A stretch of 64,000 nt of DNA from an uncultured Clostridia bacterium (GTDB lineage Bacteria; Bacillota; Clostridia; Christensenellales; CAG-917), in the NCBI GenBank assembly GCA_934233745.1, contig CAKQGN010000001.1, forward strand, positions 258,621 to 322,620. The letters run 5' to 3'. The notes beneath the pieces are model-generated. The model saw only the letters and a program-made list of their open reading frames with translations. It made no database searches and was not told the DNA's origin. A program made the translations under genes and the position numbers. Below, piece by piece: positions 1 to 64,000 of this stretch (within the stretch, counting starts at the first letter, position 1; the number at the start of each line of letters is the position of its first letter).

Positions 1-1117
1 AACTTATGCGATAGTGTTTGAAAACAACTGTGCGTATACCCCCGAATATGACAAAAACGGCGAAATCGTGGCAAGTGTTACCTACGACAATTTTGTGCGT
101 TTTTACGGCGACGTATACGGAAACAATCACATGCTTTCCGCAAAGAGAGGACAGGTCAAGGACTATCTTGTCGGCATACATTGGAGCAATGTCAAAATGT
201 CGAATCTGGTCATGAGAGTCAACGACATCGGCGACAATGCGGAAATCACCGATGCGGAAGACACTCAATCGTTTAAGGGAGACGTCGTTGACGTCGAATA
301 CGGACACGACAGACTAAAAGGTATACGCTTCGAATATTGCATATTCGAAAACTCGCGTCAAGGCGTAACCACGTATAACGCAGACATCGAATACGACGGT
401 TGCATTATGCGCAATATGATTCAATGCGCTATGTATATTCCGCAAAGGATTTATCAGGACGAATACGGATATCGTCCGTGGTACTCGCACGTGTCGCTCA
501 ACAACTTCATTTGTTCAAATACGCTCGGTACGCTCATGTCAATCACATATGAGGCATTCACTATGACAAACAGCACAACCGGCAGATTTGTTAAAAACGA
601 CCTCTCTGCAAACGAGGAATTCTTTATGGATACGTTCTATAAAGACGGCATAAACTGCGTTGTCACTCAAACGGGTTTTCTCGACGCATACAACTGGCAG
701 GACATCCGAAATGCAAAACTCATCGATTTGGGCGAGGATCAAAAAGCGTTCAACGATGTCATAGGGAAAATGCTCGGCAATTTGATTGAGGAAAACTCCA
801 CCTTTGCCAATTACAAATTTGCGGCAGCCGACGGCAAGACATACATGCATGTCGCATTCCTTGTCACGGGCATTTCATTCGGTGACGGCATCACCGATGC
901 GCCGACGTATCTCGAACTCGATATGGAAGACAAAAACTATCATTGCATAGACACGCACACGCTCAAAGAAGAGGGTGGCACAGTTGCGGCGACGGCGGCG
1001 AAATTCCTTAAAGGTATGTCCATAAAACTTTACGGTTACGACAATACGTCGCCAATCAATCCGAACACGCCTCCGTATCAGGTCAACAGCGCGTTGATTG
1101 CAAGGATTCACTCGTAA
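1..1117 (+). CDS. hypothetical protein, 5'-truncated by the window edge (possibly carbohydrate-active; function unknown)
   Basis: The frame is open from nt 2 with no stop before the GTG at 14. It ends at 1117 and is followed by a hairpin/T-run terminator. I can name no catalytic motif; neighbours are a GH16 enzyme and an esterase. Confidence 0.55.
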   Translation, partial: TYAIVFENNCAYTPEYDKNGEIVASVTYDNFVRFYGDVYGNNHMLSAKRGQVKDYLVGIHWSNVKMSNLVMRVNDIGDNAEITDAEDTQSFKGDVVDVEYGHDRLKGIRFEYCIFENSRQGVTTYNADIEYDGCIMRNMIQCAMYIPQRIYQDEYGYRPWYSHVSLNNFICSNTLGTLMSITYEAFTMTNSTTGRFVKNDLSANEEFFMDTFYKDGINCVVTQTGFLDAYNWQDIRNAKLIDLGEDQKAFNDVIGKMLGNLIEENSTFANYKFAAADGKTYMHVAFLVTGISFGDGITDAPTYLELDMEDKNYHCIDTHTLKEEGGTVAATAAKFLKGMSIKLYGYDNTSPINPNTPPYQVNSALIARIHS

Positions 1118-1148
1118 TCGAGAAAACTTATTCAAAAGAAACGAATAC

Positions 1149-1183
1149 AAAAAAGAATCTCGCAAATTTGCGAGATTTTTTTT
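1149..1183. terminator. bidirectional intrinsic terminator
   Basis: Stem ATCTCGCAAA/TTTGCGAGAT flanked by an A-run and a T-run, between convergent genes. Confidence 0.8.
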
Positions 1184-1235
1184 GTGTGAGCGTTATAGTT
1201 GTCCGATAGCGGTTTATTTTCGCTCAAACGGATGT

Positions 1236-2132
1236 TCAGAAAGGACGTTGTGTGTAGACTGCAACGTAGTCGACAAGGAAGTCGACGGGGAAAGTGCCTT
1301 CGGGGTTGTCGAATACGCTTTTGGCAAAAACAAAGTCGGGCTTTGCGGCATTTCCGTTTTTCCCGCCCACTTCGACCGAAAGGAACAAGTAGTCGTCCTG
1401 CACCGTGGAAATGAATCTTTTGTCGGTTAGTTCAACGACGAGTTGTCTGTCAAAGTAGAACCGATAGTATTGTTCCGTCCATTCCAACCCGAAAGTATGC
1501 CAACCGTTGTACAGGCGTATATCGGTGTTTTTGACGCGGCTTGAGTTGACGAACATCTCTTTTTTGTAATAGTTTTTGTCGTAATCGCCCACATGCACCG
1601 CACATTGATAGGTATCGATATCGGTGGGCATAATGTTTGTCATCCCGATTGGGTTAAAGTAGGGGGATTCCATGATGTCGATTTCCGCTCCGCAAATGCT
1701 TACGTCGTTTGTCGGACTGTCATTCATCATACCCTGTGGCATAAGCCAGAAAGCAGACCATATTCCGCTTGCCTTGGGAAGGTGACAGCGCGCTTCGTAA
1801 TAACCGAATTTTCTTTCGTATTTGTTCATTGTATCGATTGCGCCGCTGTAGAATTTTCCGTCTTTTTCAACCGTGCGCAACACAAGATAGCCGTTGTCGG
1901 TGAAGGCTTGTTCACTGTCCCAATATCCGCCTTTTCTCACTTCGTGATGAACATTCCATATGCTTGTGTCGAGTTCGCCGTCAAAATCGTCGAAAAACAC
2001 GCGATATTCGTCGCTGTCGCGGTCAATCGCTCTCAAAAGCGCAATATCCGCATCGCATGCAACGAAACATGCAAGACAAATAAAAAGCAAAAACAAAACG
2101 GCAATGTAAAACGCAAATCCTTTTTTGTTCAT
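1236..2132 (-). CDS. glycoside hydrolase family 16 (beta-glucanase/laminarinase-like) lipoprotein
   Basis: GH16 catalytic motif E-I-D-I-M-E (GAEIDIMESP). Lipoprotein-type signal peptide with the lipobox Cys in LACFVAC. GGAGG-like RBS before the ATG. Confidence 0.85.
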   Translation of the reverse strand: MNKKGFAFYIAVLFLLFICLACFVACDADIALLRAIDRDSDEYRVFFDDFDGELDTSIWNVHHEVRKGGYWDSEQAFTDNGYLVLRTVEKDGKFYSGAIDTMNKYERKFGYYEARCHLPKASGIWSAFWLMPQGMMNDSPTNDVSICGAEIDIMESPYFNPIGMTNIMPTDIDTYQCAVHVGDYDKNYYKKEMFVNSSRVKNTDIRLYNGWHTFGLEWTEQYYRFYFDRQLVVELTDKRFISTVQDDYLFLSVEVGGKNGNAAKPDFVFAKSVFDNPEGTFPVDFLVDYVAVYTQRPF

Positions 2133-2280
2133 ATTTTCCCTCCTCTTTTGTATGATACGCTTTTATCTTAAACAAGGTTTGTTGCAAAGTCAATGGCGAA
2201 AAGAGCGCAACAGATGAAACAAACTGACGTTTATGTTTGTTTAATCGAGTAATTTTGCAAAAATGTATCGTAAACAAAGC

Positions 2281-3183
2281 TCAGTTTTCGACAAAAATCA
2301 TTTTTGCAAAATCATAGAGTGCACTGCGCCACACCGATTGGTCGTGACCACCCGCATATTTTTTGCTCAAATGCGCTATATTGTTTTGAGTGAGTTTGCT
2401 GTCGATATGCGGATAGAACAGGCTTGTCGAGGTATCGAGATTGCCGATTGCAAGCATCACGACGTCGAAGATTTTGCCCTCTTCATATCGAAAATCAGGC
2501 ACGGTCGTGTCAAACGATACGGGTTTATCGCCGAATCCGGACGGAGAAAATGCCCCTACATAGTTGAAATAGTCCTGATATTTGAATGCGGTGAGCAAAG
2601 TTTCTCTTCCGCCCATCGAAAAGCCCGCGATAGCGGTGCCGGTTCTATCTGTGAGGGTGGAGTATTGCTCGTTGACGTAGGGCATAATCGAGGTGACTAT
2701 TTCGTCTGCGGTTTTGTCAAACATAGTGCAGTAGTCCTCGGAAAAAATGCTCGGCATCGCGTCGCTTGTGATATTGCTGTCCACGGATACGACAATCATA
2801 GCCGCTGCGTCACCCTCTATTTGCAGGTTTTGAAGCACGTATTTCGCATTGCACATCGTAAGCCAGCTTTTGTATGTGCAGGACATGCCGTGCAAAAGGT
2901 ACAATACGGGATACGCTTTTGTTTCGTCATAGTTTGCAGGCAGGGTAACGTACGCTTTTCGCTCGGTGTTCGTGATGCTTGAAAAATATGTTATTTCAAT
3001 GTCTTCGCCGTAGGCATAACCCTCTTTTTCTTCGTAAAAAAGCGGCTCTGACGGAGGTTCGGGTTCGGGTGTAGGTGTCGGATTAGGCGAAGTAGGTTTT
3101 TCGTTGCAGGCAAAAAGAATGCAACTTGCCGTGCAAATCGTTATGATAAGAATAATAAACCTAAAGATACTTTTTTTGTTCAT
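2281..3183 (-). CDS. secreted esterase (putative esterase / CE1-like alpha/beta hydrolase) lipoprotein
   Basis: Nucleophile elbow GFSMGG and the YLLHG motif. Signal peptide MNKKSIFRFIILIITICTASCILFAC plus a Pro/Thr linker. Start moved to the internal ATG at 3183; the longer ORF to 3306 lacks support. Confidence 0.75.
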   Translation of the reverse strand: MNKKSIFRFIILIITICTASCILFACNEKPTSPNPTPTPEPEPPSEPLFYEEKEGYAYGEDIEITYFSSITNTERKAYVTLPANYDETKAYPVLYLLHGMSCTYKSWLTMCNAKYVLQNLQIEGDAAAMIVVSVDSNITSDAMPSIFSEDYCTMFDKTADEIVTSIMPYVNEQYSTLTDRTGTAIAGFSMGGRETLLTAFKYQDYFNYVGAFSPSGFGDKPVSFDTTVPDFRYEEGKIFDVVMLAIGNLDTSTSLFYPHIDSKLTQNNIAHLSKKYAGGHDQSVWRSALYDFAKMIFVEN

Positions 3184-3381
3184 ATGCAATTTCAAACCGA
3201 TTTCCGCCTTCCTTTGCCTAAATGTAACACACATTGTTTGAGTTTGCAATACTTTACTCGGCAATCGCACATCATTAAAAACAATAAGTATGTTACAAAA
3301 AAACAAGAAACGTCGTGTCTGACGCTTCTTGTTTTGACAATTTGTGGTTTTTATGCAAAAATCGACAATCTAAACCGACAT

Positions 3382-4260
3382 TTATGAATTTTGTTTTTCG
3401 GCAAGCATACGGGAGAGAAACTCTTTTGTGCGTTCTTCCTTGGGGGCGGTGAAGATTTGATCCGGCGTTCCGCTTTCGACAATAACGCCTCCGTCCATAA
3501 ACACAACCTTGTTTGCGACGTCGCGCGCAAAAGTCATTTCATGCGTGACGACGATCATCGTAAGTCCTGCCTCTGCAAGATCTTTCATAACTTCGAGCAC
3601 TTCGCCCACCATTTCGGGATCGAGAGCGGAAGTCGGCTCGTCAAAGAGTATGACTTCGGGGGACATCGCAAGGGCGCGCGCTATAGCCACGCGTTGTTTT
3701 TGTCCGCCCGAGAGTTGACGCGGCTTTGCGTTGACGTATGCGTTCATGCCGACAAGTTCGAGGTATTTCATTGCAACCGCATTTGCCTCGTCCTTTTTCA
3801 TTTTCAACACTTTGCGAGGACCTATAGTGCAGTTTGCAAGCACGTTGAGATTGTTGAATAGGTTGAACGATTGAAAAACCATCGTCACTTTTTCGCGATA
3901 TTTTGCCGCGCTTTTCGTCTTGGTAACGTCTTCGCCGTGGAAAAAGATTTGCCCCGACGAAGGCGTTTCAAATAGATTGATGCAGCGAAGAAGGGTGGAT
4001 TTGCCGCTGCCGGACGAGCCTATGATACAGGTGACGTCTCCTTTTTCCACATCGAAGTCGATGTCTTTAAGCACTTCGTGATTGCCGAAAATCTTGCCCA
4101 GATGACGCACTTCTATTATAGATTCGCTTGCGCTTTCGTTTTGCGTGGTTTCGCTGCAAAGTGTCTGATTTTGAGTATCTGTTTGGGTGTTTTCCATATT
4201 CATTGCTTCGGTGTCGGCAATGTTTGTGCCTGTTTCGGCGGTTATGATTTTTTCGCTCAT
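3382..4260 (-). CDS. polar amino-acid ABC transporter ATP-binding protein with ~45-aa N-terminal extension
   Basis: Walker [10 protein letters not shown], signature LSGGQKQR, Walker [12 protein letters not shown]. Overlaps the permease stop (ATGA-type coupling). Confidence 0.9.
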
Positions 4261-5039
4261 TGTTCGTTTCCCCCCATTGCCTTGTTTTCGCGCGCCATGG
4301 ACTCTGCGTCCATATTTTGCGAACCCATAATTTGATAATCTTTTTTGCCGTCCATTTTCTTTTCGATGAGACGCAAAATTCGAGTTATAGTAAATGTAAG
4401 CACAAAGTAGATTGCCGCAATCACAAGATAGGTTTCAAATGTTTGATATGTGGAAAGCACAATGGATTTACCATAGAAGAACAGCTCTGTGAATCCGATG
4501 ACGTTTAGCACCGACGTATCCTTGATGTTGATGACAAATTCGTTTGCGACGCTGGGCATAATGTTGCGCAACGATTGTGGCAGAACGATGTTCCACATAG
4601 TTTGCGAGTGCGTCATACCGATTGCTTGCGCGCCCTCGAATTGACCTTTGTCGATTGAGATGATGCCGCCTCTGACGATTTCCGCCATATACGCGCCCGT
4701 GTTTATGGATACGATAATCAAACCTGCAAGCGTGACGTTCATCGTGCTGCCGTTGTTGATAAGCGCAAAGCCCCAGAAAATAACCATTGCCTGCACCATC
4801 ATAGGCGTGCCGCGGAATATCTCGATGTACGCCGACAAGATGAAGTCGCCGATTTTTTTGAGCGCCGCCAAAAACTTGTTTTTGGGAGTGTCGAGAGTGC
4901 GATACATACCTATCAAAACACCGATAAGCAAGCCGACTATCGTGCCGACGATTGCCACCAACATAGTGTATCCCACACCTTTGAGAATCCACTTGTAGTA
5001 GGTGGAAATTATATTACCGATTCTTTCAAAAAAGCTCAT
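4257..5039 (-). CDS. polar amino-acid ABC transporter permease (HisM/GlnP family)
   Basis: Multi-TM protein with the EAA-like loop ([26 protein letters not shown]) and the EIFRGTP motif typical of this family. Confidence 0.85.
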
Positions 5040-5051
5040 AGTTATCCTTTG

Positions 5052-5903
5052 TTAGTTGTTTTGCGTTGACCAAAGTTTTGCGTTTTCCATCATTTGTTCG
5101 CGTTCGGCTGTCGAAATTGAGGCAAGAGCCGCGTTGACAGCGTCTTTGTATTTGCTACCTTTTTTCATACCTATTGCGATTTGAGTGTCCTTGTCGCTTG
5201 CGGTAAATCCGGTTGAGTTGTTTTTGAGGGGAATGTAGACAAAATCGGGATTTGCAGCACAGTCGGCAATCGCACCCGGCTCTTCTGCAACGTATCCGTC
5301 AAGGTCTTTCGAGTTTTTGAGAGCATTGACCATAGCAGGGAAAGATTCCAACGGGGTTGCGCGCTTATAACCGATAGCGGTCGCTTGAGCCTCCAATGCT
5401 CTGTCATGGAAAGTTCCGTTTTGAGCCACTAGAGTTGCGCCTCTGAAGTCTGCAAGAGTGGTTGCGTGTGCATAGTTGCCCGACTTTTTCACGACAAGCA
5501 CAAGGTTGCTTTGATAGTATGCGTCCGAAAAGTCGATTGCCTTGAGTCTTTCTGCCGTGGGACTCATACCTGCAATGATAAAGTCAAGCGTGCCTGTTGT
5601 TACACCTGGCAGAAGCGCATCCCAATCAAGTTTTTTGATGACGAGTTTTTTGCCCATAGAATCGGCAATGCGTTGTGCGATTTGAATGTCATAGCCGTTG
5701 GCATAGCCCTCGGCGTTTGAAATCTTCACGGCATTGTTGGCATCTGTGGTTTGAGTGAAGTTGAAGGGAATGTAGCCACATTCTAGTCCGATGACAATCG
5801 AATCTGAGTCTTTTTGGTTGCATGCGGCAAAGGACAAAATTCCAAATGCCAAAACTGCAACGAGCAGTAGGGTTGCGAAAATGCTTGTGAGAGTCTTTTT
5901 CAT
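5052..5903 (-). CDS. amino-acid ABC transporter substrate-binding lipoprotein
   Basis: Start set at the ATG at 5903 (RBS AGGAGA). Lipobox in ILSFAACNQ. Family-3 SBP-like sequence (LDFIIAGMSPTAERL). First gene after the lysine riboswitch. Confidence 0.8.
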   Translation of the reverse strand: MKKTLTSIFATLLLVAVLAFGILSFAACNQKDSDSIVIGLECGYIPFNFTQTTDANNAVKISNAEGYANGYDIQIAQRIADSMGKKLVIKKLDWDALLPGVTTGTLDFIIAGMSPTAERLKAIDFSDAYYQSNLVLVVKKSGNYAHATTLADFRGATLVAQNGTFHDRALEAQATAIGYKRATPLESFPAMVNALKNSKDLDGYVAEEPGAIADCAANPDFVYIPLKNNSTGFTASDKDTQIAIGMKKGSKYKDAVNAALASISTAEREQMMENAKLWSTQNN

Positions 5904-5959
5904 AATTGTTTCTCCTGCGAAAAGTATTTTACAAATCGACGGTAGGCGACATCGAGGAT

Positions 5960-6172
5960 AAAAAAATCCGCAATGCCAACAACATTGCGGATATAAAATA
6001 TCGCTCAACGTTGATAGCGCTCCACCTTTAAGGTGACAGTACAACGCATATTCTGCGTTGTCCCAAGAAAGATCGTTTCAGACCAAACAAGTCTTTCTTT
6101 CGGCGGATTTTCCTTTGCCACCGCGACGAAGTCTGCGCCGTCGGCTTATCATAAAATCCGCACCTCTATCGA
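5960..6172 (-). promoter_or_regulatory. lysine riboswitch (L-box) with intrinsic terminator
   Basis: The minus strand reads GATAGAGGTGCGG...GCCGAAAG...TGGGAC...ACTGTCACCTTAAAGGTGGAGCGCTATC. P1 is GATAG/CTATC. The conserved L-box blocks AGAGGUGCG, GCCGAA, CUGUCA and GGAG(A/C)GCU are present. It is followed by the terminator ATCCGCAATG-N7-CATTGCGGAT plus T7 (5961-5992). Confidence 0.8.
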
Positions 6173-6401
6173 GATGATGTACAAAGTTTAGCACGCCGCT
6201 TGCTTAAAGTCCAGCGTTTATGACAAGTTTTTTTCACAAAAAAATATTCTTTTGTCGCTTGCTTTCATGTCGTCATTGCAAAAGTGCGACGACATTGCAT
6301 TGCGACTTGACAAGAAAAGTAACGAAACAAAAATCACAAAAACGCTTGTCTATGTCGCAAAAATGATGTAATATAAGTGAGCAAAACAAATTTAACCTCA
6401 T

Positions 6402-6477
<76 letters not shown>

Positions 6478-6479
6478 CC

Positions 6480-6511
6480 AAAATACCATACATTTTGTAT
6501 GGTATTTTTTT
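6480..6511 (+). terminator. intrinsic terminator after tRNA-Ala
   Basis: Stem ATACCATAC/GTATGGTAT followed by T7. Confidence 0.8.
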
Positions 6512-6558
6512 GTTTATTTTTTGTTTGTGTTTCATAGATATATGGCGATTTTTGGGCG

Positions 6559-6587
6559 TTGACTTTGTGTTTGGGGGAAAGTATAAT
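6559..6587 (+). promoter_or_regulatory. sigma-70-type promoter of the alkaline phosphatase gene
   Basis: TTGACT - 17 nt - TATAAT. Confidence 0.65.
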
Positions 6588-6609
6588 TTGGATATAAGGC
6601 GGTGAAGAT

Positions 6610-7761
6610 ATGAAAAAACATTTGTTGAAAATCGCAAGTTTGATATTTGTGCTGGCACTGGTGTTGGCAACGTTTGCGGCATGTTCGGCATCGGGCGGCG
6701 CAGGCGGCGTGGTGGACGCGCTCAACGTCGAGTGCAAAGAGGGTGCAAAGGTCAAGAACTTCATATACGTTATCGGTGACGGGATGGGGCTTGAACACAT
6801 TGCGGCAGGCGCGATGACAAGCGGCGAGGCTTGCACATTCGGGGACTGGAAGAGAGCGTCCGTCAACACGGATTCGCTCACGAGCATCAAGTTCAGAGCG
6901 ACGAAAACAACCGACTCTGCGGCGGCAGGCACTGCGCTTGCAACGGGAGTTCTGACCAAAAACGGGCGCATAGGCAAGGACAAGGACGGCAGGGATACCG
7001 TAACCATTCTTGACGTTGCCAAAAGCAAAGGCAAAGCCACGGGTATCGTGACGTCGGACAAATTGAGCGGAGCAACGCCTGCATCGTTCAGCGCGCACGC
7101 AATGAGCCGCAAGGACACCGACGATATCATTGCAAGCCAAATCAAGTCGGGCGTGGATTTGTTGTGCGGAGCGTCAAGCGACTCTTACGCAAAGAAACAG
7201 GGCAGTATCGAGCAAGAGGGATATGCGTTTTGCAGCGATTTTGGGAGCAGACAAGCCGTGCTTGACGCACAAAAGGCGTACTGTCTGTTCGATATGGGCG
7301 GCAACGGCGGCACGGTGTCTTTGAAAGACGCAAGCAAGTTTGCAATCGACTTTTTAGCAAAGGACGAGGACGGTTTTGTGCTGATGATCGAGCAGGCGCA
7401 CGTTGACAAATATTCGCACAAAAACGACTTCGGCAATATGGTCAAAGCAATGAAGGCACTCAACGATACCATTGCTATGATTCTTGATTGGATAGGGGAT
7501 AGAAACGACACCGCAATCATCGTCACCGCCGACCACGAAACGGGCGGATTGAGCGTGAGCAAGCAAAACAATCTTCCAAACAAGTACGACTCTGCAAGCG
7601 GCACGGTCTACTATGCGTGGGAAAAGAAATCGCACTCCGATTCGGACGTCGGAGCGTTCTTCTTCGGCATCGACTTCAAAGTGGCGGATTATTCCTATTT
7701 CAACTCGGAATTTTTGCTTAAAAACTGCGATATTCCCAAAATCATAAAAGCACATATTTAA
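6610..7761 (+). CDS. alkaline phosphatase family lipoprotein
   Basis: Motifs IGDGMG, TDSAAAGTA (active-site Ser) and TADHETGG. Lipobox LATFAACSA. Confidence 0.9.
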   Translation: MKKHLLKIASLIFVLALVLATFAACSASGGAGGVVDALNVECKEGAKVKNFIYVIGDGMGLEHIAAGAMTSGEACTFGDWKRASVNTDSLTSIKFRATKTTDSAAAGTALATGVLTKNGRIGKDKDGRDTVTILDVAKSKGKATGIVTSDKLSGATPASFSAHAMSRKDTDDIIASQIKSGVDLLCGASSDSYAKKQGSIEQEGYAFCSDFGSRQAVLDAQKAYCLFDMGGNGGTVSLKDASKFAIDFLAKDEDGFVLMIEQAHVDKYSHKNDFGNMVKAMKALNDTIAMILDWIGDRNDTAIIVTADHETGGLSVSKQNNLPNKYDSASGTVYYAWEKKSHSDSDVGAFFFGIDFKVADYSYFNSEFLLKNCDIPKIIKAHI

Positions 7762-7886
7762 GTTTAAAAAAAAGAGGAAAACGATAAAAACCGTATTTGA
7801 AAAGAAAAATCAAGACGTATGACAATCAAAAAGCGGCGGAAAATCCGTCGCTTTTTCGATTGCGTTTTAGGCTTTTGGCTCTTGAA

Positions 7887-9008
7887 TCAGAAAATCTTGA
7901 TTGCGCCTGTCGTGTTGAGGATAAGAAGCACAACGTATGTCACATAGCCTGCAAGCAACAGCACTCCTTGCCAACGTTTGAATTTGCCCATAACAAGAGG
8001 TGGAATGAGCGCAAATCCTGCCACGGCAAGGCAGAAGGGAAAATCGATTGTGAGCGATTGAGGGTCTACAGGCAGGGGATTGCCGGTTTTGCCCATTGTG
8101 ATGAATGTGCAAATTGGAAGAATCAAGGACAGGTCGATGATGTTTGCTCCGATGATATTGCCGACGGACAAGTCGGATTTCTTTTTTACAATGGCAGTGA
8201 TTGCGGTGACAAGTTCGGGCAAAGAAGTCCCGACCGCAAGTATAGTGACGCCGATTATGCCTTCGGGGACTTTGAGCGCACGGGCAAGCTCCGCACCGTT
8301 GTCGCACATAAGTTGCGCGCCGACAAAAATCGTTGCCGCACCGAGAACAAACAGAACAACGTTTTTTGCGATGTCCTTTTTCTCGATGACCATGCCCGTT
8401 TTTTTGAGGACTATTTTTTTGCTTTCCTGCTTTTGGAAGTATGAAAACAAAATACCCTCGCCCTTTGTTTTGTTTTCATCTATGCTTTCAAAGCCTTTGT
8501 CGTTGATTAGAGTTTGGGAATGTTTTTTTGCGCTTATGACGTTTTCGATAAGGAACAGCACAAACATTGCAAGTATGATGATTGCGTTCCACCAATTAAA
8601 TTCGCCGCGTGCGCTGAGTCCCCACAGAAGAGCGATTGTGCCAAGCAAAATCGCAACCTTAAAAACGTAGTCTTTGCGTTTGAAAGCAGGGGCGGTGAAC
8701 ACAAGCGAGATTGCCATGATAAGAGCAATATTGCAGTTGACCGAGCCGACTGCGTTGCCGATTGCCATAGACGCCTGACCTTGCGCCGCAGATATGCTCG
8801 AAACCAAAATTTCGGGTATCGTCGTTGCGACGCTGACGATTGTCGCGCCGATGATAAAAGTCGGGATGCCGGACACCTCGGCAATCCAACTTGCCGCGTC
8901 CACAAACCAATCCCCGCCTTTGACGACAAAGATGATGCCGAGCGCAAGCAGGATGATATATGCCGCCATGCCGTTGCCTTCCATCATGGATAGTGTTGAA
9001 ACAATCAT
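7887..9008 (-). CDS. calcium/sodium antiporter (CaCA / YrbG family)
   Basis: Two alpha-repeats (GATIVSVATTIPE...GNAVGS and GTSLPELVTAI...GNIIGANI); about 10 TM segments. Confidence 0.85.
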   Translation of the reverse strand: MIVSTLSMMEGNGMAAYIILLALGIIFVVKGGDWFVDAASWIAEVSGIPTFIIGATIVSVATTIPEILVSSISAAQGQASMAIGNAVGSVNCNIALIMAISLVFTAPAFKRKDYVFKVAILLGTIALLWGLSARGEFNWWNAIIILAMFVLFLIENVISAKKHSQTLINDKGFESIDENKTKGEGILFSYFQKQESKKIVLKKTGMVIEKKDIAKNVVLFVLGAATIFVGAQLMCDNGAELARALKVPEGIIGVTILAVGTSLPELVTAITAIVKKKSDLSVGNIIGANIIDLSLILPICTFITMGKTGNPLPVDPQSLTIDFPFCLAVAGFALIPPLVMGKFKRWQGVLLLAGYVTYVVLLILNTTGAIKIF

Positions 9009-9201
9009 AATTCCGCTCCCTTGCGCGTTTTACGCACCGCTATAAAGTAGCACTTTGCTCTCAAAAAGTCAAGAGCGACAATGCAATGCAACGAGCTTTT
9101 TTCCTCGTCAAAATAACTTTGGGTTTGTTATCTTGCAAAACACGATATGTGCCGACATTAAAACAGCCGCTCGGCGAGCGGCTGTTTTGGGTAAACTCAA
9201 A

Positions 9202-9870
9202 TTATTTGTTTTTTGTTTCGTCGAGAAGAGCGGTTGCCTTGTCAACTTGTTGTGCTTTGAGAAGGTCGCGGATTTCGCGGAGCAAATCGTCCGTCGTTTC
9301 GGGCTTGTTTTGAGCAGCTTTTGCCGCTTCTTCTTCCGCCGCTTTTGCGGCTTGCTCGTCACGAGCCGCTTTGATTGCTCTCAGTTCTTTCTTTGTCGCA
9401 AATCTGCCTTTGATTGTGGCTTTCTCTTCGGGTGTGAGCGATTCGAGGAATTTGGTGTCGCGTTTAAGTCCCGTAAATCCGCCGCGAACCATGTTTATGA
9501 GTTTGACCATTGCAAACAACACAAGCGCGGTGATAAGGAAGTTTATGATTGCCATTATAAACGCGCCCCAGTCGATGTACACGGACTTGGACATGTCCGT
9601 CACAAACGCGATGCCTTGTTTTGCGCATTCCGCTGCCGTAAGACCATCGGCATTTTTTGCAACGAGCATTGTGATAAGGCCTTGCAAATCACCCATCGGG
9701 ATTGCGTTGATGAGAGGCTTGAATATGCTGTTGACAAGAGCGGTTACGATTGCGGTGAATGCTGCACCTATAATCATACCAACTGCAAGATCGACAACGT
9801 TGCCTTTTGTTATGAACGCTTTGAATTCTTTGAGAAGCTTGAATTCGGGCTTCTTGAAATCTTTTTTCAT
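9202..9870 (-). CDS. mscL: large-conductance mechanosensitive channel MscL with a long charged C-terminal extension
   Basis: N-terminus KEFKAFITKGNVVDLAVGMIIGAAF is the MscL signature. Start set at the ATG at 9870. The protein is 222 aa because of a Lys/Ala/Glu-rich tail. Confidence 0.9.
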   Translation of the reverse strand: MKKDFKKPEFKLLKEFKAFITKGNVVDLAVGMIIGAAFTAIVTALVNSIFKPLINAIPMGDLQGLITMLVAKNADGLTAAECAKQGIAFVTDMSKSVYIDWGAFIMAIINFLITALVLFAMVKLINMVRGGFTGLKRDTKFLESLTPEEKATIKGRFATKKELRAIKAARDEQAAKAAEEEAAKAAQNKPETTDDLLREIRDLLKAQQVDKATALLDETKNK

Positions 9871-9996
9871 AAAAGTTATCTCTCCTATCGTTGATGCAAA
9901 AAACAATATAGTACTTTTGGTATTTTAAGTCAAGAAAATGACAAATTTGACGAGTTTTTTCCATGTTGACGAATTTTCCGATATTGTGCAAAACAA

Positions 9997-10025
9997 TTGA
10001 CTAAATCTCCGCCTAGGCATACAAT
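9997..10025 (+). promoter_or_regulatory. sigma-70-type promoter upstream of the TPP riboswitch
   Basis: TTGACT - 17 nt - TACAAT. Confidence 0.65.
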
Positions 10026-10029
10026 AGGT

Positions 10030-10169
10030 GTCGCTAGGGGTGCTGTAAAGCTGAGATGATACCCTCAAACTTGTGAGTTAATCCTCGCGTAAGGAAGCAA
10101 AAACAACGAAAGTTTCGATATTGCCTTTTCTTTTCAAGTTCTCCTAAGCACAGGTTAGGAGATTTTTTT
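10030..10169 (+). promoter_or_regulatory. TPP (THI-box) riboswitch with terminator / SD-sequestering hairpin
   Basis: Aptamer GCTAGGGGTGC...GCTGAGA...ACCC...ACTTGTGAGTTAATCCTCGCGTAAGGAAGC. The hairpin TCTCCTAA-N7-TTAGGAGA plus T7 ends 1 nt before the ATG and contains the AGGAGA SD. Confidence 0.85.
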
Positions 10170-11387
10170 ATGGACATCAAAACTCTTGCGGAAAAGTTGC
10201 AGTACGTTGCGCTTTATACGGCGATTGCAATTATTGCAAGCTGCATTGTGGTCGGTTTGCTCGTGTGGTTTTTCAAGCGTGAAAAATTCAACGATTTCAA
10301 AAAGTACGCAATCGGCATCGTCACGGGATTTGCCGCGACAATGCTTGTGGTATTCTCATACGTTATGTTCCAACGCAACATAAACAAAATGCAAGCGATG
10401 CTTTTCTATCCCATTCTTGCAATGCTCATCGTGGTGGTTGCAGGCGGCATAGCAGTGCTTATCAGCTCGCTTTTCAGCAATAAAGCCGCAAAAATCAGCT
10501 TGATAGTCACAGGCGTATTGTTGCTGGCAAGTTTTATCGCGTTCGTCGTCGTTGTGTGGAAATACTATAACGTCAATTATGACAAATTCAAAAAGATGTA
10601 TCCCGGTATGAGCCTAATCGGTATGGTTGTGTCGGCGGTCGTGATTTTGGCGGTGTTGATCGTTTTGTGGTTTGTAGGCGACAAACGCAAGTTGAACGAC
10701 ACTCGCTCGATTGTTTACGGCGCAGTTGCAATGGCTCTGGCGTTCGTGCTTTCGTATGCAAGACTTTTCAAGCTCCCCAACGGCGGTTCTATCACCTTTG
10801 CAAGCCTTTTGCCGCTTATGATTTACTGCTGTATGTTCGGCACGAGAAGAGGTCTTATCGTTTGCAGTCTTTACGGCGTGTTGCAAGCGCTTCAAGATCC
10901 TTACATCATTCACCCGATGCAATTTTTGCTCGACTATCCTCTCGCATTCGGACTTGTCGGCGTGAGCGGCATCTTTATGGAAAAGGGCGTATTCAAAGAG
11001 AAAAAAATCTTGGCATTCTTGCTCGGCGGCGTAGTTGCGGTGTTGCTCCGCTATATCTGCCACGTTTGTTCGGGTACGTTTGCATTTGCAGAATACACCG
11101 ATTTCAAAGCCGCGCTTGCATACAGCTTGGGCTACAATGCAACGTACGTATTTGCGGATATGGCAATATCCCTCGTTGCGGGCAGTTTCTTGTTTACGTC
11201 AAAGTCGTTCACGGCGGCTATGCAACAATCGAGTGACGGCAACAAACTCGCAGCGGCAACTCAAACCGCAGACGGCGCAACAGGTGTCGACAACGACGAG
11301 GAACTTGACGAGGTTGACAAGCAAATCATCGCAAATCAAGCAAAATCCGAAAATAAGGATAGCAACGACAACCAAGACAATCGATAA
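10170..11387 (+). CDS. thiT: thiamine transporter ThiT/YuaJ-family domain fused to an extra N-terminal multi-TM domain
   Basis: The C-terminal ~200 aa (SIVYGAVAMALAFVLSY...LPNGGSITFASLLPLMIY...HPMQFLLDYPLAFG) looks ThiT/YuaJ-like. The N-terminal ~170 aa carry about 5 additional TM helices, and there is an Asp/Asn-rich tail. Sits directly behind the TPP riboswitch. Confidence 0.75.
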   Translation: MDIKTLAEKLQYVALYTAIAIIASCIVVGLLVWFFKREKFNDFKKYAIGIVTGFAATMLVVFSYVMFQRNINKMQAMLFYPILAMLIVVVAGGIAVLISSLFSNKAAKISLIVTGVLLLASFIAFVVVVWKYYNVNYDKFKKMYPGMSLIGMVVSAVVILAVLIVLWFVGDKRKLNDTRSIVYGAVAMALAFVLSYARLFKLPNGGSITFASLLPLMIYCCMFGTRRGLIVCSLYGVLQALQDPYIIHPMQFLLDYPLAFGLVGVSGIFMEKGVFKEKKILAFLLGGVVAVLLRYICHVCSGTFAFAEYTDFKAALAYSLGYNATYVFADMAISLVAGSFLFTSKSFTAAMQQSSDGNKLAAATQTADGATGVDNDEELDEVDKQIIANQAKSENKDSNDNQDNR

Positions 11388-11496
11388 TTGCAATTTGCAA
11401 TCGGCAAGAAGGGGAGAGGCAAACCGCCCCTCCTTTTTCGTTTCAAATGGGCTTTGAGTTGTGACTTAGAAAATACCGCAGTTGCGGACACAATTC

Positions 11497-11523
11497 AAAA
11501 AGCACGGCATGCCGTGCTTTTTT
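11497..11523. terminator. bidirectional intrinsic terminator
   Basis: A-run, AGCACGGC/GCCGTGCT stem, T-run, between convergent thiT and the TPK gene. Confidence 0.8.
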
Positions 11524-11712
11524 GTTAGAAAGGTTTGAAAAACGATGATTTTGTGTTTTCGATAAATATACAAATCAAGGTTTTGTTTTATTGGGATTTT
11601 TTTGAAAAAACTCGCATTTTTCAAAAAAATTTTGAAGAATGCGAGCAACTTTTGTATGACCTTTGTCAAATATTTTGCGAAACGTGCAATTTTTTGCGAT
11701 TTTCGTATTGGT

Positions 11713-12315
11713 TCAGCGTTTTATATAGCGAAAAACGAAAACGCCGCCGCGCTTGACATCGATATGAATTTTGCCACCGAGGGACACATTGGACAATCCT
11801 CTCGAATCGCAGGATTTGAGCAGGAGTTCGTCAAGAGGGTATTCGAGATTTTGAGAGTCGCTCACAAGCGCACTTTCGCCGTAGGGGATAATGGATATAG
11901 TTTCGCCCTTTTGCGTGGCGAGGTCAAATTTGCCCTCGACATAGTGTATATCGAGTCCGTCCTCTTCCGCCTTTGCGTTCATACCGAGAGTTGCGGCAAG
12001 ACGCATAATGGACAGGTTGCAAAGCACGTGGTCCACTCGTCCTCCTGTTATGCCGTAAAACACGATTGAGTCCGCATGCAAAACCTCTTTTGCATAATAC
12101 ACGGCAAGTTCGCCGTCGCTTGCGTCCTTGTGCGGATTGTGTTCTACAAGGGGAATGTCCGAGCTATCGGGTTTTTCGAGGGAGTCGAAGTCGCCCAGAA
12201 TCACGTCGGGTTTGACGGGGCATACGTTGAAACCGCCGTCACAGCATACGACTTTGTCGCCTTTTATTTTGCGTTTTATTTCGTTTCCGCAGTTTAAGAT
12301 TATGGATACTTGCAT
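11713..12315 (-). CDS. thiN: thiamine pyrophosphokinase
   Basis: TPK motifs VCCDGG, ILGDFDS and GGRVDH; about 200 aa. Confidence 0.85.
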   Translation of the reverse strand: MQVSIILNCGNEIKRKIKGDKVVCCDGGFNVCPVKPDVILGDFDSLEKPDSSDIPLVEHNPHKDASDGELAVYYAKEVLHADSIVFYGITGGRVDHVLCNLSIMRLAATLGMNAKAEEDGLDIHYVEGKFDLATQKGETISIIPYGESALVSDSQNLEYPLDELLLKSCDSRGLSNVSLGGKIHIDVKRGGVFVFRYIKR

Positions 12316-12446
12316 AAATACAGTGTAGCACTCCTTTGCGAATTTTGCAATTTTTGATTTGTTATTTTTGCAAAGTGCTATTGATAAAATGAGTTTTATT
12401 GGTTATAATGTGCTTAATAAACCTTATTTTGTGCGGAGAGTGCAAT

Positions 12447-13373
12447 ATGAAAGAGTTTAAGCTCAAAAGTTTTGACAACACCGAGATATATTGTAGGCTT
12501 TGGGACGATGTGAAAGATCCCAAAGGCGTCATTCAACTTGTGCACGGCATGAGCGAGTATGCGGGTCGCTACGACGAGTTTGCACGCTATCTCAATTCAA
12601 GAGGTTACATAGTTTTCGGCGACGATCACCGCGCGCACGGTTTGACCGAAACCGATCAAAACCGCGGCAAACACCCCGGCAACATATTCAAAAAGACTTT
12701 GAACGACGAATTGTTTTTCCGTGAATGGCTAAAATCTCAATATGATTTGCCCGTGTTTCTTATGGGACACAGTTACGGCAGTTTTCTCTCGCAGGCTTTT
12801 GCGCAGGAGGGGACGGACGTCAAGGCGATTGCACTCATAGGTTCGGGACATATGCGCAACCTGTTCACTTTTGGCAAAATCGCGGTTGCGCCGATATTCC
12901 TTGTGGCAAGAAACTGGCGTCCTCGCATTGTCAATTGGGTGAGTGACAATTTTCAAAAATTCAAAGGCGACGAGGGAAAGCTCCAATGGGCAAACAGCGT
13001 CAGAGCAAGACGAGAGGATGTGCTTGCAGATCCGCTTGCGCATCAAAATATGTCCGTCGGTTTTGACTATTATATGATGAAAGAAACATCGAAACTGTAC
13101 ACCAAAAAAGCGCAGGCAAAGCTCAATCCTGCAACCGCAATCGGTATTTTTTCGGGCGATGCGGACTCTGTCGGACAAATGGGCAAGGGCGTCAAAAAAC
13201 TTGACAAAATGTATAGACAAAACGGAATCAACACCGAACTTCATCTCTATCCGGGCGCAAGACACGAAGTGTTTTACGATTGGTGCGGCGAGCAAATGCA
13301 AAAGGACGTTGCGGATTTCTTTGACAAGTTCATCATCTATGAGCAGACAAGCATAGACGATTTGTGCAAATAA
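12447..13373 (+). CDS. alpha/beta hydrolase (lysophospholipase / monoacylglycerol-lipase-like)
   Basis: HGMSEY...DHRAHG and the nucleophile elbow GHSYGS. Start set at the ATG at 12447 behind the GGAGAG RBS. Confidence 0.75.
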   Translation: MKEFKLKSFDNTEIYCRLWDDVKDPKGVIQLVHGMSEYAGRYDEFARYLNSRGYIVFGDDHRAHGLTETDQNRGKHPGNIFKKTLNDELFFREWLKSQYDLPVFLMGHSYGSFLSQAFAQEGTDVKAIALIGSGHMRNLFTFGKIAVAPIFLVARNWRPRIVNWVSDNFQKFKGDEGKLQWANSVRARREDVLADPLAHQNMSVGFDYYMMKETSKLYTKKAQAKLNPATAIGIFSGDADSVGQMGKGVKKLDKMYRQNGINTELHLYPGARHEVFYDWCGEQMQKDVADFFDKFIIYEQTSIDDLCK

Positions 13374-13419
13374 AAAACGAAAGTCCTTCTTGTTCGGAGG
13401 ACTTTTTTGAGGTGTGAAA

Positions 13420-14367
13420 ATGAATGTAACAATACCTTCCGGTTTTAAGATAGGACACTATGAGGACGAGTTTACGGGCGTAAGCGTAATCCTTGCCGAA
13501 AACGGAGCGGTCGGAGGCGTGGATTGCAGAGGAGGCGCACCCGGTACGAGAGAAACCGACCTTCTTCACAACGAAAAGATGATGCAAAAAGTCAATGCGG
13601 TCGTGCTGTCGGGCGGCTCGGCGTACGGGCTTGCCTCGACCGTCGGCGTTATGGAATATCTCAAACAAAATGGCAAGGGATTCAAGTCTATGGGCAAGAT
13701 CGTGCCTATTGTTTGCGGTGCGGTGCTTTATGATCTCAATCAAAAGGAATATCGCTATCCAACTGCGCAATACGGACTTAATGCGTGCAAAAACGCCTCA
13801 AAAACCCTCGATTTCGGCAATATCGGCGCAGGACGAGGCGCAACGGTAGGCAAGATCAGAGGCTTGAAAAACGCGTGCAAGAGCGGTATCGGCGCGGCAA
13901 CCGTGAAAGTTGCAGGCGTCACGGTTACGGCAGTCGTTGCTGTCAACGCTATGGGCGACGTCGTAGATGAAAACGGCAAAATCATTGCAGGAGCAAAGGG
14001 TAGAAAAGGCGAGTTTATCGACACTGAAAAGTGCCTTGCAAACGGTGAATTTGCCAAACTTTTGCTCGGAACAAACACCACAATCGGTTGCATAATCACC
14101 GATGCGAAACTCTCCAAAGTCGAGGCAAATTTGATTGCAAGCATATCCCACAACGGGCTTGCAAGGGCGATACGCCCCGTGCATACGATGTACGACGGCG
14201 ACACTATGTTCTGCCTTGCAAGCGGCAGACGCCCCGTTGTCAATCTTGCACCGGTGCAATCGGCAGCAGTCGAGGCAACTCGCCTTGCAATCGTCAATGC
14301 CGTGAGCAAAAGCGCACAATACGAGATTGTATTCGACCAGGACGAAGATTGCGATACGCAACAATAA
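13420..14367 (+). CDS. P1-family (S58 / DmpA-like) aminopeptidase
   Basis: GVSVIL...CRGGAPGTRETDLL and the TNTTIGCIITDAKL blocks typical of DmpA/P1 peptidases. The start could instead be the GTG at 13414. Confidence 0.75.
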   Translation: MNVTIPSGFKIGHYEDEFTGVSVILAENGAVGGVDCRGGAPGTRETDLLHNEKMMQKVNAVVLSGGSAYGLASTVGVMEYLKQNGKGFKSMGKIVPIVCGAVLYDLNQKEYRYPTAQYGLNACKNASKTLDFGNIGAGRGATVGKIRGLKNACKSGIGAATVKVAGVTVTAVVAVNAMGDVVDENGKIIAGAKGRKGEFIDTEKCLANGEFAKLLLGTNTTIGCIITDAKLSKVEANLIASISHNGLARAIRPVHTMYDGDTMFCLASGRRPVVNLAPVQSAAVEATRLAIVNAVSKSAQYEIVFDQDEDCDTQQ

Positions 14368-14393
14368 GCGAAACAACAAGGAAAATTGGTTTT

Positions 14394-15515
14394 ATGAACA
14401 TAAGCATAATGCTCAAACCTGCCTCGTCAAATTGCAATTTGCGATGCAAATATTGTTTTTACAATGACCTCTCAAGCCATAGAGAGATGCCTTCGCACGG
14501 CATGATGAGCGAGCAAACGTTGCGCGCAACGCTCAAAAAAGCCTTCGATTTTGCAGGACACGACAGGGTTATGCTCTCCTTTCAGGGCGGCGAGCCGCTG
14601 CTTGCCGGCAAGGAGTTTTTTTTGAAATTGCACGATATTATTCGTGAGTTGAACGTCAATCGCGCGCCCGTCAGCATAGGCGTGCAAACCAACGGAACGC
14701 TCATAGACGAGGAGTGGTGCAGGATATTCAAGCGCGGCGGCTACCTGGTCGGATTGAGCTTGGACGGTGACGAAACTGCCGATTCGCTCCGCATTGACGC
14801 AAACGGCAATCCCACGTTTTCACGCGCGCTCAACGGCGCAAAACTTATGCAAAAATACGGCGTGGATTTCAATATCCTCGTGGTGCTTACAAAGCAGGTG
14901 GCAAACCGCATCGAGCCGATTTATAGGTTTTTCAAAAAGCAGAATTTCAAGCATTTGCAGTTTATCCCCATGCTCAAACCATTGCGCGTGGACGAGAGCG
15001 GCAAGCCTATCTCAAAAACCACCTACAACGAGCCGTTTCCAAGTGAGGAGGAAAACTATTCCATGTCCGCTGAGGACTATTCCGAGTTTTTGCAAAAGTG
15101 CTTTGCGATGTACCTCAAAGACTGTATGGACGGCAAATACACCTCAATCCGCCAATTTGACAACTTCGTGCGTCTTGCTCGTTTCGAGTGCCCCGAACAG
15201 TGCGGAATGGAAGGGCATTGCTGTCACCAATTCGTCATCGAGGGGGACGGCGAGGTCTATCCGTGCGACTTCTATTGCCTCGATTGCTACGATATGGGCA
15301 ACATCAACGACACCGATTTCTTTGCGCTGTCAAAGCACCCCGTTGCCATCGAGTTTATCAAAGAAAGTATGATTGTGGAGGACAAATGCAAGGAGTGCAA
15401 TTTCTATCATATGTGCCGCAACGGCTGCAAGCGCGAGCGTATCGACCTCGACAAATGCGCCGCCTACAAAAAGTTTTTCGCCTACGCCTTGCCGCACTTG
15501 AAAAGAATCAGCTGA
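14394..15515 (+). CDS. anaerobic sulfatase-maturating-enzyme-like radical SAM / SPASM protein
   Basis: CNLRCKYCFY (CxxxCxxC), FQGGEPLLAG, QTNGTLIDEEW, and a C-terminal Cys-rich SPASM region (CCHQF...PCDFYC...CKECNFYHMCRNGC). Collinear, from my recollection, with Clostridium AnSME. Start set at the ATG at 14394; the upstream extension overlaps the peptidase gene. Confidence 0.85.
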   Translation: MNISIMLKPASSNCNLRCKYCFYNDLSSHREMPSHGMMSEQTLRATLKKAFDFAGHDRVMLSFQGGEPLLAGKEFFLKLHDIIRELNVNRAPVSIGVQTNGTLIDEEWCRIFKRGGYLVGLSLDGDETADSLRIDANGNPTFSRALNGAKLMQKYGVDFNILVVLTKQVANRIEPIYRFFKKQNFKHLQFIPMLKPLRVDESGKPISKTTYNEPFPSEEENYSMSAEDYSEFLQKCFAMYLKDCMDGKYTSIRQFDNFVRLARFECPEQCGMEGHCCHQFVIEGDGEVYPCDFYCLDCYDMGNINDTDFFALSKHPVAIEFIKESMIVEDKCKECNFYHMCRNGCKRERIDLDKCAAYKKFFAYALPHLKRIS

Positions 15516-15621
15516 AATTGCTTTGGTTTTTAGCGGCGTTTGCGCCTTATTGAATCTTTCAAACGTCATTGCGAGCGCAATGCTGCCGTGCAAATCTCAA
15601 CATAGCAACATTTTGGAATTG

Positions 15622-15664
15622 AAAAAAAAGAAACGACGGATTCAAAATCCGCCGCTTCTTTTTT
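15622..15664. terminator. bidirectional intrinsic terminator
   Basis: A-run, imperfect 12-bp hairpin (GAAACGACGGAT/ATCCGCCGCTTC), T-run, between the convergent rSAM gene and clpB. Confidence 0.7.
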
Positions 15665-15724
15665 ATAGGGAAAATTATGAGGGTTCAACGTTTGTTGCGT
15701 GCAGTATTTTTCGGGTGCAACCGA

Positions 15725-18313
15725 TTAGTGCTTTGAAGTGACAAGCATTTCGCCGTCTTTTGCGTCAACCACGATTGTGTCGCCTTCGTCCATATTGCCT
15801 TGAAGGATTGCGCGGGCAACTTTGGTTTCGACGTTGCTTTCGATATAACGCTTGAGCGGTCTTGCGCCGAACGTCACGTCATAGCCGCCGTCTACGATGA
15901 GGTCTTTTGCCGCCTGCGTAACTTCGAGTTTGAGGTTTTGCTTGTCGAGCCTCAATTCGAGCTTTTTGAGCATGATGTCGATAATCTTGTAGACGCTTTC
16001 TCTTGTGAGCGGCGTGAACAGCACGGTATCGTCAAGCCTGTTGAGGAACTCGGGGCGGAAGGTTTGTTTGAGCAACTTGTCTATTTGCGCTTTCGCATCG
16101 TCGGTGATGTTGCCGTTTTTGTCGATGTTGTCGAGGATTATGCCGCTGCCGAGGTTGGACGTCAAAATGATGATTGTGTTTTTGAAGTTGACCGTTCTGC
16201 CTTGGCTGTCGGTGATTCTTCCGTCATCGAGGACTTGGAGCAGGATATTGAACACGTCGGGGTGCGCCTTTTCGATTTCGTCAAAGAGGACGACGGAGTA
16301 GGGTTTTCTTCTCACAGCCTCGGTGAGTTGACCGCCTTCGTCATAGCCGACGTATCCCGGAGGTGCGCCGATAAGACGAGATACGCTGAATTTTTCCATA
16401 TACTCCGTCATATCGATACGAACAATATTGCGCTCGTCGTCAAAGAGGTAGGACGTAAGAGTCTTTGCAAGCTCGGTTTTACCGACGCCCGTAGGTCCGA
16501 GGAAGAGGAACGAGCCGATTGGTCTGTTCTCGTCCGAGATGCCTGCACGGGAGCGGAGAACCGCCTCGCTCACGGCGTCCACAGCCTCGTTTTGACCGAT
16601 AACCCTCTTGTGAAGCTCGTCGGAAAGGTGGAGCAGTTTCTCCTTTTCGCTCTCCATAAGTTTGGTTACGGGGATACCCGTCCATTTTGCCACGATTTTT
16701 GCGATTTCGTCCGCAGTCACTTCGTCCCGCAAGAGTGTAGAGCCTTTTGCGGATTTCTTTTCCACTTCTTCGAGCTTCTTGTTGAGCGCGGGCAGTTCGC
16801 CGTATTGAAGTTGAGCCGCTTTGCCGTAGTCGCTGTTGCGCTTTGCCTCCTCGATTTGAAGATTTATGCGGTCAATTTCGGCTTTTGTGTCCTGAACGCT
16901 GTTGATTTCCTTCTTCTCGTTTTCCCATTGCGCTTTCATTTCGTTGAATTTGTCGTGGAGTTCGGCAAGTTCTTTCTTGATGGATTCGCGGCGATCAACC
17001 GAGAGTTTGTCGGTTTCCTTTTCAAGAGCCATTTCCTCGATTTCGAGTTGCATAATCTTACGGCTGATGACGTCCATTTCGGTGGGCATACTGTCGATTT
17101 CGGTACGTATCATAGCGCACGCCTCGTCCACGAGGTCGATTGCCTTGTCGGGCAGGAATCTGTCGGTGATGTATCTGTCCGAGAGAGTCGCCGCCGCAAC
17201 GAGTGCCTGGTCGTGAATACGCACGCCGTGGAAGATCTCGTATCTTTCTTTCAAGCCACGCAAGATTGCGATTGTGTCCTCAACCGTAGGCTCGTTGACC
17301 ATGACGGGTTGAAAACGTCTTTCAAGAGCAGGATCTTTTTCGATATATTTGCGGTATTCGTCGAGGGTGGTTGCGCCGATGCAGTGCAACTCGCCTCTTG
17401 CAAGCATAGGCTTGAGCAGGTTGCCTGCGTCCATGCTGCCTTCGGTTTTGCCTGCGCCGACAATTGTGTGCAGCTCATCGATGAACAGAAGCATTCTGCC
17501 GTTTTGTTTCTTGATTTCGCCAAGAACGGCTTTGAGCCTTTCTTCAAATTCACCACGATATTTTGCGCCTGCGATGAGCGCGCCCATATCGAGTGCAAAG
17601 ATGTGTTTGTCTTTGAGTCCCTCAGGGACGTCGCCTCTGACGATACGTTGGGCAAGACCTTCTGCAATTGCCGTTTTGCCGACGCCCGCCTCACCGATAA
17701 GAACGGGGTTGTTTTTTGTCTTTCTTGACAAAATTCGAATGACGTTTCTTATCTCGTCGTCACGTCCGATGACGGGATCGAGCTGACCGCGAGCGGCTCT
17801 TTCAACCATATCGTGACCGTATTTGTTGAGTACGTCATATGTGTCTTCGGGGCTGTCGCTTGTCACTTTTGAGGTTTTAACCTGTGAAAGTGCGTCCATA
17901 AAACCCTTTTTGGTGAGTTTGCACTTTGCAAATACTGCTTTGAGGGCAGGAGTTGGGTTGTCGAGGATTGCCGCAAAAATATGTTCGACGCTCACAAAAT
18001 CGTCGCCCTGTTTCTTTGCGTCTTTTTCCGCTTGCGCAAGCATGAGGGAGCAGTCTTGCGACAAATATACCTCGCCTGCGCCGTTGCCCGTGACGGAGGG
18101 CATTTGAGAGAGAATTCTGTCGATTTCTCTCACCAGTTGCGGAGCGTCCGAGCCGCACTTTGTGACGAGTTTGGGGATAAGTCCTTCCTCGTCGCTCAGA
18201 AGCGCATAGGCAATATGCTCCTTGCAAAGTTGTTGATGATGTCTTTCAAGCGCAAGGTTTTGCGCCGCATTTATAGCGTCCAATGCTTTCTTTGTGAATT
18301 TGTTGGTGTCCAT
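15725..18313 (-). CDS. clpB: ATP-dependent chaperone ClpB
   Basis: N-domain, two AAA+ modules ([16 protein letters not shown]) and a long coiled-coil M-domain. Start placed at the second ATG (18313), 8 nt after AGGAGG. Confidence 0.95.
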
Positions 18314-18423
18314 AGTCATTTCCTCCTTTGGATTATATTCCGTATAGTGCCGACGTCAAACGCTTTTCTTTGCCGGCGCTCGCCCTTTTGCCTGCGACCT
18401 CTGGCAATCTTTTTATTTGACTG

Positions 18424-18450
18424 TTAGCACTCTTGTTCTTCGATTGCTAA
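18424..18450. promoter_or_regulatory. CIRCE element (HrcA operator)
   Basis: TTAGCACTC-N9-GATTGCTAA has one mismatch to the consensus TTAGCACTC-N9-GAGTGCTAA. It abuts a minus-strand promoter (TTGACA - 16 nt - TATAAT, 18450-18477) upstream of clpB. Confidence 0.8.
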
Positions 18451-18577
18451 TTATATCACTAAAATATGAGATGTCAATATATTTTGCACAGAAAATTTGA
18501 TTTTTTTTCAAATGCGGTATAAAAAAACAAACCGATTTTTCGGTTTGCTTCGACTATGTTTGCAAGTTGTCAAACGT

Positions 18578-19159
18578 TCACTTTTTGATAAAGCAACGCT
18601 CGGCAAGAGGGCAGGTTGCATAGGAGATAAACTCGTCATATGTATACTTGCCGGGGTTGTCCACGCACCAAAGCACGGTGTTTATCATGCCGCCCGCGAC
18701 AAACGTTGCAAGAATTTGAAGGGGCATTTTGATTTCATACGTGTCTTTATACTTTGAAAGTTGATACTTTATGGAATGTGCGATGGAATCCTGTATCGTG
18801 CTTATCACTTTTCCGTTGCGGTTCATGCGCAGAATATTTGCGATATGATTGTGCTTGTCAAAGAAAAAGTCGACTGCCATCACAATCATTGAATTGAGCG
18901 TTTCGGTGGGGGTGGTGAATTTTGTTTCCTTGGTGAATTTCTGATAAAGGTCGTCTTTAAGCTCTTCCAAAGCAAATGACAAAAGGTGGTATTTGTCTTC
19001 AAAATGCGCATAGAACGTGGCTCTGTTGACCATCGCTTTGTTGCAAAGGTCGATAACGCTGATTTTTTCGATGGATTCCTCCTCCATCATATCGAGCAGC
19101 GTGTTGCTCAATAGTTTTCTTGTGCGAACGATGCGCAAATCTTCTTTTTGTGCAGACAT
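18578..19159 (-). CDS. TetR/AcrR-family transcriptional regulator
   Basis: N-terminal HTH (ISVIDLCNKAMVNRATFYAHFEDKYHLL). Divergent from the ABC exporter pair. Confidence 0.85.
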   Translation of the reverse strand: MSAQKEDLRIVRTRKLLSNTLLDMMEEESIEKISVIDLCNKAMVNRATFYAHFEDKYHLLSFALEELKDDLYQKFTKETKFTTPTETLNSMIVMAVDFFFDKHNHIANILRMNRNGKVISTIQDSIAHSIKYQLSKYKDTYEIKMPLQILATFVAGGMINTVLWCVDNPGKYTYDEFISYATCPLAERCFIKK

Positions 19160-19272
19160 AATGTCCCCCAAACCGTATTGTTGTATAAATTATTGCACCA
19201 ATATGCCGTTTTTGTCAAGATAACTCCACAAATATTGACATATATAAACGCCGATTTTTTTACGTTTTCGAT

Positions 19273-19318
19273 GTGATTTGAAACCACGCACAATTGTGAT
19301 TTGAAACCAAGCACAATA
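19273..19318 (+). repeat. tandem 23-bp direct repeat in the TetR/ABC divergent region (candidate operator)
   Basis: GTGATTTGAAACCACGCACAATT followed by GTGATTTGAAACCAAGCACAATA, adjacent copies with 2 mismatches. Confidence 0.6.
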
Positions 19319-19367
19319 AGGAATTGTTAAAATATATTTAATATTTATAATTATTTTTAATAATCAA

Positions 19368-19425
19368 TTGACATTTTTTTTAATAAATTGTAAATAAAGT
19401 ATTGACTGCAACCGATTTGGCAGTC
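19368..19425 (+). promoter_or_regulatory. promoter of the ABC exporter operon plus inverted repeat at about +1
   Basis: TTGACA - 17 nt - TAAATA (19368-19396), then the inverted repeat GACTGC-N10-GCAGTC (19404-19425). Confidence 0.55.
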
Positions 19426-19486
19426 GATGAAACATTTGGCTTTTGCACAGTTTTTCATCGTCGCATCCTGCGACATTAAGGTGATT

Positions 19487-21340
19487 ATGGCAGACGAAAA
19501 AAGTAAAGCTCCGAGGGCAAAGAGCGGACTCAAAAAAATGGCGAGTTGCGTGGGACAGTACAAAGCTCCCGCGATTTTCACATCGGTTTTGGTTGCGCTC
19601 GAAGTATTGTTTGAAATTTTGATTCCTCTCATCATGGCGCAGATCGTAAACGTCGGCATGGCGGAAAACGCCACGTCTTTTACGTTTACTTTGCAATTGG
19701 GAAGCAAAGGCTTTGAACTTTTTACGATGACAAACCGCATTTGGTTTATCGTAACATGCGGCGCAATGATGGTCGGCATGGCTCTCATATCGCTGTTTTT
19801 CGGCACGATGTCGGGCAGACTTGCCGCTTACGCGTCCACGGGATTTGCAAAGAATCTGCGTCAAAAGATGTTCTACAAGATTGAGAATTTCTCCTTTGCA
19901 AACCTCGACAGATTCAACACCGCAAGCCTTGTGACAAGACTTACGACGGACGTCACAAACATGCAGATGGCGTTTCAAATCATCACTCGTATGCTTGTGC
20001 GCTCGCCCATAATGCTTGTGCTTGCCATGCTTATGTCCATATCGATAAGCCCCGATTTGTCCACGATTTTTGCCGTTGCGATACCCGTTATCGTGATAGG
20101 GCTTGTCATCGGCGTAAAGATTATCTTCCCCAGATTCGAGAAGATGCTCAGAAAGTATGACGATATGAACGAGTCCACTCAGGAAAACCTCATCGGTATC
20201 CGCGCGGTCAAGGCGTTTGTGAGAGAGGATAACGAAATCGACAAATTCAAAAAAGTGAGTTCCACCGTTCAGAAACTGCAGTTTTCGGCGGAAAAAATCA
20301 TTGTTATCGCATTTCCGTTTATGCAAATCGTGGTTTACGCGTGTATGATTTGCGTTGCGTGGTTCGGCGGCAACGATATAATAGTCGGCAAAATGCAACT
20401 CGGCGATTTCACGGCGTTTTTGAGCTACATAATGCAAATTCTCATGTCGCTTATCATGGTTGCAATGGGCTTTATGAACATCGTTATGTCCCGTGCCTCG
20501 CTCGATCGTATCGTTGAAATTCTGGACGAAAAAATCGACATCGAGGACGCACCCGACGCACAGGATATATGCGTCAAGGACGGGAGTATCGATTTTGACA
20601 ACGTAGATTTTTCATATTCTAAATCTCACGACGTTCTCAATCTGGAAAATATCGATTTGCACATTAAAAGCGGTGAAACAATAGGCATCATAGGCGGAAC
20701 CGGCTCGGCAAAATCCACTCTTGTGCAACTTATTCCCAGACTTTACGACGTGCTTGACGGCGAAGTCAAGGTCGGTGGCATAAACGTCAAAGACTACAAA
20801 CTCGAAATGCTCAGAGATTCCGTCGCAATGGTGCTTCAAAAGAACGTACTTTTCAGCGGAACTATAAAACAAAATCTCATGTGGGGCAACAAAAACGCCA
20901 CCGATGAGGAAATCGAACATGCGGCAAAAGCGGCGCAAGCACATGATTTCATTATGTCTTTCCCAAACGGATACCAAACCGAACTCGGACAGGGCGGCGT
21001 AAACGTATCGGGCGGTCAGAAACAACGCCTTTGCATAGCGCGCGCATTGCTTAAAAAGCCCAAAATCATGATTATGGACGATTCGACGTCGGCAGTCGAC
21101 ACTGCAACCGACGCCGCAATCAGAGCGGGACTCAAAAAAGAGTTTGGCGACACAACCGTGCTTATAATTGCTCAACGTATAGCATCGGTCGAGGACGCCG
21201 ATAGAATAATTGTCATGAACGACGGAAAAATCGACGCCGTAGGCACGCATGAGGAGTTGCTTGCCACAAACGAGATTTATCGGGACGTGTATAATTCTCA
21301 AAAGAAAGGAAGCGACGAGGAGGTGAGCGTCAATGCGTAA
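19487..21340 (+). CDS. ABC exporter permease/ATPase, subunit with degenerate catalytic site
   Basis: Six-TM domain plus NBD. Walker A GGTGSAKST, signature VSGGQKQR. Walker B reads IMIMDDSTSAVD, with Asp replacing the catalytic Glu. Confidence 0.9.
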   Translation: MADEKSKAPRAKSGLKKMASCVGQYKAPAIFTSVLVALEVLFEILIPLIMAQIVNVGMAENATSFTFTLQLGSKGFELFTMTNRIWFIVTCGAMMVGMALISLFFGTMSGRLAAYASTGFAKNLRQKMFYKIENFSFANLDRFNTASLVTRLTTDVTNMQMAFQIITRMLVRSPIMLVLAMLMSISISPDLSTIFAVAIPVIVIGLVIGVKIIFPRFEKMLRKYDDMNESTQENLIGIRAVKAFVREDNEIDKFKKVSSTVQKLQFSAEKIIVIAFPFMQIVVYACMICVAWFGGNDIIVGKMQLGDFTAFLSYIMQILMSLIMVAMGFMNIVMSRASLDRIVEILDEKIDIEDAPDAQDICVKDGSIDFDNVDFSYSKSHDVLNLENIDLHIKSGETIGIIGGTGSAKSTLVQLIPRLYDVLDGEVKVGGINVKDYKLEMLRDSVAMVLQKNVLFSGTIKQNLMWGNKNATDEEIEHAAKAAQAHDFIMSFPNGYQTELGQGGVNVSGGQKQRLCIARALLKKPKIMIMDDSTSAVDTATDAAIRAGLKKEFGDTTVLIIAQRIASVEDADRIIVMNDGKIDAVGTHEELLATNEIYRDVYNSQKKGSDEEVSVNA

Positions 21341-23297
21341 AAATACGAAAACCGCACAAGGCAAAAATCCTCAACAAAACAAGTTCAGAGCCAAAAACCC
21401 GATGCAAACCTTAAAGCGTATTCTCGGCTATTGGAAGCCGTTCAAATGTCAGCTTATCGGCGCGCTTTTTTGCATGATTGCAAACGTGCTTTGCAATATA
21501 GCGGGTACGTTCATGCTCGGTTCCGTTGTCGTAAACAACTATATTCTTCCGCTTGCGTACCAGCATGGCGTTTATGTTACGTCAAATGCCGACATAATCG
21601 CAAGGGCGGCGGAGGTTACAATCCAAAGTTTCGGCGGAATTATAGGCGTTATGGCAGCGATGTATGTCGTCGGCGCAGGTCTTCATTATCTTTACAACTA
21701 TATTCTCGTCAGAGTTACGACAAAAACTCTTCAAAACGTTCGTGACGAGATGTTTGAAAAGATGGAAAAACTGCCCATCAGATATTTCGATACTCATACG
21801 CACGGCGATATCATGAGCCTGTACACAAACGACACCGACACGCTGCGCGAATTGCTCTCAAACGGCATTCCCAACCTCATATCGAACTCGCTCACCGTTG
21901 TCGGTATGTTTGTTGCAATGATGCTGGTGTCACCGCTTTTGACGCTTTGTTCTGTCGTGATGCTTGTTATCATGCTCTTTATAATGAAGTTTATCGCAGG
22001 CAAGAGCGGAAAACATTTTGTCGGTCAACAACGCCAGACGGGCGCAATCAACGGCTTTATCGAAGAGCATATAGACGGTCTGAAAGTCGTCAAAGTGTTC
22101 TGTCATGAAGACGAAGAGAAAATCGACTTTGACAAATTCAACGAAGATTTGTTCCATCATTCCGACAAGGCGCACACTTACGCAAACGTCTTGTTCCCGA
22201 TAATGGGCAATCTGTCCTATGTGTCATACGCCGCAACGGCAATTGTGGGTACAATCATGGCAATCGGCGGATTCGGAGGAATGACTTGGGGCGGACTTGT
22301 ATCCTTCATGCAATTCTCACGTCAATTCAGCAATCCGCTCTCGCAAATCGCTCAACAAATGAACGGCGTTCTTATGGCACTTGCAGGCGCGGAGCGTATC
22401 TTTGAATTGATTGACCAACAACCCGAGCAGGACGAAGGCTATGTAACTCTTGTAAACGCAAAAGAGGACGAAGACGGCAACATCGTCGAAACCGATGAAT
22501 ACACCGGCGAGTGGGCGTGGAAGCATTTTCACAAAGCCGACGGCACGACAACGTACGTCAAGTGGAGAGGAGAGGTCGAATTCGAGGATGTATCTTTTGG
22601 GTACGTTCCCGAAAAAACCGTTCTCAAACACGTCACTATGGAAGCGTTGCCGGGACAAAAAATCGCTCTTGTCGGTTCGACGGGTGCGGGCAAAACGACT
22701 ATCACAAATCTTATCAACCGATTCTATGACATCAACGAGGGCAAGATAAGATACGACAACATCAATATAACAAAAATCAAAAAAGACGATTTGCGTCACT
22801 CTATGGCAATGGTTCTTCAAGATACGCACCTCTTCACGGGGACGGTCGCCGACAATATCCGTTTCGGAAAACTGGACGCCACCGACGAGGAAGTCAAAGC
22901 CGCGGCAAAACTCGCAAATGCGGATTACTTTATCCGCCACTTGCCGGAAGGGTATGACACCATGCTTACAGGCGACGGCGAAAACCTTTCGCAAGGTCAA
23001 CGTCAGCTTCTTGCAATCGCTCGCGCCGCAGTCGCAAATCCGCCCGTTCTCATTCTGGACGAAGCGACAAGTTCAATCGACACCCGCACAGAAAAACTTA
23101 TCGAGCAGGGAATGGACAAACTTATGCAAGGTCGCACCGTTTTTGTCATCGCGCACAGACTCTCCACCGTACGCAACTCCGACATGATTTGCGTTCTCGA
23201 ACATGGCGAGATTATCGAGCGCGGCAATCACGAGCAGTTGATTGCGCAGAGGGGGAGGTATTATCAGCTTTACACCGGCGCTTTCGAATTGGAATAA
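21333..23297 (+). CDS. ABC exporter permease/ATPase, subunit with canonical catalytic site
   Basis: Walker A GSTGAGKTT, Walker B LILDEATSSID (catalytic Glu present), non-canonical signature LSQGQRQ. Overlaps the upstream gene by 8 nt. Confidence 0.9.
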   Translation: MRKNTKTAQGKNPQQNKFRAKNPMQTLKRILGYWKPFKCQLIGALFCMIANVLCNIAGTFMLGSVVVNNYILPLAYQHGVYVTSNADIIARAAEVTIQSFGGIIGVMAAMYVVGAGLHYLYNYILVRVTTKTLQNVRDEMFEKMEKLPIRYFDTHTHGDIMSLYTNDTDTLRELLSNGIPNLISNSLTVVGMFVAMMLVSPLLTLCSVVMLVIMLFIMKFIAGKSGKHFVGQQRQTGAINGFIEEHIDGLKVVKVFCHEDEEKIDFDKFNEDLFHHSDKAHTYANVLFPIMGNLSYVSYAATAIVGTIMAIGGFGGMTWGGLVSFMQFSRQFSNPLSQIAQQMNGVLMALAGAERIFELIDQQPEQDEGYVTLVNAKEDEDGNIVETDEYTGEWAWKHFHKADGTTTYVKWRGEVEFEDVSFGYVPEKTVLKHVTMEALPGQKIALVGSTGAGKTTITNLINRFYDINEGKIRYDNINITKIKKDDLRHSMAMVLQDTHLFTGTVADNIRFGKLDATDEEVKAAAKLANADYFIRHLPEGYDTMLTGDGENLSQGQRQLLAIARAAVANPPVLILDEATSSIDTRTEKLIEQGMDKLMQGRTVFVIAHRLSTVRNSDMICVLEHGEIIERGNHEQLIAQRGRYYQLYTGAFELE

Positions 23298-23417
23298 ACG
23301 CACTATTGAGCGAATAACTGCGTCAACACCCTTTTGTTCACCCGTCACGTACACATCAGTACGTTAGGCGGGTTCGCAAAGGGGTGTTTCCTTGTTCTTC
23401 ATCTCAATAGCTCGTTT
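23296..23417 (+). repeat. structured stop-codon-proximal element, copy A
   Basis: Nested helices: AAACGCACTATTGAG/CTCAATAGCTCGTTT, AACACCCTTTTG/CAAAGGGGTGTT, ACCCG/CGGGT, ACGTAC/GTACGT. Starts inside the TAA of the ABC gene. Homologous to 29961-30086. Confidence 0.7.
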
Positions 23418-23698
23418 ATTTATAGTTAAAAAAGGGGCAAGTCCTTGTTTCTCATCTGTTTGCTTTCTGTTATTCCAACTCGAAAGTACGAGTAGCAAGG
23501 GTGTTTCCTTGTTCTTCATCTCAATATTACGTTTATTTACAGTTAAAAGAGGAACAAGCCCTTGTTTCTCATCTGTTTGCTTTTTGTTATTCCAACTCGA
23601 AAGTACGAGTAACAGGGGTGTTTCCTTGTTCTTCATCTCAATAGCGCGTTTATTTATAGTTAAAAGAGGAGCAAGCCCTTGTTTCTCATCTGTTTGCT
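23381..23698 (+). repeat. 117-bp tandem repeat, about 2.7 copies
   Basis: The marker TGTTTCC recurs at 23385, 23502 and 23619 (exact 117-nt period). Units are near-identical, and each contains a diverged half-repeat (GGGGTGTTTCCTTGTTCTTCATCT vs GGGGCAAGTCCTTGTTTCTCATCT). Confidence 0.9.
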
Positions 23699-23703
23699 AA
23701 AAG

Positions 23704-23734
23704 AAAAAATCCGACGCCGAAACGTCGGATTTTT
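23704..23734. terminator. bidirectional intrinsic terminator
   Basis: A-run, ATCCGACG/CGTCGGAT stem, T-run. Confidence 0.8.
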
Positions 23735-23761
23735 GGTGTATTTTTTGTTGTTTTCGATGAT

Positions 23762-24640
23762 TTAATCGATTGATTCGGTATCTTCGGCGATTTGTTCCGC
23801 TTCCTTTTCCGCCTCTTCAAGAGATTGTTCTTCATTCGCGTCATGCGCATCCGATTGCTCGATTTCGCCTGCGGAGTTTTCGTCGAGTTCGACATCCGAA
23901 CTTGCGATTTGTTCGAGATGCTCTTGCTCCTCTTTGAGTTTCGCTTTTTTCTTTTCGCGAACGACTTGAAGAATTGCAAATACTGCGCAAATCGCAATGC
24001 CCACAAACAAATATGCCGAGCCGACGAGCTTTGGCGACGCAAATCCCAAAATAAGCGAGAAGGCGACAATGATGGCAAGCGGGAATACGGCGAGCTTGAT
24101 GTTTTTGACGACGTATTTTCCGCCGAGCGAACCGAATAGCGCATACACGACGCAGGTGAACGCAGGCGTAATCCACGGAGTGTTTTTGATTGCCGTTTCA
24201 ACGTTGCTGACCGCAAGGATAAGCACAAACACCGCGATGATAACCGTTGTCACCAGAGTGCTAGTCGCAACCGAGAGGGTGGACACCACTTCGTTTTCTT
24301 CCGTGCCGAGTTTCGTGCCGCAAATCTCTTGCGCTTTGACGACGCAGGGGATTTTGAGGTTTGAAAGGTTGCCTGTGATAAAGGCAAGGTACGCACTGTT
24401 GATGCCCAGCATCGGGGAATAGATAATGGGTTCGAAAACTCCCGATAAGAAGTTGATAAGGAAGGGGACGATAACCGCAATCGTTCCCATAACGCTCATG
24501 TCGGGTTTGACATCGAAATACAGACATATCGTGGTCGGAACGGCGAAGAAAATCAACATCGCCAAAGCCATCCAAATTTTTCCGATAATGTGTGATTTGA
24601 GGTTGTAATCCATTGTGACTTTTACTTTTTCTTTTGCCAT
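23762..24640 (-). CDS. integral membrane protein of unknown function with acidic C-terminal tail
   Basis: AGGAGG RBS; about 7 predicted TM helices; a 60-aa Glu/Asp-rich tail; 12-nt gap to the upstream membrane-protein gene. Confidence 0.7.
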   Translation of the reverse strand: MAKEKVKVTMDYNLKSHIIGKIWMALAMLIFFAVPTTICLYFDVKPDMSVMGTIAVIVPFLINFLSGVFEPIIYSPMLGINSAYLAFITGNLSNLKIPCVVKAQEICGTKLGTEENEVVSTLSVATSTLVTTVIIAVFVLILAVSNVETAIKNTPWITPAFTCVVYALFGSLGGKYVVKNIKLAVFPLAIIVAFSLILGFASPKLVGSAYLFVGIAICAVFAILQVVREKKKAKLKEEQEHLEQIASSDVELDENSAGEIEQSDAHDANEEQSLEEAEKEAEQIAEDTESID

Positions 24641-24652
24641 AATCTAACCTCC

Positions 24653-25516
24653 TTACAGTATCATTGCAAAGGCGTTTCTTGCAGCCTCTGCGGCTTGTTC
24701 CGCTGCCGCCGACGAACTAGGCGAGAGTGCCCAACCGTATTTGTTTGCGCAGTAGCTTATCACGCCGACCACAAACATTGCTATGAGCATGGACACGGGC
24801 GTTGAGAAGCTGTCAAGCCATTTCCAGTTTGCTTTGTTTATAAGCACGTCGCACACGTACATGCAACCCATTGCGACAAGTACGGCGATGAAGTTGTAAT
24901 ATCCGTCAACAAACGCAACGTTGTGAGCAATCGTTTCGATGCTCATTGCGAGATAGCCTATAACCATGCCGATGAAGGACACTTGAAAAACGAGATCGCC
25001 TATATTGACGCCGCCTTTCTTTGCGCCGCCCGTTGTCTTTGCCATAAGTTTGCCGATTTTGGGCTGATATAAACGGTAGAAGAAAAGCACTTCGACGCCG
25101 CCCGAGCAGATTGCAATCGTCATAATCATAGCCATAGTGGCAAATTCCGTTGCCGCGTCAGGGGTAATACCTTTTTCCGCAAATCCAAAACCGACAGCGG
25201 TAGCCATTTGCGTTTCGTATTGAAGAGAACCTACGACGGACAGTCTGATTGCAGGGAACGCAACGCCCAAAGTCCCTACGAGCGTGACAACACCGAGTGC
25301 GATTCCAAGCCCGGGGAGTATGGAAAAGGTTGCGGAAGTCGTGATGACTTTTTTGATTTTCGAGGATTCGATGCCCAATTGCTTTGCGTGTTTGATTGCG
25401 GTAAGCATGTAGTACAGCGACAATGATATGACAAATGCAAGCACAATACCGTATAGCACATAAATAATTGGATGGCGCAAAGAAAACTCTTTTGACCAAG
25501 CCGCTGATAAAAGCAT
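24653..25516 (-). CDS. integral membrane protein of unknown function (probable partner of 23762-24640)
   Basis: ATG at 25516, 7 nt after AAGGAG; multi-TM; no motif I recognise. Confidence 0.7.
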   Translation of the reverse strand: MLLSAAWSKEFSLRHPIIYVLYGIVLAFVISLSLYYMLTAIKHAKQLGIESSKIKKVITTSATFSILPGLGIALGVVTLVGTLGVAFPAIRLSVVGSLQYETQMATAVGFGFAEKGITPDAATEFATMAMIMTIAICSGGVEVLFFYRLYQPKIGKLMAKTTGGAKKGGVNIGDLVFQVSFIGMVIGYLAMSIETIAHNVAFVDGYYNFIAVLVAMGCMYVCDVLINKANWKWLDSFSTPVSMLIAMFVVGVISYCANKYGWALSPSSSAAAEQAAEAARNAFAMIL

Positions 25517-25802
25517 AAGCAAACTCCTTTTAATGTTATTTTAATATTAGAAACAGTATAAACCACATAATCGCATTGCGCAATATTTTTTTTTGTTGCG
25601 CTGTCCATTTTCTCTTGCAACTGTTTTCGAATGGTGGTAAAATCAAATCAACATCTATGGAAGTAGTAGAAATTGCGCGTTAAGTGCCGTGCGAACGTGG
25701 GGTGTCGGCGGACGAAGAGCTTTGCTCGCGGTGCAATATTCACTCCGGACTTCACATATTACCGAAAGGTTTTTTTGCGAGTGCTTCCAAAGGAGGTGCT
25801 TT

Positions 25803-27125
25803 TTGTTTTATCAAGAGGCAATCGACTACATCAAAAACATCGAAAGGTCGGGATCGGATTACGGCATAGAGCGCATGCGCGAGCTTCTCGACCTTCTCGG
25901 CGCGCCCGACAGACATCTGAAATTCGTGCATATCGCAGGCACAAACGGCAAAGGCTCGGTCAGCGCATATCTCACGTCAATTCTCAAAGAGGCGGGCTAC
26001 AAGGTGGGGACATACAATTCGCCCTCGGTATTCTGCTACAACGAAAGATGGCTCATAAACGGACAACAGCTTTCGGACGACGACGTGGCAAAGTATCTTA
26101 CGGTCGTGAAGGAATGTATACAAAGCGAGCAAATCTTGCGACAAGCCTTCGATATAGGCGAGTTCAAGCCCACTGCATTCGAGCAAGAAACCGCCGTCGC
26201 CATGCTTGCTTTTTTCGACAAGGAATGCGACATATGCGTGCTTGAAACGGGACTCGGAGGAAGGTGGGACGCCACCAACGCCATTGACGACAAGGTGCTT
26301 TCAATCGTCACTCCCATAGGTCTTGACCATTGCGCTTTGCTCGGAAATACGCTCGGAGAAATCGCAAGCGAAAAGGCGGCGATAATAAAAGACGAAGTCG
26401 TCACTTGCAATCAGCCCCCCGAAGTTATGGAGCAACTAAGACGCCCCTTTTCGATTAAAGACGGCAAAAAAGAGTACCGCAAAGCAAACGTCGTTGTTTG
26501 CAAAGAACCGAAGTTTTTGAGAGGCAATCTAGACGGACAAGTCTTTTCCTACGACGGAAAGGAATATGAAATTTCCATGCTCGGCAAGCATCAACTTGTC
26601 AATGCGTCCATTGCGATTTGCGCTGTCGGGGAACTGAGAAAAAAGCACTTCTCAATAGACGACAACGCACTTGAAAAAGGGCTTAAAAACACGGTATGGA
26701 AAGCAAGGTTACAAGTCGTAAAAAACGCAAAAGAGGAGTTTAATATCACGATTCCGCAAGATAAAGTGCTTGTTTTTGACGGTTCGCACAATCCGCAAGG
26801 AGCAATGACTCTTGCAAACGCAATCAAAGAACTGTTTGAAAACAAACGCATACACCTTGTGCTGGGAATACTCAAAGATAAGGACGTACAAGGCATTTGC
26901 GACACGCTCGTGCCTCTTGCAAGCAAGGTCACCTGCATTACGCCGCCATCGCCAAGAGCCATGAAAAAAGAGGAGTTGCAAAAAATAGTCGCACCGCTTT
27001 GCCGTGGAGATTGCGATACCGACGACAGTATCAAAGACGCCGTGCAATCATCTCTTTTGGGAGATTGCGACGCAACAATACTTTGCGGCTCGCTTACCTT
27101 GTTTGCGGGCTTGAAAAACAACTGA
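25803..27125 (+). CDS. folC: bifunctional folylpolyglutamate synthase / dihydrofolate synthase
   Basis: P-loop HIAGTNGKGS and the Mur-ligase-family layout. TTG start at 25803, 6 nt after AGGAGG; no in-frame ATG nearby. Confidence 0.9.
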   Translation: MFYQEAIDYIKNIERSGSDYGIERMRELLDLLGAPDRHLKFVHIAGTNGKGSVSAYLTSILKEAGYKVGTYNSPSVFCYNERWLINGQQLSDDDVAKYLTVVKECIQSEQILRQAFDIGEFKPTAFEQETAVAMLAFFDKECDICVLETGLGGRWDATNAIDDKVLSIVTPIGLDHCALLGNTLGEIASEKAAIIKDEVVTCNQPPEVMEQLRRPFSIKDGKKEYRKANVVVCKEPKFLRGNLDGQVFSYDGKEYEISMLGKHQLVNASIAICAVGELRKKHFSIDDNALEKGLKNTVWKARLQVVKNAKEEFNITIPQDKVLVFDGSHNPQGAMTLANAIKELFENKRIHLVLGILKDKDVQGICDTLVPLASKVTCITPPSPRAMKKEELQKIVAPLCRGDCDTDDSIKDAVQSSLLGDCDATILCGSLTLFAGLKNN

Positions 27126-27134
27126 TATACAATT

Positions 27135-27695
27135 ATGAAAAACAATACAATCGACAAAGAAACAATCAAAAAAGCAGTCAACGACATCCTTGTTGCCATC
27201 GGCGAAGACCCGAATAGAGAAGGGCTTGTGCAAACCCCCGATAGAGTTGCGCGCATGTTCGAGGAATTGACGCAAGGCTATTTTGACGACGCAAAAGTGC
27301 ATCTTTCAAAGGTTTTTGCAGAGAGCGGAAGCGAAGTAGTCATCGAAAAAGACATAGAGTTTTCTTCAACGTGCGAGCATCATCTTATGCCGTTTTTCGG
27401 CAAGGTTCACATCGCATACGTTCCCGACGGAAAGGTTGTAGGGCTGTCGAAACTCGCAAGAGTCGTTGACGTTTATGCAAAACGTTTGCAACTTCAAGAA
27501 AGACTCAATTCGCAAATAGCTGATGCGATTTTTGAAGAGTTGGCTCCCAAAGGCGTAATTGTGGCAATAGAAGCGCACCATACGTGTATGAGCGCAAGAG
27601 GCGTCAAGAAAATCGGCGCAAAGACAGTCACGTTTGCCAAAAGGGGGGATGTCGACGAGCGTATCGAAAGATTGATTTTGGAGGGGCTGATATGA
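27135..27695 (+). CDS. folE: GTP cyclohydrolase I
   Basis: [18 protein letters not shown] and GLSKLARVV motifs. Confidence 0.95.
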
Positions 27696-28489
27696 GAAAA
27701 GAACGGAAATACGATTTCCGTGTCGGAGACAAGATTTTCCATTCGGGAACGCACATTATGGCAATCCTCAATGTCACTCCCGACAGCTTTTATGCAGGGA
27801 GTCGTCATGCGCACGATGCGGTCGAAACGGCAAAAAAGTTCTTGGAGCAGGGTGCCGAAATTATCGATATCGGAGGACAGTCCACGCGTCCCGGCGCACA
27901 AAGCGTAAGCGCGCTTGAAGAAATGTCGAGGGTTCTGCCTGCCGTGGAAAGTATAAAAAAAGCGTTTCCCGACGCGCTCGTGAGCGTAGATACGTTCTAT
28001 CCCGATGTGGCTCAGGCTGCAATCGATCTCGGTGCGGATATGATAAACGACGTGAGCTGCCTTGCCGACAAGAATCTTGCAAAAGTAGTCGCTCAAAACG
28101 ATGTCGCGATTTGCGTAATGCACGACAGACGCAAGTCAGGGATACCCGACTTGTTTTTCGACAAGGAAACGGGACTTATGAGGGCGGTGGATACGCTTCT
28201 TTCATCGGGACTTGACAAAAACAGAATACTGCTTGACGGTGGAATCGGTTTCAACAAATCCAACGACGAGGATTGGCAACTTCTCAACGATTACGACAAA
28301 CTTTTGGATATGTTTGAAGAGTATCCGTTTTTGCTGGGCACGTCAAGAAAGTCTATGTTCGGCGGCACTCCCGAAACGCGGCTTTCCGCCACGCTCGACT
28401 CGACGATGCTTGCCGTAAAGCAAGGCGTTTTGTTTGTAAGAGTCCATGACGTCAAAGAAAATCGAGCCGTGATAAACCTTGCAAAATAA
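27692..28489 (+). CDS. folP: dihydropteroate synthase
   Basis: [27 protein letters not shown] and GIGFNKS motifs. ATGA overlap with the folE stop. Confidence 0.9.
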
Positions 28490-28525
28490 CAACCTAAAAT
28501 ATAAAAAATCAAACCCGAATTGCAT

Positions 28526-29344
28526 ATGAACAAGATTATTCTAAAAGACTTTGAAGTAAAAGCATGCCACGGATGCAATCCCGAAGAAAAAACAAATCCG
28601 CAACGGTTTTTGTTTACGGCGGAAATTTTTTATGATTTTTCGCAAGCGGCAAAAAACGACGATTTGACAAAAACCATCAGTTATAGTGACGTAAAAAAGA
28701 CTTTAAGGTCGTTTTGTGAAAACAATTGTTTCAATTTGATTGAAACGCTTGCGACAAGGGCGGCGGAGGTATTGCTAAAAAAATACCCCGCAAAAAAAGT
28801 CGTTGTGCAAGTGAAAAAGCCGGATGCTCCCATGAGCGGTGTTTTTGATTATGTCGCTGTCGTAGCGGAAAAAGAGTGGCATGAGGTTTATCTTGCGCTC
28901 GGTTCAAATATGGGAGACAAAAACGCATATCTCGATTTTGCAATCGCAAGACTGAAAGAGGATGACAATATAAAAGACGTCAAAGAAAGTTTGCGCTATG
29001 CGACCGCTCCTTACGGAGGCGTTGCAACGGGCGAGTTTGTCAACAGCGCGGTGAAACTATCAACTCTTTATTCTCCCGAAGAATTGCTTGTTGCCGTATC
29101 GAAAATCGAAAAAGACGGTGAGCGCGTGCGCAATGAAAGATGGGGAAACAGAACGCTGGATATTGATATAGTGTTTTATGACGATTGCGTGATTTCCTCA
29201 AACGATTTGTGCGTGCCTCACATCGATATGCAAAATCGCGCTTTCGTGTTGGAACCTCTTTGCGAACTTAGTCCCAACAAGCTGCATCCTATATTAAAAA
29301 AGCGCGTCTGTGAATTGAAATCAAACCTTGACAATCGCCGATAG
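28526..29344 (+). CDS. folK: fused dihydroneopterin aldolase / 6-hydroxymethylpterin pyrophosphokinase
   Basis: N-terminal FolB-like half. The C-terminal half has HPPK motifs (LALGSNMGD, RWGNRTLDIDIV, LCVPHIDMQNRAFVLEPL). Confidence 0.85.
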   Translation: MNKIILKDFEVKACHGCNPEEKTNPQRFLFTAEIFYDFSQAAKNDDLTKTISYSDVKKTLRSFCENNCFNLIETLATRAAEVLLKKYPAKKVVVQVKKPDAPMSGVFDYVAVVAEKEWHEVYLALGSNMGDKNAYLDFAIARLKEDDNIKDVKESLRYATAPYGGVATGEFVNSAVKLSTLYSPEELLVAVSKIEKDGERVRNERWGNRTLDIDIVFYDDCVISSNDLCVPHIDMQNRAFVLEPLCELSPNKLHPILKKRVCELKSNLDNRR

Positions 29345-29466
29345 CTCGAAAAACGGCGTGTTTCATATTATTTTGCGTTGAGAAATTAAATCTTGCAAGT
29401 GTGCATATTGTATGATAAAATACATGCAACAAACAATTTGCGTATTTTTGCAAACAAGGAGGAAAT

Positions 29467-29961
29467 ATGAAAGTTGTCATAAAACAAAAGTATTTTACTG
29501 TCGGCGCAAAATTCGAAATCAAAACCACAGAGGGACAAACCGTGTTTTTTGCCGAAAGGCAGTGGGATAGGTTTATGGGGAACGTCGTGCTTTTTGACAA
29601 GGACGGCACACCCGTTGCACGCATGCAGTCAGAATTTAAGAAGGTGTTTACTTCCTGGTTTTCAATCTCGGATTCGCGCGGCAACGAGGTTTGTTGCATC
29701 AACGAAAAACTACCTTTTCTTTGTTTCCGTCGCGCCGAGTCCTCTCATGGCAATCTGAAAGTAAAAATCAAAGCCGGTCCCTTCCATATGAAGGCTTATT
29801 TGCTTAACGAGCAAGGCAAAACTCTTGCCGTCAAAGCTCGCAAAAAGATTCTTGCCATCCGTGACACCTACATCATCGATATCGATGAAAGCAAGATAAA
29901 CCCTGCCTACGGAGTGTTGGTGGGGGTGTGGTATGATTTGGTCTGTCACCCCTCGCATTAA
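29467..29961 (+). CDS. LURP-one-related / tubby C-terminal-like (DUF567-type) protein
   Basis: 164 aa; repeated beta-strand pattern with the internal hydrophobic segment typical of this family; AAGGAGG RBS. Confidence 0.55.
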   Translation: MKVVIKQKYFTVGAKFEIKTTEGQTVFFAERQWDRFMGNVVLFDKDGTPVARMQSEFKKVFTSWFSISDSRGNEVCCINEKLPFLCFRRAESSHGNLKVKIKAGPFHMKAYLLNEQGKTLAVKARKKILAIRDTYIIDIDESKINPAYGVLVGVWYDLVCHPSH

Positions 29962-30086
29962 AACCGCGCTATTGAGCGAATAACTGTGTCAACACCCCTT
30001 GTCCATCAACTCACGTACGTTTATGTACGTTAGGGTTGCTGTTCAAGGGGTGTTTCCTTGTTCTTCATCTCAATATCGCGGTTTTT
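29961..30086 (+). repeat. structured stop-codon-proximal element, copy B
   Basis: 15/16-bp outer stem (AAACCGCGCTATTGAG/CTCAATATCGCGGTTT), 11-bp AACACCCCTTG/CAAGGGGTGTT, CAAC/GTTG, ACGTAC/GTACGT, then T5. Begins at the last base of the TAA stop. Confidence 0.75.
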
Positions 30087-30651
30087 AACTTCCAAACAAT
30101 GCATAAACAGCGTGAACTCTAATTGCAATTTCCCCTTTCCTCACGTGTTTTCCCTATCACCGTTCCCCCTCTGCGTGCCTTGAGGGAACCCACGGTGACC
30201 GCGTAGCGGGGGACAACACTCAGCACTCGCATAGATTGCTATCGTTCTCTTTTTATGTCACTCGTTCGCGGACGAAAAGAATCCAAACTCGTCCGCTCAC
30301 TTGTACTATACGTCAAGCTCGGCGTTCGCTTCCTCGCCGCCGTTGCGGCTCGTGTTCCGTCTTTTAAGTTGCACATTCCGTGTATAAGTACGCCTTGAAA
30401 GAGTGTTCGTTTATCCGCTTGCGCCGAAGGCGCATCCACCAAGCAGACAATCTTGCGAAACTGCGGCAGGAGTTTTTGTCCCTGCTCGAACTGATAGCAA
30501 AGATTTTCTGCGCGGTAGAAATTGCGAAAACAAGCGAGGTCAGTGGCAACCGCCACTGTGTTTGCGTTTCTATTTAGGGGATTCCCACGTCGCTTTGCTC
30601 CTCTGAATGACAGTTGGGGCGGTTGTCATAACCTAGGCGCCGTTTGAGCAA

Positions 30652-30726
30652 ATATCACTTGCGCAAAGCGCAAATATCACTGTTGCCATAGGCAACAATA
30701 TCACGCACACTTTGTGTGCATATCAC
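30652..30726 (-). repeat. GTGATAT-hairpin array, locus 1 (4 heptamers, 3 hairpins)
   Basis: Minus strand: GTGATAT GCACACAAAGTGTGC GTGATAT TGTTGCCTATGGCAACA GTGATAT TTGCGCTTTGCGCAA GTGATAT. Confidence 0.85.
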
Positions 30727-30752
30727 TTACATTGTCGTATAGCCCATTAGCT

Positions 30753-30781
30753 AAAAAAGGACGCTGTATGCGTCCTTTTTT
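30753..30781. terminator. bidirectional intrinsic terminator
   Basis: A6, AAGGACGC/GCGTCCTT stem, T-run; downstream of the minus-strand small genes. Confidence 0.85.
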
Positions 30782-30808
30782 GGTGAAATCAAACTGTTCG
30801 TTAGTCAA

Positions 30809-30964
30809 TCAATGCGTCAAAATGTATTCTTCAAGTTGACTGAACCATACGAATGTCATCTCGTTTCCGTCGATTTTTACGGACAGAGGAAAGTGGCAAA
30901 AAGCAAACTCGTTGAGAGCTTGCTTTTTGTCTTGATAAATTTTGTTTTCAAATTCAATTATCAT
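30809..30964 (-). CDS. small hypothetical protein (51 aa)
   Basis: The ATG at 30964 lies 1 nt after the TGA of the upstream small membrane gene (TGATATG). No recognisable motif. Confidence 0.35.
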   Translation of the reverse strand: MIIEFENKIYQDKKQALNEFAFCHFPLSVKIDGNEMTFVWFSQLEEYILTH

Positions 30965-30965
30965 A

Positions 30966-31190
30966 TCAGCAGTTGAGAAGACGCCAAATCGATTTTTTGA
31001 CAATCATGAGTACGAGGTCAACAATCCACACGATGTTGAATCCGAAAATCAAACGGAGAAGTCCCGCAACGATTTTGCCTTCCTTAAATCTGGTGACTGC
31101 GCCGAGAATCCAGGAGGTGACGGGGATGATTGCAAGAATGAGACTCACGACATAGCCGAGTCCGAAATAATCGCCTTTACGTTTTGCCAT
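30966..31190 (-). CDS. small two-TM membrane protein (74 aa)
   Basis: Two clear hydrophobic helices separated by RFKEGK. No family assignment possible by eye. Confidence 0.55.
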   Translation of the reverse strand: MAKRKGDYFGLGYVVSLILAIIPVTSWILGAVTRFKEGKIVAGLLRLIFGFNIVWIVDLVLMIVKKSIWRLLNC

Positions 31191-31444
31191 AAAAAATCCT
31201 CACATTATTGTTTTTTAGGAGTTATCCTACGTTAAGTATATTAACACATCGATTCAAAAATGTAAATAACGAGTGAAAAAAACCGATTGAAATTCTATGA
31301 TTTACGGAATAAATATTTCCATGTGCAATGGTTGTTGAACGATTGTCGATTATTTGATATGCTATGCAGATTATTTTTTATTCGATATTGAATTTTACAT
31401 TGCGGTTTGCTATAATCTACGTATCAAGCATAAAGGGGAAAATT

Positions 31445-33151
31445 ATGCATAAAAATGACCTAAACGCAGTCGAAATCACTGATTCGGCAAAAGAGGACGG
31501 CAATCTTTTAAGCCAAGACAAACTGTCCAATCGAAACCTGTTTATGTACGCGTTCGGCACGCTGGGCAGAGATTTTTTGTACAATCTGTTCAACGGATAT
31601 CTCTTGTCGTTTTGCGTGTTTACGAAGAGCCTCAACACGGCGCAGTTTTCAGCAATCACAATCATCATCGTGCTTGCAAGAATCTTTGACGCGTTCAACG
31701 ACCCGATTATGGGAGGCATAGTCGAGAATACCCGCACAAAGTGGGGCAAGTACAAGCCGTGGCAGCTCATAGGATGTCTTACGACGGGCGTTGTTATACT
31801 CGTGCTGTTCAACGTACCTGCGCAAGGCTGGGCGTTTATAGGCTTGCTTGCCGCAATGTACTTCCTTTTCTCGATTACGTTCACCATGAACGACATATCC
31901 TATTGGGGCATGATGCCCACGCTCACGTCCAACGCGCATGACAGAGACAAACTCATGACCGTCACGCAAATCTCGGTGAGCATAGGCGGAGGACTTGCGG
32001 GACTCATCATTCCCACATTCGCAATGGGCGACAATCCGATAGGGGGCAGTTCGACGGCGGCTTTCGGGATAATGTCCGTTGTGGCGGTGGTGCTGATGTG
32101 CGGATTCCAACTTTTCACCATACTCGGCGTCAAAGAGAAGCCTCTTCCCAAAAACTTTCTCAAAACTCCGCCGATGAAACTCAAAGACATGTTCCGCGTG
32201 CTTTTCAAAAACGATCAGCTTATGTGGAGCGCGCTTGTAATGCTCCTGTTTAACATCGGCACAAACGTTGTCGGCGGCGGACTCGGCATGATGTATGTTT
32301 ACTTCGACAACGCCTACAACGGCACGCTATGGATGGTGTTCGGTTTGGGCTTTGCGGCGGTGTCGGTGATCTTTACGCTATTCTATCCTGCTCTTTCCAA
32401 AAAATACGGGCGCGACAAACTGCTGTATTCTTGCGGATTTGCCATCATAATCGGCTATGCTCTGATGATGATTCTGGGGCTTACGGTGCCCAAAATCGTA
32501 CTGTTTGAAGTGCTTGGCATGACGATAACTCTGCGCTTTTTGATGACGTTTTTCGCCTATACGATTGCAGGTTGGGGTAGCGGATTCTATATGATTATGG
32601 TTATCAACATGGCAAACACCGTCGAATACAACGAGTATAAGACGGGCAAGCGCGACGAGGGTTTGATTTTCGCACTTCGTCCGTTTACTGCAAAAATGGG
32701 CTCTGCGCTTATGCAAGGGTTGGTGTCGCTCGTCTACATCATAGCAGGCGTTCTCACTTACACCAACCGACTCACCGCAATAGACAGAAATCTCAGCACC
32801 GAAACGAGAGAGATGGTCATCGCCGACGTGCAGGCAAACGGGCAGAACAGCATAAAAATCCTGCTTGTATGCACGTGCATTATTCCTATCGTATTTATGA
32901 TTGCGGCAATGCTCATCTACAAGAAAAAATACTTCCTCAACGAGGAAAAAATGACTCGGATGCTTGCCGAAATCAACGCTCGTAAAGAAGAAGAAATCTC
33001 GGACGAAATCGCCGACGAGCAAGCGGAACTTGCCTTAGTCGAAGACGAAATCGCAGGCGGAAATCTTCAAGAGAGGGAAGAAGATGCGACAAACGACGAA
33101 ATCGATTGTGCGGATGACAATTCAGAGGAAATCGAGAAGGACATAGATTGA
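31445..33151 (+). CDS. glycoside-pentoside-hexuronide (GPH):cation symporter with acidic C-terminal tail
   Basis: GPH signature region ARIFDAFNDPIMGGIVENTRTKWGKYKPW; 12 TM; about 60-aa Glu/Asp-rich tail. Start at the ATG at 31445. Confidence 0.85.
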   Translation: MHKNDLNAVEITDSAKEDGNLLSQDKLSNRNLFMYAFGTLGRDFLYNLFNGYLLSFCVFTKSLNTAQFSAITIIIVLARIFDAFNDPIMGGIVENTRTKWGKYKPWQLIGCLTTGVVILVLFNVPAQGWAFIGLLAAMYFLFSITFTMNDISYWGMMPTLTSNAHDRDKLMTVTQISVSIGGGLAGLIIPTFAMGDNPIGGSSTAAFGIMSVVAVVLMCGFQLFTILGVKEKPLPKNFLKTPPMKLKDMFRVLFKNDQLMWSALVMLLFNIGTNVVGGGLGMMYVYFDNAYNGTLWMVFGLGFAAVSVIFTLFYPALSKKYGRDKLLYSCGFAIIIGYALMMILGLTVPKIVLFEVLGMTITLRFLMTFFAYTIAGWGSGFYMIMVINMANTVEYNEYKTGKRDEGLIFALRPFTAKMGSALMQGLVSLVYIIAGVLTYTNRLTAIDRNLSTETREMVIADVQANGQNSIKILLVCTCIIPIVFMIAAMLIYKKKYFLNEEKMTRMLAEINARKEEEISDEIADEQAELALVEDEIAGGNLQEREEDATNDEIDCADDNSEEIEKDID

Positions 33152-33356
33152 CAAAAACCCGAATATAAACGGCGGTTTGCAATGAAACGAATCAAAATTT
33201 TGACATTATTGTGCGAAATCTTGGTTTGCATCCAAGTTGCATGCCGTCGTTTTTTATAGAAAGTGCAAACGGAGCATACCCTTTCTTGTCTTTACAAAAT
33301 TCTGTTTCAATGATACAATTGTTTCAAATAAAATAAGAAACTATTATAGGATACAA

Positions 33357-34172
33357 ATGAGCAAAGCAAAACGAAAGTTGGGATTGGTTCTCGAAGGCGG
33401 CGGCGTGAAGGGCGCATATCAAATCGGCGCGCTTATGGCGATAAGGGAGCTGATGGTGGATTTCGACGGCGTTGCAGGCACGTCGATAGGCGCAATCAAC
33501 GGCGCAATTTATCTCGAGGGAGGGTATCCCAAACTTTTTGATGTCTGGAGCGAGATAACAACCAACACGGTTTTCGATTTGAGCGACGAGGAAATCGAAG
33601 AACTCAGCGGACTTGATTTGAAACCCGCCATTTTCAAAGTTGTGCTTGAAAAAAAGCTCAAAACTTTCAAAATGCTCGAAGTTTCGTATGAAAAGTCGCA
33701 AAAGTTTTTCGAAAATCTTGTCAACGAGGACGACATACGCGCGTCGGGAAAGGATTTCGGGCTTGTCACATTCAACATTTCGGACATGCAACCCGTTGAA
33801 AAGATGATGAGCCAAATCGATGAAGGAAAACTTGTGGATTATATCGTTGCGTCCGCAACTTTTCCGATTTTCCCGCCGAAAATCATCGATGACAAAAAGT
33901 ATATAGACGGCGGAGTTTACGACAACATGCCGATAAACCTGCTTGTCGCCCACGGTTACGACAAAATGCTTGTCATCCGCACCAACGTCGAAAGCAAGCA
34001 ACCCAAACGCAAAGTCAAAGGGAATCCGGATTTGTTTTTCATCGCTCCCAAAGAGGATTTGGGGCCTGCAATGGCTTTTTCGAGAACTCGCATACATGCG
34101 TTTATGCAAATGGGCTATGACGATGCAAAAGAGCTTATGGAAAACGGACTAAAAGAGTTTTTGATAGGCTGA
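33357..34172 (+). CDS. patatin-like phospholipase
   Basis: Oxyanion GGGVKG, nucleophile GTSIGA, and the catalytic Asp in DGG (IDGGVYDN). Confidence 0.85.
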   Translation: MSKAKRKLGLVLEGGGVKGAYQIGALMAIRELMVDFDGVAGTSIGAINGAIYLEGGYPKLFDVWSEITTNTVFDLSDEEIEELSGLDLKPAIFKVVLEKKLKTFKMLEVSYEKSQKFFENLVNEDDIRASGKDFGLVTFNISDMQPVEKMMSQIDEGKLVDYIVASATFPIFPPKIIDDKKYIDGGVYDNMPINLLVAHGYDKMLVIRTNVESKQPKRKVKGNPDLFFIAPKEDLGPAMAFSRTRIHAFMQMGYDDAKELMENGLKEFLIG

Positions 34173-34213
34173 ATCGGGCAAATATAATTACGACATAGAT
34201 TTTCAGGTGAAAT

Positions 34214-36730
34214 ATGGCACAAAACAAAATATTGCTTTTGGACTCAAACTCTCTTATGCACCGCGCATACCATGCGTTGCCCAACCTTAAATCCTCAAAA
34301 GGACTTTATACCGGAGCGATATACGGTTTTTTGAGCATACTTTTGAAAATAATCAAAGAACAGAATCCCACTCATATAGCGGCGGCATTCGACCTTCACG
34401 GGCCGACATTCCGTCACGAGATGTACAAAGACTACAAGGCGACGAGAAAGCCTATGGACGAGGAACTTCGACAACAAGTCGAACCGCTCAAAGAACTCAT
34501 AACCGCAATGGGCATAAAAATCGTCAGTATGCAAGGCTATGAAGGCGACGATATCCTCGGCACGTTATCAAAGCGTTTTGACGACGATTGCATCATCGTA
34601 ACGGGGGATAGGGACAGCTTTCAGCTCGTAAGCCCGACGACAAAAGTTTTCTGGACAAAAAAGGGCGTGAGCGACATAGAAGTTTACGACGTGCAACGTT
34701 TGCTGCAGGACGGTTTTACCGTGGAACAGTTTATCGATTATAAGGCGCTAAGAGGAGATACTTCGGACAATGTTCCCGGAATTCCCGGCGTCGGAGAAAA
34801 GACCGCAAAGCAACTTCTTGACAAGTATGGCTCGCTTGAAAACATTTTGCAGAACGCACACGAAATTCCCGGCAAACTCGGACAGAATATTCAAAGCAAC
34901 AAGGAACTTGCGCTGTTGAGCAAAGAACTTGTGACCATCAACTGCAACGTTCCTGTCGAGTGTGAACTTGACGAGATTGCTTTCACGCCCGTGTATTCGC
35001 AGGATGTCAAGGCAAAGCTCGGTGAACTCGAAATAACATCGCTTGCAAACAGAATGACTTTCGACGGTGCGCAAGAGTCGACCGAGCCTGCGAAAAAAAT
35101 TGAAAAAACTATCGTAAAACTTACTTCCGCAAGCGAAATCGAAAATGCGGCACAGGGTGAGAAAATAGCAATCCTCATAGGGCAAGACGTGTCGTTTGCG
35201 GTGGATGAAAAGACGGAATACACCATAAGTTGCGTTGAAGATTTGTTCAGTGAAGGCATAGGTTTCGATGAGGCTGTCGAGGCTTTGAAAAAGGCGGCAA
35301 AGGGCAGAGAACTCGTGTGCTATGACTATAAGCATATGAGCAAAACTTACGGTTTCGAACAAGACAGATTTTTTGATGTGATGATTGCCGCGCACCTTGC
35401 AAGAGGCAGTGCGCCGATAAAAAATATCGAGCAGGTTTTGGGAGCGGACGGCTATGAAACGGGAGCCGTCGAGTTGTTTGCCGAAAGCGAGAATTTGCGC
35501 ACTCAACTTGCACAACAATCACTTTACGACCTCTTTTTGAGAGTTGAACAGCCGCTTTGCGTTGTTTTGCGCAATATGGAAGAAAGGGGCGTCAGAGTGT
35601 CGGTCGATGTTTTGAAAGCCCTTGAAAAGAAGTACGGCGAGATTATCGAAAACCTCACGAAAGAGATATATGCGCTTGCGGGCGAAACATTCAATATTGC
35701 CTCGCCAAAGCAACTCGGCGATATACTTTTCGACAAACTCGCTCTGCCACACGGCAAGAAAACAAAGACGGGTTATTCGGTGAGCGAGGACGTTTTGTCA
35801 AACCTTGCCTTGCAACATCCCATTGTAAACAAAGTGCTTGAATATCGTCATTATGCCAAGCTGCAATCCACATATGTCGTGGGGCTTCAACCTCTTGTAA
35901 ACAGGGGGAGGATTCATACCGAGTTCAATCAGTGCATTACCCAGACGGGCAGATTGAGTTCTACAAATCCGAATCTTCAAAACATTCCTGCAAGGAGCGA
36001 CGAGGCAAAGGATATCAAGAGTGCGTTTATTCCGAGCGAGGGGTGCGTGCTTGTGAGCGCGGACTATTCGCAAATAGAGTTGCGTTTGCTTGCGCATATG
36101 AGCGGTGACGAACAACTCATCGAGGCGTTCAACCATGACGACGACATCCACGCCATTACTGCGTCGCAGATTTTGGGCATTCCCGTAAGCGAGGTTACGC
36201 CGCAACAAAGACGTGACGCAAAGGCGGTCAATTTCGGCATCATATACGGCATAAGCGGATTCGGGCTTGCCGAAAACCTGTCCATTCCGCAGTACAAGGC
36301 AAAAGAGTTTATTGCCAACTATTTCATCAATCACTCCAAAGTGCGCGAGTTTATGGACAAGAACGTGCAAGACGCAAGAGAAAGGGGATATTCACTCACG
36401 ATGCTCGGCAGACGGCGCAATCTTTCCGACCTCAAAGCGTCAAATTATATGGTGCGTTCGGCGGCAGAGCGTATGGCGATGAATACGCCATTGCAAGGCT
36501 CGGCGGCAGACATCATCAAACTTGCCATGATAAGCGTCGAAAAACGCCTCGCGGGGATGAAATCCAAAATGATTTTGCAAATCCACGACGAACTTATCAT
36601 TGATGCGGCAAATGACGAAGAGGAAGAAGTCAAAAAGATTCTTTCCTATGAAATGGAACACGCAGTCAAACTGTCGGTGCCTCTCGTTGCGGACGCGGCG
36701 AGTGCGGACAACTGGGGAGAACTCAAATGA
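34214..36730 (+). CDS. polA: DNA polymerase I
   Basis: 5' nuclease domain (LLDSNSLMHRAYHA, GDRDSFQL). Pol motifs A (SADYSQIELR), B (RRDAKAVNFGIIYG) and C (QIHDEL). Confidence 0.95.
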   Translation: MAQNKILLLDSNSLMHRAYHALPNLKSSKGLYTGAIYGFLSILLKIIKEQNPTHIAAAFDLHGPTFRHEMYKDYKATRKPMDEELRQQVEPLKELITAMGIKIVSMQGYEGDDILGTLSKRFDDDCIIVTGDRDSFQLVSPTTKVFWTKKGVSDIEVYDVQRLLQDGFTVEQFIDYKALRGDTSDNVPGIPGVGEKTAKQLLDKYGSLENILQNAHEIPGKLGQNIQSNKELALLSKELVTINCNVPVECELDEIAFTPVYSQDVKAKLGELEITSLANRMTFDGAQESTEPAKKIEKTIVKLTSASEIENAAQGEKIAILIGQDVSFAVDEKTEYTISCVEDLFSEGIGFDEAVEALKKAAKGRELVCYDYKHMSKTYGFEQDRFFDVMIAAHLARGSAPIKNIEQVLGADGYETGAVELFAESENLRTQLAQQSLYDLFLRVEQPLCVVLRNMEERGVRVSVDVLKALEKKYGEIIENLTKEIYALAGETFNIASPKQLGDILFDKLALPHGKKTKTGYSVSEDVLSNLALQHPIVNKVLEYRHYAKLQSTYVVGLQPLVNRGRIHTEFNQCITQTGRLSSTNPNLQNIPARSDEAKDIKSAFIPSEGCVLVSADYSQIELRLLAHMSGDEQLIEAFNHDDDIHAITASQILGIPVSEVTPQQRRDAKAVNFGIIYGISGFGLAENLSIPQYKAKEFIANYFINHSKVREFMDKNVQDARERGYSLTMLGRRRNLSDLKASNYMVRSAAERMAMNTPLQGSAADIIKLAMISVEKRLAGMKSKMILQIHDELIIDAANDEEEEVKKILSYEMEHAVKLSVPLVADAASADNWGELK

Positions 36731-37299
36731 GAATCGCAATCATAGGCGGTATAGGTTCTGGCAAAAGCGAGGTTTTGAAAATCGCAAAAGAGCGGGGATT
36801 TTTCTGTCTGAGCGCAGACGAAATCAATGCCGAACTGCTCAAAACGCCGTCATATATTCAAAAAATCGCAACCGCTTTTCCATCGGCGGTCAGGGACGGC
36901 GTAGTGGACAAAAAAACGCTTGCAAGCATTGTGTTTTCCGATGAGAGAGGGCGCAAAAAGCTCAATTCGATAGCTCATCCCGAAATTATGAGAGCGATTG
37001 CCGAACATACCGAAAACCCGCTTGCAATCGAACTTCCGCTGTTTATAGAGGGCGGCGACGAGGCTTTCGATGAAATCGTGTATGTCAGAACTCCGCTTTT
37101 GACAAGAATCGCACGTCTTAAAAAGGACAGAGGGATGAACGTGGCGCAGGCTATCAAGCGTATACGCTCGCAAGTGCCGTCGTCGGTTTTGATGGCGAAA
37201 AGCACGCAAATAATCGACAATAAAGGCTCGCTTGACAAGCTCAAAAAGAGGGCGACTGTCTTGTTTGACAAGATTTTGGAAAAGCATAAAGAAATATAA
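36727..37299 (+). CDS. coaE: dephospho-CoA kinase
   Basis: P-loop GGIGSGKS; 190 aa; ATGA overlap with polA, the usual polA-coaE arrangement. Confidence 0.85.
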   Translation: MRIAIIGGIGSGKSEVLKIAKERGFFCLSADEINAELLKTPSYIQKIATAFPSAVRDGVVDKKTLASIVFSDERGRKKLNSIAHPEIMRAIAEHTENPLAIELPLFIEGGDEAFDEIVYVRTPLLTRIARLKKDRGMNVAQAIKRIRSQVPSSVLMAKSTQIIDNKGSLDKLKKRATVLFDKILEKHKEI

Positions 37300-37321
37300 T
37301 TTTCACATAAAGGAGAAAACT

Positions 37322-38116
37322 ATGATAAAAGGCAAAAATATCGTCATAACCGGCGCAAACAGCGGTATCGGTCTTGAAACTCTCAAATTGCTCGCAAACG
37401 GCGACAACACGATTTTGGCAGTCGACCTGCGTACGGACAGAATCGAGGCTCTCAACAAAAAAAACATTTTCACGATGGTGTGCGACGTGTCCACAAAAGA
37501 GAATGTGGATTTGATTTTCAAAACCGCTGACGAAAAACTCGGCTCAATCGATATATTCTTTGCAAACGCGGGCTTCCCGTATTATGAAACAATGGACTAT
37601 GTCAACTGGGAGCGCATAGAGGACATCTTCAAAGTCAACGTGTTTTCGTCCATTTATACATATCAAAAATACGTCGAATATCTCGGCGGCAAGCAAGGTC
37701 AGATGGCAATCACGGTGTCGGCAATCGGCAAGCTCGCAATGCCCGGCTACACACTGTACAGCGCAAGCAAGTTTGCAATGCAAGGCTTCCAACAAGGTTT
37801 GCGCTACGAGCTTCCCAAAAACGTTGCCCTCACTTGCCTCTATCCGATAGCCACCGACACGGGCTTCTTCAAAAAAGCGGTCGAAGGGCAGGATGGCAAA
37901 GTCATTCGCGAGCGACCGTTCCCCGTGCAAAAACCTCAACACGTTGCCAAATGCATGGTGAGAGGCTTGGAACATAAACGCAAATTTGTCAACCCGTCCA
38001 AACTCTTCACGTTTGCGCAATTCCTCTTTGCAATCTGTCCGCCGATAAAATGGGTGTATCTTAAACTGGAAAAAAACAAGTTGGACAGGTTCGAGGCACA
38101 AAAGGCAAGCAAATAA
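37322..38116 (+). CDS. SDR-family oxidoreductase
   Basis: TGANSGIG cofactor motif and the YSASK catalytic motif. Start at the ATG at 37322. Confidence 0.85.
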   Translation: MIKGKNIVITGANSGIGLETLKLLANGDNTILAVDLRTDRIEALNKKNIFTMVCDVSTKENVDLIFKTADEKLGSIDIFFANAGFPYYETMDYVNWERIEDIFKVNVFSSIYTYQKYVEYLGGKQGQMAITVSAIGKLAMPGYTLYSASKFAMQGFQQGLRYELPKNVALTCLYPIATDTGFFKKAVEGQDGKVIRERPFPVQKPQHVAKCMVRGLEHKRKFVNPSKLFTFAQFLFAICPPIKWVYLKLEKNKLDRFEAQKASK

Positions 38117-38134
38117 ATATACGATGCGCAGCGA

Positions 38135-38225
38135 GTGATATTGTTGCCACGCAACAGTGATATTTTCGGATAGAACCAAAAGTGATATTGCGACTTTGTC
38201 GCAGTGATATTCGCACTTTGTGCGA
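38135..38225 (+). repeat. GTGATAT-hairpin array, locus 2 (4 heptamers, 4 hairpins)
   Basis: GTGATAT TGTTGCCACGCAACA GTGATAT TTTCGGATAGAACCAAAA GTGATAT TGCGACTTTGTCGCA GTGATAT TCGCACTTTGTGCGA. Lies between the SDR stop (38116) and the terminator (38245-38281). Confidence 0.85.
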
Positions 38226-38244
38226 GTTGTGGAATATTTCAAAT

Positions 38245-38281
38245 AAAAGTCCCGACTTTTTACGAGGTCGGGATTTTTTTA
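38245..38281 (+). terminator. intrinsic terminator
   Basis: TCCCGAC-N10-GTCGGGA followed by T7. Confidence 0.85.
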
Positions 38282-38318
38282 TATTTATACATTTTATATG
38301 ATAAAAATAGCGCGCGGA

Positions 38319-38347
38319 TTGACAAATTTTTCCATTGAGTGTATTAT
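38319..38347 (+). promoter_or_regulatory. sigma-70-type promoter of the lipoprotein gene
   Basis: TTGACA - 17 nt - TATTAT. Confidence 0.7.
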
Positions 38348-38352
38348 AAAAA

Positions 38353-38480
38353 TGCGACAAATCTGAATATTTTGGTGTGAGAGACCTATTACCTCGGTAA
38401 CAGGTGCATTTTCGCATTACATAGCTCTTACACCGTATATAGCATGTGGATTTGTCGCAGAATCAGCGAGATGCACTTGT
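38353..38480 (+). ncRNA. structured 5' leader (candidate cis-regulatory RNA, class unknown)
   Basis: Nested helices: TGCGACAAATC/GATTTGTCGCA (38353-63 / 38449-59), GGTGTGAGAG/CTCTTACACC, CCTATTACC/GGTAACAGG. Alternative pairing GTGCATTTTCGC (38404-15) with GCGAGATGCAC (38467-77), followed by a U-rich tract. Confidence 0.45.
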
Positions 38481-38536
38481 TATATTTTTATATTTTTTTA
38501 TAGTATTAGTGCCTCTCGATATAGCGGAGGAGAACA

Positions 38537-40783
38537 ATGAAAAGATTTTGTAGAGCAACTATTTTAGTGGTTTTGGTGCTTGTTTTATCGCTTTTGGTTG
38601 TTGTTGCTTGCGACGATAAAAATAATAATAACAGAAATGAAAATAATAACCAAACCGCTCATACGCATACATTTTCGAGTGATTGGCAATCTGACGCAAC
38701 ATATCATTGGCACAACGCAACGTGTGAACATATCAATGAAAAGAGCCAAATGGAAGTTCATCGATTTACAGACGATACTTGTGATGTCTGTCATTATAAA
38801 AGAATTATCGACACAACTGAAATAAGCGTTGATTTTTACGTTGATGGTGTTTTATATTTTTCAAATGATACGATAAATAACGCTGTTGTTTTTCCAAATG
38901 ATCCACAAAAATCAGGTTTTACTTTTGATGGATGGTATTTAGATAACAATATCTGGAAAAACAAAGTTATGAATGGAACACAGTTTGATAGTGATAGTTC
39001 TGTCATCTTATATGCGCATTTCAAAGAGAATATTTACAAAAAGTTTTATAGCGAAAATGATTTTTCGTCTGTCGAACTTGAATTAATATTAGATGAAGGG
39101 TGGTGTGTTTATACGACTTCCACGTCAAAGTCCAGCCAAAACATTGACGTAAACAGCGACGTGGGATACATAGAGAGTATCAACGGATTTGTGGCGGAAA
39201 AGGACGGCTCGCTTTCTATCGTGCTTTGTGACGACCAAAACGTCTATTTCGAAGGCGGTATGAAGGGGCAAATTTTCCCCGATTGGATTAACGTGAGTGC
39301 ACTTAGAGTTAAGGACAATCTCATTGCATGTAAGTTTGCAAACGGCGAGGCAGGCGTTTTTGATAAGAGCGGCAATACTGTGTTGTCGCGCTCTACCGTA
39401 AGCGGCGCGTCCGAGGCAAACATTGACGACGTCATCAAGATTTTGGACGGAAGTATGATTGCCGTGTCCGAAAAATACGACACAAAACCGGCAAAAGGCT
39501 TTACTTCCGTTTATCGTCCTACAACGAGCGGCGACGTGTACAATAGAGGTCAACTCGTGTGCAGAGTGCAAAACGATGACGCAAAACTCTCTTATATGAG
39601 AGGTTTTGACGGCAAATACGTGAGCGTTGTGGGCAACTCCGAAGGCGATTATATCTTTGCGATTCCACAAAGCGCAAGTAGTGATATAAACATCATTGCT
39701 ACGACAAACGGTACTGTCGAGAACAACGGCAATGACGATTATTACAGCGAAATCACATATATGGGAAATGGTAAGTTTTTTATTCACGAGGACTGGACTG
39801 TCTCATCGACGGACAATTACGCCTACTATGACGGATTCGGTTATTACTGCTTTAAGCGCAGAATTTATACACCCGATAACGATGTTACGAGTGAATATAC
39901 ACAAAATGCAGACAAGGTGTTTCTCTATCTCGAAAACGCGTACTACGGTGGCGATAAGGGCGGTGTTGATTGTACTCAATACATCAATAATGAGTTTACA
40001 TATGCGTGCTATGGATTGTCGATAATAGATAAGGTTGGCGTTTATGATCAATTCATTTTAGATGAAAATTTTAATATTGTAATGTCGCTAAAATCTTACT
40101 ATAAAACAAATACTAATAGTGTCGGTCGTACTGATAAGCATTATGATTTACTGTTGCATTGCGTAGATGGTTACTATTATTGCCCGTTTAGTACGAACGA
40201 AATTATTATTTGGGATGAAAATTGCAATATTGTCGGGAATAATAGCATTTCAATTGTAGAGGCACAATTGTCAAATGGAATAATAATAGCAAAGATTATT
40301 AACCCTGATGATGAGAATAGTTATCTCTATGGCGCAATGGATGTTAAAGGTAAGGTAATTATTCCGTTTGAATATTCTTCTCTTTCCGCATTTAGAGATT
40401 CTTATACCATAGGCATGAAGTACGATAGTGATGCAAAGAGAACGCTTCCGTATATTATCGGTAGCGACGGCAAGGTCGTCACCGAGATGAGCGACGGTAC
40501 AACACCACTCGGTGGTATTGCTCTAACGTCCTCTGCCCAACTTATCTACAAAAATGGTTGCTATATGTATCGTATCCATACGACGGATGAGAATGGAAAA
40601 GATGTCAGTCTTTTCGGTATCAAGAACTTCAACCCGAATGTCAATGAAAACGTGGTTATGCCTGCTACTATGGAATCGGGGAGTGCGCTTTACGCATCGT
40701 CCAAATGCCCGAATAGGGTGTTTGCGTTTGCAAAAAATACAAATGGCACTAGTGCAACTTATAAAATTTATAGGTTGATTTAA
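38537..40783 (+). CDS. large surface lipoprotein with His/Cys-rich module, Flg_new/InlB-B-type repeat and WG-type repeats
   Basis: Lipobox LLVVVACDD and an Asn-rich linker. HTHTF...HWHNATCEH...CDVCHY module, GFTFDGWY repeat, and late motifs resembling WG repeats (GAMDVKGKVIIPFEYSSLSAF). Confidence 0.7.
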   Translation: MKRFCRATILVVLVLVLSLLVVVACDDKNNNNRNENNNQTAHTHTFSSDWQSDATYHWHNATCEHINEKSQMEVHRFTDDTCDVCHYKRIIDTTEISVDFYVDGVLYFSNDTINNAVVFPNDPQKSGFTFDGWYLDNNIWKNKVMNGTQFDSDSSVILYAHFKENIYKKFYSENDFSSVELELILDEGWCVYTTSTSKSSQNIDVNSDVGYIESINGFVAEKDGSLSIVLCDDQNVYFEGGMKGQIFPDWINVSALRVKDNLIACKFANGEAGVFDKSGNTVLSRSTVSGASEANIDDVIKILDGSMIAVSEKYDTKPAKGFTSVYRPTTSGDVYNRGQLVCRVQNDDAKLSYMRGFDGKYVSVVGNSEGDYIFAIPQSASSDINIIATTNGTVENNGNDDYYSEITYMGNGKFFIHEDWTVSSTDNYAYYDGFGYYCFKRRIYTPDNDVTSEYTQNADKVFLYLENAYYGGDKGGVDCTQYINNEFTYACYGLSIIDKVGVYDQFILDENFNIVMSLKSYYKTNTNSVGRTDKHYDLLLHCVDGYYYCPFSTNEIIIWDENCNIVGNNSISIVEAQLSNGIIIAKIINPDDENSYLYGAMDVKGKVIIPFEYSSLSAFRDSYTIGMKYDSDAKRTLPYIIGSDGKVVTEMSDGTTPLGGIALTSSAQLIYKNGCYMYRIHTTDENGKDVSLFGIKNFNPNVNENVVMPATMESGSALYASSKCPNRVFAFAKNTNGTSATYKIYRLI

Positions 40784-40844
40784 TTGCGATATTTGGATTG
40801 CGCGATATTCAAATTTTAGACTAAATATTATGTAGGTAACAATT

Positions 40845-41204
40845 ATGGATTTTATGAATGAACTTGAAAATTTTAAGAAAAAGTTTAATAAGGAAATACA
40901 AACAACTCTTGACCAAAAAGGTGCAAGATTTATACTGCTAAAGAGTCCTTTAATACAAACCGAATTATCTAATTTAAGACAAAATGATTGTGAACTATAT
41001 TTATGGATAGAAAATGATGGAGAATGTAGCATAACAGTAAATGATGATATATGTACACATATACTCCTAGGAGATAGAAAAATAGTATCCAATAAAAAAG
41101 TATATAACAATGATGATTTATCTAAATATAAAGGTGCGGTTATTGCTTGTTGCGTATATCTCGATAGTATAGATGCTAACAACATAAATACGTTTTTGGC
41201 TTAA
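40845..41204 (+). CDS. hypothetical cytoplasmic protein (119 aa), AT-rich
   Basis: ORF with no signal peptide or known motif; followed by a terminator-like hairpin at about 41208-41236. Confidence 0.5.
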   Translation: MDFMNELENFKKKFNKEIQTTLDQKGARFILLKSPLIQTELSNLRQNDCELYLWIENDGECSITVNDDICTHILLGDRKIVSNKKVYNNDDLSKYKGAVIACCVYLDSIDANNINTFLA

Positions 41205-41362
41205 TAAATTAAAAGGCAGTCGAAAGATTGCTTTTTCCATAATTTTTAATTATGGATATGGGGCGGTTTCGGTTGACTTTGGCGGCGGAAGTGATAAAAT
41301 AGTCTTTCCATACGGATAGAGGGAATCTGACGAGAAATATTTTCAAACGATACGGATAGGGT

Positions 41363-42928
41363 ATGAAGCCAATTCATTTGCATCATCATCACGGTGCTTC
41401 CGCACTCAAAGACATGGATATGACCAACGGACCGCTGCTCAAAAAGCTCATTGCGGTGTCGTTGCCTCTTGCTTTTTCGGGCATATTGCAGTTGCTGTTC
41501 AATGCGGCGGATTTGATTGTCATAGGACAGTTTTCCGAGACGAGTACGCAATCGCTTGCGGCGGTTTCCTCAAACGTTGCGCTGATAAATCTTGTTATCA
41601 ACGTTGTCATCGGATTGTCGATAGGCACAAACGTCGTTATGAGCCAAGCCATAGGTTCTCGCGACGAAAAACGCGCGCAAAACACCGTGCATACGTCCGT
41701 GCTTCTTTCGCTCATCGGCGGAACTGCGGTGGGGCTTGTGGGTGTGTTTTGCGCAAGGTATTTCCTTGTGTGGATGAAGACGGATCCCGAAATTCTCGAC
41801 AAAGCCACCGATTATTTGTTTATTTATTTCATCGGAACGCCGGCAGCGGTGCTGTACAACTTCGGCGCGTCCATATTGCGAGCAAAAGGCGACACGAAAC
41901 GTCCGCTCGTTTATCTGACGATTGCCGGCGTAATCAACGTTGCGCTCAATCTCATTTTCGTCATTGTCGCAAAACTCGACGTCGAGGGCGTTGCGATTGC
42001 CACCATAGTGAGCCAATATATATCCTGCATACTGCTTGTCATCACGTTGCTTAAAGAAGAGGGATATTGCAAACTCGTTCTCAAAAAACTCCGTTTTCAC
42101 AAGAGCGAGTTGTTGCAAATACTCAAAGTCGGATTGCCGAGCGGAATTCTCAATTCGTTTTTCTCGATTGCAAACGTGCTTATACAGACCAATCTCAACG
42201 TATTCGGATATTCGCTTGTTGCAGGCAGTTCGACGGGCAGCAATCTGGAAGGCTTCGTATATACGTCCATGAATGCCGTTTCAAACGCAACCGTCACTTT
42301 TGCAGGACAGAATTACGGCGCGAAAAAGCCCGAGCGTATCAAAAAAACCGCCATCGAAGCCTCGATTATGATAATCGTAATCAGCTTGATCTGGACGTTG
42401 ATTTTGCTCACGGCAGGGCAGTATATCGCAAAACTTTACACGCCCGATCCCGTTGTCATTCAATATGCTTGCGAAAGGATGAAAATCATTTTGCCCATTT
42501 ATTTTGTGTGCGGAATCGTGGAAGTTTTGGTGGGATGTATGCGCGGTATGGGTTATTCGTTTACGCCGATGATTGCCAATTTCTTCTGCATATGCGTTTT
42601 CCGTATCGTGTGGATTTACACCGCTTGCAAGGCGGTAAATACGCCGCAAATGCTGTATTTGAGTTGGCCGATAAGCTGGATTCTGAACATCGTTGTGGAC
42701 GGAATTATTATGGCGATTATCTATAAGCGCGAAAAACCAAAACTTATGGCGGCAAGAAATGAGCAATCCTCATCTCAAACCGATAAGAGCGAAATTTCGC
42801 CCGAGATTCAGGCACAGGACGCGGAAGAATACAGAAGAGAGGCGATATTCGAAGAAGAATGTGCGTGTTCAAAAGACGGGCTTCAAAACGACGATACATG
42901 CCGGGAAAACAACGAAAAGGAACAATAA
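41363..42928 (+). CDS. MATE-family efflux transporter with about 60-aa hydrophilic C-terminal tail
   Basis: The N-terminal DMTNGPLLKKLIAVSLPLAFSGILQ signature and 12 TM are typical of MATE. Promoter TTGACT - 16 nt - TAAAAT at 41273-41300. Confidence 0.85.
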   Translation: MKPIHLHHHHGASALKDMDMTNGPLLKKLIAVSLPLAFSGILQLLFNAADLIVIGQFSETSTQSLAAVSSNVALINLVINVVIGLSIGTNVVMSQAIGSRDEKRAQNTVHTSVLLSLIGGTAVGLVGVFCARYFLVWMKTDPEILDKATDYLFIYFIGTPAAVLYNFGASILRAKGDTKRPLVYLTIAGVINVALNLIFVIVAKLDVEGVAIATIVSQYISCILLVITLLKEEGYCKLVLKKLRFHKSELLQILKVGLPSGILNSFFSIANVLIQTNLNVFGYSLVAGSSTGSNLEGFVYTSMNAVSNATVTFAGQNYGAKKPERIKKTAIEASIMIIVISLIWTLILLTAGQYIAKLYTPDPVVIQYACERMKIILPIYFVCGIVEVLVGCMRGMGYSFTPMIANFFCICVFRIVWIYTACKAVNTPQMLYLSWPISWILNIVVDGIIMAIIYKREKPKLMAARNEQSSSQTDKSEISPEIQAQDAEEYRREAIFEEECACSKDGLQNDDTCRENNEKEQ

Positions 42929-43014
42929 AGTTTGTTGCCGTGAAAAAATCCTTCCGAAAGCGGAAGGATTTTTTTGATAATACGATTTTTATTGCTTGCC
43001 GACGTGCTTTTTGA

Positions 43015-44283
43015 TTATTTTGCGATATCGCGGTCAAAGTTTTCAAGGCACTTGACGGAGATAGCATAGCAGTCTGCAAGACACTCGGGGTTGAGATTGT
43101 CGGCAGTGTCGCGCATTGTGTGATAGTAGTCTTGAAGGTTGTGGTCGAGAGCGGTTATTCCGGTTGAGCGGAAGCCCGCTTTGTTGAACGCCGCATTGTC
43201 TGTCGCGCCGCCAAAGGGAGGAACCCATGTCTTTGTGCATTTGATGCCGAGTTCGTTTGCCGCCGATATGAACGAATCGCTGACTTCTTTGTCTGATTTT
43301 ACAGTGCCGTTGAGGTCGCGATAGTTGACGCCGAGAAAACGGCTTTCGTGAATTGTGTCGTATGAGTATATCCAAGTAGGCACATCGTCGAATTCGCCTT
43401 TGTGCGCTTCACACCATGCCATTGCGCCCCTGAGTCCCGCTTCTTCGCTGCCCGAAATGATGACGCCGACCTCGGTGTGTTCGAGCTCTATGCCTTGTTC
43501 TTTCATCGCTTTCAGGATTGCGATGCCCATATAGCAACCGGTGAGATTGTCGTTTGCGCCGTCGGTGATAGTGTTCTCGTCCCACATGAAGTACATGCCG
43601 ACAAGGCAGGGAACCATCGCCAAAATCGCGATACCCATCCAAAACAGCACTGCTCCGTACAGCGAGATATAGCCTGCAACTGTGTAGTCGACAACGGGTT
43701 GGCATTTTGTCGCGACCGCAGCCGCAATGTTCAATCCCAACACCACAAGACCGCTCACAACGCTCGTCACAAGGTGCGCAACGTGTGCGGTGCCTCCGAA
43801 TCTGTTGTTTACGGGCCAGTTCCAAACCGCATCGGGATGTCCGTTGAAAAAAACTCTGCCTTTGACTTCGCCTGTGCATTTTTTGATTGCGGTGACGCTG
43901 TGTCCGGTCTTTTTGGGGAAGAATTTGTCAACGAGTTTTTTGTAAAGTCCGAATTGAACGAACAAAATCACAAAACCGATTGCCGTCAGAATTGCGCCGA
44001 GTATCGGCAAAAAGAAGAACAGAACCATGCCTGCAAGCACAAGCGTGATCGTGAAATAAATCCAACCGAAAAACGCATTCGGGTGTTCGGTGAATGTTTC
44101 TATGTCCGATCTCTCGCATCCGCAGTCGTTTTTCAGGTAATCTGCCATATACTCGCATGCCATTTTTTCGCCCTCCGATCCCGGATCGCGTTTTGGCATA
44201 TTGTTGCAGATATGAGCAATTTCGTCGCACATGAAAGTTGCGCTTTGCGCTTTGTTGTCGATAAGTTTTTGAAGTTTTCCCAT
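43015..44283 (-). CDS. M28-family metallopeptidase with membrane-spanning insertions
   Basis: M28 blocks (DPGSEGEKMACEY, GHPDAV, GANDNLTG, SGSEEAGLRG, YHTMRDT) are interrupted by about 5-6 hydrophobic helices. Confidence 0.7.
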   Translation of the reverse strand: MGKLQKLIDNKAQSATFMCDEIAHICNNMPKRDPGSEGEKMACEYMADYLKNDCGCERSDIETFTEHPNAFFGWIYFTITLVLAGMVLFFFLPILGAILTAIGFVILFVQFGLYKKLVDKFFPKKTGHSVTAIKKCTGEVKGRVFFNGHPDAVWNWPVNNRFGGTAHVAHLVTSVVSGLVVLGLNIAAAVATKCQPVVDYTVAGYISLYGAVLFWMGIAILAMVPCLVGMYFMWDENTITDGANDNLTGCYMGIAILKAMKEQGIELEHTEVGVIISGSEEAGLRGAMAWCEAHKGEFDDVPTWIYSYDTIHESRFLGVNYRDLNGTVKSDKEVSDSFISAANELGIKCTKTWVPPFGGATDNAAFNKAGFRSTGITALDHNLQDYYHTMRDTADNLNPECLADCYAISVKCLENFDRDIAK

Positions 44284-44502
44284 AAACCTCTCCCATATAT
44301 TTGTATAAATTTATTATACAATACAAACGTTTGACGTTTCAATATGCGCTTTTGTCAAAATCTGCCCGAATAATCGACAAAAATTCAAATTTGTATTGTT
44401 ATTGTCGGGCTTTTTTTAACAGAAAATAAAATCTTCCATAATGAGCGGCGATGTGATATACTTATCAAAAGAAAATCTGCAATGAGTAAAAGAGGAGAAA
44501 GT

Positions 44503-45297
44503 ATGCAAGAAAAGTGTAGTTGCTCAAAAGAGCCGAGCGGAACGATTCCTATCATGAGAATCATCGAAAAAATCGACGACATGTTTGAAAAAGACGATTT
44601 GCAAGGCGCAAAGCGTGTGCTTGAATACTGGGAAAAAGAGGCGAAAGCACTCAACGACGCAAAAGGTTTGCTCGAAGTGTTGAGCGAGCAAATAGGACTT
44701 TATCGCAAGCTCGGCGAAAAAGACAAAGGGCTTGCCGCCGTCGGCGAGGCTCTCGCGCTTTTACAGTGCAGCGGCACTTGTTCGAGCGTGGGCGACGCCA
44801 CAATCTATCTCAACTGCGCCACCACAATGAAAGCGTTTGGCAAAGCGGATGAGGCTATGCAATACTATGAAATTGCAAAAGAGCAGTATGAAAAGTCGTT
44901 GCCAAAGGACGACTACCGTCTTGCAGGACTTTACAACAACTATGCAACGGCTCTTTGCGATTTACATAGATTTGAAGATGGCAGAGAGCTGTACGACAAG
45001 GCAATAGATTTGCTTAGAAACAAGGGCGGTTTTTGCGAGCTTGCAGTGTCGTATGTCAACCTTGCGCACCTTGTATACGACGAGGCGCAGGTTACGGGAA
45101 AAGAGAGTGACGACGAGATTGACAAATTGCTTGAAAAAGCGTATGAGTGCTTGAACGACGAGTCGTTCGAGCATGACGGAAACTATGCGTTCGTATGCTC
45201 CAAGTGCGCTCCGGCATTTGGATTTTTCGGCTTTTTCAATGAGAAGGCGGAGCTTGAAAAGCGTGCAAAAGAAATTTACGAAAACAACAGAAAATGA
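44503..45297 (+). CDS. TPR-repeat protein
   Basis: Repeated A/L/Y-rich 34-aa helical pairs (ATIYLNCATTMKAFGKADEAMQYYE, AGLYNNYATALCDLHRFEDGRELYD). ATG at 44503 after AGGAGA. Confidence 0.7.
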   Translation: MQEKCSCSKEPSGTIPIMRIIEKIDDMFEKDDLQGAKRVLEYWEKEAKALNDAKGLLEVLSEQIGLYRKLGEKDKGLAAVGEALALLQCSGTCSSVGDATIYLNCATTMKAFGKADEAMQYYEIAKEQYEKSLPKDDYRLAGLYNNYATALCDLHRFEDGRELYDKAIDLLRNKGGFCELAVSYVNLAHLVYDEAQVTGKESDDEIDKLLEKAYECLNDESFEHDGNYAFVCSKCAPAFGFFGFFNEKAELEKRAKEIYENNRK

Positions 45298-45342
45298 GTT
45301 TTATATCGCTATAATGCGACTATAAAACGGCGATTGTGTCAT

Positions 45343-46284
45343 ATGAAAGGAATTGAACAAGCAAGAAAGTTTTATACTGAAGTCGGCAAAAAGATGATTG
45401 CGGACGAGTTTAAAGATTATCAAAACCGCATAGCAGTCGGACTTGCAGGACACGGCTCGGAGTGCTTCGGATTTGACGATGAAGTGTCGTGCGATCACGA
45501 TTTCGAGGTGGGGTTTTGTATGTGGCTGACAAGGGAAGACGAGGAGAAAATCGGCTTCAGACTGTTGCGTGCCTACGACAAATTGAAAGAGGAATACGCC
45601 CTGCAAAACGGTTTGAAAAACTCACGTCAAAGCACGGCGGGAGCGAGCGCGCAAGGAGTGTATACGATTGATGATTTTTATCGTCGTTACACGGGGTGTG
45701 ACGGTGCGCCGAGGACATGGCAGGATTGGCTCTACACAGATTCGCTTTTCTTTGCAGAGGCGACCAACGGAGAGGTTTTTCGTGACGACTTGGGAGAGTT
45801 TTCAAACATTCGCAACAAAATCTTGCAAGGTATGCCCGAGGACGTTCGCGCCAAAAAGATAGGCTCGCTTGCAGTAAATATGGCGCAAACGGGACAGTAT
45901 AATTATGACCGCTGCCTCAAACACGGCGAGGACGGAGCGGCTATGCTTGCGCTTTGCGAGTTTGTCAAGGGGGCGTGTGCTATGGCATTCTTGCTTGAAA
46001 AAAAGCATATGCCGTACTACAAGTGGGCGTTTAAGGCGATGCGTACTCTGAATAAATTTGGCGAACTTGCCTCTCCGCTTGAATTTTTGCTCACCGCCGA
46101 CAACGATGAAAACGGCAAGAAAGTCAAGCGCGAAATTGTCGAGGACGTGTGCGGCGCGTTTTCAAAAGAGATAAACGAACAATTCGATTTGGGCGTTGAG
46201 GGACGATATTTGGAACCGTTCGGATATGCCATACAAAAGCGCATAAAGAACGCAGAAATCCGCAATTTGCATGTGATTTTGTGA
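45343..46284 (+). CDS. DUF4037-like (nucleotidyltransferase-fold) protein
   Basis: N-terminal GLAGHGSECFGFDDEVSCDHD block, which I recall as characteristic of DUF4037. Assignment from memory only. Confidence 0.5.
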   Translation: MKGIEQARKFYTEVGKKMIADEFKDYQNRIAVGLAGHGSECFGFDDEVSCDHDFEVGFCMWLTREDEEKIGFRLLRAYDKLKEEYALQNGLKNSRQSTAGASAQGVYTIDDFYRRYTGCDGAPRTWQDWLYTDSLFFAEATNGEVFRDDLGEFSNIRNKILQGMPEDVRAKKIGSLAVNMAQTGQYNYDRCLKHGEDGAAMLALCEFVKGACAMAFLLEKKHMPYYKWAFKAMRTLNKFGELASPLEFLLTADNDENGKKVKREIVEDVCGAFSKEINEQFDLGVEGRYLEPFGYAIQKRIKNAEIRNLHVIL

Positions 46285-46291
46285 GGTAAAT

Positions 46292-46615
46292 ATGATAAGC
46301 GTAAATATTTATTACAAAGGTACGAACGGAAAAGCGAAAAAGTTTGTCGAAGAGATGATAAAAAGCGGCGTCGTCGACGAAATCCGCGCCGAAAAAGGCA
46401 ATCTCGGCTACGAGTATTTTCTTTCTGCGGACAAGCCTGACGTCGTACTGCTGGTTGACAAATGGGAAAATCAAGATGCGATAAACGCGCATCATTCTTC
46501 GCCGATGATGGCTAAGATAATCGCTTTGCGCGACAAATACGATTTGCAAATGAAAGTGGAGCGTTTCGTGTCCGACGACGTGCCGAGCGGCGACGAAAAA
46601 TATATCCGCAAATAA
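46292..46615 (+). CDS. antibiotic-biosynthesis-monooxygenase (ABM) domain protein
   Basis: 107 aa; the LLVDKWENQDAINAHHSSP motif is typical of ABM / quinol monooxygenase-like proteins. Confidence 0.65.
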   Translation: MISVNIYYKGTNGKAKKFVEEMIKSGVVDEIRAEKGNLGYEYFLSADKPDVVLLVDKWENQDAINAHHSSPMMAKIIALRDKYDLQMKVERFVSDDVPSGDEKYIRK

Positions 46616-46631
46616 AAAATTACGGTGAGCT

Positions 46632-47054
46632 ATGAGAGAAAAATCTTGCGGAACAGTGACTTTTACAAGAGTTGACGGACAAATAAAATACTTGCTCACA
46701 AAAACCGAGTACGGCGTGTACGGCTTTGCAAAAGGACATGTCGAGCTGGGAGAGAGCGAAAGACAAACCGCAGTGCGGGAAACGTGGGAAGAAACGTCCG
46801 TAAAGCCCAAAATAGTCAACGGATTCAGAAAAACAATCCAATACAAACTCAAAAACGGCAACGACAAAACGGTGGTGTTCTTTTTGGGATACTTTGAAAA
46901 TCAGACGCCGTGCCACAATGAAGGTTTTGAAGATATGTCGTATGAGTTGGTTTCTTATGACGAGGCTATGAAACTGCTTACTTTTGACAATACAAAGCGT
47001 ATTCTCAAAAGAGCAAACGATTTTTTGACGAAACAGAAGGAGAAAAAATCATGA
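46632..47054 (+). CDS. NUDIX hydrolase
   Basis: Nudix box GHVELGESERQTAVRETWEETSV. Confidence 0.85.
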   Translation: MREKSCGTVTFTRVDGQIKYLLTKTEYGVYGFAKGHVELGESERQTAVRETWEETSVKPKIVNGFRKTIQYKLKNGNDKTVVFFLGYFENQTPCHNEGFEDMSYELVSYDEAMKLLTFDNTKRILKRANDFLTKQKEKKS

Positions 47055-47794
47055 TACTTTGCTTTTCGGGAACGGGCAACAGCAAATATATCGCAAAGAA
47101 AATACAATCCGCGCTCGGCGACGAAATAGTGGACTTAAACGCAAAGATAAAAAGCGATGACCATTCGCAAATCGAAGTGAAGGACAGACTTGTTTTCGTC
47201 ACGCCGACTTACGGTTGGCGTATGCCGAGAATCGTAAGCGATTTTGTGAAAAATACGCCGTTTTCGGGAGAAAAAAGAGCGTGGTTTGTGTTGGATTGCG
47301 GAGGAGAAATCGGCAATGCGCAAAAATACATCGTCAAACTTTGCGAGGATAAAGGGTTTGAATACATGGGTGTGAAAGGTATCCTCATGCCCGAAAACTA
47401 TATTGCTTTGTTTAACGCACCCGACGAGGAGCATGCCAAACAAATTATAAAAAAAGCAGAGCTTCCCATCAAAGAAGCCATCGAAACAATCGATAAAGGC
47501 GAGTGCTTTGCAAAGCCGAGATGCAATTTGTATGACAGAATCATGTCGTCGCTTGTCAACGATTTGTTTTTCAAGCACATCGTCAAGGCGGACAAATTTA
47601 CCGTGTCGGACAAGTGCATAGGTTGCGGAAAGTGCGCAAAACTTTGTCCGCTCAACAATATCGTTTTGGACAACAACAAACCGGTGTGGGGCAAAAACTG
47701 CACTCATTGCATGGCATGTATCTGCCATTGTCCGACCGAAGCTATCGAATACGGCAAAAAGAGCGTCGGTAAGCCCAGATACCATATCGATTGA
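47051..47794 (+). CDS. flavodoxin-like / 2x[4Fe-4S] ferredoxin fusion (EFR1-type)
   Basis: N-terminal MILCFSGTGNSKYIA flavodoxin-like loop. Two clusters, CIGCGKCAKLCP and CTHCMACICHCP. Confidence 0.75.
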   Translation: MILCFSGTGNSKYIAKKIQSALGDEIVDLNAKIKSDDHSQIEVKDRLVFVTPTYGWRMPRIVSDFVKNTPFSGEKRAWFVLDCGGEIGNAQKYIVKLCEDKGFEYMGVKGILMPENYIALFNAPDEEHAKQIIKKAELPIKEAIETIDKGECFAKPRCNLYDRIMSSLVNDLFFKHIVKADKFTVSDKCIGCGKCAKLCPLNNIVLDNNKPVWGKNCTHCMACICHCPTEAIEYGKKSVGKPRYHID

Positions 47795-47805
47795 CAGGTG
47801 ACCGT

Positions 47806-48114
47806 ATGGCTTCCGACAGGGAATATCTGAATTTTATCCTCGAACAGACGGCAAAACTGAATTTGACTCATCGCGCCATGATGAGCGAGTTTTTGCTATA
47901 CAAAGACGGCGTGTATTTCGGCGGAATTTTTGATGACAGATTGCTTGTCAAAATGACGAAAAGCGTTGAAAAATACGCAATGAGCGAGCAACTTCCGTAT
48001 GAGGGCGCAACGCCGATGTATCTTGTCGATTGCGTGGACGACGCGGAAATTCTATGCGAAATCGTCTGCGATGTGGTGAGGGATTTGAAAAAAAACTTAA
48101 AGCAAAGAAAGTAG
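47806..48114 (+). CDS. TfoX N-terminal-domain-like protein
   Basis: About 100 aa with the pattern RAMMSEFLLYKDGVYFGGIFDDRLLVK, reminiscent of TfoX_N. Assignment from memory. Confidence 0.5.
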   Translation: MASDREYLNFILEQTAKLNLTHRAMMSEFLLYKDGVYFGGIFDDRLLVKMTKSVEKYAMSEQLPYEGATPMYLVDCVDDAEILCEIVCDVVRDLKKNLKQRK

Positions 48115-48207
48115 TTTTGTGCTTTGTTGTTTGCGACAAAAAAAATACAAAACGCATGTTTAACGTGCGTTTTTGTTTTTTTAACGTCTTGTTTTGTTCT
48201 ATTGCGG

Positions 48208-48885
48208 TTATCTTTCCGCCAACGATTCCGCCTTCATCATCAGGTCGTAAAGCGGCTTTATCATCTCAAATTGTTCGCACAATACGTTTGCCAGATTGCA
48301 AGAGAAAAGAAGGTCGATGTCCGTCGAGTCGGCGATGAAGCAAATGTCTTTTTTTTCAAGCCATCTGCTCAAATCTTCGGGATAGTCCGCATAGCGCGGC
48401 TTTTTGAAAGTTTCGCCCACCATCTTGAATGCGGATTGCTTGTCAAAGCACTCTTTCGCTTTTTGAAAAGCGGGGGAATTCGACAAAACCAAGTTGCGCA
48501 GGCTTGCCATGCTTTTTGCGTCCGCCATATAGTATCCGCAACCATAGCTGAATTTGTAAGGGGACAACTCGAAAAAGAATCCCGGCAGACCGCACCCAGC
48601 GTTTGTTCCCCTCATAAAAGTGAGCCACATATGATCGCGGTAAAGACTTGTTTTGTCCTTCGCAAAGCGCAAATCCTTATATAGTCGCGACACGATGCTT
48701 TTGGGTTCGGTTATCATTTTATCGTCGATTTCGAGCATGCGAGGGGACATTGCGGTTACAAGATCGCGAAAGGGCACTGCGAGGTACTGTTTGAAGTCCT
48801 CTTTATGTTCTGCGTACCAGAGTTTTGAGTTGTATTTGTTGTTGAAATACAAAAAGTCAAGCGACCTTTGCGTGAATGTCGTCAT
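48208..48885 (-). CDS. DUF2461 (TIGR02453)-like protein
   Basis: 225 aa; N-terminal FLYFNNKYNSKLWYAEHKEDF and GCGYYMAD blocks as I remember for DUF2461. Translationally coupled to the upstream TetR gene. Confidence 0.55.
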   Translation of the reverse strand: MTTFTQRSLDFLYFNNKYNSKLWYAEHKEDFKQYLAVPFRDLVTAMSPRMLEIDDKMITEPKSIVSRLYKDLRFAKDKTSLYRDHMWLTFMRGTNAGCGLPGFFFELSPYKFSYGCGYYMADAKSMASLRNLVLSNSPAFQKAKECFDKQSAFKMVGETFKKPRYADYPEDLSRWLEKKDICFIADSTDIDLLFSCNLANVLCEQFEMIKPLYDLMMKAESLAER

Positions 48886-49481
48886 TTATTTTCAAAAAGT
48901 GCAACCAGCGTGTCTTTGACGATGTTGCGCATAGCGTCGTAGTCGATGTAGGTGTGGTGATCGTACACGTACTCGTGCGAGAAAGATTGCACGATATCCA
49001 TAGCAAAGTGTATACGCTCGTTGAGATTGTCTTTTTTGACGCCGAGATCGGCAAACTTTTGCGCAATTGAGAGGGTGATTTCGTCTTCGAGTTCGATAAA
49101 CTTGTTGTTGACCGCCTCGTCGCTGTGAGAGAGCGAATGAAGTGCCTCGTGAATATTTGCGTATTGTTTGTGCGTGTCGATTGCGCCGTCCAAAACATGA
49201 GTTATTGTTTCGTCGAAATTTACGGGAGCGGTGAGATTTTGAATCATATTAAGCACCGGTGCAAAAGCGGTGTTGACATAAATCTCCAAAACATCGAGAA
49301 GAATATCTCTTTTGTCCTTGAAATATCCGTAAACGATACCCGTTGACACACCCGCGAGTTTTGCGATCTCGGCAGTGTTGGTATTGTAATATCCGACTTT
49401 TGAAAAAAGTTCAAAACCGGCGCGGACTATGCGATTCTTTTTTTCTATCGATCTTTCTTGTTTCGGCTCTCTGATGTCCAT
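48882..49481 (-). CDS. TetR/AcrR-family transcriptional regulator
   Basis: HTH region NTAEIAKLAGVSTGIVYGYFKDKRDIL. The start could be 49517 or 49481. Confidence 0.8.
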   Translation of the reverse strand: MDIREPKQERSIEKKNRIVRAGFELFSKVGYYNTNTAEIAKLAGVSTGIVYGYFKDKRDILLDVLEIYVNTAFAPVLNMIQNLTAPVNFDETITHVLDGAIDTHKQYANIHEALHSLSHSDEAVNNKFIELEDEITLSIAQKFADLGVKKDNLNERIHFAMDIVQSFSHEYVYDHHTYIDYDAMRNIVKDTLVALFENK

Positions 49482-49600
49482 TTTGCAAAAATCCTTTGAG
49501 TTTTTGTGCGTATTCACACGTTTTTGTCGCTTTTTCAGGCGACTCTATATTGATTATTTATATTATATAACTTGTTCAAAAATAAATCAACAAGAAAAAC

Positions 49601-49616
49601 ATGAAAAATTTTTCAT
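49601..49616. promoter_or_regulatory. perfect 16-bp palindrome ATGAAAAATTTTTCAT (candidate operator)
   Basis: ATGAA-N6-TTCAT, upstream of the feo promoter. Confidence 0.5.
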
Positions 49617-49634
49617 ATTTCTTTTTCAAAACTG

Positions 49635-49663
49635 TTGACATCCGTTTTTTTTAGATGTAATAT
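49635..49663 (+). promoter_or_regulatory. sigma-70-type promoter of the feo operon
   Basis: TTGACA - 17 nt - TAATAT. Confidence 0.65.
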
Positions 49664-49673
49664 TCTAACGTAA

Positions 49674-49693
49674 ATATGAATAAAAGTTCATAT
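49674..49693. promoter_or_regulatory. palindrome ATATGAA-N6-TTCATAT (candidate operator at the feo transcription start)
   Basis: Same ATGAA-N6-TTCAT core as 49601-49616; begins 10 nt after the -10 box. Confidence 0.5.
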
Positions 49694-49738
49694 TCACATT
49701 ACCGAATGAATAAAATCGGCTTAAAGGAGAGAGAGATT

Positions 49739-49951
49739 ATGCCGCTTGTATTTGCACCGATCGGAAAAGATTTGAGAATCGTCAAGATTTTGACTGACGA
49801 CAAGACAAAAAAACATCTTGAAAGTTTGGGTATTACCATCGATTCTACAATCAGCATCATATCCCAAAGCGGGGGAAGCGTCATCTGCCTTATCAAAGAC
49901 GGGCGTCTTGCTTTGGACAAAGAAATGGCAACAAAAATATTGGTAGCATAA
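49739..49951 (+). CDS. feoA: FeoA-family protein
   Basis: 70-aa SH3-like FeoA pattern (LRIVKI...LESLGI...GGSVICLIKDGRLALDKEMA). RBS AAAGGAGAG. Confidence 0.8.
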   Translation: MPLVFAPIGKDLRIVKILTDDKTKKHLESLGITIDSTISIISQSGGSVICLIKDGRLALDKEMATKILVA

Positions 49952-49966
49952 AAATAGGAGGACACA

Positions 49967-50200
49967 ATGGAAAAGCTACTCAGTGATTTCGTTATAGGTG
50001 AACAGGGCGTCATCAAATCCGTTGCAGGAGACGGAAGAATCAGACGTCGTTTGTTCGACATGGGCGTGACACCCGGCGCTGAAGTTTATCTCAGAAAGAA
50101 AGCACCGCTTGGCGACCCTATCGAAGTGACAATCAGAGGTTATGAATTGACGCTTCGCAAAACCGAGGCATCTGCCGTTACAATGGAGGTTAATGACTGA
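49967..50200 (+). CDS. feoA: FeoA-family protein (second copy)
   Basis: GEQGVIKSV...RRRLFDMGVTPGAEV...GDPIEVTIRGYELTLRKTEA. Confidence 0.85.
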   Translation: MEKLLSDFVIGEQGVIKSVAGDGRIRRRLFDMGVTPGAEVYLRKKAPLGDPIEVTIRGYELTLRKTEASAVTMEVND

Positions 50201-52815
50201 TGAAAAGATTTGCTCTTGCAGGCAACCCCAACTGCGGTAAAACAACTTTGTTTAACTCGTTGACGGGTTCCACGGCACACGTAGGCAACTGGCCTGGCGT
50301 CACGGTCGATAAAAAAGAGGGTACATACAAAAAATGCGCAGAACCCATTTCGATTGTTGACCTTCCCGGCATTTATTCACTCTCTCCGTATACACCCGAA
50401 GAAGTGATTTCGAGAAATTACATCCTTGAAGAAAAACCCGATTGCGTCATCAATATCGTGGACGCAACAAACCTCGAACGCAACCTTTATCTTACGACTC
50501 AGATCATGGAAATCGACGTTCCTATGATTATCGCGCTCAACATGATGGACACCGTTGAAAAGAACGGTGACAAGATTGACGCAAAGAGTCTTGAAGAAAA
50601 AATCGGTCTTCCCGTTGTCGAGATTTCCGCTTTGCGCGAAAAAGGCCTTGACGAACTCATGCAGAGAGCGTACGAAGTTTGCGGGCAACCGAGAAAGGGC
50701 AGAACCGTACTCGAAGGCACTCAACTTACGCACCTCATCAACGATTGCAGAATAGCACTCGAAGGCAGCGGAGTCGAGAATTCTCTTTTCCATGCGGTGA
50801 AACTTGTCGAACTCGATGAAATCGAAGTCGGTCAACATCCGCAGGCGGCTCAAATGGTCGAGGAGTTCAAAAAGACCTTCAAAGACGACGTTTTCGGAAC
50901 GGATTTCGAAGCAATCGTCGCAGACGCTCGCTATAAGTACATTTCAAAGAACTATTCTTCTGTGGTAACAAAGAAAGAAAAAACCGAAAAAGAAAAGCTC
51001 AGCGCATCCGACAAAGCGGATAAGGTGCTTACGCACAAGGTTTGGGGTATTCCTATCTTCCTTGTGATTTTGTTTTTGGTGTTCCACCTCACGTTTGCAG
51101 AGGACTTCTTGTTCCTCGGTGCAGGCGGTGTGTTCGACAAAGAAGCGGTAGCATATCTCGACGCGCAGGCAACTCAGGTTGCGGACTTTGCTCAAAACCC
51201 GTATGACGAAGGGACAACCTATTATACCGAAGACGGATTCAAAGCGGAACTCACGTTTGCGGAGGACGGTAAACTCGAATCCGTCGAACCAAAAGCGCAT
51301 GTTTACACCGCGGATCACGAATTGAAATACGTTGACGAACTTGATGAAAGTCAACTGAATCAAAAATTCTATGCCGACGAAAAAGGCAAATGGGAAGTTA
51401 CCGTTGCGGCAAACGATGACGGCGAACTCGAATCGTCTTTCGTAAGCAGTATAGACGAATGGTGTTCGGGAATCAGTGCGGCAACCTTCTTCGGATATGA
51501 AGAAAGCGTTTACGGCCCGGGAGTCATTCTTGCAAACATCCTCAACACGTTTACCGAGTTCCTTAGCGTTTGCGTAAACGAAGGTCTTACGCTTGCAGGT
51601 GCGCCGGAATGGTGTACGGGACTCATCGTTGACGGCGTTCTCGGCGGCTTGTTCGCGGTGCTAGGTTTCTTGCCGCAAATCCTCTTGCTGTTCTTGTTCT
51701 TCTCGATTTTGGAAGACAGTGGCTATATGGCGCGTGTGGCGTTCATTCTCGACAGAATTTTCAGAAGATTCGGCTTGTCGGGCAGGGCGTTCATGCCGAT
51801 GATTATGGGCTTCGGTTGCTCCGTTCCCGCATTCATCAACACACGTACTCTTGCCGACGAAAACGAGAGAATCGCAACGATCAGAGTCATTCCGTTCTTC
51901 AGCTGCGGCGCAAAACTCCCGATTCTTACGGCTATCGCGGGCGGTATCGCAACACAGTTCGGATTCTCGCACCCCGACGTCATCACCTATATGATGTATG
52001 TGCTGGGCGTGGCAGTTGCAATCTGCGCAGTCATCCTGATGCGCGCAACGACAATGAAGGGCGAAGTTCCCCCGTTTATTATGGAACTGCCCGCATATCA
52101 CATGCCTCAACCCAAAAACCTGGCTCTCCACCTTTGGGACAAGACGAAGCACTTTGTGAAAAAAGCATTTACAATCATCCTTGCGTCGACAATCCTCATT
52201 TGGTTCATCAGCCATTTCAGCTGGACATGGCAATTCCTTGCGGACGAACAAATGGATAAATCGATTCTTGCAGGTATCGGCGGACTCATTCAACCTCTGT
52301 TTACACCGCTCGGATTCGGTTCGCAACTTAAAGCATTCGGTTGGGTGTTCGCAGTTGCGGCAATCACAGGTCTTATCGCCAAAGAGAACGTTATCGCAAC
52401 GTTCGGCACATTGGCGGCATGTATCGTCGGCGGTATGATTGACGTCGAAGCAGACGGCGGTATCGCCGCGGCAGGCACAATGATCGCCGCAACAGGCATC
52501 GACGTGCCGGGCTTGATTGCATTCATCGCATTCAACATGCTCACGATTCCGTGCTTTGCAGCCGTTGCAACCGCAAAGGCAGAACTCCCGACAAAGAAGT
52601 CATACAGAATGACATTGCTCTTCTGGGTAGGCACAAGCTATATCGTGTCCATGATGATCTACCTCATCGGCGCATGGTGGTGGACAGTGTTCATCTTCGC
52701 AGCGATTTGGGCGGCGATCATCACGCTGATCGTGCTAGACAATAAGGGTAAGATCAACGTCAAGAAGTTCTTTGACGACCTCGGCGCAAAACTCAAAATA
52801 AAAAAGAACGCGTAA
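50200..52815 (+). CDS. feoB: ferrous iron transporter FeoB with an enlarged first extracytoplasmic loop
   Basis: G-domain GNPNCGKTTLFN, DLPG, NMMD. Membrane-domain motifs LEDSGYMARVAF and GFGCSVPA. 871 aa. Confidence 0.95.
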   Translation: MKRFALAGNPNCGKTTLFNSLTGSTAHVGNWPGVTVDKKEGTYKKCAEPISIVDLPGIYSLSPYTPEEVISRNYILEEKPDCVINIVDATNLERNLYLTTQIMEIDVPMIIALNMMDTVEKNGDKIDAKSLEEKIGLPVVEISALREKGLDELMQRAYEVCGQPRKGRTVLEGTQLTHLINDCRIALEGSGVENSLFHAVKLVELDEIEVGQHPQAAQMVEEFKKTFKDDVFGTDFEAIVADARYKYISKNYSSVVTKKEKTEKEKLSASDKADKVLTHKVWGIPIFLVILFLVFHLTFAEDFLFLGAGGVFDKEAVAYLDAQATQVADFAQNPYDEGTTYYTEDGFKAELTFAEDGKLESVEPKAHVYTADHELKYVDELDESQLNQKFYADEKGKWEVTVAANDDGELESSFVSSIDEWCSGISAATFFGYEESVYGPGVILANILNTFTEFLSVCVNEGLTLAGAPEWCTGLIVDGVLGGLFAVLGFLPQILLLFLFFSILEDSGYMARVAFILDRIFRRFGLSGRAFMPMIMGFGCSVPAFINTRTLADENERIATIRVIPFFSCGAKLPILTAIAGGIATQFGFSHPDVITYMMYVLGVAVAICAVILMRATTMKGEVPPFIMELPAYHMPQPKNLALHLWDKTKHFVKKAFTIILASTILIWFISHFSWTWQFLADEQMDKSILAGIGGLIQPLFTPLGFGSQLKAFGWVFAVAAITGLIAKENVIATFGTLAACIVGGMIDVEADGGIAAAGTMIAATGIDVPGLIAFIAFNMLTIPCFAAVATAKAELPTKKSYRMTLLFWVGTSYIVSMMIYLIGAWWWTVFIFAAIWAAIITLIVLDNKGKINVKKFFDDLGAKLKIKKNA

Positions 52816-52861
52816 GTCGCGCAAAATGCGCAATACAGACTTTGCGTGAAAAGAGCGAAAT

Positions 52862-53185
52862 ATGACAAACTTAGTTTTTGAATCTGTTTTGTCGGCAATG
52901 CACCCGATCGGAATCGTGACGATAGTCGTTGCGGTTGCGATTGTGGCAGGCGTCATCATCGCGTCAATCGTAAGAAAAGCGAAAGGCAAGCCTTCGCTCG
53001 GAAGCGATTGCGCAGGATGCTCGCACGCAGGGAAGTGCAACGGACATTGCAACTTGCAAGACAAAGATGTCGATTGGACGGAACTTGTCAAGCAACGCAA
53101 AGCCGAACTCGAAGCTCAACGCTTAAAAAGCGAGAAAGAATCTCAACAATCGCAGGATTCGGAGCATGCCGACAGCAATAATTAG
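52862..53185 (+). CDS. FeoB-associated Cys-rich membrane protein with extended charged tail
   Basis: One TM helix, then KAKGKPSLGSDCAGCSHAGKCNGHC. Position immediately after feoB. The start may be the internal ATG at 52898. Confidence 0.7.
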   Translation: MTNLVFESVLSAMHPIGIVTIVVAVAIVAGVIIASIVRKAKGKPSLGSDCAGCSHAGKCNGHCNLQDKDVDWTELVKQRKAELEAQRLKSEKESQQSQDSEHADSNN

Positions 53186-53558
53186 TTCAACTTCGCATTG
53201 AATAATGATAACCTCAATGCACAAAACAACAGATAGTTGTAGCAATACGACAATCTATATTCTCTCTCAAAAGCAGGGGAAGCGCAAATTGCGCTTCCCC
53301 TGCTTTACATAAATTTCAAATCGCTTGCTTGCAATACTATTGCGAGTGCGCCGATACAATCAATATATTTCGGGAATTTCTATATCTCATGCCAAGAGTG
53401 ATAGAATTGTTTGACATTGTTTTGTCAATACGCTAAAATAGCAGAGTAGTGCAAAGGCGATACGGCATATGCATTCAAATCATTCGAGCATTATTGCGTA
53501 CGTTTGATTTTACGCCCGCCCTCGGAGAGCTGCTCCGTGTAAAAATCAACAGCAACCT

Positions 53559-53645
53559 GCGGACATGGCGGAATTGGCAGACGCGTTAGATTCAGGTTCT
53601 AATTTTCGAAAGGAAGTGGAGGTTCAAGTCCTCTTGCCCGCACCA
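53559..53645 (+). tRNA. tRNA-Leu (anticodon CAG)
   Basis: 87-nt class-II tRNA folded by hand. D-arm TGGCGGAATTGGCAGACGCG, anticodon loop TT-CAG-GT, long variable arm, T-loop TTCAAGT, encoded CCA. One A:C mismatch in the acceptor stem (5:68). Confidence 0.85.
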
Positions 53646-53652
53646 AACAAGA

Positions 53653-53696
53653 ATAAAACGAACCTTGATGAAAAGTCAAAGTTCGTTTTATTTTTT
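53653..53696 (+). terminator. intrinsic terminator after tRNA-Leu
   Basis: ATAAAACGAAC-N17-GTTCGTTTTAT followed by T6. Confidence 0.75.
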
Positions 53697-53859
53697 ACAA
53701 GAGATTATTTCGGACTAAAAATCAAACTATAAAAACATTACATCTTTTAACCGAGTGGTTTATCGATAGTGTTTTTGCAAAAAATCAAAAATCACTATCA
53801 GTAACTTAGTTTTTTTGAAACTGACACCACATAAAATCAAAAAAATCGCTGAACAATTA

Positions 53860-53888
53860 TTGACAAATAAGGTATAAAACTGTATAAT
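53860..53888 (+). promoter_or_regulatory. sigma-70-type promoter of the abiE pair
   Basis: TTGACA - 17 nt - TATAAT. Confidence 0.7.
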
Positions 53889-53923
53889 CTAAGAGCAAAT
53901 GGAATATAATATAGCGAGGAAAT

Positions 53924-54547
53924 ATGGAACTTGTTAGATGCTTAAAAAATCAATATGGAGAAAACACGCCTATCTTTTTTGAAGATATTGCCAATGTTTG
54001 TTCCGGATATACAAGAGGACGTGTATATCAACTTATTGATGCCGCTATGAATAGCGGCCTTTTGGCTAAGGCGGGATATGATTGCTACTATATTCCTACA
54101 ATAACTCCGTTTGGCAAGTCCTTGCTTAATCCCCGAAAGGTGATTGAGAAAAAATATATATCGAACAAGGGTGAAGTGTATGGCTTTTATACGGGGTTGG
54201 CATTGCTTAATAGTTTTGGCATAACGACTCAAATGCCGAACGTCATAGAAGTTTTCACAAACAATGAAGCCACAAAATCAAGACATGTGACAATAAACAA
54301 TCAGACGATTATAGTCAAAAGGGCGCGTACTACAATAAATAACTCGAACTACAAAGAGATGATGCTTTTGGAATTGTTCAACCTTGCGGATATTCGTTCT
54401 ATTGACGCACGGGCGACACAAAAAATCGTTGATTATATGAAACAGAACAATATATCCATTCAAGGTATTATGAAATACGCCAAGTTCGTTCCTGCGAGAG
54501 CTATAAAGAATTTTATGAGTAGCGAGGTGCAAAATGTTTTTGCATAA
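53924..54547 (+). CDS. abiEi: AbiEi-family antitoxin / transcriptional regulator (type IV TA)
   Basis: 207 aa; N-terminal wHTH-like segment (GRVYQLIDAAMNSGLLAKAG). Paired with, and overlapping by 14 nt, an AbiEii gene. Confidence 0.7.
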   Translation: MELVRCLKNQYGENTPIFFEDIANVCSGYTRGRVYQLIDAAMNSGLLAKAGYDCYYIPTITPFGKSLLNPRKVIEKKYISNKGEVYGFYTGLALLNSFGITTQMPNVIEVFTNNEATKSRHVTINNQTIIVKRARTTINNSNYKEMMLLELFNLADIRSIDARATQKIVDYMKQNNISIQGIMKYAKFVPARAIKNFMSSEVQNVFA

Positions 54548-55436
54548 AGATAAAAATCTATTTGAACAAACGATATTTCAAGTTGCTCAAAGAAGTGGAA
54601 TTGAGTCCGGAATTATAGAAAAGGATTATTATGTTTCCTTATTGCTCAAAGAATTGAGTCAAACGCTTCCGTCTATGATATTCAAAGGCGGAACGTCTTT
54701 GTCTAAATGCCATAAAGTAATAAAAAGATTTTCTGAAGACATCGATATTACGTTGGATGAAAATCATTTGTCGCAAGGCAATCGCAAGAGCGTAAAAACG
54801 GCGATTGTAAACGCATGCGAAAAGCTGGGATTCTCTATATCGAATCTCGATGACATAAAAAGCAGAAAGGATTTCAACCATTACAAGATAGAGTATGCCG
54901 GCTTGTTTATGATTGACGGGCTAAAGCCTGATATAGAAATAGACACGATTTTTTCAATTCGTTCTTTTCCGTATGAGCAAAAATTGGCTACGAGTATAAT
55001 TTATGATTATCTTCATGAAATGGGACTAGATGAGTTTATCGACACATATGAACTCTTGCCGTATCCTGTAAACACACAATCTATCGATAGAACTTTCATT
55101 GATAAGGTTTTTGCATTGTGTGATTACTATTTGGAAGGTGAAACAAAAGAGAGGTCACGGCATCTTTACGATATTTATAAACTGTATCCGCTTTTATCTG
55201 ATGACAATGTGATAAGAGTGCTTGCAAAAGAAACACGAGATACAAGGGCAAATAGTCCGTTTTGTGAATCGGCAAAATCTACAAAAGGCATAAACGTACT
55301 TCTTCAAGAAATAATCGATAAAGAGTATTATAGGATTGATTACAAGGAAAACACATCAATCTTATTATATGACGATATATCATATGAAGAAGCGATAACT
55401 GTTCTTGCGAAAATAATTAGCAAAAAACTGTTTTGA
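54534..55436 (+). CDS. abiEii: AbiEii/AbiGii-family nucleotidyltransferase toxin
   Basis: Motifs IIEKDYYVS, FKGGTSLSK and RFSEDIDIT (the NTase GS...DxD pattern of DUF1814/AbiEii). Confidence 0.8.
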   Translation: MFLHKDKNLFEQTIFQVAQRSGIESGIIEKDYYVSLLLKELSQTLPSMIFKGGTSLSKCHKVIKRFSEDIDITLDENHLSQGNRKSVKTAIVNACEKLGFSISNLDDIKSRKDFNHYKIEYAGLFMIDGLKPDIEIDTIFSIRSFPYEQKLATSIIYDYLHEMGLDEFIDTYELLPYPVNTQSIDRTFIDKVFALCDYYLEGETKERSRHLYDIYKLYPLLSDDNVIRVLAKETRDTRANSPFCESAKSTKGINVLLQEIIDKEYYRIDYKENTSILLYDDISYEEAITVLAKIISKKLF

Positions 55437-55443
55437 TTGATGT

Positions 55444-55472
55444 GTTCAACTGCGGTTGCTTTCTGCGCACCA
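55444..55472 (+). repeat. degenerate copy of the tRNA-Leu 3' end (possible attR remnant)
   Basis: GTTCAACTGCGGTTGCTTTCTGCGCACCA compared with the tRNA 3' end GTTCAAGTCCTCTTGCCCGCACCA. They share GTTCAA, TTGC and CGCACCA. It sits directly after the AbiEii stop. Confidence 0.4.
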
Positions 55473-55626
55473 GGATGAACCCGGTTGAACCAGAAAGGTT
55501 TGACCGGGTTTTTCTTTTTCTAATATTTATAATATTAGGCATACATTTCAAACCTAGCATACATTTCAAATCTAATGGTTTTCTTTTTATATTCATTATT
55601 AAACGATGTTTTGGAGTGAGAAAACG

Positions 55627-55655
55627 TTGACCGATGACGAATATTGTGGTAAAAT
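55627..55655 (+). promoter_or_regulatory. sigma-70-type promoter upstream of the dlt-like cluster
   Basis: TTGACC - 17 nt - TAAAAT, preceded by TGG (extended -10-like). About 245 nt upstream of the first start codon. Confidence 0.65.
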
Positions 55656-55903
55656 GTAAAAAATGTATGTTAAAATCAAGAGGTTGTATGGTTTTTCGGT
55701 TTTCAATCCATACATGTGCACGAGTGGCTTTGTGCAGAGATTTTGACAGCATTGTTTGTGGTATTGACCGAACTTTGGCGGCATGACGTCGCAAGGGCGG
55801 TGTTGTTCTTATGCCGAGAAGGATTGCAACGAAAGGTAGGATTCCTTTTGGCGGTTTTTGGGGTTGATATGCAATCGGCGTTAGATTGAAATCGGAGATA
55901 TCA

Positions 55904-56875
55904 TTGGAAAAATTGATTAAAAGCAAAAAAGAAAAGGCTTTTTCGTTGATAGGATTTATCCTATTGTTTATCCTTTTGACTTTATTGTTGTCGGCGGCGG
56001 TCAAACCCGACTCACCTATGGACTGCACGGATAAGCGCAAGTTTGAAGCTCTGAGGGTGTTTGACGAGCCTAACAATACTTTGGACGCACTGTTTTTTGG
56101 GCACAGCGGCGTGTTTTGCGGCATAAATCCTATGGAAATGTATGCAAAGTACGGCTTTACGTCGTACGATTGCTCGTTTGCATCGCAAATGCCGTGGGAA
56201 ACCACCGAATTTTTGAGAGAAACCCTGAAAAGACAAAAACCGAAAGTCGTCGTTGTGGACGTTGACCAGCTCCTGTTTAAAAACATCAATCACAGGGCGG
56301 ATTACGTGTGGTCGCAAATTAGGCGCGCCGCACCCATAATCGACAACCATACGGCGTGGAAAAAGTTTTTGCCCGGGGGCGAGCAGCGAGAGCGAAACTT
56401 CAACAAAGGGTATAGGCGTTCAAGGCGCGTTTCGCCATACGACAGCGACGGCAGTGTCGGCGGAAAAAACAAGAATAACGGCGACAAACAATATAAAATC
56501 GCCGCAATGAGCCTCAAGTGCTTTGACGAGATCGTCGAGCTTTGCAAAGAGCATGGCGTGGAGCTTGTCTTTGTGGAATTGCCATCCAAAAAAAGGTGGA
56601 ATAACTCAACCTACAATGCCGTCAAAAAGTACGCAGACAAGAAAGGCGTGCGCTTTATCGACGCAAACCAAAGAGAAAAAGAGTTCGGCTTCAATTGGAA
56701 AAAAGATACTTCGGACGGCGGCGAACACCTCAACGAAAGCGGCGCGCTCAAAACGTCGCTGTGGCTTGGCAAAATTCTTCAAGAGGACTACAAACTCCCC
56801 GACAGGAGAGAGGACAAAGCCTATGAGTTTTGGAAAGAGGACTACGCAAAGTATTTGGTCTCGCAAAAACAATAA
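55904..56875 (+). CDS. membrane-anchored SGNH/GDSL-like (DltD/AlgX-type) acyl-transfer protein, paralog 1
   Basis: TTG start 5 nt after GGAGA. N-terminal TM anchor. Putative Ser block LFFGHSGV and the Asp/His block DGGEHLN. About 40% identical by eye to 58883-59842. Confidence 0.65.
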   Translation: MEKLIKSKKEKAFSLIGFILLFILLTLLLSAAVKPDSPMDCTDKRKFEALRVFDEPNNTLDALFFGHSGVFCGINPMEMYAKYGFTSYDCSFASQMPWETTEFLRETLKRQKPKVVVVDVDQLLFKNINHRADYVWSQIRRAAPIIDNHTAWKKFLPGGEQRERNFNKGYRRSRRVSPYDSDGSVGGKNKNNGDKQYKIAAMSLKCFDEIVELCKEHGVELVFVELPSKKRWNNSTYNAVKKYADKKGVRFIDANQREKEFGFNWKKDTSDGGEHLNESGALKTSLWLGKILQEDYKLPDRREDKAYEFWKEDYAKYLVSQKQ

Positions 56876-57075
56876 TCGTACATTAATCTCAAGGATGTTC
56901 GGCATTTTATAAAATTGCCCGACAAATGATTGACAATATGAGCGAAAAATCGTACGCTGTCTCAAAAAGATACATTGTTTAAGTTAAATATATTTATATA
57001 TTTAGCATAAATTGCACCATAACGAGAATACGCAACATTATGTAATCATTGTCGGGAGATATACTGAGGATAATC

Positions 57076-58866
57076 ATGAACAAGGTAACTTTAATATTTT
57101 TAGCATTTTTGGCAGGCGCAGCCGTCTTGTACTACGTCGTGCCGAAAAAAATACGCTGGGTTGTCTTGCTGATTGCAAGCATAGGCTTTTACGCTGTGAC
57201 GGACAAGTACCTCATTGCGTTTGTTTGCCTTACGACAATCAGCGTGTATTTTGGCGCGCGCGGTATTCAGAAAAACAACGATAGGCTCAAAAAGCCTGCG
57301 CCGCTCAAAGAGGCGCAACCCACTGTCGCAATGTCTGAAAAGCAGGACGCGCAAGCAAATGTCGAAACTGTGGAATCCGCAAACGTAATATCTTGTGAGG
57401 TTGCTGCCGATTGTGACAACGCTGTCGTTGACGGCGCGGCGGAAATGCCTAGCGCAGCGCAAGAAACGGGGCAAACCCTTGCCGATTCGGATTCAAACAA
57501 CTCGGATAAAAAACGCAAGAAAAAAGTCAAACAACCCCTTGAAGGCAAAGCACTCAAAGAACACATAAAAAAGCAAAACAAGGCTTTAATCGCGTCGATT
57601 ATTATACTTAATCTTGCGATTATAGGATTTTTGAAGTATTTCAACTTCTTTGGCAGCACGGTCAACTCACTCCTTGAACTGTGCGGTGCAAAGGGCAGAA
57701 TCCCTGCGCTCAAACTGTTTTTGCCTTTGGGCATTTCATTCTATACTTTGCAAGCGATAGGCTATCTTATCGACGTGTATAGAAAAAAGTATGCGGCGGA
57801 AAGGAATTTTGCAAAAGTTGCGTTGTTCCTCTTGTTTTTCCCTCAAATTCTCGAAGGGCCTATCGGCAGATTCGACAAGCTCGCCGACCAACTTTACGAG
57901 GGGCGTTCGGCAAACTATGAAAACATTATTTTCGGGCTTGAGCGTATCGCTTGGGGCTTGTTCAAAAAAATGGTGGTTGCCGACAGGCTGTATATGCTCG
58001 TCTACAAGATTTCCGAGTCACCGAGCGAATATTCGGGCGTTGCCAGCTTGATGTTTATCGTGTGTTATACGTTGCAGCTTTACGCCGATTTTTCGGGATT
58101 TATCGACATCGCAATCGGCGGCGGACAACTGTTTGGAATCAAAATGGACGAAAACTTCCGCCAGCCGTTCTTTGCAAAGAGCGCGCAAGAGTTTTGGCAA
58201 AGGTGGCATATCACCCTCGGCTCTTGGCTCAAAGACTACGTTTTCTATTCGGTTGCGCTCTCGCCAAGGCTCAACAAGGGGTGCAGTAAACTCAAAAAGA
58301 AACACAAAAATCATTTCACCAAAATGCTACCGACGGCGGTTGCGCTGCTTGCGGTGTGGATTTGCAACGGCTTGTGGCACGGCCCTGAATGGAAGTATAT
58401 CGTTTTTGGATTGTACTATTTTGTGATTATCGTGTCGGGTATGATGCTCGAACCGCTATTCAAAAAAATCGCCGAAAAAATCAAGCTCAACCTCGACGGC
58501 AAGGGGTGGGGAGTCGTAAGACATTTGAGAACGCTGTTGATTATCTTTGTCGGCGAAACCATTTTCGGCGCAAAAACCCTCAAAGACGCCGTTCATATTC
58601 TCGGCTCAGTGTTTGTGCCCTATCGCGGCAACTTCTTCTCGCTCGGTCTTGACTACAAGGAATTTATCATTGCCGTGCTTGGCGTAATAACCATTTTCAT
58701 CGTCGGCATTGTCAAGGAAAGGGGCGTGGATATAAGGCAGAATTTGTACGAAAAGGCAGTCCCCGTTCGCTGGGTGACGTTTTTGGCTCTCACGTTTTCG
58801 ATAATGGTGTTCGGCGCATACGGCGGAATGTATTCGGTTGCACCGTTCATATACGGCAATTTCTGA
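57076..58866 (+). CDS. MBOAT-family O-acyltransferase (DltB/AlgI-like) with a low-complexity loop insertion
   Basis: MBOAT core FWQRWHITLGSWLKDYVFY with the conserved His, plus NGLWHG. Multi-TM. An extra hydrophilic segment of about 110 aa (about 57262-57589). Confidence 0.85.
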   Translation: MNKVTLIFLAFLAGAAVLYYVVPKKIRWVVLLIASIGFYAVTDKYLIAFVCLTTISVYFGARGIQKNNDRLKKPAPLKEAQPTVAMSEKQDAQANVETVESANVISCEVAADCDNAVVDGAAEMPSAAQETGQTLADSDSNNSDKKRKKKVKQPLEGKALKEHIKKQNKALIASIIILNLAIIGFLKYFNFFGSTVNSLLELCGAKGRIPALKLFLPLGISFYTLQAIGYLIDVYRKKYAAERNFAKVALFLLFFPQILEGPIGRFDKLADQLYEGRSANYENIIFGLERIAWGLFKKMVVADRLYMLVYKISESPSEYSGVASLMFIVCYTLQLYADFSGFIDIAIGGGQLFGIKMDENFRQPFFAKSAQEFWQRWHITLGSWLKDYVFYSVALSPRLNKGCSKLKKKHKNHFTKMLPTAVALLAVWICNGLWHGPEWKYIVFGLYYFVIIVSGMMLEPLFKKIAEKIKLNLDGKGWGVVRHLRTLLIIFVGETIFGAKTLKDAVHILGSVFVPYRGNFFSLGLDYKEFIIAVLGVITIFIVGIVKERGVDIRQNLYEKAVPVRWVTFLALTFSIMVFGAYGGMYSVAPFIYGNF

Positions 58867-58882
58867 TATAAGAGAGGATAGA

Positions 58883-59842
58883 ATGGAAAAAGTAAAAAGT
58901 AAAAAAGAAAAAATCATTTCAATTATAGGCTTTATCATTTTGCTTGCGGTTCTCACGGTTATGCTCTCGCTGTTTTTTAAACCTAATAATCCAATGGATT
59001 ATGCAGATAAACGCACTGCAAAAGGATATCGAGTCTATGATGAGCCTAATAACACTCTCGATGTATTATTTTTTGGTCATAGCGCCGTGTATTCTGCCGT
59101 ATCACCTATGGAAATATACAATAACTATGGGTTTACGTCATTTGCTTGTTCTTATCCACTACAAATGCCATGGGAAACCGCAGACTTTTTAAAAGATGTT
59201 TTAAGGAAACAGTCTCCAAAAGTTGTTGTGATGGATATAGATAGCCTGTGTTATGACATAAAGAGGACTAATATTAAGAAAATCTATGATGACGCGGTAC
59301 GCAAGAAAAAGTATCCTCTTTTGCAAAACCATATAGCGTGGAAAGATTGGCTCCCAAATGTGGAGATCAGAGAGCGAGATGTTAACAAAGGGTATATTAT
59401 CCATAAAAAAAAGAAGCCGTATAAAGGCAATCGTGCGTTTAAAGAAACAGATAAAAGGTTTGCTACAACTCAAGAGTTTATTAAAGGTCTTGATGATGTG
59501 GTAAAAATTTGCAGAGAAAAAGGCATTGAACTATTTTTAATGGAATTGCCAAACAAGACTAGATGGTCTTATGAGAAGTTTAATACCGCTTCTGATTATG
59601 TGAATGAACGTGGACTGCATTTTGTTGATTTTACACAATATGAAAAGCAAATGGGATTCGATTGGGTAAATGATACTATGGACGAAGGGGATCATCTTAA
59701 CTATTACGGAGCAGTAAAACTAAGTGCACATCTTGGCAAAATCCTTGCAGAAAAGTATGATTTGCCGGATAGAAGAAATGACGAAACATATGCGTTTTGG
59801 AAAGAAGATTTTGAACAATATAAAAAACGCTGTGGAAAGTGA
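58883..59842 (+). CDS. membrane-anchored SGNH/GDSL-like acyl-transfer protein, paralog 2 (AT-rich)
   Basis: Same architecture as paralog 1 (LFFGHSAV, DEGDHLN). RBS AGAGAGGA. Confidence 0.65.
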   Translation: MEKVKSKKEKIISIIGFIILLAVLTVMLSLFFKPNNPMDYADKRTAKGYRVYDEPNNTLDVLFFGHSAVYSAVSPMEIYNNYGFTSFACSYPLQMPWETADFLKDVLRKQSPKVVVMDIDSLCYDIKRTNIKKIYDDAVRKKKYPLLQNHIAWKDWLPNVEIRERDVNKGYIIHKKKKPYKGNRAFKETDKRFATTQEFIKGLDDVVKICREKGIELFLMELPNKTRWSYEKFNTASDYVNERGLHFVDFTQYEKQMGFDWVNDTMDEGDHLNYYGAVKLSAHLGKILAEKYDLPDRRNDETYAFWKEDFEQYKKRCGK

Positions 59843-59849
59843 GGAACAT

Positions 59850-61352
59850 ATGGAAAAAAGAATAAACAACGTGTTGGAGTTCTTGTGCGAAAGCGCAAAA
59901 AAGTATCCCGACAAAGTGGCGTTTGCGGACGAAACGGAATCGATAACCTACAAGCAACTCGTTTTCGAGGCGAGAAAAATCGCAAGCGGAATTGCAAAAA
60001 AAGTTGCTCCGCGCACACCCGTTGCCGTGCTTGGCGAAAAGAGCGTGCGTGTGGTCAAAATGTTTTTTGCGTGCGTATTTGCAGGCTGTTTCTATGTGCC
60101 GCTCAATCCCTTGCATCCCGAGGAGCGCAGAAAGAGAATCCTCGACACTTTGAAAAATCCGCTCGTCCTTGTCAACGAGGACTCGATAGGACTTTTGCCC
60201 GAGGGCGTAAACGAGGAGTCGGTGGTGCTGTTCAAGGATATAGAGGGAAGCGAGGTTGACGAGTTGCTGTTGCAGGATATTGCAAAAGGTCACGTTGACA
60301 TCGACCCGCTCTACGTTATGTTTACGTCGGGTTCGACAGGCACACCGAAGGGTATCGCCGTGTCCCACCGCTCGGTCATCGATTTTATCGACGAATTTAC
60401 CGATGTTTTCGGCATAAGCGATTGCGATGTCATCGGCAACCAAGCTCCGTTCGATTTCGATGTGTCGGTGAAGGACGTATATTCGACGATTAAGTGCGGC
60501 GCAACAATGCAGATTATTCCCAAAAAGAAGTTCTCATTTCCTACGTTACTCATCGACTATCTCATCGAACGCAAGGTTACGACTCTCGTTTGGGCGGTGT
60601 CCGCGCTGTGCATTTTGTCAACATTCCGCGCATTTCAGTACAAAATCCCCCCAACCATAAACAAGATTTTGTTCAGCGGCGAGGTTATGCCCATAAAGCA
60701 CCTCAATGTGTGGCGACAAGCGTTTCCAAACGCAACGTTCGTCAATCTCTACGGTCCGACCGAAATCACCTGCAACTGCACTTATTTTGTGTTGCCCAAG
60801 GATTTTGCCCAAGACAGTTTGCCAATAGGCAAGGCGTTCAAAAACGAAAAAGTGTTCCTTTTGGACGAGAACGACAGGCTTGTCACAGCCGTGGGCGAGG
60901 CAGGCGAAGTGTGCGTGTCGGGCACCTGTTTGTCGCTCGGATATTACAACAACAAGAGCGAAACCGCAAAGGCGTTTGTGCAAAATCCGCTCAATGACGC
61001 ATACCTCGAAACTATATACAGAACGGGCGACTTGGCGCACTATGAGGCGGACGGAAACTTGTATTTCAACGGCAGAAGGGACTTTCAAATCAAGCATATG
61101 GGGCATCGTATCGAGCTTAGCGAAATCGAAAACGTGATGATGTCTAACGAGAATATAAACCGCGCGGTTTGCATTTTCGACAGCGAAAAGGACAAAATCA
61201 ACGCGTTTTACGTCGGCAGTATCGAGCCTACGGACGTAATCGTGTTTTTGAGAGATAAGTTGCCTGCGTTTATGATTCCGCACAAATGCGTCAAAAAGGA
61301 CGTGTTCGAGCTGAACGAAAACGGCAAAATCGACAGAAAAAAACTTGTATAG
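59850..61352 (+). CDS. DltA-like amino-acid--carrier-protein ligase (adenylation enzyme)
   Basis: Adenylation core motifs YVMFTSGSTGTPKG, YGPTE, YRTGD, GRRDFQIKHMGHRIEL and NGKIDRKKL. 500 aa, stand-alone. Confidence 0.85.
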   Translation: MEKRINNVLEFLCESAKKYPDKVAFADETESITYKQLVFEARKIASGIAKKVAPRTPVAVLGEKSVRVVKMFFACVFAGCFYVPLNPLHPEERRKRILDTLKNPLVLVNEDSIGLLPEGVNEESVVLFKDIEGSEVDELLLQDIAKGHVDIDPLYVMFTSGSTGTPKGIAVSHRSVIDFIDEFTDVFGISDCDVIGNQAPFDFDVSVKDVYSTIKCGATMQIIPKKKFSFPTLLIDYLIERKVTTLVWAVSALCILSTFRAFQYKIPPTINKILFSGEVMPIKHLNVWRQAFPNATFVNLYGPTEITCNCTYFVLPKDFAQDSLPIGKAFKNEKVFLLDENDRLVTAVGEAGEVCVSGTCLSLGYYNNKSETAKAFVQNPLNDAYLETIYRTGDLAHYEADGNLYFNGRRDFQIKHMGHRIELSEIENVMMSNENINRAVCIFDSEKDKINAFYVGSIEPTDVIVFLRDKLPAFMIPHKCVKKDVFELNENGKIDRKKLV

Positions 61353-61364
61353 GCGGATAGAACA

Positions 61365-62531
61365 ATGAGCAAAACCTCAATGAATTTGATAAAAACGCCC
61401 TCGTTCGTGTTCGATATAGACGCGCTAATCGATAGGGTGAACGGCATCAAAAGCCTGCTTGCGCACGGCGAAAAATTGTGCTATGCCATAAAGGCAAATC
61501 CGTTTCTTGTCAACGACCTCAAAGACGTTGTGGATTGCTTTGAGATTTGCTCCACGGGCGAGTTTCGCATTGCAATGCGCGCAGGTGTACCGCCCGAAAA
61601 AGTGGTGCTGTCCGGCGTCTACAAGGAGGAGGGCGATATAAGGGAAATCGTGGGCATTTGCAAGGATAAAGCGACCTATACGGTGGAATCGCCTTCGCAG
61701 TTTCACCTGCTTGAAAAAGTCGCAAACGAGTATGGCTTGACGCTCGACGTCATCTTGCGTCTGTCAAGCGGCAACCAGTTCGGAATGGACGAAAATACTA
61801 TTTTAGGCTTATTTTCCACCGAACAGAATACGCTCAAAATCAAGGGTATTCAGTACTACTCGGGGACGCAGAAAAAACGCGAGAAAATTTTGAAAGAGAT
61901 TGAAAGCGTTGTTGATTTTGCAAATAGGTTGGAGGCAAGCGGCAACACAATCGAAAGGATAGAATACGGTCCGGGGCTTAGGGTTGCCTATTTCGAGGGC
62001 GACGAGGAAGTTGACGAAAAAGCGGCTGTCGAGGAAGTGTCAAACGCCTTTGCAAAAAGCGACAACAAGCGCGAAATCGTCTATGAAGCAGGCAGGTTTA
62101 TCGCGGCATATTGCGGCAAGTATTACACCTCGATCGTGGATATAAAAAACACGAACGGAACGCAGTTTTGCATAGTTGACGGCGGCATAAACCACCTCAA
62201 TTACTATGGGCAAACGATGGCAATGAAAAAGCCGCATATAAGACAGTTTTCAAGCGATTTTGCCGAGAAAAAAGATGGCGAAAAACAGATTTGCACCATA
62301 TGCGGCTCGCTTTGCACCGTCAGCGACGTGCTTGTCAAATCCTTGCCGCTTGAAGATGTGAAAAGCGGAGATATACTTGAATTTGCAAGGACGGGCGCGT
62401 ACACCGTGAGCGAGGGAATCTACCTCTTTTTATCGCGCGATATGCCCCGAATCTACAAGAAAAAAGAGGGCAAAATCACGCTCGTTAGGGACGTTTTTTG
62501 TACTGATACACTCAATTTTGAAACAAAATAA
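61365..62531 (+). CDS. type-III-fold PLP-dependent enzyme (Orn/DAP/Arg decarboxylase family)
   Basis: PLP-lysine motif CYAIKANPF, then GGINH, CGSLCTVSD and RTGAYT blocks, collinear with diaminopimelate decarboxylase-type enzymes. Confidence 0.75.
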   Translation: MSKTSMNLIKTPSFVFDIDALIDRVNGIKSLLAHGEKLCYAIKANPFLVNDLKDVVDCFEICSTGEFRIAMRAGVPPEKVVLSGVYKEEGDIREIVGICKDKATYTVESPSQFHLLEKVANEYGLTLDVILRLSSGNQFGMDENTILGLFSTEQNTLKIKGIQYYSGTQKKREKILKEIESVVDFANRLEASGNTIERIEYGPGLRVAYFEGDEEVDEKAAVEEVSNAFAKSDNKREIVYEAGRFIAAYCGKYYTSIVDIKNTNGTQFCIVDGGINHLNYYGQTMAMKKPHIRQFSSDFAEKKDGEKQICTICGSLCTVSDVLVKSLPLEDVKSGDILEFARTGAYTVSEGIYLFLSRDMPRIYKKKEGKITLVRDVFCTDTLNFETK

Positions 62532-62554
62532 AACATAAATAAGGAGAATAAAAA

Positions 62555-62776
62555 ATGGACAAACTACTTGAAATACTCAGCGAAGTCAGACCCGACGTTG
62601 ACTTCAAAAACGAAACGAAACTCATCGACAACGGCATTCTCGACTCCCTCAACATAATGGAAATCATCGCTGAAATCAGCGACGAATTCGACATCGAACT
62701 TTCCCCTGCGGACATCGTTCCTGCAAACTTCAACTCTGCCGCGTCCTTGTGGGCAATGATTGAAAGATTGCAATAA
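62555..62776 (+). CDS. acyl/aminoacyl carrier protein (DltC-like)
   Basis: 73 aa; phosphopantetheine attachment motif GILDSLNIMEII. Confidence 0.8.
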   Translation: MDKLLEILSEVRPDVDFKNETKLIDNGILDSLNIMEIIAEISDEFDIELSPADIVPANFNSAASLWAMIERLQ

Positions 62777-62813
62777 ACTTCAATACGGGTTCACGCAAAG
62801 ATTCACAAACTGC

Positions 62814-62848
62814 AAAATATTGCCGTGGGGTGCTGCGGCAATATTTTT
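62814..62848 (+). terminator. intrinsic terminator ending the dlt-like cluster
   Basis: AAATATTGCCG-N10-CGGCAATATTT followed by a T-run. Confidence 0.8.
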
Positions 62849-63080
62849 GTTGCGTGGAAATTTTTGAAAAAAGCCTTGCGGAAAAGAGATATAATACTTT
62901 GTAGGATTCGCAATAACTATTACTTATTATTACTTATTATCAATTTGTAAAAAACATTTAGCATTTTAGACAAGAACGTTTGAGTTCGGTCAATCTTTTT
63001 CGCATGCGAATGAAAAATTTTCCTCAAAAGTACTTGACGTACATATGTCCATAATAGAAAACACCTTTAATCTTAAGAAG

Positions 63081-63854
63081 TTAGTTGTCATCTTCCAAAA
63101 TAATACAATTGATTTTTTTGCTTAATGCTGTGCAAGCATCAATGGCAATTATGCCGTCGCCATAGAAGGGCGAGTGGTCTGCATCTTCGCCGTATTGACT
63201 GCCTTTATGTTCAATGACGGAATGCCCGTAGGAGCAATTCCAGTGTCCGCAGACAATGGTTTTGCCTGTCTCTCGCACACCGCTTTTCCATGCCGCCATA
63301 CCGTTTGTCCATCTTGCGAAATACCAGTCTTCAGGCTCTGCGGTGCGCCAGTTGTCTATGACTTCGAATCGTTCAACTCCGTTTTCTAAGAATCGATAGC
63401 ATGGTATCCAGCCGTGGACAAAGATATAGTGCTTTGTCTCATAATATTTGATCATTGATGGAATTATCTTTTTTATAAACGGAGTGTTGAGCAATTGTTC
63501 CTTCACATGGTCACAATTGTCGGGGAGGATGGCTGTTGCATTCGTTAATTGAAGGATGGTGTCGGTGGTTTTGTTGGATCTGTGATGAGCAAACATATAG
63601 GACTTATTCTCCCAATTATAGATAATGTCCATCATCAGATCTTCATGGTTGCCGCGGATTAAAATGACCTGGTTTTTGTCCATAAGATCAAGAATGAACT
63701 GTTGGACTTCTATTGCCTCGCCGCCGCGATCCATAATATCGCCACAGATTATAAGCTTGTGCGGAAGGGTATCAGAAAAGAACCCTTTTTCGGTAAGAGC
63801 TTGTTTTAACTCGGTGTAAAACCCATGTATGTCTGCAACAACGTAATATTTCAT
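63081..63854 (-). CDS. calcineurin-like metallophosphoesterase
   Basis: Motifs ADIHG, CGDIMDRG, RGNHE and GHW. Start at the ATG at 63854. Confidence 0.85.
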   Translation of the reverse strand: MKYYVVADIHGFYTELKQALTEKGFFSDTLPHKLIICGDIMDRGGEAIEVQQFILDLMDKNQVILIRGNHEDLMMDIIYNWENKSYMFAHHRSNKTTDTILQLTNATAILPDNCDHVKEQLLNTPFIKKIIPSMIKYYETKHYIFVHGWIPCYRFLENGVERFEVIDNWRTAEPEDWYFARWTNGMAAWKSGVRETGKTIVCGHWNCSYGHSVIEHKGSQYGEDADHSPFYGDGIIAIDACTALSKKINCIILEDDN

Positions 63855-64000
63855 TCGGCACCCACTTTTGTCGGGAAACGGATAGCTTGTTGTGGCTACC
63901 CGTTTGTCCAACATGCACTCATGTCTACGAATGCAAAACTTATAGTAAATATTGCTTTTTGTTTGATGCTAAGATTAGAAATCGAACGAGTCGAAAGCCG

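Follow-up and report, generated by a model that had tools for sequence, protein, structure and literature searches.

Small palindromic repeats are widespread among bacteria, but their site choice and their roles are mostly obscure. REP/BIME sequences, and REPINs with their RAYT transposases, are extragenic imperfect palindromes at the 3' ends of genes, which are co-transcribed with these genes and are non-autonomous, and REP/REPIN sequences are kept as hairpin-forming doublets that are stable at orthologous sites. The element described here, which occurs on stop codons of uncultured Clostridia, differs from these in several respects. REP units are 20-40 nt long with a GTAG-type tetranucleotide and the arms of a REPIN are inverted copies of one REP, whereas the two arms of the Clostridia element are non-self-palindromic, different from each other and partly complementary, have no conserved tetranucleotide and are preceded by locus-specific sequence. 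Furthermore, the 8-kb stretches that surround the copies revealed no RAYT gene. Integron attC sites are likewise imperfectly palindromic, over 57-141 nt. Their ends are conserved, their centre varies but is paired, and they have extrahelical bases; each is found immediately after an ORF, always in the same orientation, and the outer repeat often includes the stop codon. Identity with attC was nonetheless rejected, since the genes upstream of the Clostridia element are syntenic core genes, since its outer repeats vary by locus and since neither an integrase nor a cassette array was seen.

MITEs such as ERIC, Correia, RUP and bcr1 are similar to the Clostridia element in size, in having terminal inverted repeats and subfamilies, in the folding of their transcripts and in their build-up in 3' intergenic regions (PMC3184786). 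They do however come with direct target duplications and in many intergenic positions and both orientations, and neither is the case for the Clostridia element, which has a near-invariant position and orientation relative to the stop codon. The nearest described system is SPRITE of Streptococcus pneumoniae, a repeat of ~105 nt with tens of copies per genome and AAAA/TTTT termini, which is found near the 3' ends of coding sequences and for which a long stem followed by a U-rich tract is predicted (PMC3049150). Of 30 SPRITE copies 15 lie between convergent genes, and neither a target duplication nor a matching insertion sequence has been found (PMC3049150; reviewed in PMC3184786). The likeness, which is one by description, lies in a core of 103-106 nt, in flanks of the form TAAAA..TTTTA at about half of the loci and in the share of convergent neighbours (33/65). 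SPRITE is however a simple 18-bp duplex from another phylogenetic group, for which anchoring to stop codons, a locus-specific inverted flank and subfamilies with covarying middle parts are unreported. These three traits, that is the anchoring to the stop codon, an inverted rather than direct copy of the flank and exchangeable paired middles, are unusual, and a family that is tied to stop codons offers unusually clean rules for studying this kind of repeat.

The two copies and their surroundings

The window analysed here is a stretch of 64,000 nt, in which an initial annotation had noticed an element of nested helices starting at the stop codons of two unrelated genes. Both copies are indeed there, each on a TAA stop codon. 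Copy A (23295-23420, + strand) lies behind the second of two ABC exporter genes (21333-23297(+), Pfam ABC_membrane and ABC_tran, TAA at 23295-23297), and copy B (29959-30086, + strand) lies behind a gene encoding a 164-aa LOR-domain protein (29467-29961(+), TAA at 29959-29961). The latter is the last gene of a folate operon, which is headed by a THF riboswitch (25660-25753(+), Rfam RF01831, 54.9 bits) and which according to Pfam further comprises folC-like, folE, folP and folB/folK genes, and copy B thus marks the end of the operon. The two copies are 84% identical across 165 aligned columns, and the sequence blocks they were said to share are real, since the window has exactly two occurrences of the 18-mer CTATTGAGCGAATAACTG from the 5' arm and, at no more than one mismatch, four of the 29-mer GGGGTGTTTCCTTGTTCTTCATCTCAATA from the 3' arm, where chance would give none of either.

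In copy A the 5' strand of the outer helix, TAAACGCAC (23295-23303(+)), includes the stop codon and pairs with the 3' strand GCTCGTTTATT (23410-23420(+)), which is without a T-run of four or more; two pairs of this helix are broken in the window, whereas pairing is perfect at the orthologous locus L032 of Firmicutes bacterium CAG:475. The core in between (23304-23409(+), 106 nt) is bounded by the 5' arm TATTGAGCGAATAACTGCGTCA and the 3' arm TTCCTTGTTCTTCATCTCAATA, and the 5' arm is followed by the variable helix ACACCCTTTTG/CAAAGGGGTGT, the stem CCCG/CGGG, TCA and finally the apical CGTAC-loop-GTACG. Copy B is built in the same order, with a 5' flank strand TAAAACCGCGC that again includes the stop codon (29959-29969(+)), a core of 106 nt (29970-30075(+); 5' arm 29970-29991, 3' arm 30054-30075), a variable helix formed by 29991-30001 with 30044-30054, a stem of CAAC (30007-30010) with GTTG (30035-30038), and an apical stem of 30014-30018 with 30025-30029 around the loop GTTTAT. 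Its 3' flank strand runs into a run of T (TCGCGGTTTTT, 30076-30086(+)), which together with the hairpin has the shape of a terminator. The inner stems are as described initially, with CAAC/GTTG in one copy against CCCG/CGGG in the other and with different loops, but the outermost helix, AAACG/CGTTT in copy A and AAACCGCG/CGCGGTTT in copy B, had been overlooked, and it is non-homologous between the two copies. The predicted RNA folding energies are -54.4 kcal/mol for copy A and -57.7 kcal/mol for copy B, as compared with about -24 kcal/mol for dinucleotide shuffles (z of -8.9 and -10.1, respectively), and the reverse strands of both copies fold equally well. The covariance model (CM R1) gives 138 bits on the + strand versus 49 bits on the - strand for copy A, and 147 versus 54 bits for copy B.

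Overlapping the end of copy A is a tandem array with a period of 117 nt and 2.7 units (23382-23698(+); TRF, 92% matches; direct-repeat family D1), likewise absent from the initial annotation, which is made up of the 3' arm of copy A and the 3' halves of truncated elements or elements of other subfamilies. The orthologous site in L032 has a single 117-nt unit only. Between the array and the convergent gene at 23762-24640(-) a classic intrinsic terminator, AAAAAATCCGACG..CGTCGGATTTTT, can be read from the sequence at 23700-23745, and its hairpin is present in L032 as well. A search with the covariance model returned no full copies in the window besides A and B. A putative third copy at 7361-7436(-), with a score of 27.5 bits, was judged to be a chance match, as it is found inside a long ORF (6610-7761(+)) and is without the middle part. 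The possibility that the element encodes a readthrough peptide or an antisense mini-ORF was likewise dismissed from reading the sequence, as the frames differ between the copies and there is no ribosome-binding site.

Family size, range and subfamilies

A search of related genomes for further copies had been suggested, and a scan of one genome per species for an exact 22-mer of the 3' arm returned 76 loci, which are spread over about 23 assemblies from uncultured Clostridia of the gut; since this exact 22-mer defined the collection, the invariance of the 3' arm is partly built in. Among the carriers are records of Christensenella sp. UBA6880, UBA7588 and UBA7571, of the uncultured Clostridiales UMGS1170, UMGS1042, UMGS1043, UMGS1331 and UMGS1366, of Firmicutes bacterium CAG:475 and of similar organisms. 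The metagenome contigs that bear the gene upstream of copy B are of human gut origin, and no viral contigs with the 22-mer were found, so there is no sign of a phage origin. A profile HMM built from 65 distinct copies (nhmmer) gave 151 matches, of which 114 are full length, and across the family the covariance model scores 100-150 bits on the sense strand and 35-55 bits on the opposite strand. Palindromes of this kind on stop codons disrupt short-read assemblies of what is an abundant uncultured gut lineage.

The common layout of a unit, which is about 125 bp long, is a conserved asymmetric 5' arm, a conserved 3' arm, a middle that is hypervariable yet pairs with itself and, on the outside, a helix of about 11 bp, with the core measuring 103-106 nt. 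The arms TATTGAG..GAATAAC and GTTCTTC..CTCAATA pair imperfectly with each other, and as terminal inverted repeats they enclose a non-coding element that is shorter than 300 bp and present in many copies. By their middle parts the copies can be sorted into 42 clusters, of which the largest comprises 22 copies in 10 genomes with at most 5 in any one genome, and in other subfamilies the terminal helices have different, yet still complementary sequences (CCAAATCG../..CGATTTGG, CCAAACAG../..CTGTTTGG and CTATTTGG..). A match to an existing Rfam family had been named as an outcome that would speak against a new element, but Rfam 15 gave no family at the gathering threshold and returned just two miRNA hairpin models far below it. 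Since no account of a palindrome family anchored to stop codons was found in the literature either, the family is apparently so far undescribed.

Position and orientation relative to genes

Whether all copies abut stop codons had been raised as a check, and a majority of them do, in that 74 of the 114 full copies come immediately after a same-strand ORF of 80 codons or more, mostly with 8-12 nt from the first base of the stop codon to the conserved core. This is not so for the remainder, of which 21 are inner members of arrays, while the others mostly follow an element of another subfamily or a short ORF. In a first set of 69 copies 71% were found behind an ORF of at least 100 codons as compared with 4.8% of random positions, and an ORF on the opposite strand ended at the 3' side in 1.4% of the copies against a background of 4.8%. 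Two convergent gene pairs, in loci L056 and L070, have one inward-facing element for each gene, and it can be concluded that the orientation of the element goes with the gene rather than with the replication fork. The gene that comes after the element has a convergent orientation in 33 of 65 cases, which seems high for neighbouring bacterial genes when set against a general expectation rather than a computed baseline.

The upstream genes are unrelated to each other and include groEL, mreB, recR, obg, argS, ychF, fba (fructose-bisphosphate aldolase), hypA, ypeB, an aspartokinase gene and genes of ABC transporters. The stop codons adjoining the element are TAA in 62 cases, TGA in 12 and TAG in none, whereas the other long ORFs of the same loci end in TAA about 214 times, in TGA about 297 times and in TAG about 62 times. 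The notion that the stop codon is supplied by the element itself was rejected, because relatives without the element end the protein at the same residue, although the excess of TAA together with the use of TGA in the empty sister group keeps this idea partly open. It may also be mentioned that a purely selfish repeat would leave the strict gene-sense orientation, the narrow spacing of 8-12 nt and the excess of TAA unaccounted for.

Outer helix and flanking sequences

Outside the core the 3' flank repeats the 5' flank in reverse-complement form, and the two make up a helix of 11.5 +/- 2.1 bp (31 independent loci) with the stop codon placed at its outer end. There is no correlation between the length of this helix and how far away the stop codon lies (r = 0.08). 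At about half of the loci the flanks have the form TAAAA(C/T)..GCGC and GCGC..TTTTA, whereas at about 40% of loci they are gene-specific and without a T-run, for example GTGAGAGAA/TTCTCTCAC, AATGTAAGCCG/CGGCTTACATT and ATTGAGCGCA/TGCGCTCAAT. At three loci as much as 22-25 nt of the 3' end of the coding sequence is copied in inverted form, and in locus L023 the 5' flank has an insertion of 3 nt, which has its mirror image in the 3' flank. The sites orthologous to that of copy B have TAAAACCGCA, TAAAACCTTG or TAAAACTGCG in the 5' flank, each with a matching 3' flank, and the paired changes between species at this one site include CCGCG/CGCGG, CCTTG/CAAGG and CTGCG/CACAG.

Random positions flanked by target-site duplications had been put forward as the mark of a plain MITE, and this is not what was found. 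The position is near-invariant, and the longest direct repeat at the boundaries follows the distribution obtained for shuffled pairs in the 22 independent loci compared, although in the TAAAA..TTTTA class there may be a palindromic TA duplication of 2 bp. Insertion into the loops of pre-existing terminators was rejected as a general rule, since some 40% of the outer helices consist of coding bases and the stop codon and are without a T-run. As terminator stems thus fail to explain the gene-specific flanks and as there is no direct duplication, either the 5' flank is copied in inverted form by some process, or the pairing of the flanks is kept by selection.

Evolution at orthologous sites

Relatives of the gene upstream of copy B with at least 73% protein identity all have an element on the stop codon, often one of another subfamily, and an element is also present in one group at 55% identity. 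In the groups at 57% and 46% identity there is no element; here the protein stops at the same residue and is followed by a classic terminator about 25-70 nt downstream. Empty orthologous sites were found in such distant relatives only. Among the collected loci, there were none in the 82 arrays for which both flanks are present, and what varies is solely the number of units.

Such variation is seen even within a single species, in which the site of copy B (with proteins that are 98-100% identical) has between one and three units in four arrangements, namely one unit, this unit with one CCAAATCG-type unit in front, this unit with two in front, and finally the resident unit in two copies, which are joined through a piece of the other type. 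The resident unit comes in alleles whose apical stem is changed on both sides, with CACGTAC..GTACG in one and CATGTAC..GTACA in the other, and both may occur within one array. At several orthologous pairs with the same type of middle the element is 95-100% identical, whereas the fourfold sites of the upstream gene are 46-59% identical, and at other orthologous sites middle parts have been swapped inside a constant flank.

Covariation and the upkeep of pairing

The compensatory base changes that had been proposed from the two copies are borne out by the family as a whole. Of the cells at paired positions, 94.3% are paired, as compared with 74.2% in shuffles and 36-46% when the partners are slid, and 481 cells are changed on both sides as compared with 153 in shuffles, a number that was reached by none of 500 shuffles, with double changes occurring at 25 of the 39 pairs. 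Compensatory changes alone are however no demonstration of an RNA structure, since A:C mismatches are no rarer than G:U (25 versus 14 in the variable helix and 28 versus 14 in the flank, counted over distinct helices) and since paired changes are found as alleles within a species. The missing preference for G:U, the rarity of one-sided wobble changes relative to two-sided ones, the block-wise alleles and the swapping of middles within a constant flank together point to upkeep by processes at the level of DNA, presumably gene conversion from one copy to another and a templated correction that acts inside the palindrome. A repeated palindrome can accordingly show strong covariation without this proving a functional RNA. 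On the other hand, the strict sense orientation, the fixed spacing to the stop codon and the conservation of the unpaired bases GTCA, TCA and TTCCTT indicate that the element is tied to gene expression, and this tie could stem from the route through which it arrives or from what gene ends tolerate or use.

Nature of the element

Three candidates had been offered initially, a 3'-UTR-derived sRNA, a protein-binding RNA and a small non-autonomous mobile element that targets stop codons, and the last of these is the best fit given the many copies, the subfamilies, the tandem arrays, the truncated copies, the variation within species and the 74 of 114 full copies at stop codons, although as a plain MITE, which should show direct duplications, it does not stand. 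We therefore favour a DNA palindrome that is non-autonomous, restricted to this lineage and of the same broad sort as REP/REPIN, ERIC, BOX/RUP/SPRITE and MITEs. It would be co-transcribed with the upstream gene and form the terminal hairpin of its mRNA, and judging from sequence we give this reading about an even chance of being correct. The repeat would be maintained mainly as DNA, the family being homogenised through gene conversion between copies and through tandem duplication, and intrastrand template switching at the hairpin could overwrite the 3' flank with the 5' flank as template, template switching being a known mutational route. Owing to its sense placement after the stop codon, we infer that transcription of the gene extends into the element, which would then be the tail of the mRNA and form a hairpin of about -55 kcal/mol that may shield the 3' end from exonucleases. 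With a U-run behind it, which is present at copy B and at roughly half of the copies next to stop codons, this hairpin could serve as an intrinsic terminator. Such an arrangement raises the questions of whether a selfish DNA palindrome can be recruited as a module of mRNA 3' ends or as a terminator, of whether a hairpin that includes the stop codon influences the termination of translation, and of whether the complementarity of a palindrome can be kept by templated copying of DNA instead of by selection on RNA.

The orientation and the spacing may also be taken as signs of a selected cis-acting RNA of the 3'-UTR that acts together with the terminating ribosome or with a dedicated RNA-binding protein, which we regard as conceivable though rather unlikely. 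With the stop codon in the A site the flank helix of 11 bp would be melted while the core hairpin would stay intact and the 3' flank strand would be freed, and this could tune termination, mRNA decay or the cutting by RNase III. The distance of 8-12 nt matches the reach of the mRNA channel of the ribosome, and the compensatory changes in the flanks at the one orthologous site described above, the conservation of the unpaired GTCA, TCA and TTCCTT and the conservation of the element far above that of synonymous sites are all in good agreement with such a function. It is however in poor agreement with the lack of a preference for G:U over A:C, with the existence of dozens of middle variants, of truncated copies and of arrays, and with the facts that the associated genes share nothing and that there is no relative in Rfam, and the block-wise paired changes within species imply that covariation is possible without selection on RNA.

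In a further reading, the element would home to gene ends by sensing the stop codon or the place where translation or transcription ends, and in doing so it would write an inverted copy of about 11 nt of its target in place of a direct duplication. One possible route to such a copy would be hairpin-primed fold-back synthesis during copy-choice insertion. We think it unlikely that this is how the element moves, but if true, the inverted target copy would be a new target-site signature and would come with a new mode of homing to the 3' ends of genes.

It is more doubtful still that the family is a MITE in the classical sense, on which a transposase from another place in the genome would act in trans, for instance an enzyme of the IS630/mariner type with a TA duplication that merges into the palindrome, and that copies have survived at gene ends only. 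Terminal inverted arms, small size and numerous copies and subfamilies would be expected of a MITE, a TA duplication would be in line with the commonest flank, TAAAA..TTTTA, the motif AAAACCGCGC is also found before array-internal copies that lack an upstream gene, and by reading of the sequence there are stop codons in all three frames within the first 30 nt of the element. Survival alone would nevertheless predict many copies elsewhere in intergenic DNA, which are not seen, and no transposase-like multi-copy ORF family was found in about 650 kb of loci together with the window. In addition, direct repeats at the boundaries of the outer helix do not exceed chance, and the gene-specific flanks at about 40% of loci, which include cases with TGA stops, have no TA at the boundary.

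Another candidate is a recombination site that is folded from single-stranded DNA, in the manner of attC or the attachment hairpin of CTX phage, and is acted on by a tyrosine recombinase or an HUH enzyme. The element has the look of such a site, being imperfectly palindromic over some 105-125 nt, with conservation of the ends and of the extrahelical bases, a self-complementary centre that varies, and a place immediately after ORFs, always in one orientation and with the stop codon contained in the outer repeat. The conserved bulges could in that case serve as strand markers, and the slight excess of A:C on the sense strand would be G:T on the other strand. The upstream genes are however syntenic core genes such as groEL, mreB, recR and argS and not promoterless cassettes, the outer repeat is locus-specific and not a conserved RYYYAAC/GTTRRRY pair, and no recombinase gene recurs near the copies, and we therefore consider this very improbable. 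Finally, it is hardly credible that the hairpin is excised from the mRNA as a 3'-UTR-derived sRNA acting in trans, since the hypervariable part of this stable hairpin at the mRNA 3' end, which could in principle give specificity, is locked in a helix of 10-12 bp and since there are tens of copies per genome with many private variants.

A possible role in transcription termination

If the palindromic repeat is indeed co-transcribed, its most obvious effect would be on the 3' end of the mRNA, and the run of five T at the end of copy B had already led to the proposal of an elaborate terminator. For copy B this is plausible, but it does not apply to the family at large. TTTT is present after about half of the stop-adjacent copies, and across the family there is no association between the presence of a U-run and the genomic context, from which we conclude that termination is not the common denominator of the family. 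A classic terminator is rarely found downstream of the copies without a U-run, as judged by a crude scan. Copy A, which has no T-run, is followed by the separate terminator at 23700-23745, and the remark that the structure is far more than termination needs is therefore a fair one; going by its sequence, the hairpin of copy A can at most have a role in protecting the 3' end, or it may have no role at all. In copy B the hairpin ends in CGCGG, which is directly followed by T5, there is no other terminator behind it in the window, and the relatives that are free of the element have an ordinary terminator, and for these reasons copy B probably terminates the folate operon.

Variation in element number between strains

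The site of copy B, the hairpin element at 29959-30086 on the stop codon of the gene for the 164-aa LOR protein, holds one, two or three units when the window is compared with the orthologous loci L089-L095 and L105, and the LOR protein is 98-100% identical across these strains. One member of this set is furthermore a recombinant, in which an AACTTCC flank is combined with a 3' arm from another subfamily. Starting in the 3' arm of copy A, a tandem array of 2.7 units of 117 nt (23382-23698) is composed of truncated 3' halves of elements. The array is a recent local expansion, since Firmicutes bacterium CAG:475 has a single unit at the corresponding orthologous position (L032, 1330-1395).

Nested and fused modules and a neighbouring repeat

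Some elements carry a 53-nt hairpin module (GGACGCGATTGACGCAAGCGTAACAATCGCTATTCCGTCACTTCGTTCCTTAC) within their 5' internal loop, as seen in L097 (~1240-1295) and likewise in L011, L037, L073, L075 and L099, and the module of L097 is missing from the same site in L096 and L098, which derive from near-identical strains. Several arrays (L031, L039, L057, L062, L064 and L065, in the last at 659-850) carry at their distal end a solo 5' arm joined to a conserved sequence of ~190 nt that is rich in hairpins (GTGACAAACGGTCGCTGTGGCAATGG...GTTTGTCAC...); comparison of this sequence with Rfam gave no match. A second multi-copy repeat of ~300 nt lies directly 3' of copy B (30110-30415), and its counterparts, at 75-93% identity in over 30 of the loci compared, occur in both orientations and often 10-400 nt downstream of hairpin elements. 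It likewise found no match in Rfam.

Stop codons within the element

Each of the three reading frames meets a stop codon within the first 30 nt of the element. At a few loci (L106, ~1190-1215; L002, minus strand, ~2540-2565) the open reading frame enters the conserved core and terminates at the TGA within TATTGAG, and the flank helix is absent.

Assembly breaks and taxonomic labels

The repeats break assemblies of the lineage, and its short-read contigs (L077-L079, L084, L086) often stop within an element, 30-90 nt past the stop codon. The names Phascolarctobacterium succinatutens, Butyrivibrio crossotus, Bacteroides sp. and Anaeroplasmataceae, given to a number of bins (L003, L004, L008, L017, L020, L049, L060 and others), are probably wrong. 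These bins have the same repeats as those named 'Christensenella sp.', to which their orthologues are 90-99% identical.

Structured RNAs and tRNAs

The window furthermore contains a lysine riboswitch (6007-6176, minus strand), two tRNA genes (6402-6474 and 53559-53642, both plus strand) and a THF riboswitch (25660-25753, plus strand), which heads the folate operon whose end is copy B. A match to Gut-1 RNA (RF01706) at 30647-30720 on the minus strand, clipped by the edge of the searched stretch, scores 37.2 bits (E = 1.2e-5), below the gathering score of 50.

What the first reader, a model, noticed from the sequence alone, without database searches (positions are those of the whole stretch)
30652..30726. 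Second GTGATAT-hairpin array, inverted orientation, located outside a transcription unit
The minus strand reads GTGATAT-GCACACAAAGTGTGC-GTGATAT-TGTTGCCTATGGCAACA-GTGATAT-TTGCGCTTTGCGCAA-GTGATAT. The grammar matches 38135-38225, but every hairpin differs from those at the other locus. One resembles its counterpart (TGTTGCC-ATA-GGCAACA vs TGTTGC-CAC-GCAACA). Here the array lies after the bidirectional terminator (30753-30781) of the small minus-strand genes, not before it. Its function may therefore not depend on being inside a defined 3' UTR. Two independent loci with the same modular syntax argue against chance.
Basis: seen in the sequence. Interest (0 to 1): 0.7.

Follow-up and report, generated by a model that had tools for sequence, protein, structure and literature searches.

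The report
Gut-1-type hairpin array at gene end
This is a real copy of 'Gut-1', a hairpin-array motif known from gut Clostridia since 2010 whose function is still unknown; it behaves as a modular, gain-and-loss element that sits beside transcription terminators at gene ends.

Summary
Window 30652-30726 (minus strand) holds four exact GTGATAT linkers separating three perfect 6-7 bp hairpins. A second array with the same grammar lies at 38135-38225.

It is not new. It matches Rfam Gut-1 RNA (RF01706) at 49.6 bits, E about 1e-8, which is 0.4 bit below the gathering score, so a default scan misses it.

A genome scan found at least 96 arrays of this kind, all in gut Clostridia. Stem covariation is overwhelming.

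New here:
- The unit is a 22-nt module, with 3 to 19 per array.
- 60 of 99 arrays are one half of a back-to-back composite lying between terminators, often 126-132 nt from a convergent tRNA gene.
- Both window arrays are absent from the orthologous sites of six relatives, including one with 99% identical PolA.
- A2 is 99-100% conserved where neutral sites differ by 12-22%.

Best reading (inferred, about 0.4): a gene-end boundary element. It is a cascade of small, orientation-specific hairpins that extends a primary terminator and acts on read-through RNA.

This reading does not explain the GNA/GNRA loops on the opposite strand, the near absence of G·U pairs, or the exact 7-mer. Protein-platform and DNA-level readings remain open.

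The parts
30647..30728 (-). Array A1: full-length match to Rfam Gut-1 (three hairpins, four linkers)
   Evidence: cmscan gives 49.6 bits, E 5.5e-9, model positions 1-77 of 77. My clade-specific model R1 gives 72.8 bits, but A1 was in its training set.
30720..30726 (-). Linker 1, GTGATAT
30705..30719 (-). Hairpin 1, GCACAC-AAA-GTGTGC (6 bp stem, 3-nt loop)
30698..30704 (-). Linker 2, GTGATAT
30681..30697 (-). Hairpin 2, TGTTGCC-TAT-GGCAACA (7 bp stem, 3-nt loop)
30674..30680 (-). Linker 3, GTGATAT
30659..30673 (-). Hairpin 3, TTGCGC-TTT-GCGCAA (6 bp stem, 3-nt loop). The same hairpin occurs in arrays of L024, L082 and L102.
30652..30658 (-). Linker 4, GTGATAT
30727..30752 (-). 26-nt leader between the terminator and the array. 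It contains TATACGA (30735-30741), which also precedes A2.
   Evidence: The sequence diverges from the 99% relative L124 directly after ...TTTTTTAGCTAA.
30753..30781 (.). Bidirectional intrinsic terminator AAAAAAGGACGC-ATACA-GCGTCCTTTTTT, serving the two small minus-strand genes. It is conserved in L124.
38135..38225 (+). Sister array A2: four linkers and four hairpins in the 3'UTR of the SDR gene
   Evidence: It is 98.9-100% identical in L255, L274, L284 and L295 and absent from L124-L129.
38226..38240 (+). Terminal variant linker GTTGTGGAATATTTC, which closes arrays of this sub-class. Versions of it occur in L024, L080, L082, L115 and L118.
38245..38278 (+). Intrinsic terminator of the SDR gene. 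It is present in all relatives, whether or not they carry the array.

Best explanation
Identity (shown): A1 is a member of the Gut-1 family (Rfam RF01706), in the GUGAUAU-linker variant. The family is built from 22-nt modules. Each module is a 7-nt linker plus a 5-7 bp hairpin with a 3-4 nt loop; the hairpin's sequence is free, but its pairing is maintained.

Behaviour (shown): it is a dispersed, chromosomal, intergenic element of gut Clostridia. It can be present or absent at a given site, sits next to intrinsic terminators at gene ends, and is under purifying selection where present.

Mechanism (inferred): it is a gene-end boundary element that acts in the nascent RNA of transcripts running past the end of the neighbouring gene. 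Three properties hold in the GUGAUAU orientation only. Each stem is lengthened by UAU...GUG pairing. Each hairpin is followed by an A/U-rich tail (AUAUU plus the U-rich start of the next hairpin). The hairpins are stacked head to tail. The array would therefore work as a cascade of weak, orientation-specific terminator or pause hairpins that backs up a primary terminator, and/or as a block to 3'-exonucleases that defines the 3' end. For A1 this would act on read-through from the two small minus-strand genes. Back-to-back composites would do the same for both of two convergent transcription units.
For: Identity:
- Rfam match at 49.6 bits, E 5.5e-9.
- The 2010 seed alignment contains GUGAUAU members and composites.

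Structure:
- Among 214 unique hairpins, 1276 pairs are Watson-Crick and 20 are not.
- All 21 modelled pairs show changes on both sides. There are 307 double-change cells against 86 +/- 8 in shuffles, and the covariation score is 0.617 against at most 0.136 for slid controls.

Selection:
- A2 has 0-1 changes in 91 nt where codon position 3 of the adjacent gene is 78-88% identical and the terminator region 83-88%.

Placement:
- A terminator of the convergent gene abuts 48 of 49 composites.
- 16 of 95 loci have a tRNA or tmRNA gene within 500 nt; in 10 of them it lies a fixed 126-132 nt away and is convergent.
- Isolated arrays follow a co-oriented gene 14 times against 5, and the gene beyond the composite's second half is convergent 22 times against 5.

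Orientation-specific features:
- A U-rich tail follows 45% of units in sense and 0% in antisense. Mean hairpin energy is -8.8 in sense against -7.1 kcal/mol in antisense.
- A1 folds to -31.2 on the named strand against -24.5 kcal/mol on the other.
- The tool's terminator scan flags array units in excess of shuffles.

Linker as U-tract:
- Next to the strong terminal hairpin (mean -19.3 kcal/mol), the linker is GUUAUAU or GUUUUAU in 36 of 46 composites. Further in, GUGAUAU dominates.

No protein partner nearby:
- The best protein family recurs in only 9 of 95 loci.
Against: - The units are poor terminators by usual standards: stems of about -9 kcal/mol, and tails that begin AUAU rather than a U run. 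Only 45% pass even a loose criterion.
- A1 follows an already strong terminator, and A2 precedes one, so the benefit is unclear.
- An A/U-rich tail does not need an exactly conserved 7-mer. That points to a sequence-specific partner.
- Loops are G-N-A or G-N-R-A, closed by C-G, on the opposite strand.
- G.U pairs inside stems are nearly absent and no commoner than A.C (8 against 17 pooled, in the GTGATAT frame). Neither this nor the loop polarity is expected for an RNA selected on the GUGAUAU strand.
- The composite centre looks like a promoter firing the other way through the second half.
- The gene-orientation bias is modest and rests on crude open-frame calls.
- No expression data were available.
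Confidence: 0.4

Rival explanations
1. Protein-binding RNA, which is the Rfam 'sRNA' reading. The array displays the single-stranded GUGAUAU motif 3-4 times between rigid hairpins. This makes a multivalent platform or sponge for an unknown RNA-binding protein or endoribonuclease, analogous in logic to CsrB/RsmZ. It would be made either as a 3'UTR-derived RNA or as a stand-alone RNA.
For: - The 7-mer is exactly conserved across many species while the stems vary.
- The whole A2 sequence is under strong purifying selection.
- Several isolated arrays sit between a divergent gene start and their own terminator, like small RNA genes (L029, L046).
- Weinberg et al. classed the motif as a noncoding RNA.
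Against: - No candidate protein is encoded near the arrays.
- Many arrays start within a few nt of an upstream terminator's T-run, leaving no room for a promoter.
- The linker is degenerate in one half of the composites.
- Loop polarity and the lack of G.U are unexplained, as they are for the best explanation.
Confidence: 0.2
2. DNA-level element. The hairpins form in single-stranded or supercoiled DNA on the ATATCAC strand. There they would serve as a structural or recognition element at gene ends: a REP/BIME-like site for gyrase or for an HUH-type enzyme, or supercoil-extruded hairpins like those of phage N4 early promoters.
For: - Stems are about 98.5% Watson-Crick, with A.C as common as G.T.
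- Loops are mostly C-GNA-G triloops (GAA, GTA, GCA) and GNRA tetraloops, on one strand only and always the strand carrying ATATCAC. This holds whichever half or orientation is examined. From my own knowledge, d(C-GNA-G) is the most stable DNA triloop class, and 5-7 bp stems with such loops extrude at N4 promoters.
- Arrays occur in both orientations relative to neighbouring genes and as inverted pairs.
- Presence/absence polymorphism and mosaic association with other small repeats fit a repeat-element biology.
Against: - No transposase or other recurrent gene lies nearby. No target-site duplication or terminal inverted repeats are evident at the A2 filled and empty sites.
- The window's own loops are AAA, TAT, TTT and CAC, not GNA.
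- There is a bias for the GTGATAT strand to be RNA-sense.
- I know of no precedent for such chromosomal hairpin arrays.
Confidence: 0.17
3. Promoter-associated element, with the functional RNA on the strand opposite to Rfam's. In composites, the last GTGATAT unit plus the centre form a sigma-70-type promoter (TTGAAA, 16-17 nt, TG-n-TATTAT). It would drive a roughly 120-nt small RNA made of (hairpin-AUAUCAC) x4 that ends at the shared terminator. Arrays with exact GTGATAT linkers, such as A1 and A2, would then be upstream or orphan regulatory arrays, or targets.
For: - 79% of composite centres have a -10-like hexamer (A2 and T6) with a 16-18 nt spacer, against 19-20% of internal linkers. At least 9 of 12 matches are reached by 30% against 0%.
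- The tool calls TTGAAA-16-TATTAT with an upstream TG in L009.
- The transcribed half would carry GNA/GNRA loops in the RNA sense. Its hairpins are more conserved between loci than those of the other half.
Against: - Neither window array has such a promoter.
- Covarying hairpins in the supposedly untranscribed half have no role in this model.
- Linkers of the two halves do not covary, so pairing between them is not supported.
- Consensus promoter matches are not evidence of function.
Confidence: 0.1
4. A selfish miniature repeat (MITE- or REP-like) with no function for the host. It would spread to terminator-proximal sites and keep its hairpins only because they are needed for mobilisation.
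For: - Both window arrays are absent from orthologous sites in relatives, including L124 with 99% identical PolA.
- The A1 intergenic region is a patchwork of other small repeats (R1, X, Y) and rearrangements.
- Gene neighbourhoods are unrelated.
- Tandem duplications of blocks occur (L080, L108).
Against: - A fixed copy of a selfish element should decay neutrally. A2 shows 0-1 changes in 91 nt against 12-22% neutral divergence.
- Composites are kept at orthologous sites across species, with compensatory changes in their stems.
- The layout relative to tRNA genes is stereotyped.
Confidence: 0.1

Closest known systems
Gut-1 RNA motif (Rfam RF01706; Weinberg et al. 2010, Genome Biol 11:R31)
   Same: Identical grammar: three hairpins separated and flanked by a conserved 7-mer. 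A1 aligns over the full model at 49.6 bits. The habitat is the same, gut Clostridia. The 2010 seed alignment already contains GUGAUAU linkers, terminators just upstream of the motif, and tRNA-adjacent composites.
   Different: The Rfam consensus linker is GUGAAAU and the model is fixed at three hairpins. A1 falls 0.4 bit below the gathering score, and A2 (four hairpins, one of them irregular) scores only 28.9 bits in a shifted register. The family is really modular, with 3-19 units, and is often composite. No function has been published.
REP/BIME elements of enterobacteria (and REPINs)
   Same: Short extragenic palindromic units with a conserved flanking motif. They occur in tandem or inverted clusters at the 3' ends of genes and between convergent genes, are mosaic with other small modules, and vary between strains. 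Their known roles (from my own knowledge) are mRNA 3'-end protection, termination and gyrase binding.
   Different: The REP palindrome sequence is conserved within a genome, whereas here only the 7-mer is. REPs are about 35 nt, against 15-17 nt here. No RAYT-type transposase was looked for genome-wide, and none is nearby.
Pneumococcal BOX elements (boxA-boxB(n)-boxC)
   Same: A modular intergenic repeat with a variable number of internal tandem modules, strong predicted secondary structure, dispersal near gene ends and differences between strains (from my own knowledge).
   Different: BOX modules are 45-59 nt and conserved in sequence. I expect no sequence similarity but did not test it. The host clade is different.
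Tandem or fail-safe intrinsic terminators
   Same: G+C-rich short-loop hairpins followed by A/U-rich tails. They are orientation-specific, placed at gene ends, and back-to-back for convergent genes.
   Different: The tails are AUAUU... rather than U runs, and the stems are only about -9 kcal/mol. An invariant 7-mer is not a feature of terminators.
CRISPR arrays
   Same: Superficially similar: a constant short sequence alternates with variable sequences at a regular period.
   Different: The constant part is 7 nt, not 23-55. The variable parts are 13-19 nt perfect palindromes. No cas genes or other recurrent genes are nearby. Arrays have 3-4 units and are stable between strains.
Phage N4 virion-RNA-polymerase promoter hairpins
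   Same: DNA hairpins with 5-7 bp stems and 3-nt purine-rich loops on one strand, a geometry that can extrude from supercoiled DNA (from my own knowledge).
   Different: Those are single phage promoters recognised by a phage polymerase. Here the arrays are chromosomal, and only 1 of 120 viral pattern hits has palindromic spacers.

Membership tests
Gut-1 RNA (RF01706) | Covariance-model score at or above Rfam's gathering score (50 bits) | tested here: inconclusive
   A1 scores 49.6 bits, E 5.5e-9 to 2e-8, full length 1-77. That is 0.4 bit short but highly significant. A2 scores 28.9 bits, E 1.4e-3, in a shifted register. Many sister arrays in L009, L013, L028, L080, L082, L097, L102 and L105 pass the threshold.
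Gut-1 RNA (RF01706) | Three consecutive hairpins, each flanked by the conserved 7-mer GUGA(A/U)AU | tested here: met
   Direct reading and the alignment to the model. GUGAUAU linkers are present in the 2010 seed.
Gut-1 RNA (RF01706) | Stems supported by covariation | tested here: met
   All 21 pairs show double changes; covariation score 0.617 against 0.160 in shuffles (0 of 500 reach it) and at most 0.136 for slid controls.
Gut-1 RNA (RF01706) | Habitat: gut Firmicutes/Clostridia, intergenic | tested here: met
   96 of 120 genome hits are family arrays, and all are in Clostridia MAGs from gut samples. The window's relatives come from human-gut assemblies.
Gut-1 RNA (RF01706) | Functions as a transcribed noncoding RNA on the GUGAUAU strand | not testable with these tools
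   No expression data. The indirect evidence is mixed: gene-context bias and U-rich tails favour this strand, while loop polarity and wobble counts favour the other strand or DNA.
CRISPR array | Repeats of 23-55 nt, unique non-palindromic spacers, cas genes or a leader | tested here: not met
   The constant part is 7 nt and the spacers are palindromes. No gene family recurs nearby.
REP/BIME (RAYT-mobilised) | Palindrome sequence conserved within a genome, with a GTAG-type foot | tested here: not met
   Hairpin sequences differ within and between arrays. Only the 7-mer is constant.
REP/BIME (RAYT-mobilised) | A cognate RAYT/Y1 transposase gene in the genome, flanked by the repeats | not tested
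   Only neighbourhoods of 8 kb or less were examined, and they held no recurrent family. No whole genome was available.
Type III toxin-antitoxin antitoxin repeats (ToxI-like) | Near-identical tandem repeats directly upstream of a toxin endoribonuclease gene | tested here: not met
   The units are not identical and no conserved adjacent gene exists.
Intrinsic (rho-independent) terminator | Stable G+C-rich hairpin immediately followed by a U-tract | tested here: inconclusive
   45% of units pass a loose tail criterion in sense, against 0% in antisense. Mean stem energy is -8.8 kcal/mol, so the units are weak by usual standards. Linkers next to the strong terminal hairpin are more U-rich.
Iterons / tandem protein-binding sites on double-stranded DNA | Directly repeated sites at a helical period with no need for intervening palindromes; an adjacent replication or partition gene | tested here: not met
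   The 22-bp period fits. However, the intervening sequences are maintained as palindromes by compensatory change, and no associated gene recurs.

The most novel reading that the evidence does not exclude
Gut-1 arrays are not small RNAs. They are a chromosomal DNA-structure element: 5-7 bp hairpins capped by C-GNA-G triloops on one DNA strand, phased every 22 nt by an invariant 7-mer. They would form in single-stranded or supercoiled DNA at gene ends (especially downstream of tRNA operons) and be read by a so far unknown protein, as a boundary, supercoil-relief or recombination site. A weaker variant of this reading is that the real RNA product lies on the strand opposite to the Rfam annotation and is driven by the promoter-like centre of the composites.
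Probability: 0.17. Interest if true: 0.8.

Novelty: new member of a known kind. Interest (0 to 1): 0.42.

Why it matters
Gut-1 has been an orphan motif for over 15 years, described in a single sentence ('detected only in human gut sequences'). This window shows it in an assembled genome context, and with the related loci it turns a bare motif into a testable object.

- The unit is defined: a 22-nt module.
- The layout is stereotyped: arrays abut terminators, and back-to-back composites lie at the ends of tRNA operons.
- Natural filled and empty sites are available for reporter experiments. A2 is present in the window and in L255, L274, L284 and L295, and absent in L124.
- There is clear evidence of selection.
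- Two sharp anomalies, loop polarity and the lack of wobble pairs, discriminate between RNA-level and DNA-level mechanisms.

If the arrays are fail-safe terminators or boundary elements, they bear on how abundant uncultured gut Clostridia insulate neighbouring transcription units, and on annotating those genomes. Practically, the Rfam model with its GUGAAAU consensus, fixed three hairpins and 50-bit cut-off misses many true members, including both copies here.

Tried and rejected
- **Chance or low complexity:** rejected.
- **CRISPR-like array, type III antitoxin repeats, iterons, integron attC:** rejected on defining features (see the membership tests).
- **Phage origin:** the same pattern on viral contigs gave 120 hits, but only one has palindromic spacers.
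- **A long-range 'ladder' fold pairing GUGAUAU linkers with the AUAUCAC linkers of the other composite half:** rejected because the linkers do not covary. Exact GTGATAT x4 can face ATATAAC x4.
- **Guilt by association:** all-against-all clustering of 642 ORFs from 95 loci found no recurrent neighbour; the best family is in 9 loci, at a median of 2.9 kb away.
- **Same-protein look-up (CoaE):** returned only the same strain, which was uninformative.
- **Module gain or loss in 22-nt steps between strains:** not seen. Arrays are wholly present or wholly absent.
- **Target-site duplication at the A2 insertion:** AAATAA flanks both sides, but the right-hand copy also exists, with one mismatch, at the empty site. 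This is not convincing.
- **Literature searches** for 'Gut-1' and for the 7-mers found only the 2010 paper.
- **The TATACGA leader** shared by A1 and A2 is not a family feature. The metagenome scan returned only the A2 locus itself in other assemblies.
- **The RNAalifold consensus** used for my model R1 captured only two of the three hairpins, so covariation was counted on a hand-written structure instead.

Full report
**1. Observation**

The minus strand of window 30652-30726 reads GTGATAT-GCACACAAAGTGTGC-GTGATAT-TGTTGCCTATGGCAACA-GTGATAT-TTGCGCTTTGCGCAA-GTGATAT. The array at 38135-38225 has the same grammar on the plus strand, with four hairpins.

GTGATAT occurs 15 times in the window against 5.2 +/- 2.2 expected (0 of 100 shuffles reach 15), and eight copies lie in the two arrays. 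A relaxed scan for linker, perfect stem, linker finds only these two places, and none in 20 shuffled windows. Each array folds into discrete hairpins on either strand, as RNA or DNA, with z-scores of -3 to -5. On the named strand the flanks UAU...GUG add three pairs to each stem, giving -31.2 against -24.5 kcal/mol for A1.

The window is a bacterial chromosome (lysine and THF riboswitches, tRNAs, folate genes, polA, coaE). Relatives are annotated only as uncultured gut Clostridiales. A1 lies 26 nt past a bidirectional terminator (30753-30781) that ends two small minus-strand genes. A2 lies between the stop codon of a short-chain dehydrogenase (SDR) gene and its terminator.

**2. Identity**

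With the E-value threshold, Rfam matches A1 (30647-30728, minus strand) to RF01706 Gut-1 RNA over the whole model. The score is 49.6 bits against a gathering score of 50, with E 5.5e-9. This is why the default scan was silent. The Rfam consensus is three hairpins joined by GUGAAAU. A2 reaches only 28.9 bits, in a shifted register.

Weinberg et al. 2010 reported 43 examples, 'human gut only'. They judged it an RNA that is neither cis-regulatory nor a riboswitch, and gave it one sentence of description. Their seed alignment already contains GUGAUAU linkers and annotates terminators just upstream of the motif, including one next to a tRNA gene. I found no later literature.

**3. The family**

Of these, 95 loci (99 arrays, counting the window's two) have palindromic spacers. 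All are MAGs of Oscillospiraceae, Acutalibacteraceae, Ruminococcus, Christensenella or unclassified Clostridia from gut samples. The hits in other phyla are ordinary tandem repeats. That serves as a specificity control and shows that the family is chromosomal.

Among 214 unique hairpins between exact linkers:
- Stems are 5-7 bp and loops are 3 nt (112 cases) or 4 nt (68 cases).
- Pairs are 1276 Watson-Crick, 6 G.T, 12 A.C and 2 other.

On an alignment of 60 arrays, all 21 pairs of the three hairpins change on both sides. There are 307 double-change cells against 86 +/- 8 in shuffles. The covariation score is 0.617, against 0.160 in shuffles (0 of 500 reach it) and at most 0.136 for slid controls. 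Arrays have three or four linkers in 97 of 99 cases. Larger arrays also exist: L108 has 19 units built from a three-hairpin super-repeat, and L080 has a tandemly duplicated block.

**4. Architecture**

Sixty of the 99 arrays are one half of a composite laid out as:
- (GTGATAT-hairpin) x3-4,
- then T(A/T/C)TATTCGCC,
- then (hairpin-ATATCAC-like linker) x4,
- then a strong terminal hairpin (mean -19.3 kcal/mol).

The second half is a Gut-1 array on the other strand, and Rfam hits both strands side by side, for example L009 1554-1625 (+) and 1646-1727 (-). Linkers of the second half are degenerate (ATATCAC 80, ATATAAC 54, ATAAAAC 20, ATAGAAC 15, ATACCAC 12) and do not covary with the exact GTGATAT of the first half. 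That excludes a fold that pairs the two sets of linkers.

A terminator for the convergent gene abuts 48 of 49 composites. Sixteen of 95 loci have a tRNA or tmRNA gene within 500 nt; in ten of them it is convergent and 126-132 nt from the array. No protein family recurs in the neighbourhoods: the best is in 9 of 95 loci, at a median of 2.9 kb.

Isolated arrays like the window's end in a variant linker (GTTGTGGAATATT and relatives) and often a terminator. With clear open-frame calls, they follow a co-oriented gene 14 times against 5, and the gene beyond the composite's second half is convergent 22 times against 5.

**5. Related strains**

Contigs that encode the identical CoaE are the same strain and carry both arrays unchanged. 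Six relatives were reached through PolA homologues (99, 90, 89, 88, 89 and 87% identity) and keep the synteny MFS, patatin, polA, coaE, SDR.

None of them has A2. The SDR stop codon and the same terminator are there, with a different short 3'UTR between them. In three relatives that UTR holds a fragment of another repeat. None has A1 either. The 99% relative (L124) is identical up to the end of the shared terminator and then continues with sequence found nowhere in the window. A clade-specific covariance model finds no array in 128 kb of these relatives.

Conversely, a metagenome scan recovered the A2 locus in four other gut assemblies. There the 91-nt array is 98.9-100% identical, while codon position 3 of the adjacent SDR gene is 78-88% identical and the tail-plus-terminator segment (38226-38285) 83-88%. 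With about 18% neutral divergence, zero changes in 91 nt has a probability near 1e-8. One variant (L295) even removes the bulge of hairpin 2.

So whole arrays are gained or lost, and are strongly constrained once present. Module number did not vary.

The A1 intergenic region is a mosaic. It holds a self-inverted roughly 125-nt repeat (R1), two further repeats (X, Y) that accompany arrays in L024 and L080 in a different order, and a conserved structured block (Z) that is inverted relative to the relatives.

**6. Mechanism**

Several features point to an RNA-level gene-end element that acts in the GUGAUAU orientation:
- The placement statistics in section 4.
- The stem extension by G.U pairs, which exists only on that strand.
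- A/U-rich tails after 45% of units in sense, against 0% in antisense.
- Repeated flagging of array units by the terminator scan, above shuffle expectation.
- A gradient in which the linker next to the strong terminal hairpin is GUUAUAU or GUUUUAU in 36 of 46 composites, while GUGAUAU dominates further in. The linker there looks like the U-tract of the primary terminator.

I therefore favour a cascade of weak, orientation-specific terminator or pause hairpins, and/or a barrier to 3'-exonucleases, that backs up a primary terminator. Back-to-back composites would serve both convergent units. This is inference; nothing here measures transcription.

**7. What does not fit**

- Loops read G-N-A or G-N-R-A, closed by C-G, on the strand carrying ATATCAC. 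This holds in both halves and in isolated arrays (TTC 25, TGC 15, TAC 11, TTGC 10, TTAC 8 on the GTGATAT strand; GAA 71, GTA 26, GTAA 9 in second halves).
- Wobble pairs are nearly absent, and pooled they are commoner in the ATATCAC frame (17 against 8).
- The 7-mer is exact where a mere U-rich tail would not require it.
- The composite centre is promoter-like: -35 TTGAAA/TTGAAG from the last hairpin, a 16-17 nt spacer, then TG-n-TATTAT. The key features are present in 79% of centres against 19-20% of internal linkers. A promoter there would transcribe the second half in the AUAUCAC sense.

These points keep three rivals alive: a protein-binding RNA platform, a DNA-level hairpin element, and an RNA on the opposite strand. 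A purely selfish repeat is disfavoured by the conservation of A2.

**8. Verdict**

The finding is real and well described, but it is a member of a known orphan family, not a new kind. Its position past a terminator is typical for that family. The family-level observations made here are new as far as I could find, and they make the old question of what Gut-1 does experimentally tractable.

Noticed in passing
window 29960-30086; also 23296-23420, 23499-23540, 23614-23654: R1, a self-inverted (74% to its own reverse complement) MITE-like repeat of about 125 nt, with several copies in the window. Fragments or copies also lie in the SDR 3'UTR of relatives L125, L128 and L129, and they flank block Z in L125.
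   Followed up: partly
window 30415-30550 (Y) and about 30583-30625 (X), plus strand: Two further small conserved noncoding repeats next to A1. Y is 78-80% identical to L080 1726-1853, L080 3512-3693 and L024 6719-6894. X (GGATTCCCACG...CTCTGAATGACAG) follows the arrays of L024 and L118. The module order differs: Y-X-array in the window, array-X-Y in L024, and X-Y without an array in L127. Neither has an Rfam match.
   Followed up: partly
window 30105-30372 (+); L125 5555-5825(-), L126 5975-6243(-), L128 6041-6311(-): Block Z, a noncoding region of about 250 nt conserved at 77-83% between species. Its predicted multi-hairpin structure has 54 pairs, 6 of them with compensatory changes. No gene is called there and there is no Rfam hit. 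It is inverted in the window relative to the relatives. It could be an unknown structured RNA, but the evidence rests on only four sequences.
   Followed up: partly
L009 1520-1730 and about 50 other composites (for example L013, L044, L111): The centre of the back-to-back composites is sigma-70 promoter-like (TTGAAA, 16-17 nt, TG-n-TATTAT). It points into the (hairpin-AUAUCAC) x4 half, which ends at a bidirectional terminator shared with a convergent tRNA gene. If the promoter is real, the RNA product is on the strand opposite to the Rfam Gut-1 annotation for those copies.
   Followed up: partly
L108 (about 19 linkers) and L080 1960-2190: Arrays can expand by tandem duplication of blocks. L108 repeats a three-hairpin unit about six times, and L080 duplicates a 154-nt block (array plus tail).
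   Followed up: no
arrays of the window, L024, L080, L082, L102, L115, L118: The same hairpins (TTGCGC..GCGCAA, TCTCGC..GCGAGA, TCGCAC..GTGCGA, TTTTGGC..GCCAAAA, TGCGAC..GTCGCA) recur in different orders at unrelated loci. This suggests that whole 22-nt units are shuffled between arrays.
   Followed up: no
window 30647-30728 and 38112-38193: The Rfam gathering threshold for RF01706 (50 bits) excludes both window copies, at 49.6 and 28.9 bits. The fixed three-hairpin, GUGAAAU-based model under-detects this clade's arrays.
   Followed up: yes
L124 1-30 (reverse strand), compared with window 30727-30752: Two strains with 99% identical PolA share the terminator of the small genes but have unrelated sequence immediately beyond it. 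Assemblies L122, L123 and L124 also all break in or near this region, which marks it as a repeat-rich rearrangement hot spot.
   Followed up: partly
window 6007-6176 (-), 25660-25753 (+): Lysine and THF riboswitches at Rfam gathering score. The THF riboswitch precedes the folate-gene cluster that ends just upstream of the A1 region. These are ordinary features.
   Followed up: no

Follow-up and report, generated by a model that had tools for sequence, protein, structure and literature searches.

Two probable Gut-1 arrays in an uncultured Clostridia bacterium and a candidate four-helix-bundle protein partner

The window analysed in this study is a stretch of 64,000 nucleotides from an uncultured Clostridia bacterium (GenBank assembly GCA_934233745.1, contig CAKQGN010000001.1) that is known from metagenome assemblies only. 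One of its genes codes for a short-chain dehydrogenase (SDR), and the interval between the stop codon of this gene and an intrinsic terminator is occupied by array 1 (Table 1), in which four copies of the heptamer GTGATAT alternate with small hairpins. An exact-match lookup of the SDR product, made with a query that began at an upstream TTG start and not at the later start at 37322, returned no match, which may be an effect of that start. A first-pass annotation of the sequence had pointed out both this array and a second one (array 2) on the other strand, and direct reading confirmed the two of them.

The four spacers of array 1 read TGTTGC-CAC-GCAACA, TTTCGG-ATAGAA-CCAAAA, TGCGAC-TTT-GTCGCA and TCGCAC-TTT-GTGCGA. 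All of their stems comprise 6 bp, and thus the stem of 6-7 bp and loop of 3 nt that the annotation assigned to every spacer are indeed present in three cases, whereas the loop of the second hairpin measures 6 nt and its stem has one C.A mismatch. No hairpin follows the fourth heptamer of array 2. A hairpin that resembles a bidirectional terminator lies 26 nt off the 5' end of this array and, on the minus strand, is located between the array and two small called ORFs (30809-31190), neither of which gave a Pfam match. The terminator scan did not report this hairpin, probably because its A and T runs were counted as part of the stem. We also noted, on translation, a decayed ORF near array 2 at 30239-30556.

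Table 1. Features of the two arrays and their surroundings, in window coordinates
Feature	Position	Strand	Basis or remark
Short-chain dehydrogenase (SDR) gene, upstream of array 1	37322..38116	+	gene call; Pfam adh_short in locus L121
Degenerate leader unit of array 1, ATAT-ACGATGCGCAGCGA	38117..38134	+	between SDR stop codon and first perfect heptamer
Array 1, 4 x (GTGATAT + hairpin)	38135..38225	+	direct reading, pattern statistics, Rfam Gut-1, folds
Array 1 heptamers	38135-41, 38157-63, 38182-88, 38204-10	+	direct reading
Array 1 hairpins	38142-56, 38164-81, 38189-203, 38211-25	+	direct reading
Array 1 tail GTTGTGGAATATT, terminal degenerate heptamer-like element	38226..38238	+	same tail in other window-type arrays
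SDR intrinsic terminator, outside the repeat	38245..38281	+	terminator scan, 38245-38278; kept in array-less alleles
Array 2, four GTGATAT with three hairpins between	30652..30726	-	direct reading, Rfam Gut-1, folds
Array 2 heptamers	30720-26, 30698-704, 30674-80, 30652-58	-	direct reading
Array 2 hairpins, three, perfect	30705-19, 30681-97, 30659-73	-	direct reading
Hairpin resembling a bidirectional terminator, A6-GGACGC-TGTAT-GCGTCC-T6	30753..30781	.	direct reading

The arrangement of these elements would not be expected by chance. GTGATAT is found 15 times in the window against an expectation of 5.2, a count that was reached in none of 100 shuffles, and the pattern heptamer-N13-20-heptamer is found six times where none is expected. 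A strict unit, defined as a heptamer, an end-anchored stem of at least 5 bp and another heptamer, occurs five times, compared with zero in every one of 20 shuffles, and the scan for this unit across the window revealed no copies beyond arrays 1 and 2. The units recur with a period of 22-25 nt, and both strands of both arrays fold better than their shuffled counterparts (z of -2.9 to -3.9).

Several more familiar identities can be set aside for these arrays. The arguments of the annotation against CRISPR and against iterons stand, given that the repeat is 7 nt long, the spacers are palindromes of 9-20 nt and no cas genes were called near either array, and that the heptamer alone is conserved, next to genes for an SDR and a transporter and to small ORFs. 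A CRISPR link by way of a 2023 paper on terascale clustering was likewise rejected, as that paper concerns Cas adaptation modules. Arrays 1 and 2 do not mark the termini of a single 7.4-kb mobile element, because polA, coaE and other housekeeping genes lie between them. A resemblance of tails or stems to DnaA boxes (TGTGGATAA) or parS half-sites is a likeness by eye that is inconsistent across copies, and TGATATT as an extended -10 promoter element fits some units only.

A permissive Rfam scan returned one family for both arrays, namely RF01706, the Gut-1 RNA, and the motif that the annotation did not recognise as a named one therefore has a name. A match to a described Rfam family was among the outcomes that the annotation had named as refuting its reading. 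Array 2 matches the full model over 30647-30728 with 49.6 bits and an E value of 2.5e-9, against a gathering score of 50. Array 1 attains 28.9 bits (E 4.6e-4; same gathering score) in a model register that is shifted one unit upstream. The low score is explained by the degenerate leader: the model, which has three hairpins, is displaced onto it and takes it for the first of them, with two pairs that are non-canonical. A homologous window-type array (locus L236) scores 50.3 bits, and the scores of related loci range from 50 to 76 bits.

Gut-1 was published in 2010 from 43 instances in human gut metagenomes (Weinberg et al. 2010, PMC2864571), with a description that consists of one sentence and gives no host, function or protein link. 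The paper rates Gut-1 as likely RNA (PMC2864571), and its class in Rfam is 'Gene; sRNA'. Although the consensus of the model has GUGAAAU between hairpins, the original Stockholm seed alignment includes GUGAUAU members, as well as convergent arrays in which a forward array is directly followed by a reverse array, and the same tRNA-terminator-array locus that we encountered as L303 (PMC2864571). Direct reading of the window arrays reveals the defining arrangement of the family, which is three or more small hairpins split by GUGAAAU or GUGAUAU linkers, and the human gut is the origin in both cases. The window copies differ from the published ones in being solo, in their longer stems of 6-7 bp, in their GTTGTGG tail, in having no closing box pair TATATTCGCC...GGCGAATATA, and in scoring at or under the gathering cut-off. 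With these differences in mind, we judge on the basis of the sequence matches that both arrays are very probably members of the Gut-1 family.

A scan of a genome collection for three GTGATAT heptamers, a pattern that favours the exact heptamer in triplicate, yielded at least 120 loci. Among the matches listed, nearly all real arrays reside in metagenome-assembled genomes of uncultured gut or rumen Clostridia (Oscillospiraceae, Acutalibacteraceae, Ruminococcus and Christensenellaceae), and the matches from other phyla are plain tandem repeats. The arrays of this family bear out the grammar proposed in the annotation, that of an invariant heptamer and a hairpin whose structure is conserved while its sequence varies. 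Among the listed loci, 86 good arrays hold 227 spacers, of which 211 (93%) have an end-anchored stem of at least four Watson-Crick pairs. The stems are mostly 6-7 bp long with loops of 3-4 nt and T:A as the usual closing pair; spacer length ranges from 9 to 20 nt, and 193 spacer sequences are distinct, so that the heptamer is the invariant part. The hairpins are therefore mostly varied, as had been stated, but they are not all different, as the stem TGTTGC..GCAACA is common to arrays 1 and 2 and further stems are common to copies in other genomes.

The window arrays represent the simpler, solo type within this family. The tail that closes array 1 also follows the window-type arrays of loci L158 (Christensenella sp. 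UBA7571), L236, L233 and L284-L286, and the first three of these additionally have some hairpin stems in common with the window arrays. A common composite form consists of an 'A' array (GTGATAT plus a hairpin of 6-7 bp, three to four times), the box TATATTCGCC, and a reverse 'B' array that ends in GGCGAATATA. The Rfam seed corresponds to the B array on its own strand. B arrays have a 5' and a 3' box, which co-vary by lineage, with the pairs TATATTCGCC/GGCGAATATA, AAATAAATCC/GGATTTATTTA and GATATGAACC/GGTTCATATC.

The genomic contexts of these elements are diverse. Among the listed loci, 133 flanking ORFs fall into 117 clusters, one of which (HTH_3) had three neighbours only and is a weak lead. 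All four orientations of the flanking genes were seen (16, 12, 12 and 11 cases), and solo arrays exhibit no orientation bias relative to the flanking genes, with 15 co-oriented and 14 anti-oriented genes upstream and 13 and 10 downstream. A tRNA gene is located within 300 nt of 12 of the 86 arrays; these tRNA genes cover many anticodons, and typically the tRNA is followed by a hairpin or terminator and then by the B array. Many arrays sit downstream of terminators or tRNA genes, and copies tend to lodge beside terminator hairpins at gene ends. A viral origin was rejected, given that no more than about 4 of the 113 chains matching the pattern in viral contigs resemble real arrays and that the protein linked to the arrays (described below) appears in two phage records only. 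Gut-1 is very probably a clade-specific intergenic repeat that is dispersed, not specific to any gene, and dispensable. Its placement in uncultured gut and rumen Clostridia, as a repeat that evolves fast and can be lost, is new.

The fate of array 1 at orthologous loci illustrates this dispensability. We compared 59 metagenomic loci that carry an orthologue of the SDR gene, with protein identities of 51-98%, and the slot between stop codon and terminator was found in four states. Some loci carry an intact array, including a clade at 88-89% identity in which hairpin 2 is a perfect stem, the leader unit is missing, and the array begins 6 nt past the SDR stop codon. Others carry a decayed array with heptamers such as GTAATAT, CTGATAT and TTGATAT, broken stems and internal deletions of units, or an array split by an unrelated MITE-like element. 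In the fourth state the slot is empty, and about 20 nt separate the stop codon from the terminator, which is kept. Rather than a conserved 3'-UTR regulator of the SDR gene, array 1 is therefore an insertion/deletion polymorphism between the stop codon of this gene and the terminator. The annotation was correct to place array 1 in a 3' UTR, but a general function in such a location is not supported, in view of the loss of array 1 in relatives and the absence of orientation bias noted above. A strain comparison by the exact polA product recovered the same strain only (99.99-100% identity).

No clean insertion boundary or target duplication was evident at the SDR slot when alleles were compared. 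Filled and empty alleles do not align across the slot, and for this reason the boundaries of the array are not definable and its mobility is deduced from presence and absence only. AATATTA was considered as a target-site duplication, as it is repeated in loci L284 and L286, and was rejected because it is missing from other alleles.

The search for a protein gene that co-occurs with the arrays, which the annotation had recommended, was productive. The sole recurrent neighbour encodes a protein of about 118 amino acids that belongs to PF05635 (23S_rRNA_IVP; Pfam E value 6e-28, with a weak bAvd-like match) and to TIGR02436, 'four helix bundle protein'. It is helical, has no known catalytic motif, and belongs to a family of homologues of Avd, the accessory protein of DGRs. 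The gene abuts 6 of 82 elements among the listed loci. Upstream of it the order is forward 'B' array, box and reverse 'A' array, and at these elements the gene is always on the B strand, 30-60 nt past the end of the reverse A array. Over all linked arrays, the distance to the start codon is 25-60 nt. Two homologue searches with the linked protein retrieved at least 7,960 and 552 relatives. Most of the listed homologues are on contigs of about 1 kb, and the arrays therefore probably break metagenome assemblies. The composite was directly upstream in all seven PF05635 homologues that were looked up, and arrays are found downstream of the gene as well at a TrmO locus and at locus L321. When all ORFs in 1.25 Mb were scanned with the HMM, 29 PF05635 genes in some 9-12 contexts were recovered, and adjacent arrays accompany 29 of 29. 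Against the Gut-1 model, the B arrays beside these genes reach 52-76 bits.

The arrays at these genes change quickly. Strains whose proteins are identical at the TrmO locus vary in the number and order of units, from three to more than seven, sometimes with tandem composites. At loci L324 and L325, where protein identity is 64-69%, the architecture is kept and the heptamer is TCGATAT/ATATCGA, a variant that escapes the Gut-1 model. The Rfam model covers only part of the repeat family. Proteins with the same heptamer are each other's nearest relatives, yet GTGATAT is found in two subgroups with an identity of only about 53%, and the switch of heptamer is a single evolutionary event. The Gut-1 family is therefore tightly linked to PF05635 genes, with fast turnover of units and one heptamer switch. 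Our literature search found nothing on the heptamer and no paper that links Gut-1 or these repeats to PF05635 genes, and the linked protein provides Gut-1 with its first testable candidate binding partner.

Adjacency of an array does not prove binding, as an array might instead serve the gene as its leader or in its regulation, or be a target for its insertion. Moreover, the HMM scan detected no PF05635 gene in the 64-kb window or at the window-type loci L158, L232, L233 and L236. The window arrays are therefore orphans, and the link, which was established for composites of the Oscillospirales type, is extrapolated to the present organism. Among solved structures, the closest to the linked protein is that of an uncharacterised protein, 2RLD, whose entry comprises five chains, and the defence models of PADLOC gave no match to the linked protein.

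More distant homologues of the linked protein are also accompanied by repeats. In a small sample of seven such homologues from plasmid records (42-51% identity), all seven genes have a short repeat of their own upstream and its reverse complement downstream. The repeats are (TAATTCG)x4-5 and (ACGAATT)x4 in Nostoc flagelliforme, the same heptamer and its reverse complement in Dolichospermum, a CCAGTGA-type repeat and (TCACTGG)x12 in Euhalothece, (GAGGTCG)x4 and (CGACCTC)x3 in Nostoc HK-01, (TTAGTGA)x16 and copies of AATCACTAA in Bernardetia, tens of GAAAG-type heptamers and CTTTCC-type heptamers in Treponema, and two copies of AATTAGGAATGAG and its complement in Monoglobus. The PF05635 family itself takes its name from ORFs in rRNA intervening sequences that are bounded by inverted repeats.

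The arrays give conflicting signals as to the strand and the molecule that are recognised. As RNA, the GUGAUAU strands are predicted to fold with -34.3 and -33.9 kcal/mol compared with -25.5 and -24.5 for the opposite strands, a gain of about 9 kcal/mol, and every stem is extended by U.G and A-U pairs that join the UAU of a heptamer to the GUG of the heptamer after it, as in the Rfam model. As DNA, the two strands are equally stable. The stems are almost wholly Watson-Crick, and internal A.C occurs 11 times against four for G.T on the GTGATAT strand, which indicates that G.U wobbles favour the ATATCAC strand. Among 87 triloops on the GTGATAT strand, 44 are T-N-C and three are G-N-A; due to this excess, it is the ATATCAC strand that bears GAA, GCA and GTA triloops and GNNA tetraloops. 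Loops of the C(GNA)G and C(GNNA)G kinds are a hallmark of very stable DNA mini-hairpins, and the GNNA loops that are not GNRA (11 of 25) fit such mini-hairpins better than they fit RNA tetraloops. In sum, fold energy points to GUGAUAU RNA, and wobbles and loops point to the ATATCAC strand. In composites, each strand holds half of each array kind, and in the minimum-energy folds some forward heptamers pair with reverse ones, or the box forms a stem.

We slightly favour the interpretation that both window arrays are orphan, dispersed and dispensable copies of Gut-1 whose heptamers are candidate sites for a four-helix-bundle protein. The heptamers would be recognised by an oligomeric form of this protein, and the hairpins would hold the heptamers accessible and at even distances from one another. 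The window pair and other orphan arrays would be scattered copies that remain open to binding by the protein in trans, in analogy with REP sequences and their RAYT gene. A docking platform for a multimeric protein, one of the roles put forward in the annotation, is thus viable with the four-helix-bundle protein as the candidate, given the gene linkage, the heptamer switch and the five chains of the closest structure. That this protein is the partner of the Gut-1 arrays is, from the sequence comparisons presented here, a proposition to which we assign an even chance at best. More tentatively still, and with the expectation that it may well prove incorrect, we suggest that Gut-1, the heptamers of the cyanobacterial type and the inverted repeats around genes for '23S rRNA intervening-sequence proteins' could be manifestations of one unrecognised two-component system. 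Such a system would pair a small, oligomeric, Avd-like protein with arrays of its own lineage-specific 7-nt motif; its orphan arrays would spread in the manner of REPINs, and the window arrays would be trans-acting sites for a protein encoded elsewhere in the genome.

Other interpretations account for parts of the data. The arrays may be structured RNA, either cis-acting or an sRNA, in which GUGAUAU hairpins in a 3' UTR stabilise the mRNA or dock an unrelated RNA-binding protein. The Rfam class and the published rating agree with this, as do the more stable fold of the GUGAUAU strand, with heptamer pairs that extend every stem, and the location of array 1 between a stop codon and a terminator. 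In addition, the arrays linked to the four-helix-bundle gene often leave scant room for a separate promoter before its start codon, which suggests that they are probably transcribed as its leader. However, an RNA with a role in its transcript is difficult to reconcile with the lack of orientation preference, the many copies beyond terminators, the loss or decay of array 1 in close relatives, and stems that are nearly all Watson-Crick with few wobbles and loops that favour the opposite strand, and we therefore regard this explanation as unlikely. An array of double-stranded DNA sites, similar to an operator or a roadblock, is improbable in our judgement, as is its corollary that the palindromic spacers are a by-product or permit cruciform extrusion. 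In this case heptamers at intervals of about two helical turns would be contacted by a four-helix-bundle or HTH protein; this is consistent with the period of 22-25 bp, the independence of transcription and the nearly perfect palindromes of the stems. Heptamer repeats alter promoter use in Nostoc, and ATATCAC-N6-GTGATAT is a proven operator of an XRE-family protein, HigA2. We rejected this operator as a match, because it comprises inverted half-sites and comes from another phylum, and consider it a weak lead. Reading as double-stranded DNA leaves unexplained both the strand-asymmetric loops and the fact that 93% of spacers form hairpins of differing sequence, and the heptamers of other phyla are contiguous, with a period of 7 bp that is out of helical phase.

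The annotation also suggested a single-stranded DNA substrate for an HUH/RAYT-type enzyme. In this interpretation, the arrays would be a REP- or BIME-like element mobilised by a RAYT- or IS200-type enzyme that reads hairpin and heptamer. The family is dispersed, intergenic and clade-specific, often occurs as inverted pairs beside terminators and varies in presence among strains, its DNA strands fold equally well, and the stable loops of the ATATCAC strand are of the kind expected of DNA hairpins. Nonetheless, tblastn searches of 1.18 Mb around the arrays, conducted with approximate queries and limited sensitivity, found no IS200 or RAYT homologue, and the only recurrent neighbour is the 118-aa helical protein. 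Hairpins within one array differ, unlike REPs that are read by one RAYT, and the SDR alleles bear no target-site signature. We thus consider mobilisation by such an enzyme very improbable. The contrast that the annotation drew with REP and BIME copies, which would share their hairpin sequence, is valid in that the hairpin is not conserved in Gut-1, but it is overstated because Gut-1 copies share stems by descent.

The comparison with REPIN-RAYT systems is instructive in other respects. Both involve short palindromic units dispersed at gene ends, often in inverted clusters and specific to a clade, with many orphan copies and a few that flank one small gene. In Gut-1, however, the linked gene encodes a four-helix-bundle protein and not an HUH transposase, the linker is conserved and the hairpin variable, which is the reverse of the situation in REPs, and the units within each array are direct repeats. 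The cassettes of PF05635 IVS proteins and bAvd are similar in that the array-linked protein belongs to the same family, whose distant homologues are bracketed by inverted repeats. They differ in that the arrays of Clostridia lack a reverse transcriptase, a template repeat and an rRNA setting, that both arms of the repeat are usually upstream, and that hairpins are intercalated between the heptamers. The docking RNAs of the TRAP, CsrB and RsmZ type also present a short single-stranded motif at regular intervals between structured elements, whereas Gut-1 arrays, in which docking is putative, are independent of orientation, dispensable and not confined to one operon.

If binding is real, the pairing of the 118-aa protein with arrays could also explain the heptamer repeats of cyanobacteria. 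A preprint on Nostoc reports that dispersed, contiguous heptamer repeats near start codons affect expression and promoter use, with a partner 'yet to be identified'. These STRR-type repeats differ from Gut-1 in being contiguous and devoid of hairpin spacers, in the heptamers employed and in the phylum that carries them. They are similar to Gut-1 in that 7-nt units are dispersed in intergenic regions by gene starts, and in Nostoc, Dolichospermum and Euhalothece four-helix-bundle genes have arrays of this type on both sides.

Array composition varies among the TrmO locus strains (L309-L314), in which TrmO is followed by arrays, the four-helix-bundle gene and further arrays. From 3 to more than 7 array units are present, and the number differs among strains whose four-helix-bundle proteins are identical, as does the tandem duplication of entire composites, each composed of a forward B array, a box and a reverse A array. 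The linkers at these loci are of mixed sequence (GTGATAT, GTGGTAT, GTTATAT and GCGGAT). At another four-helix-bundle locus (L321), the B array and the adjoining 20 nt or so upstream of it are present as near-identical copies on either side of a reverse A array plus the four-helix-bundle gene. This arrangement would fit integration through recombination at a pre-existing array.

Arrays are also found beside genes for structural RNAs. At locus L167 (2046-2853), an rRNA operon is followed immediately by a composite; the elements run 23S, tRNAs, 5S, tRNA-Asn, terminator and B array. In one strain, a deletion at locus L318 (about 1700-1800) extends from within a tRNA gene to the third B-array unit, and has removed the 3' end of the tRNA, the terminator and two B-array units.

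In Monoglobus pectinilyticus (L326), the ORF of a distant four-helix-bundle homologue separates the hsdS and hsdR genes within a type I restriction-modification operon, and is flanked by AATTAGGAATGAG and its complement.

The second small repeat in the window, besides the heptamer arrays, is MITE-like: it is about 104 bp long, has the inverted ends ATTGAGCGAATAAC ... GTTCTTCATCTCAAT and also occurs in L245, L260, L263-L265, L270, L272 and L287. Two of these loci (L263 and L264) have a counterpart of array 1 wherein hairpin 1 is split by an inserted copy.

The stretch of about 700 nt that separates array 2 from the LOR-family gene (window 29962-30650) contains no convincing gene and seems to be a collecting place for small repeats; the 105-aa ORF within it looks like a decayed coding sequence. 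The reverse-strand translation of the third repeat reads 'SFRGAKRRGNP'. A related copy of this repeat, in reversed orientation, is located just 3' of the array of a Christensenella sp. (L158). On the other side of array 2, ORFs of 74 aa and 51 aa lie, on their own strand, immediately 5' of a terminator-like hairpin and the array, and neither (0/2) has a Pfam match.

Two riboswitches are present in the window, for lysine and for THF, and the latter is followed immediately 3' by a folate biosynthesis operon with folC-, folE-, folP- and folB/K-like genes.

Locations of riboswitches, small repeats and ORFs
Feature	Location	Strand	Remark
Lysine riboswitch	window 6007-6176	-	
MITE-like element	window about 23305-23642 (near 23.3-23.6 kb)		three tandem copies
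THF riboswitch	window 25660-25753	+	
MITE-like element	window 29971-30074		single copy, immediately 3' of LOR-family gene stop codon
105-aa ORF	window 30239-30556	-	
Third repeat, GGATTCCCACGTCGCTTTGCTCCTCTGAATGACAG	window 30579-30613		adjoins array 2
Two small ORFs (74 aa, 51 aa)	window 30809-31190	-	gene call
Four-helix-bundle ORF (L326)	NZ_OY725736.1 80876-81217		unannotated, internal stop codon
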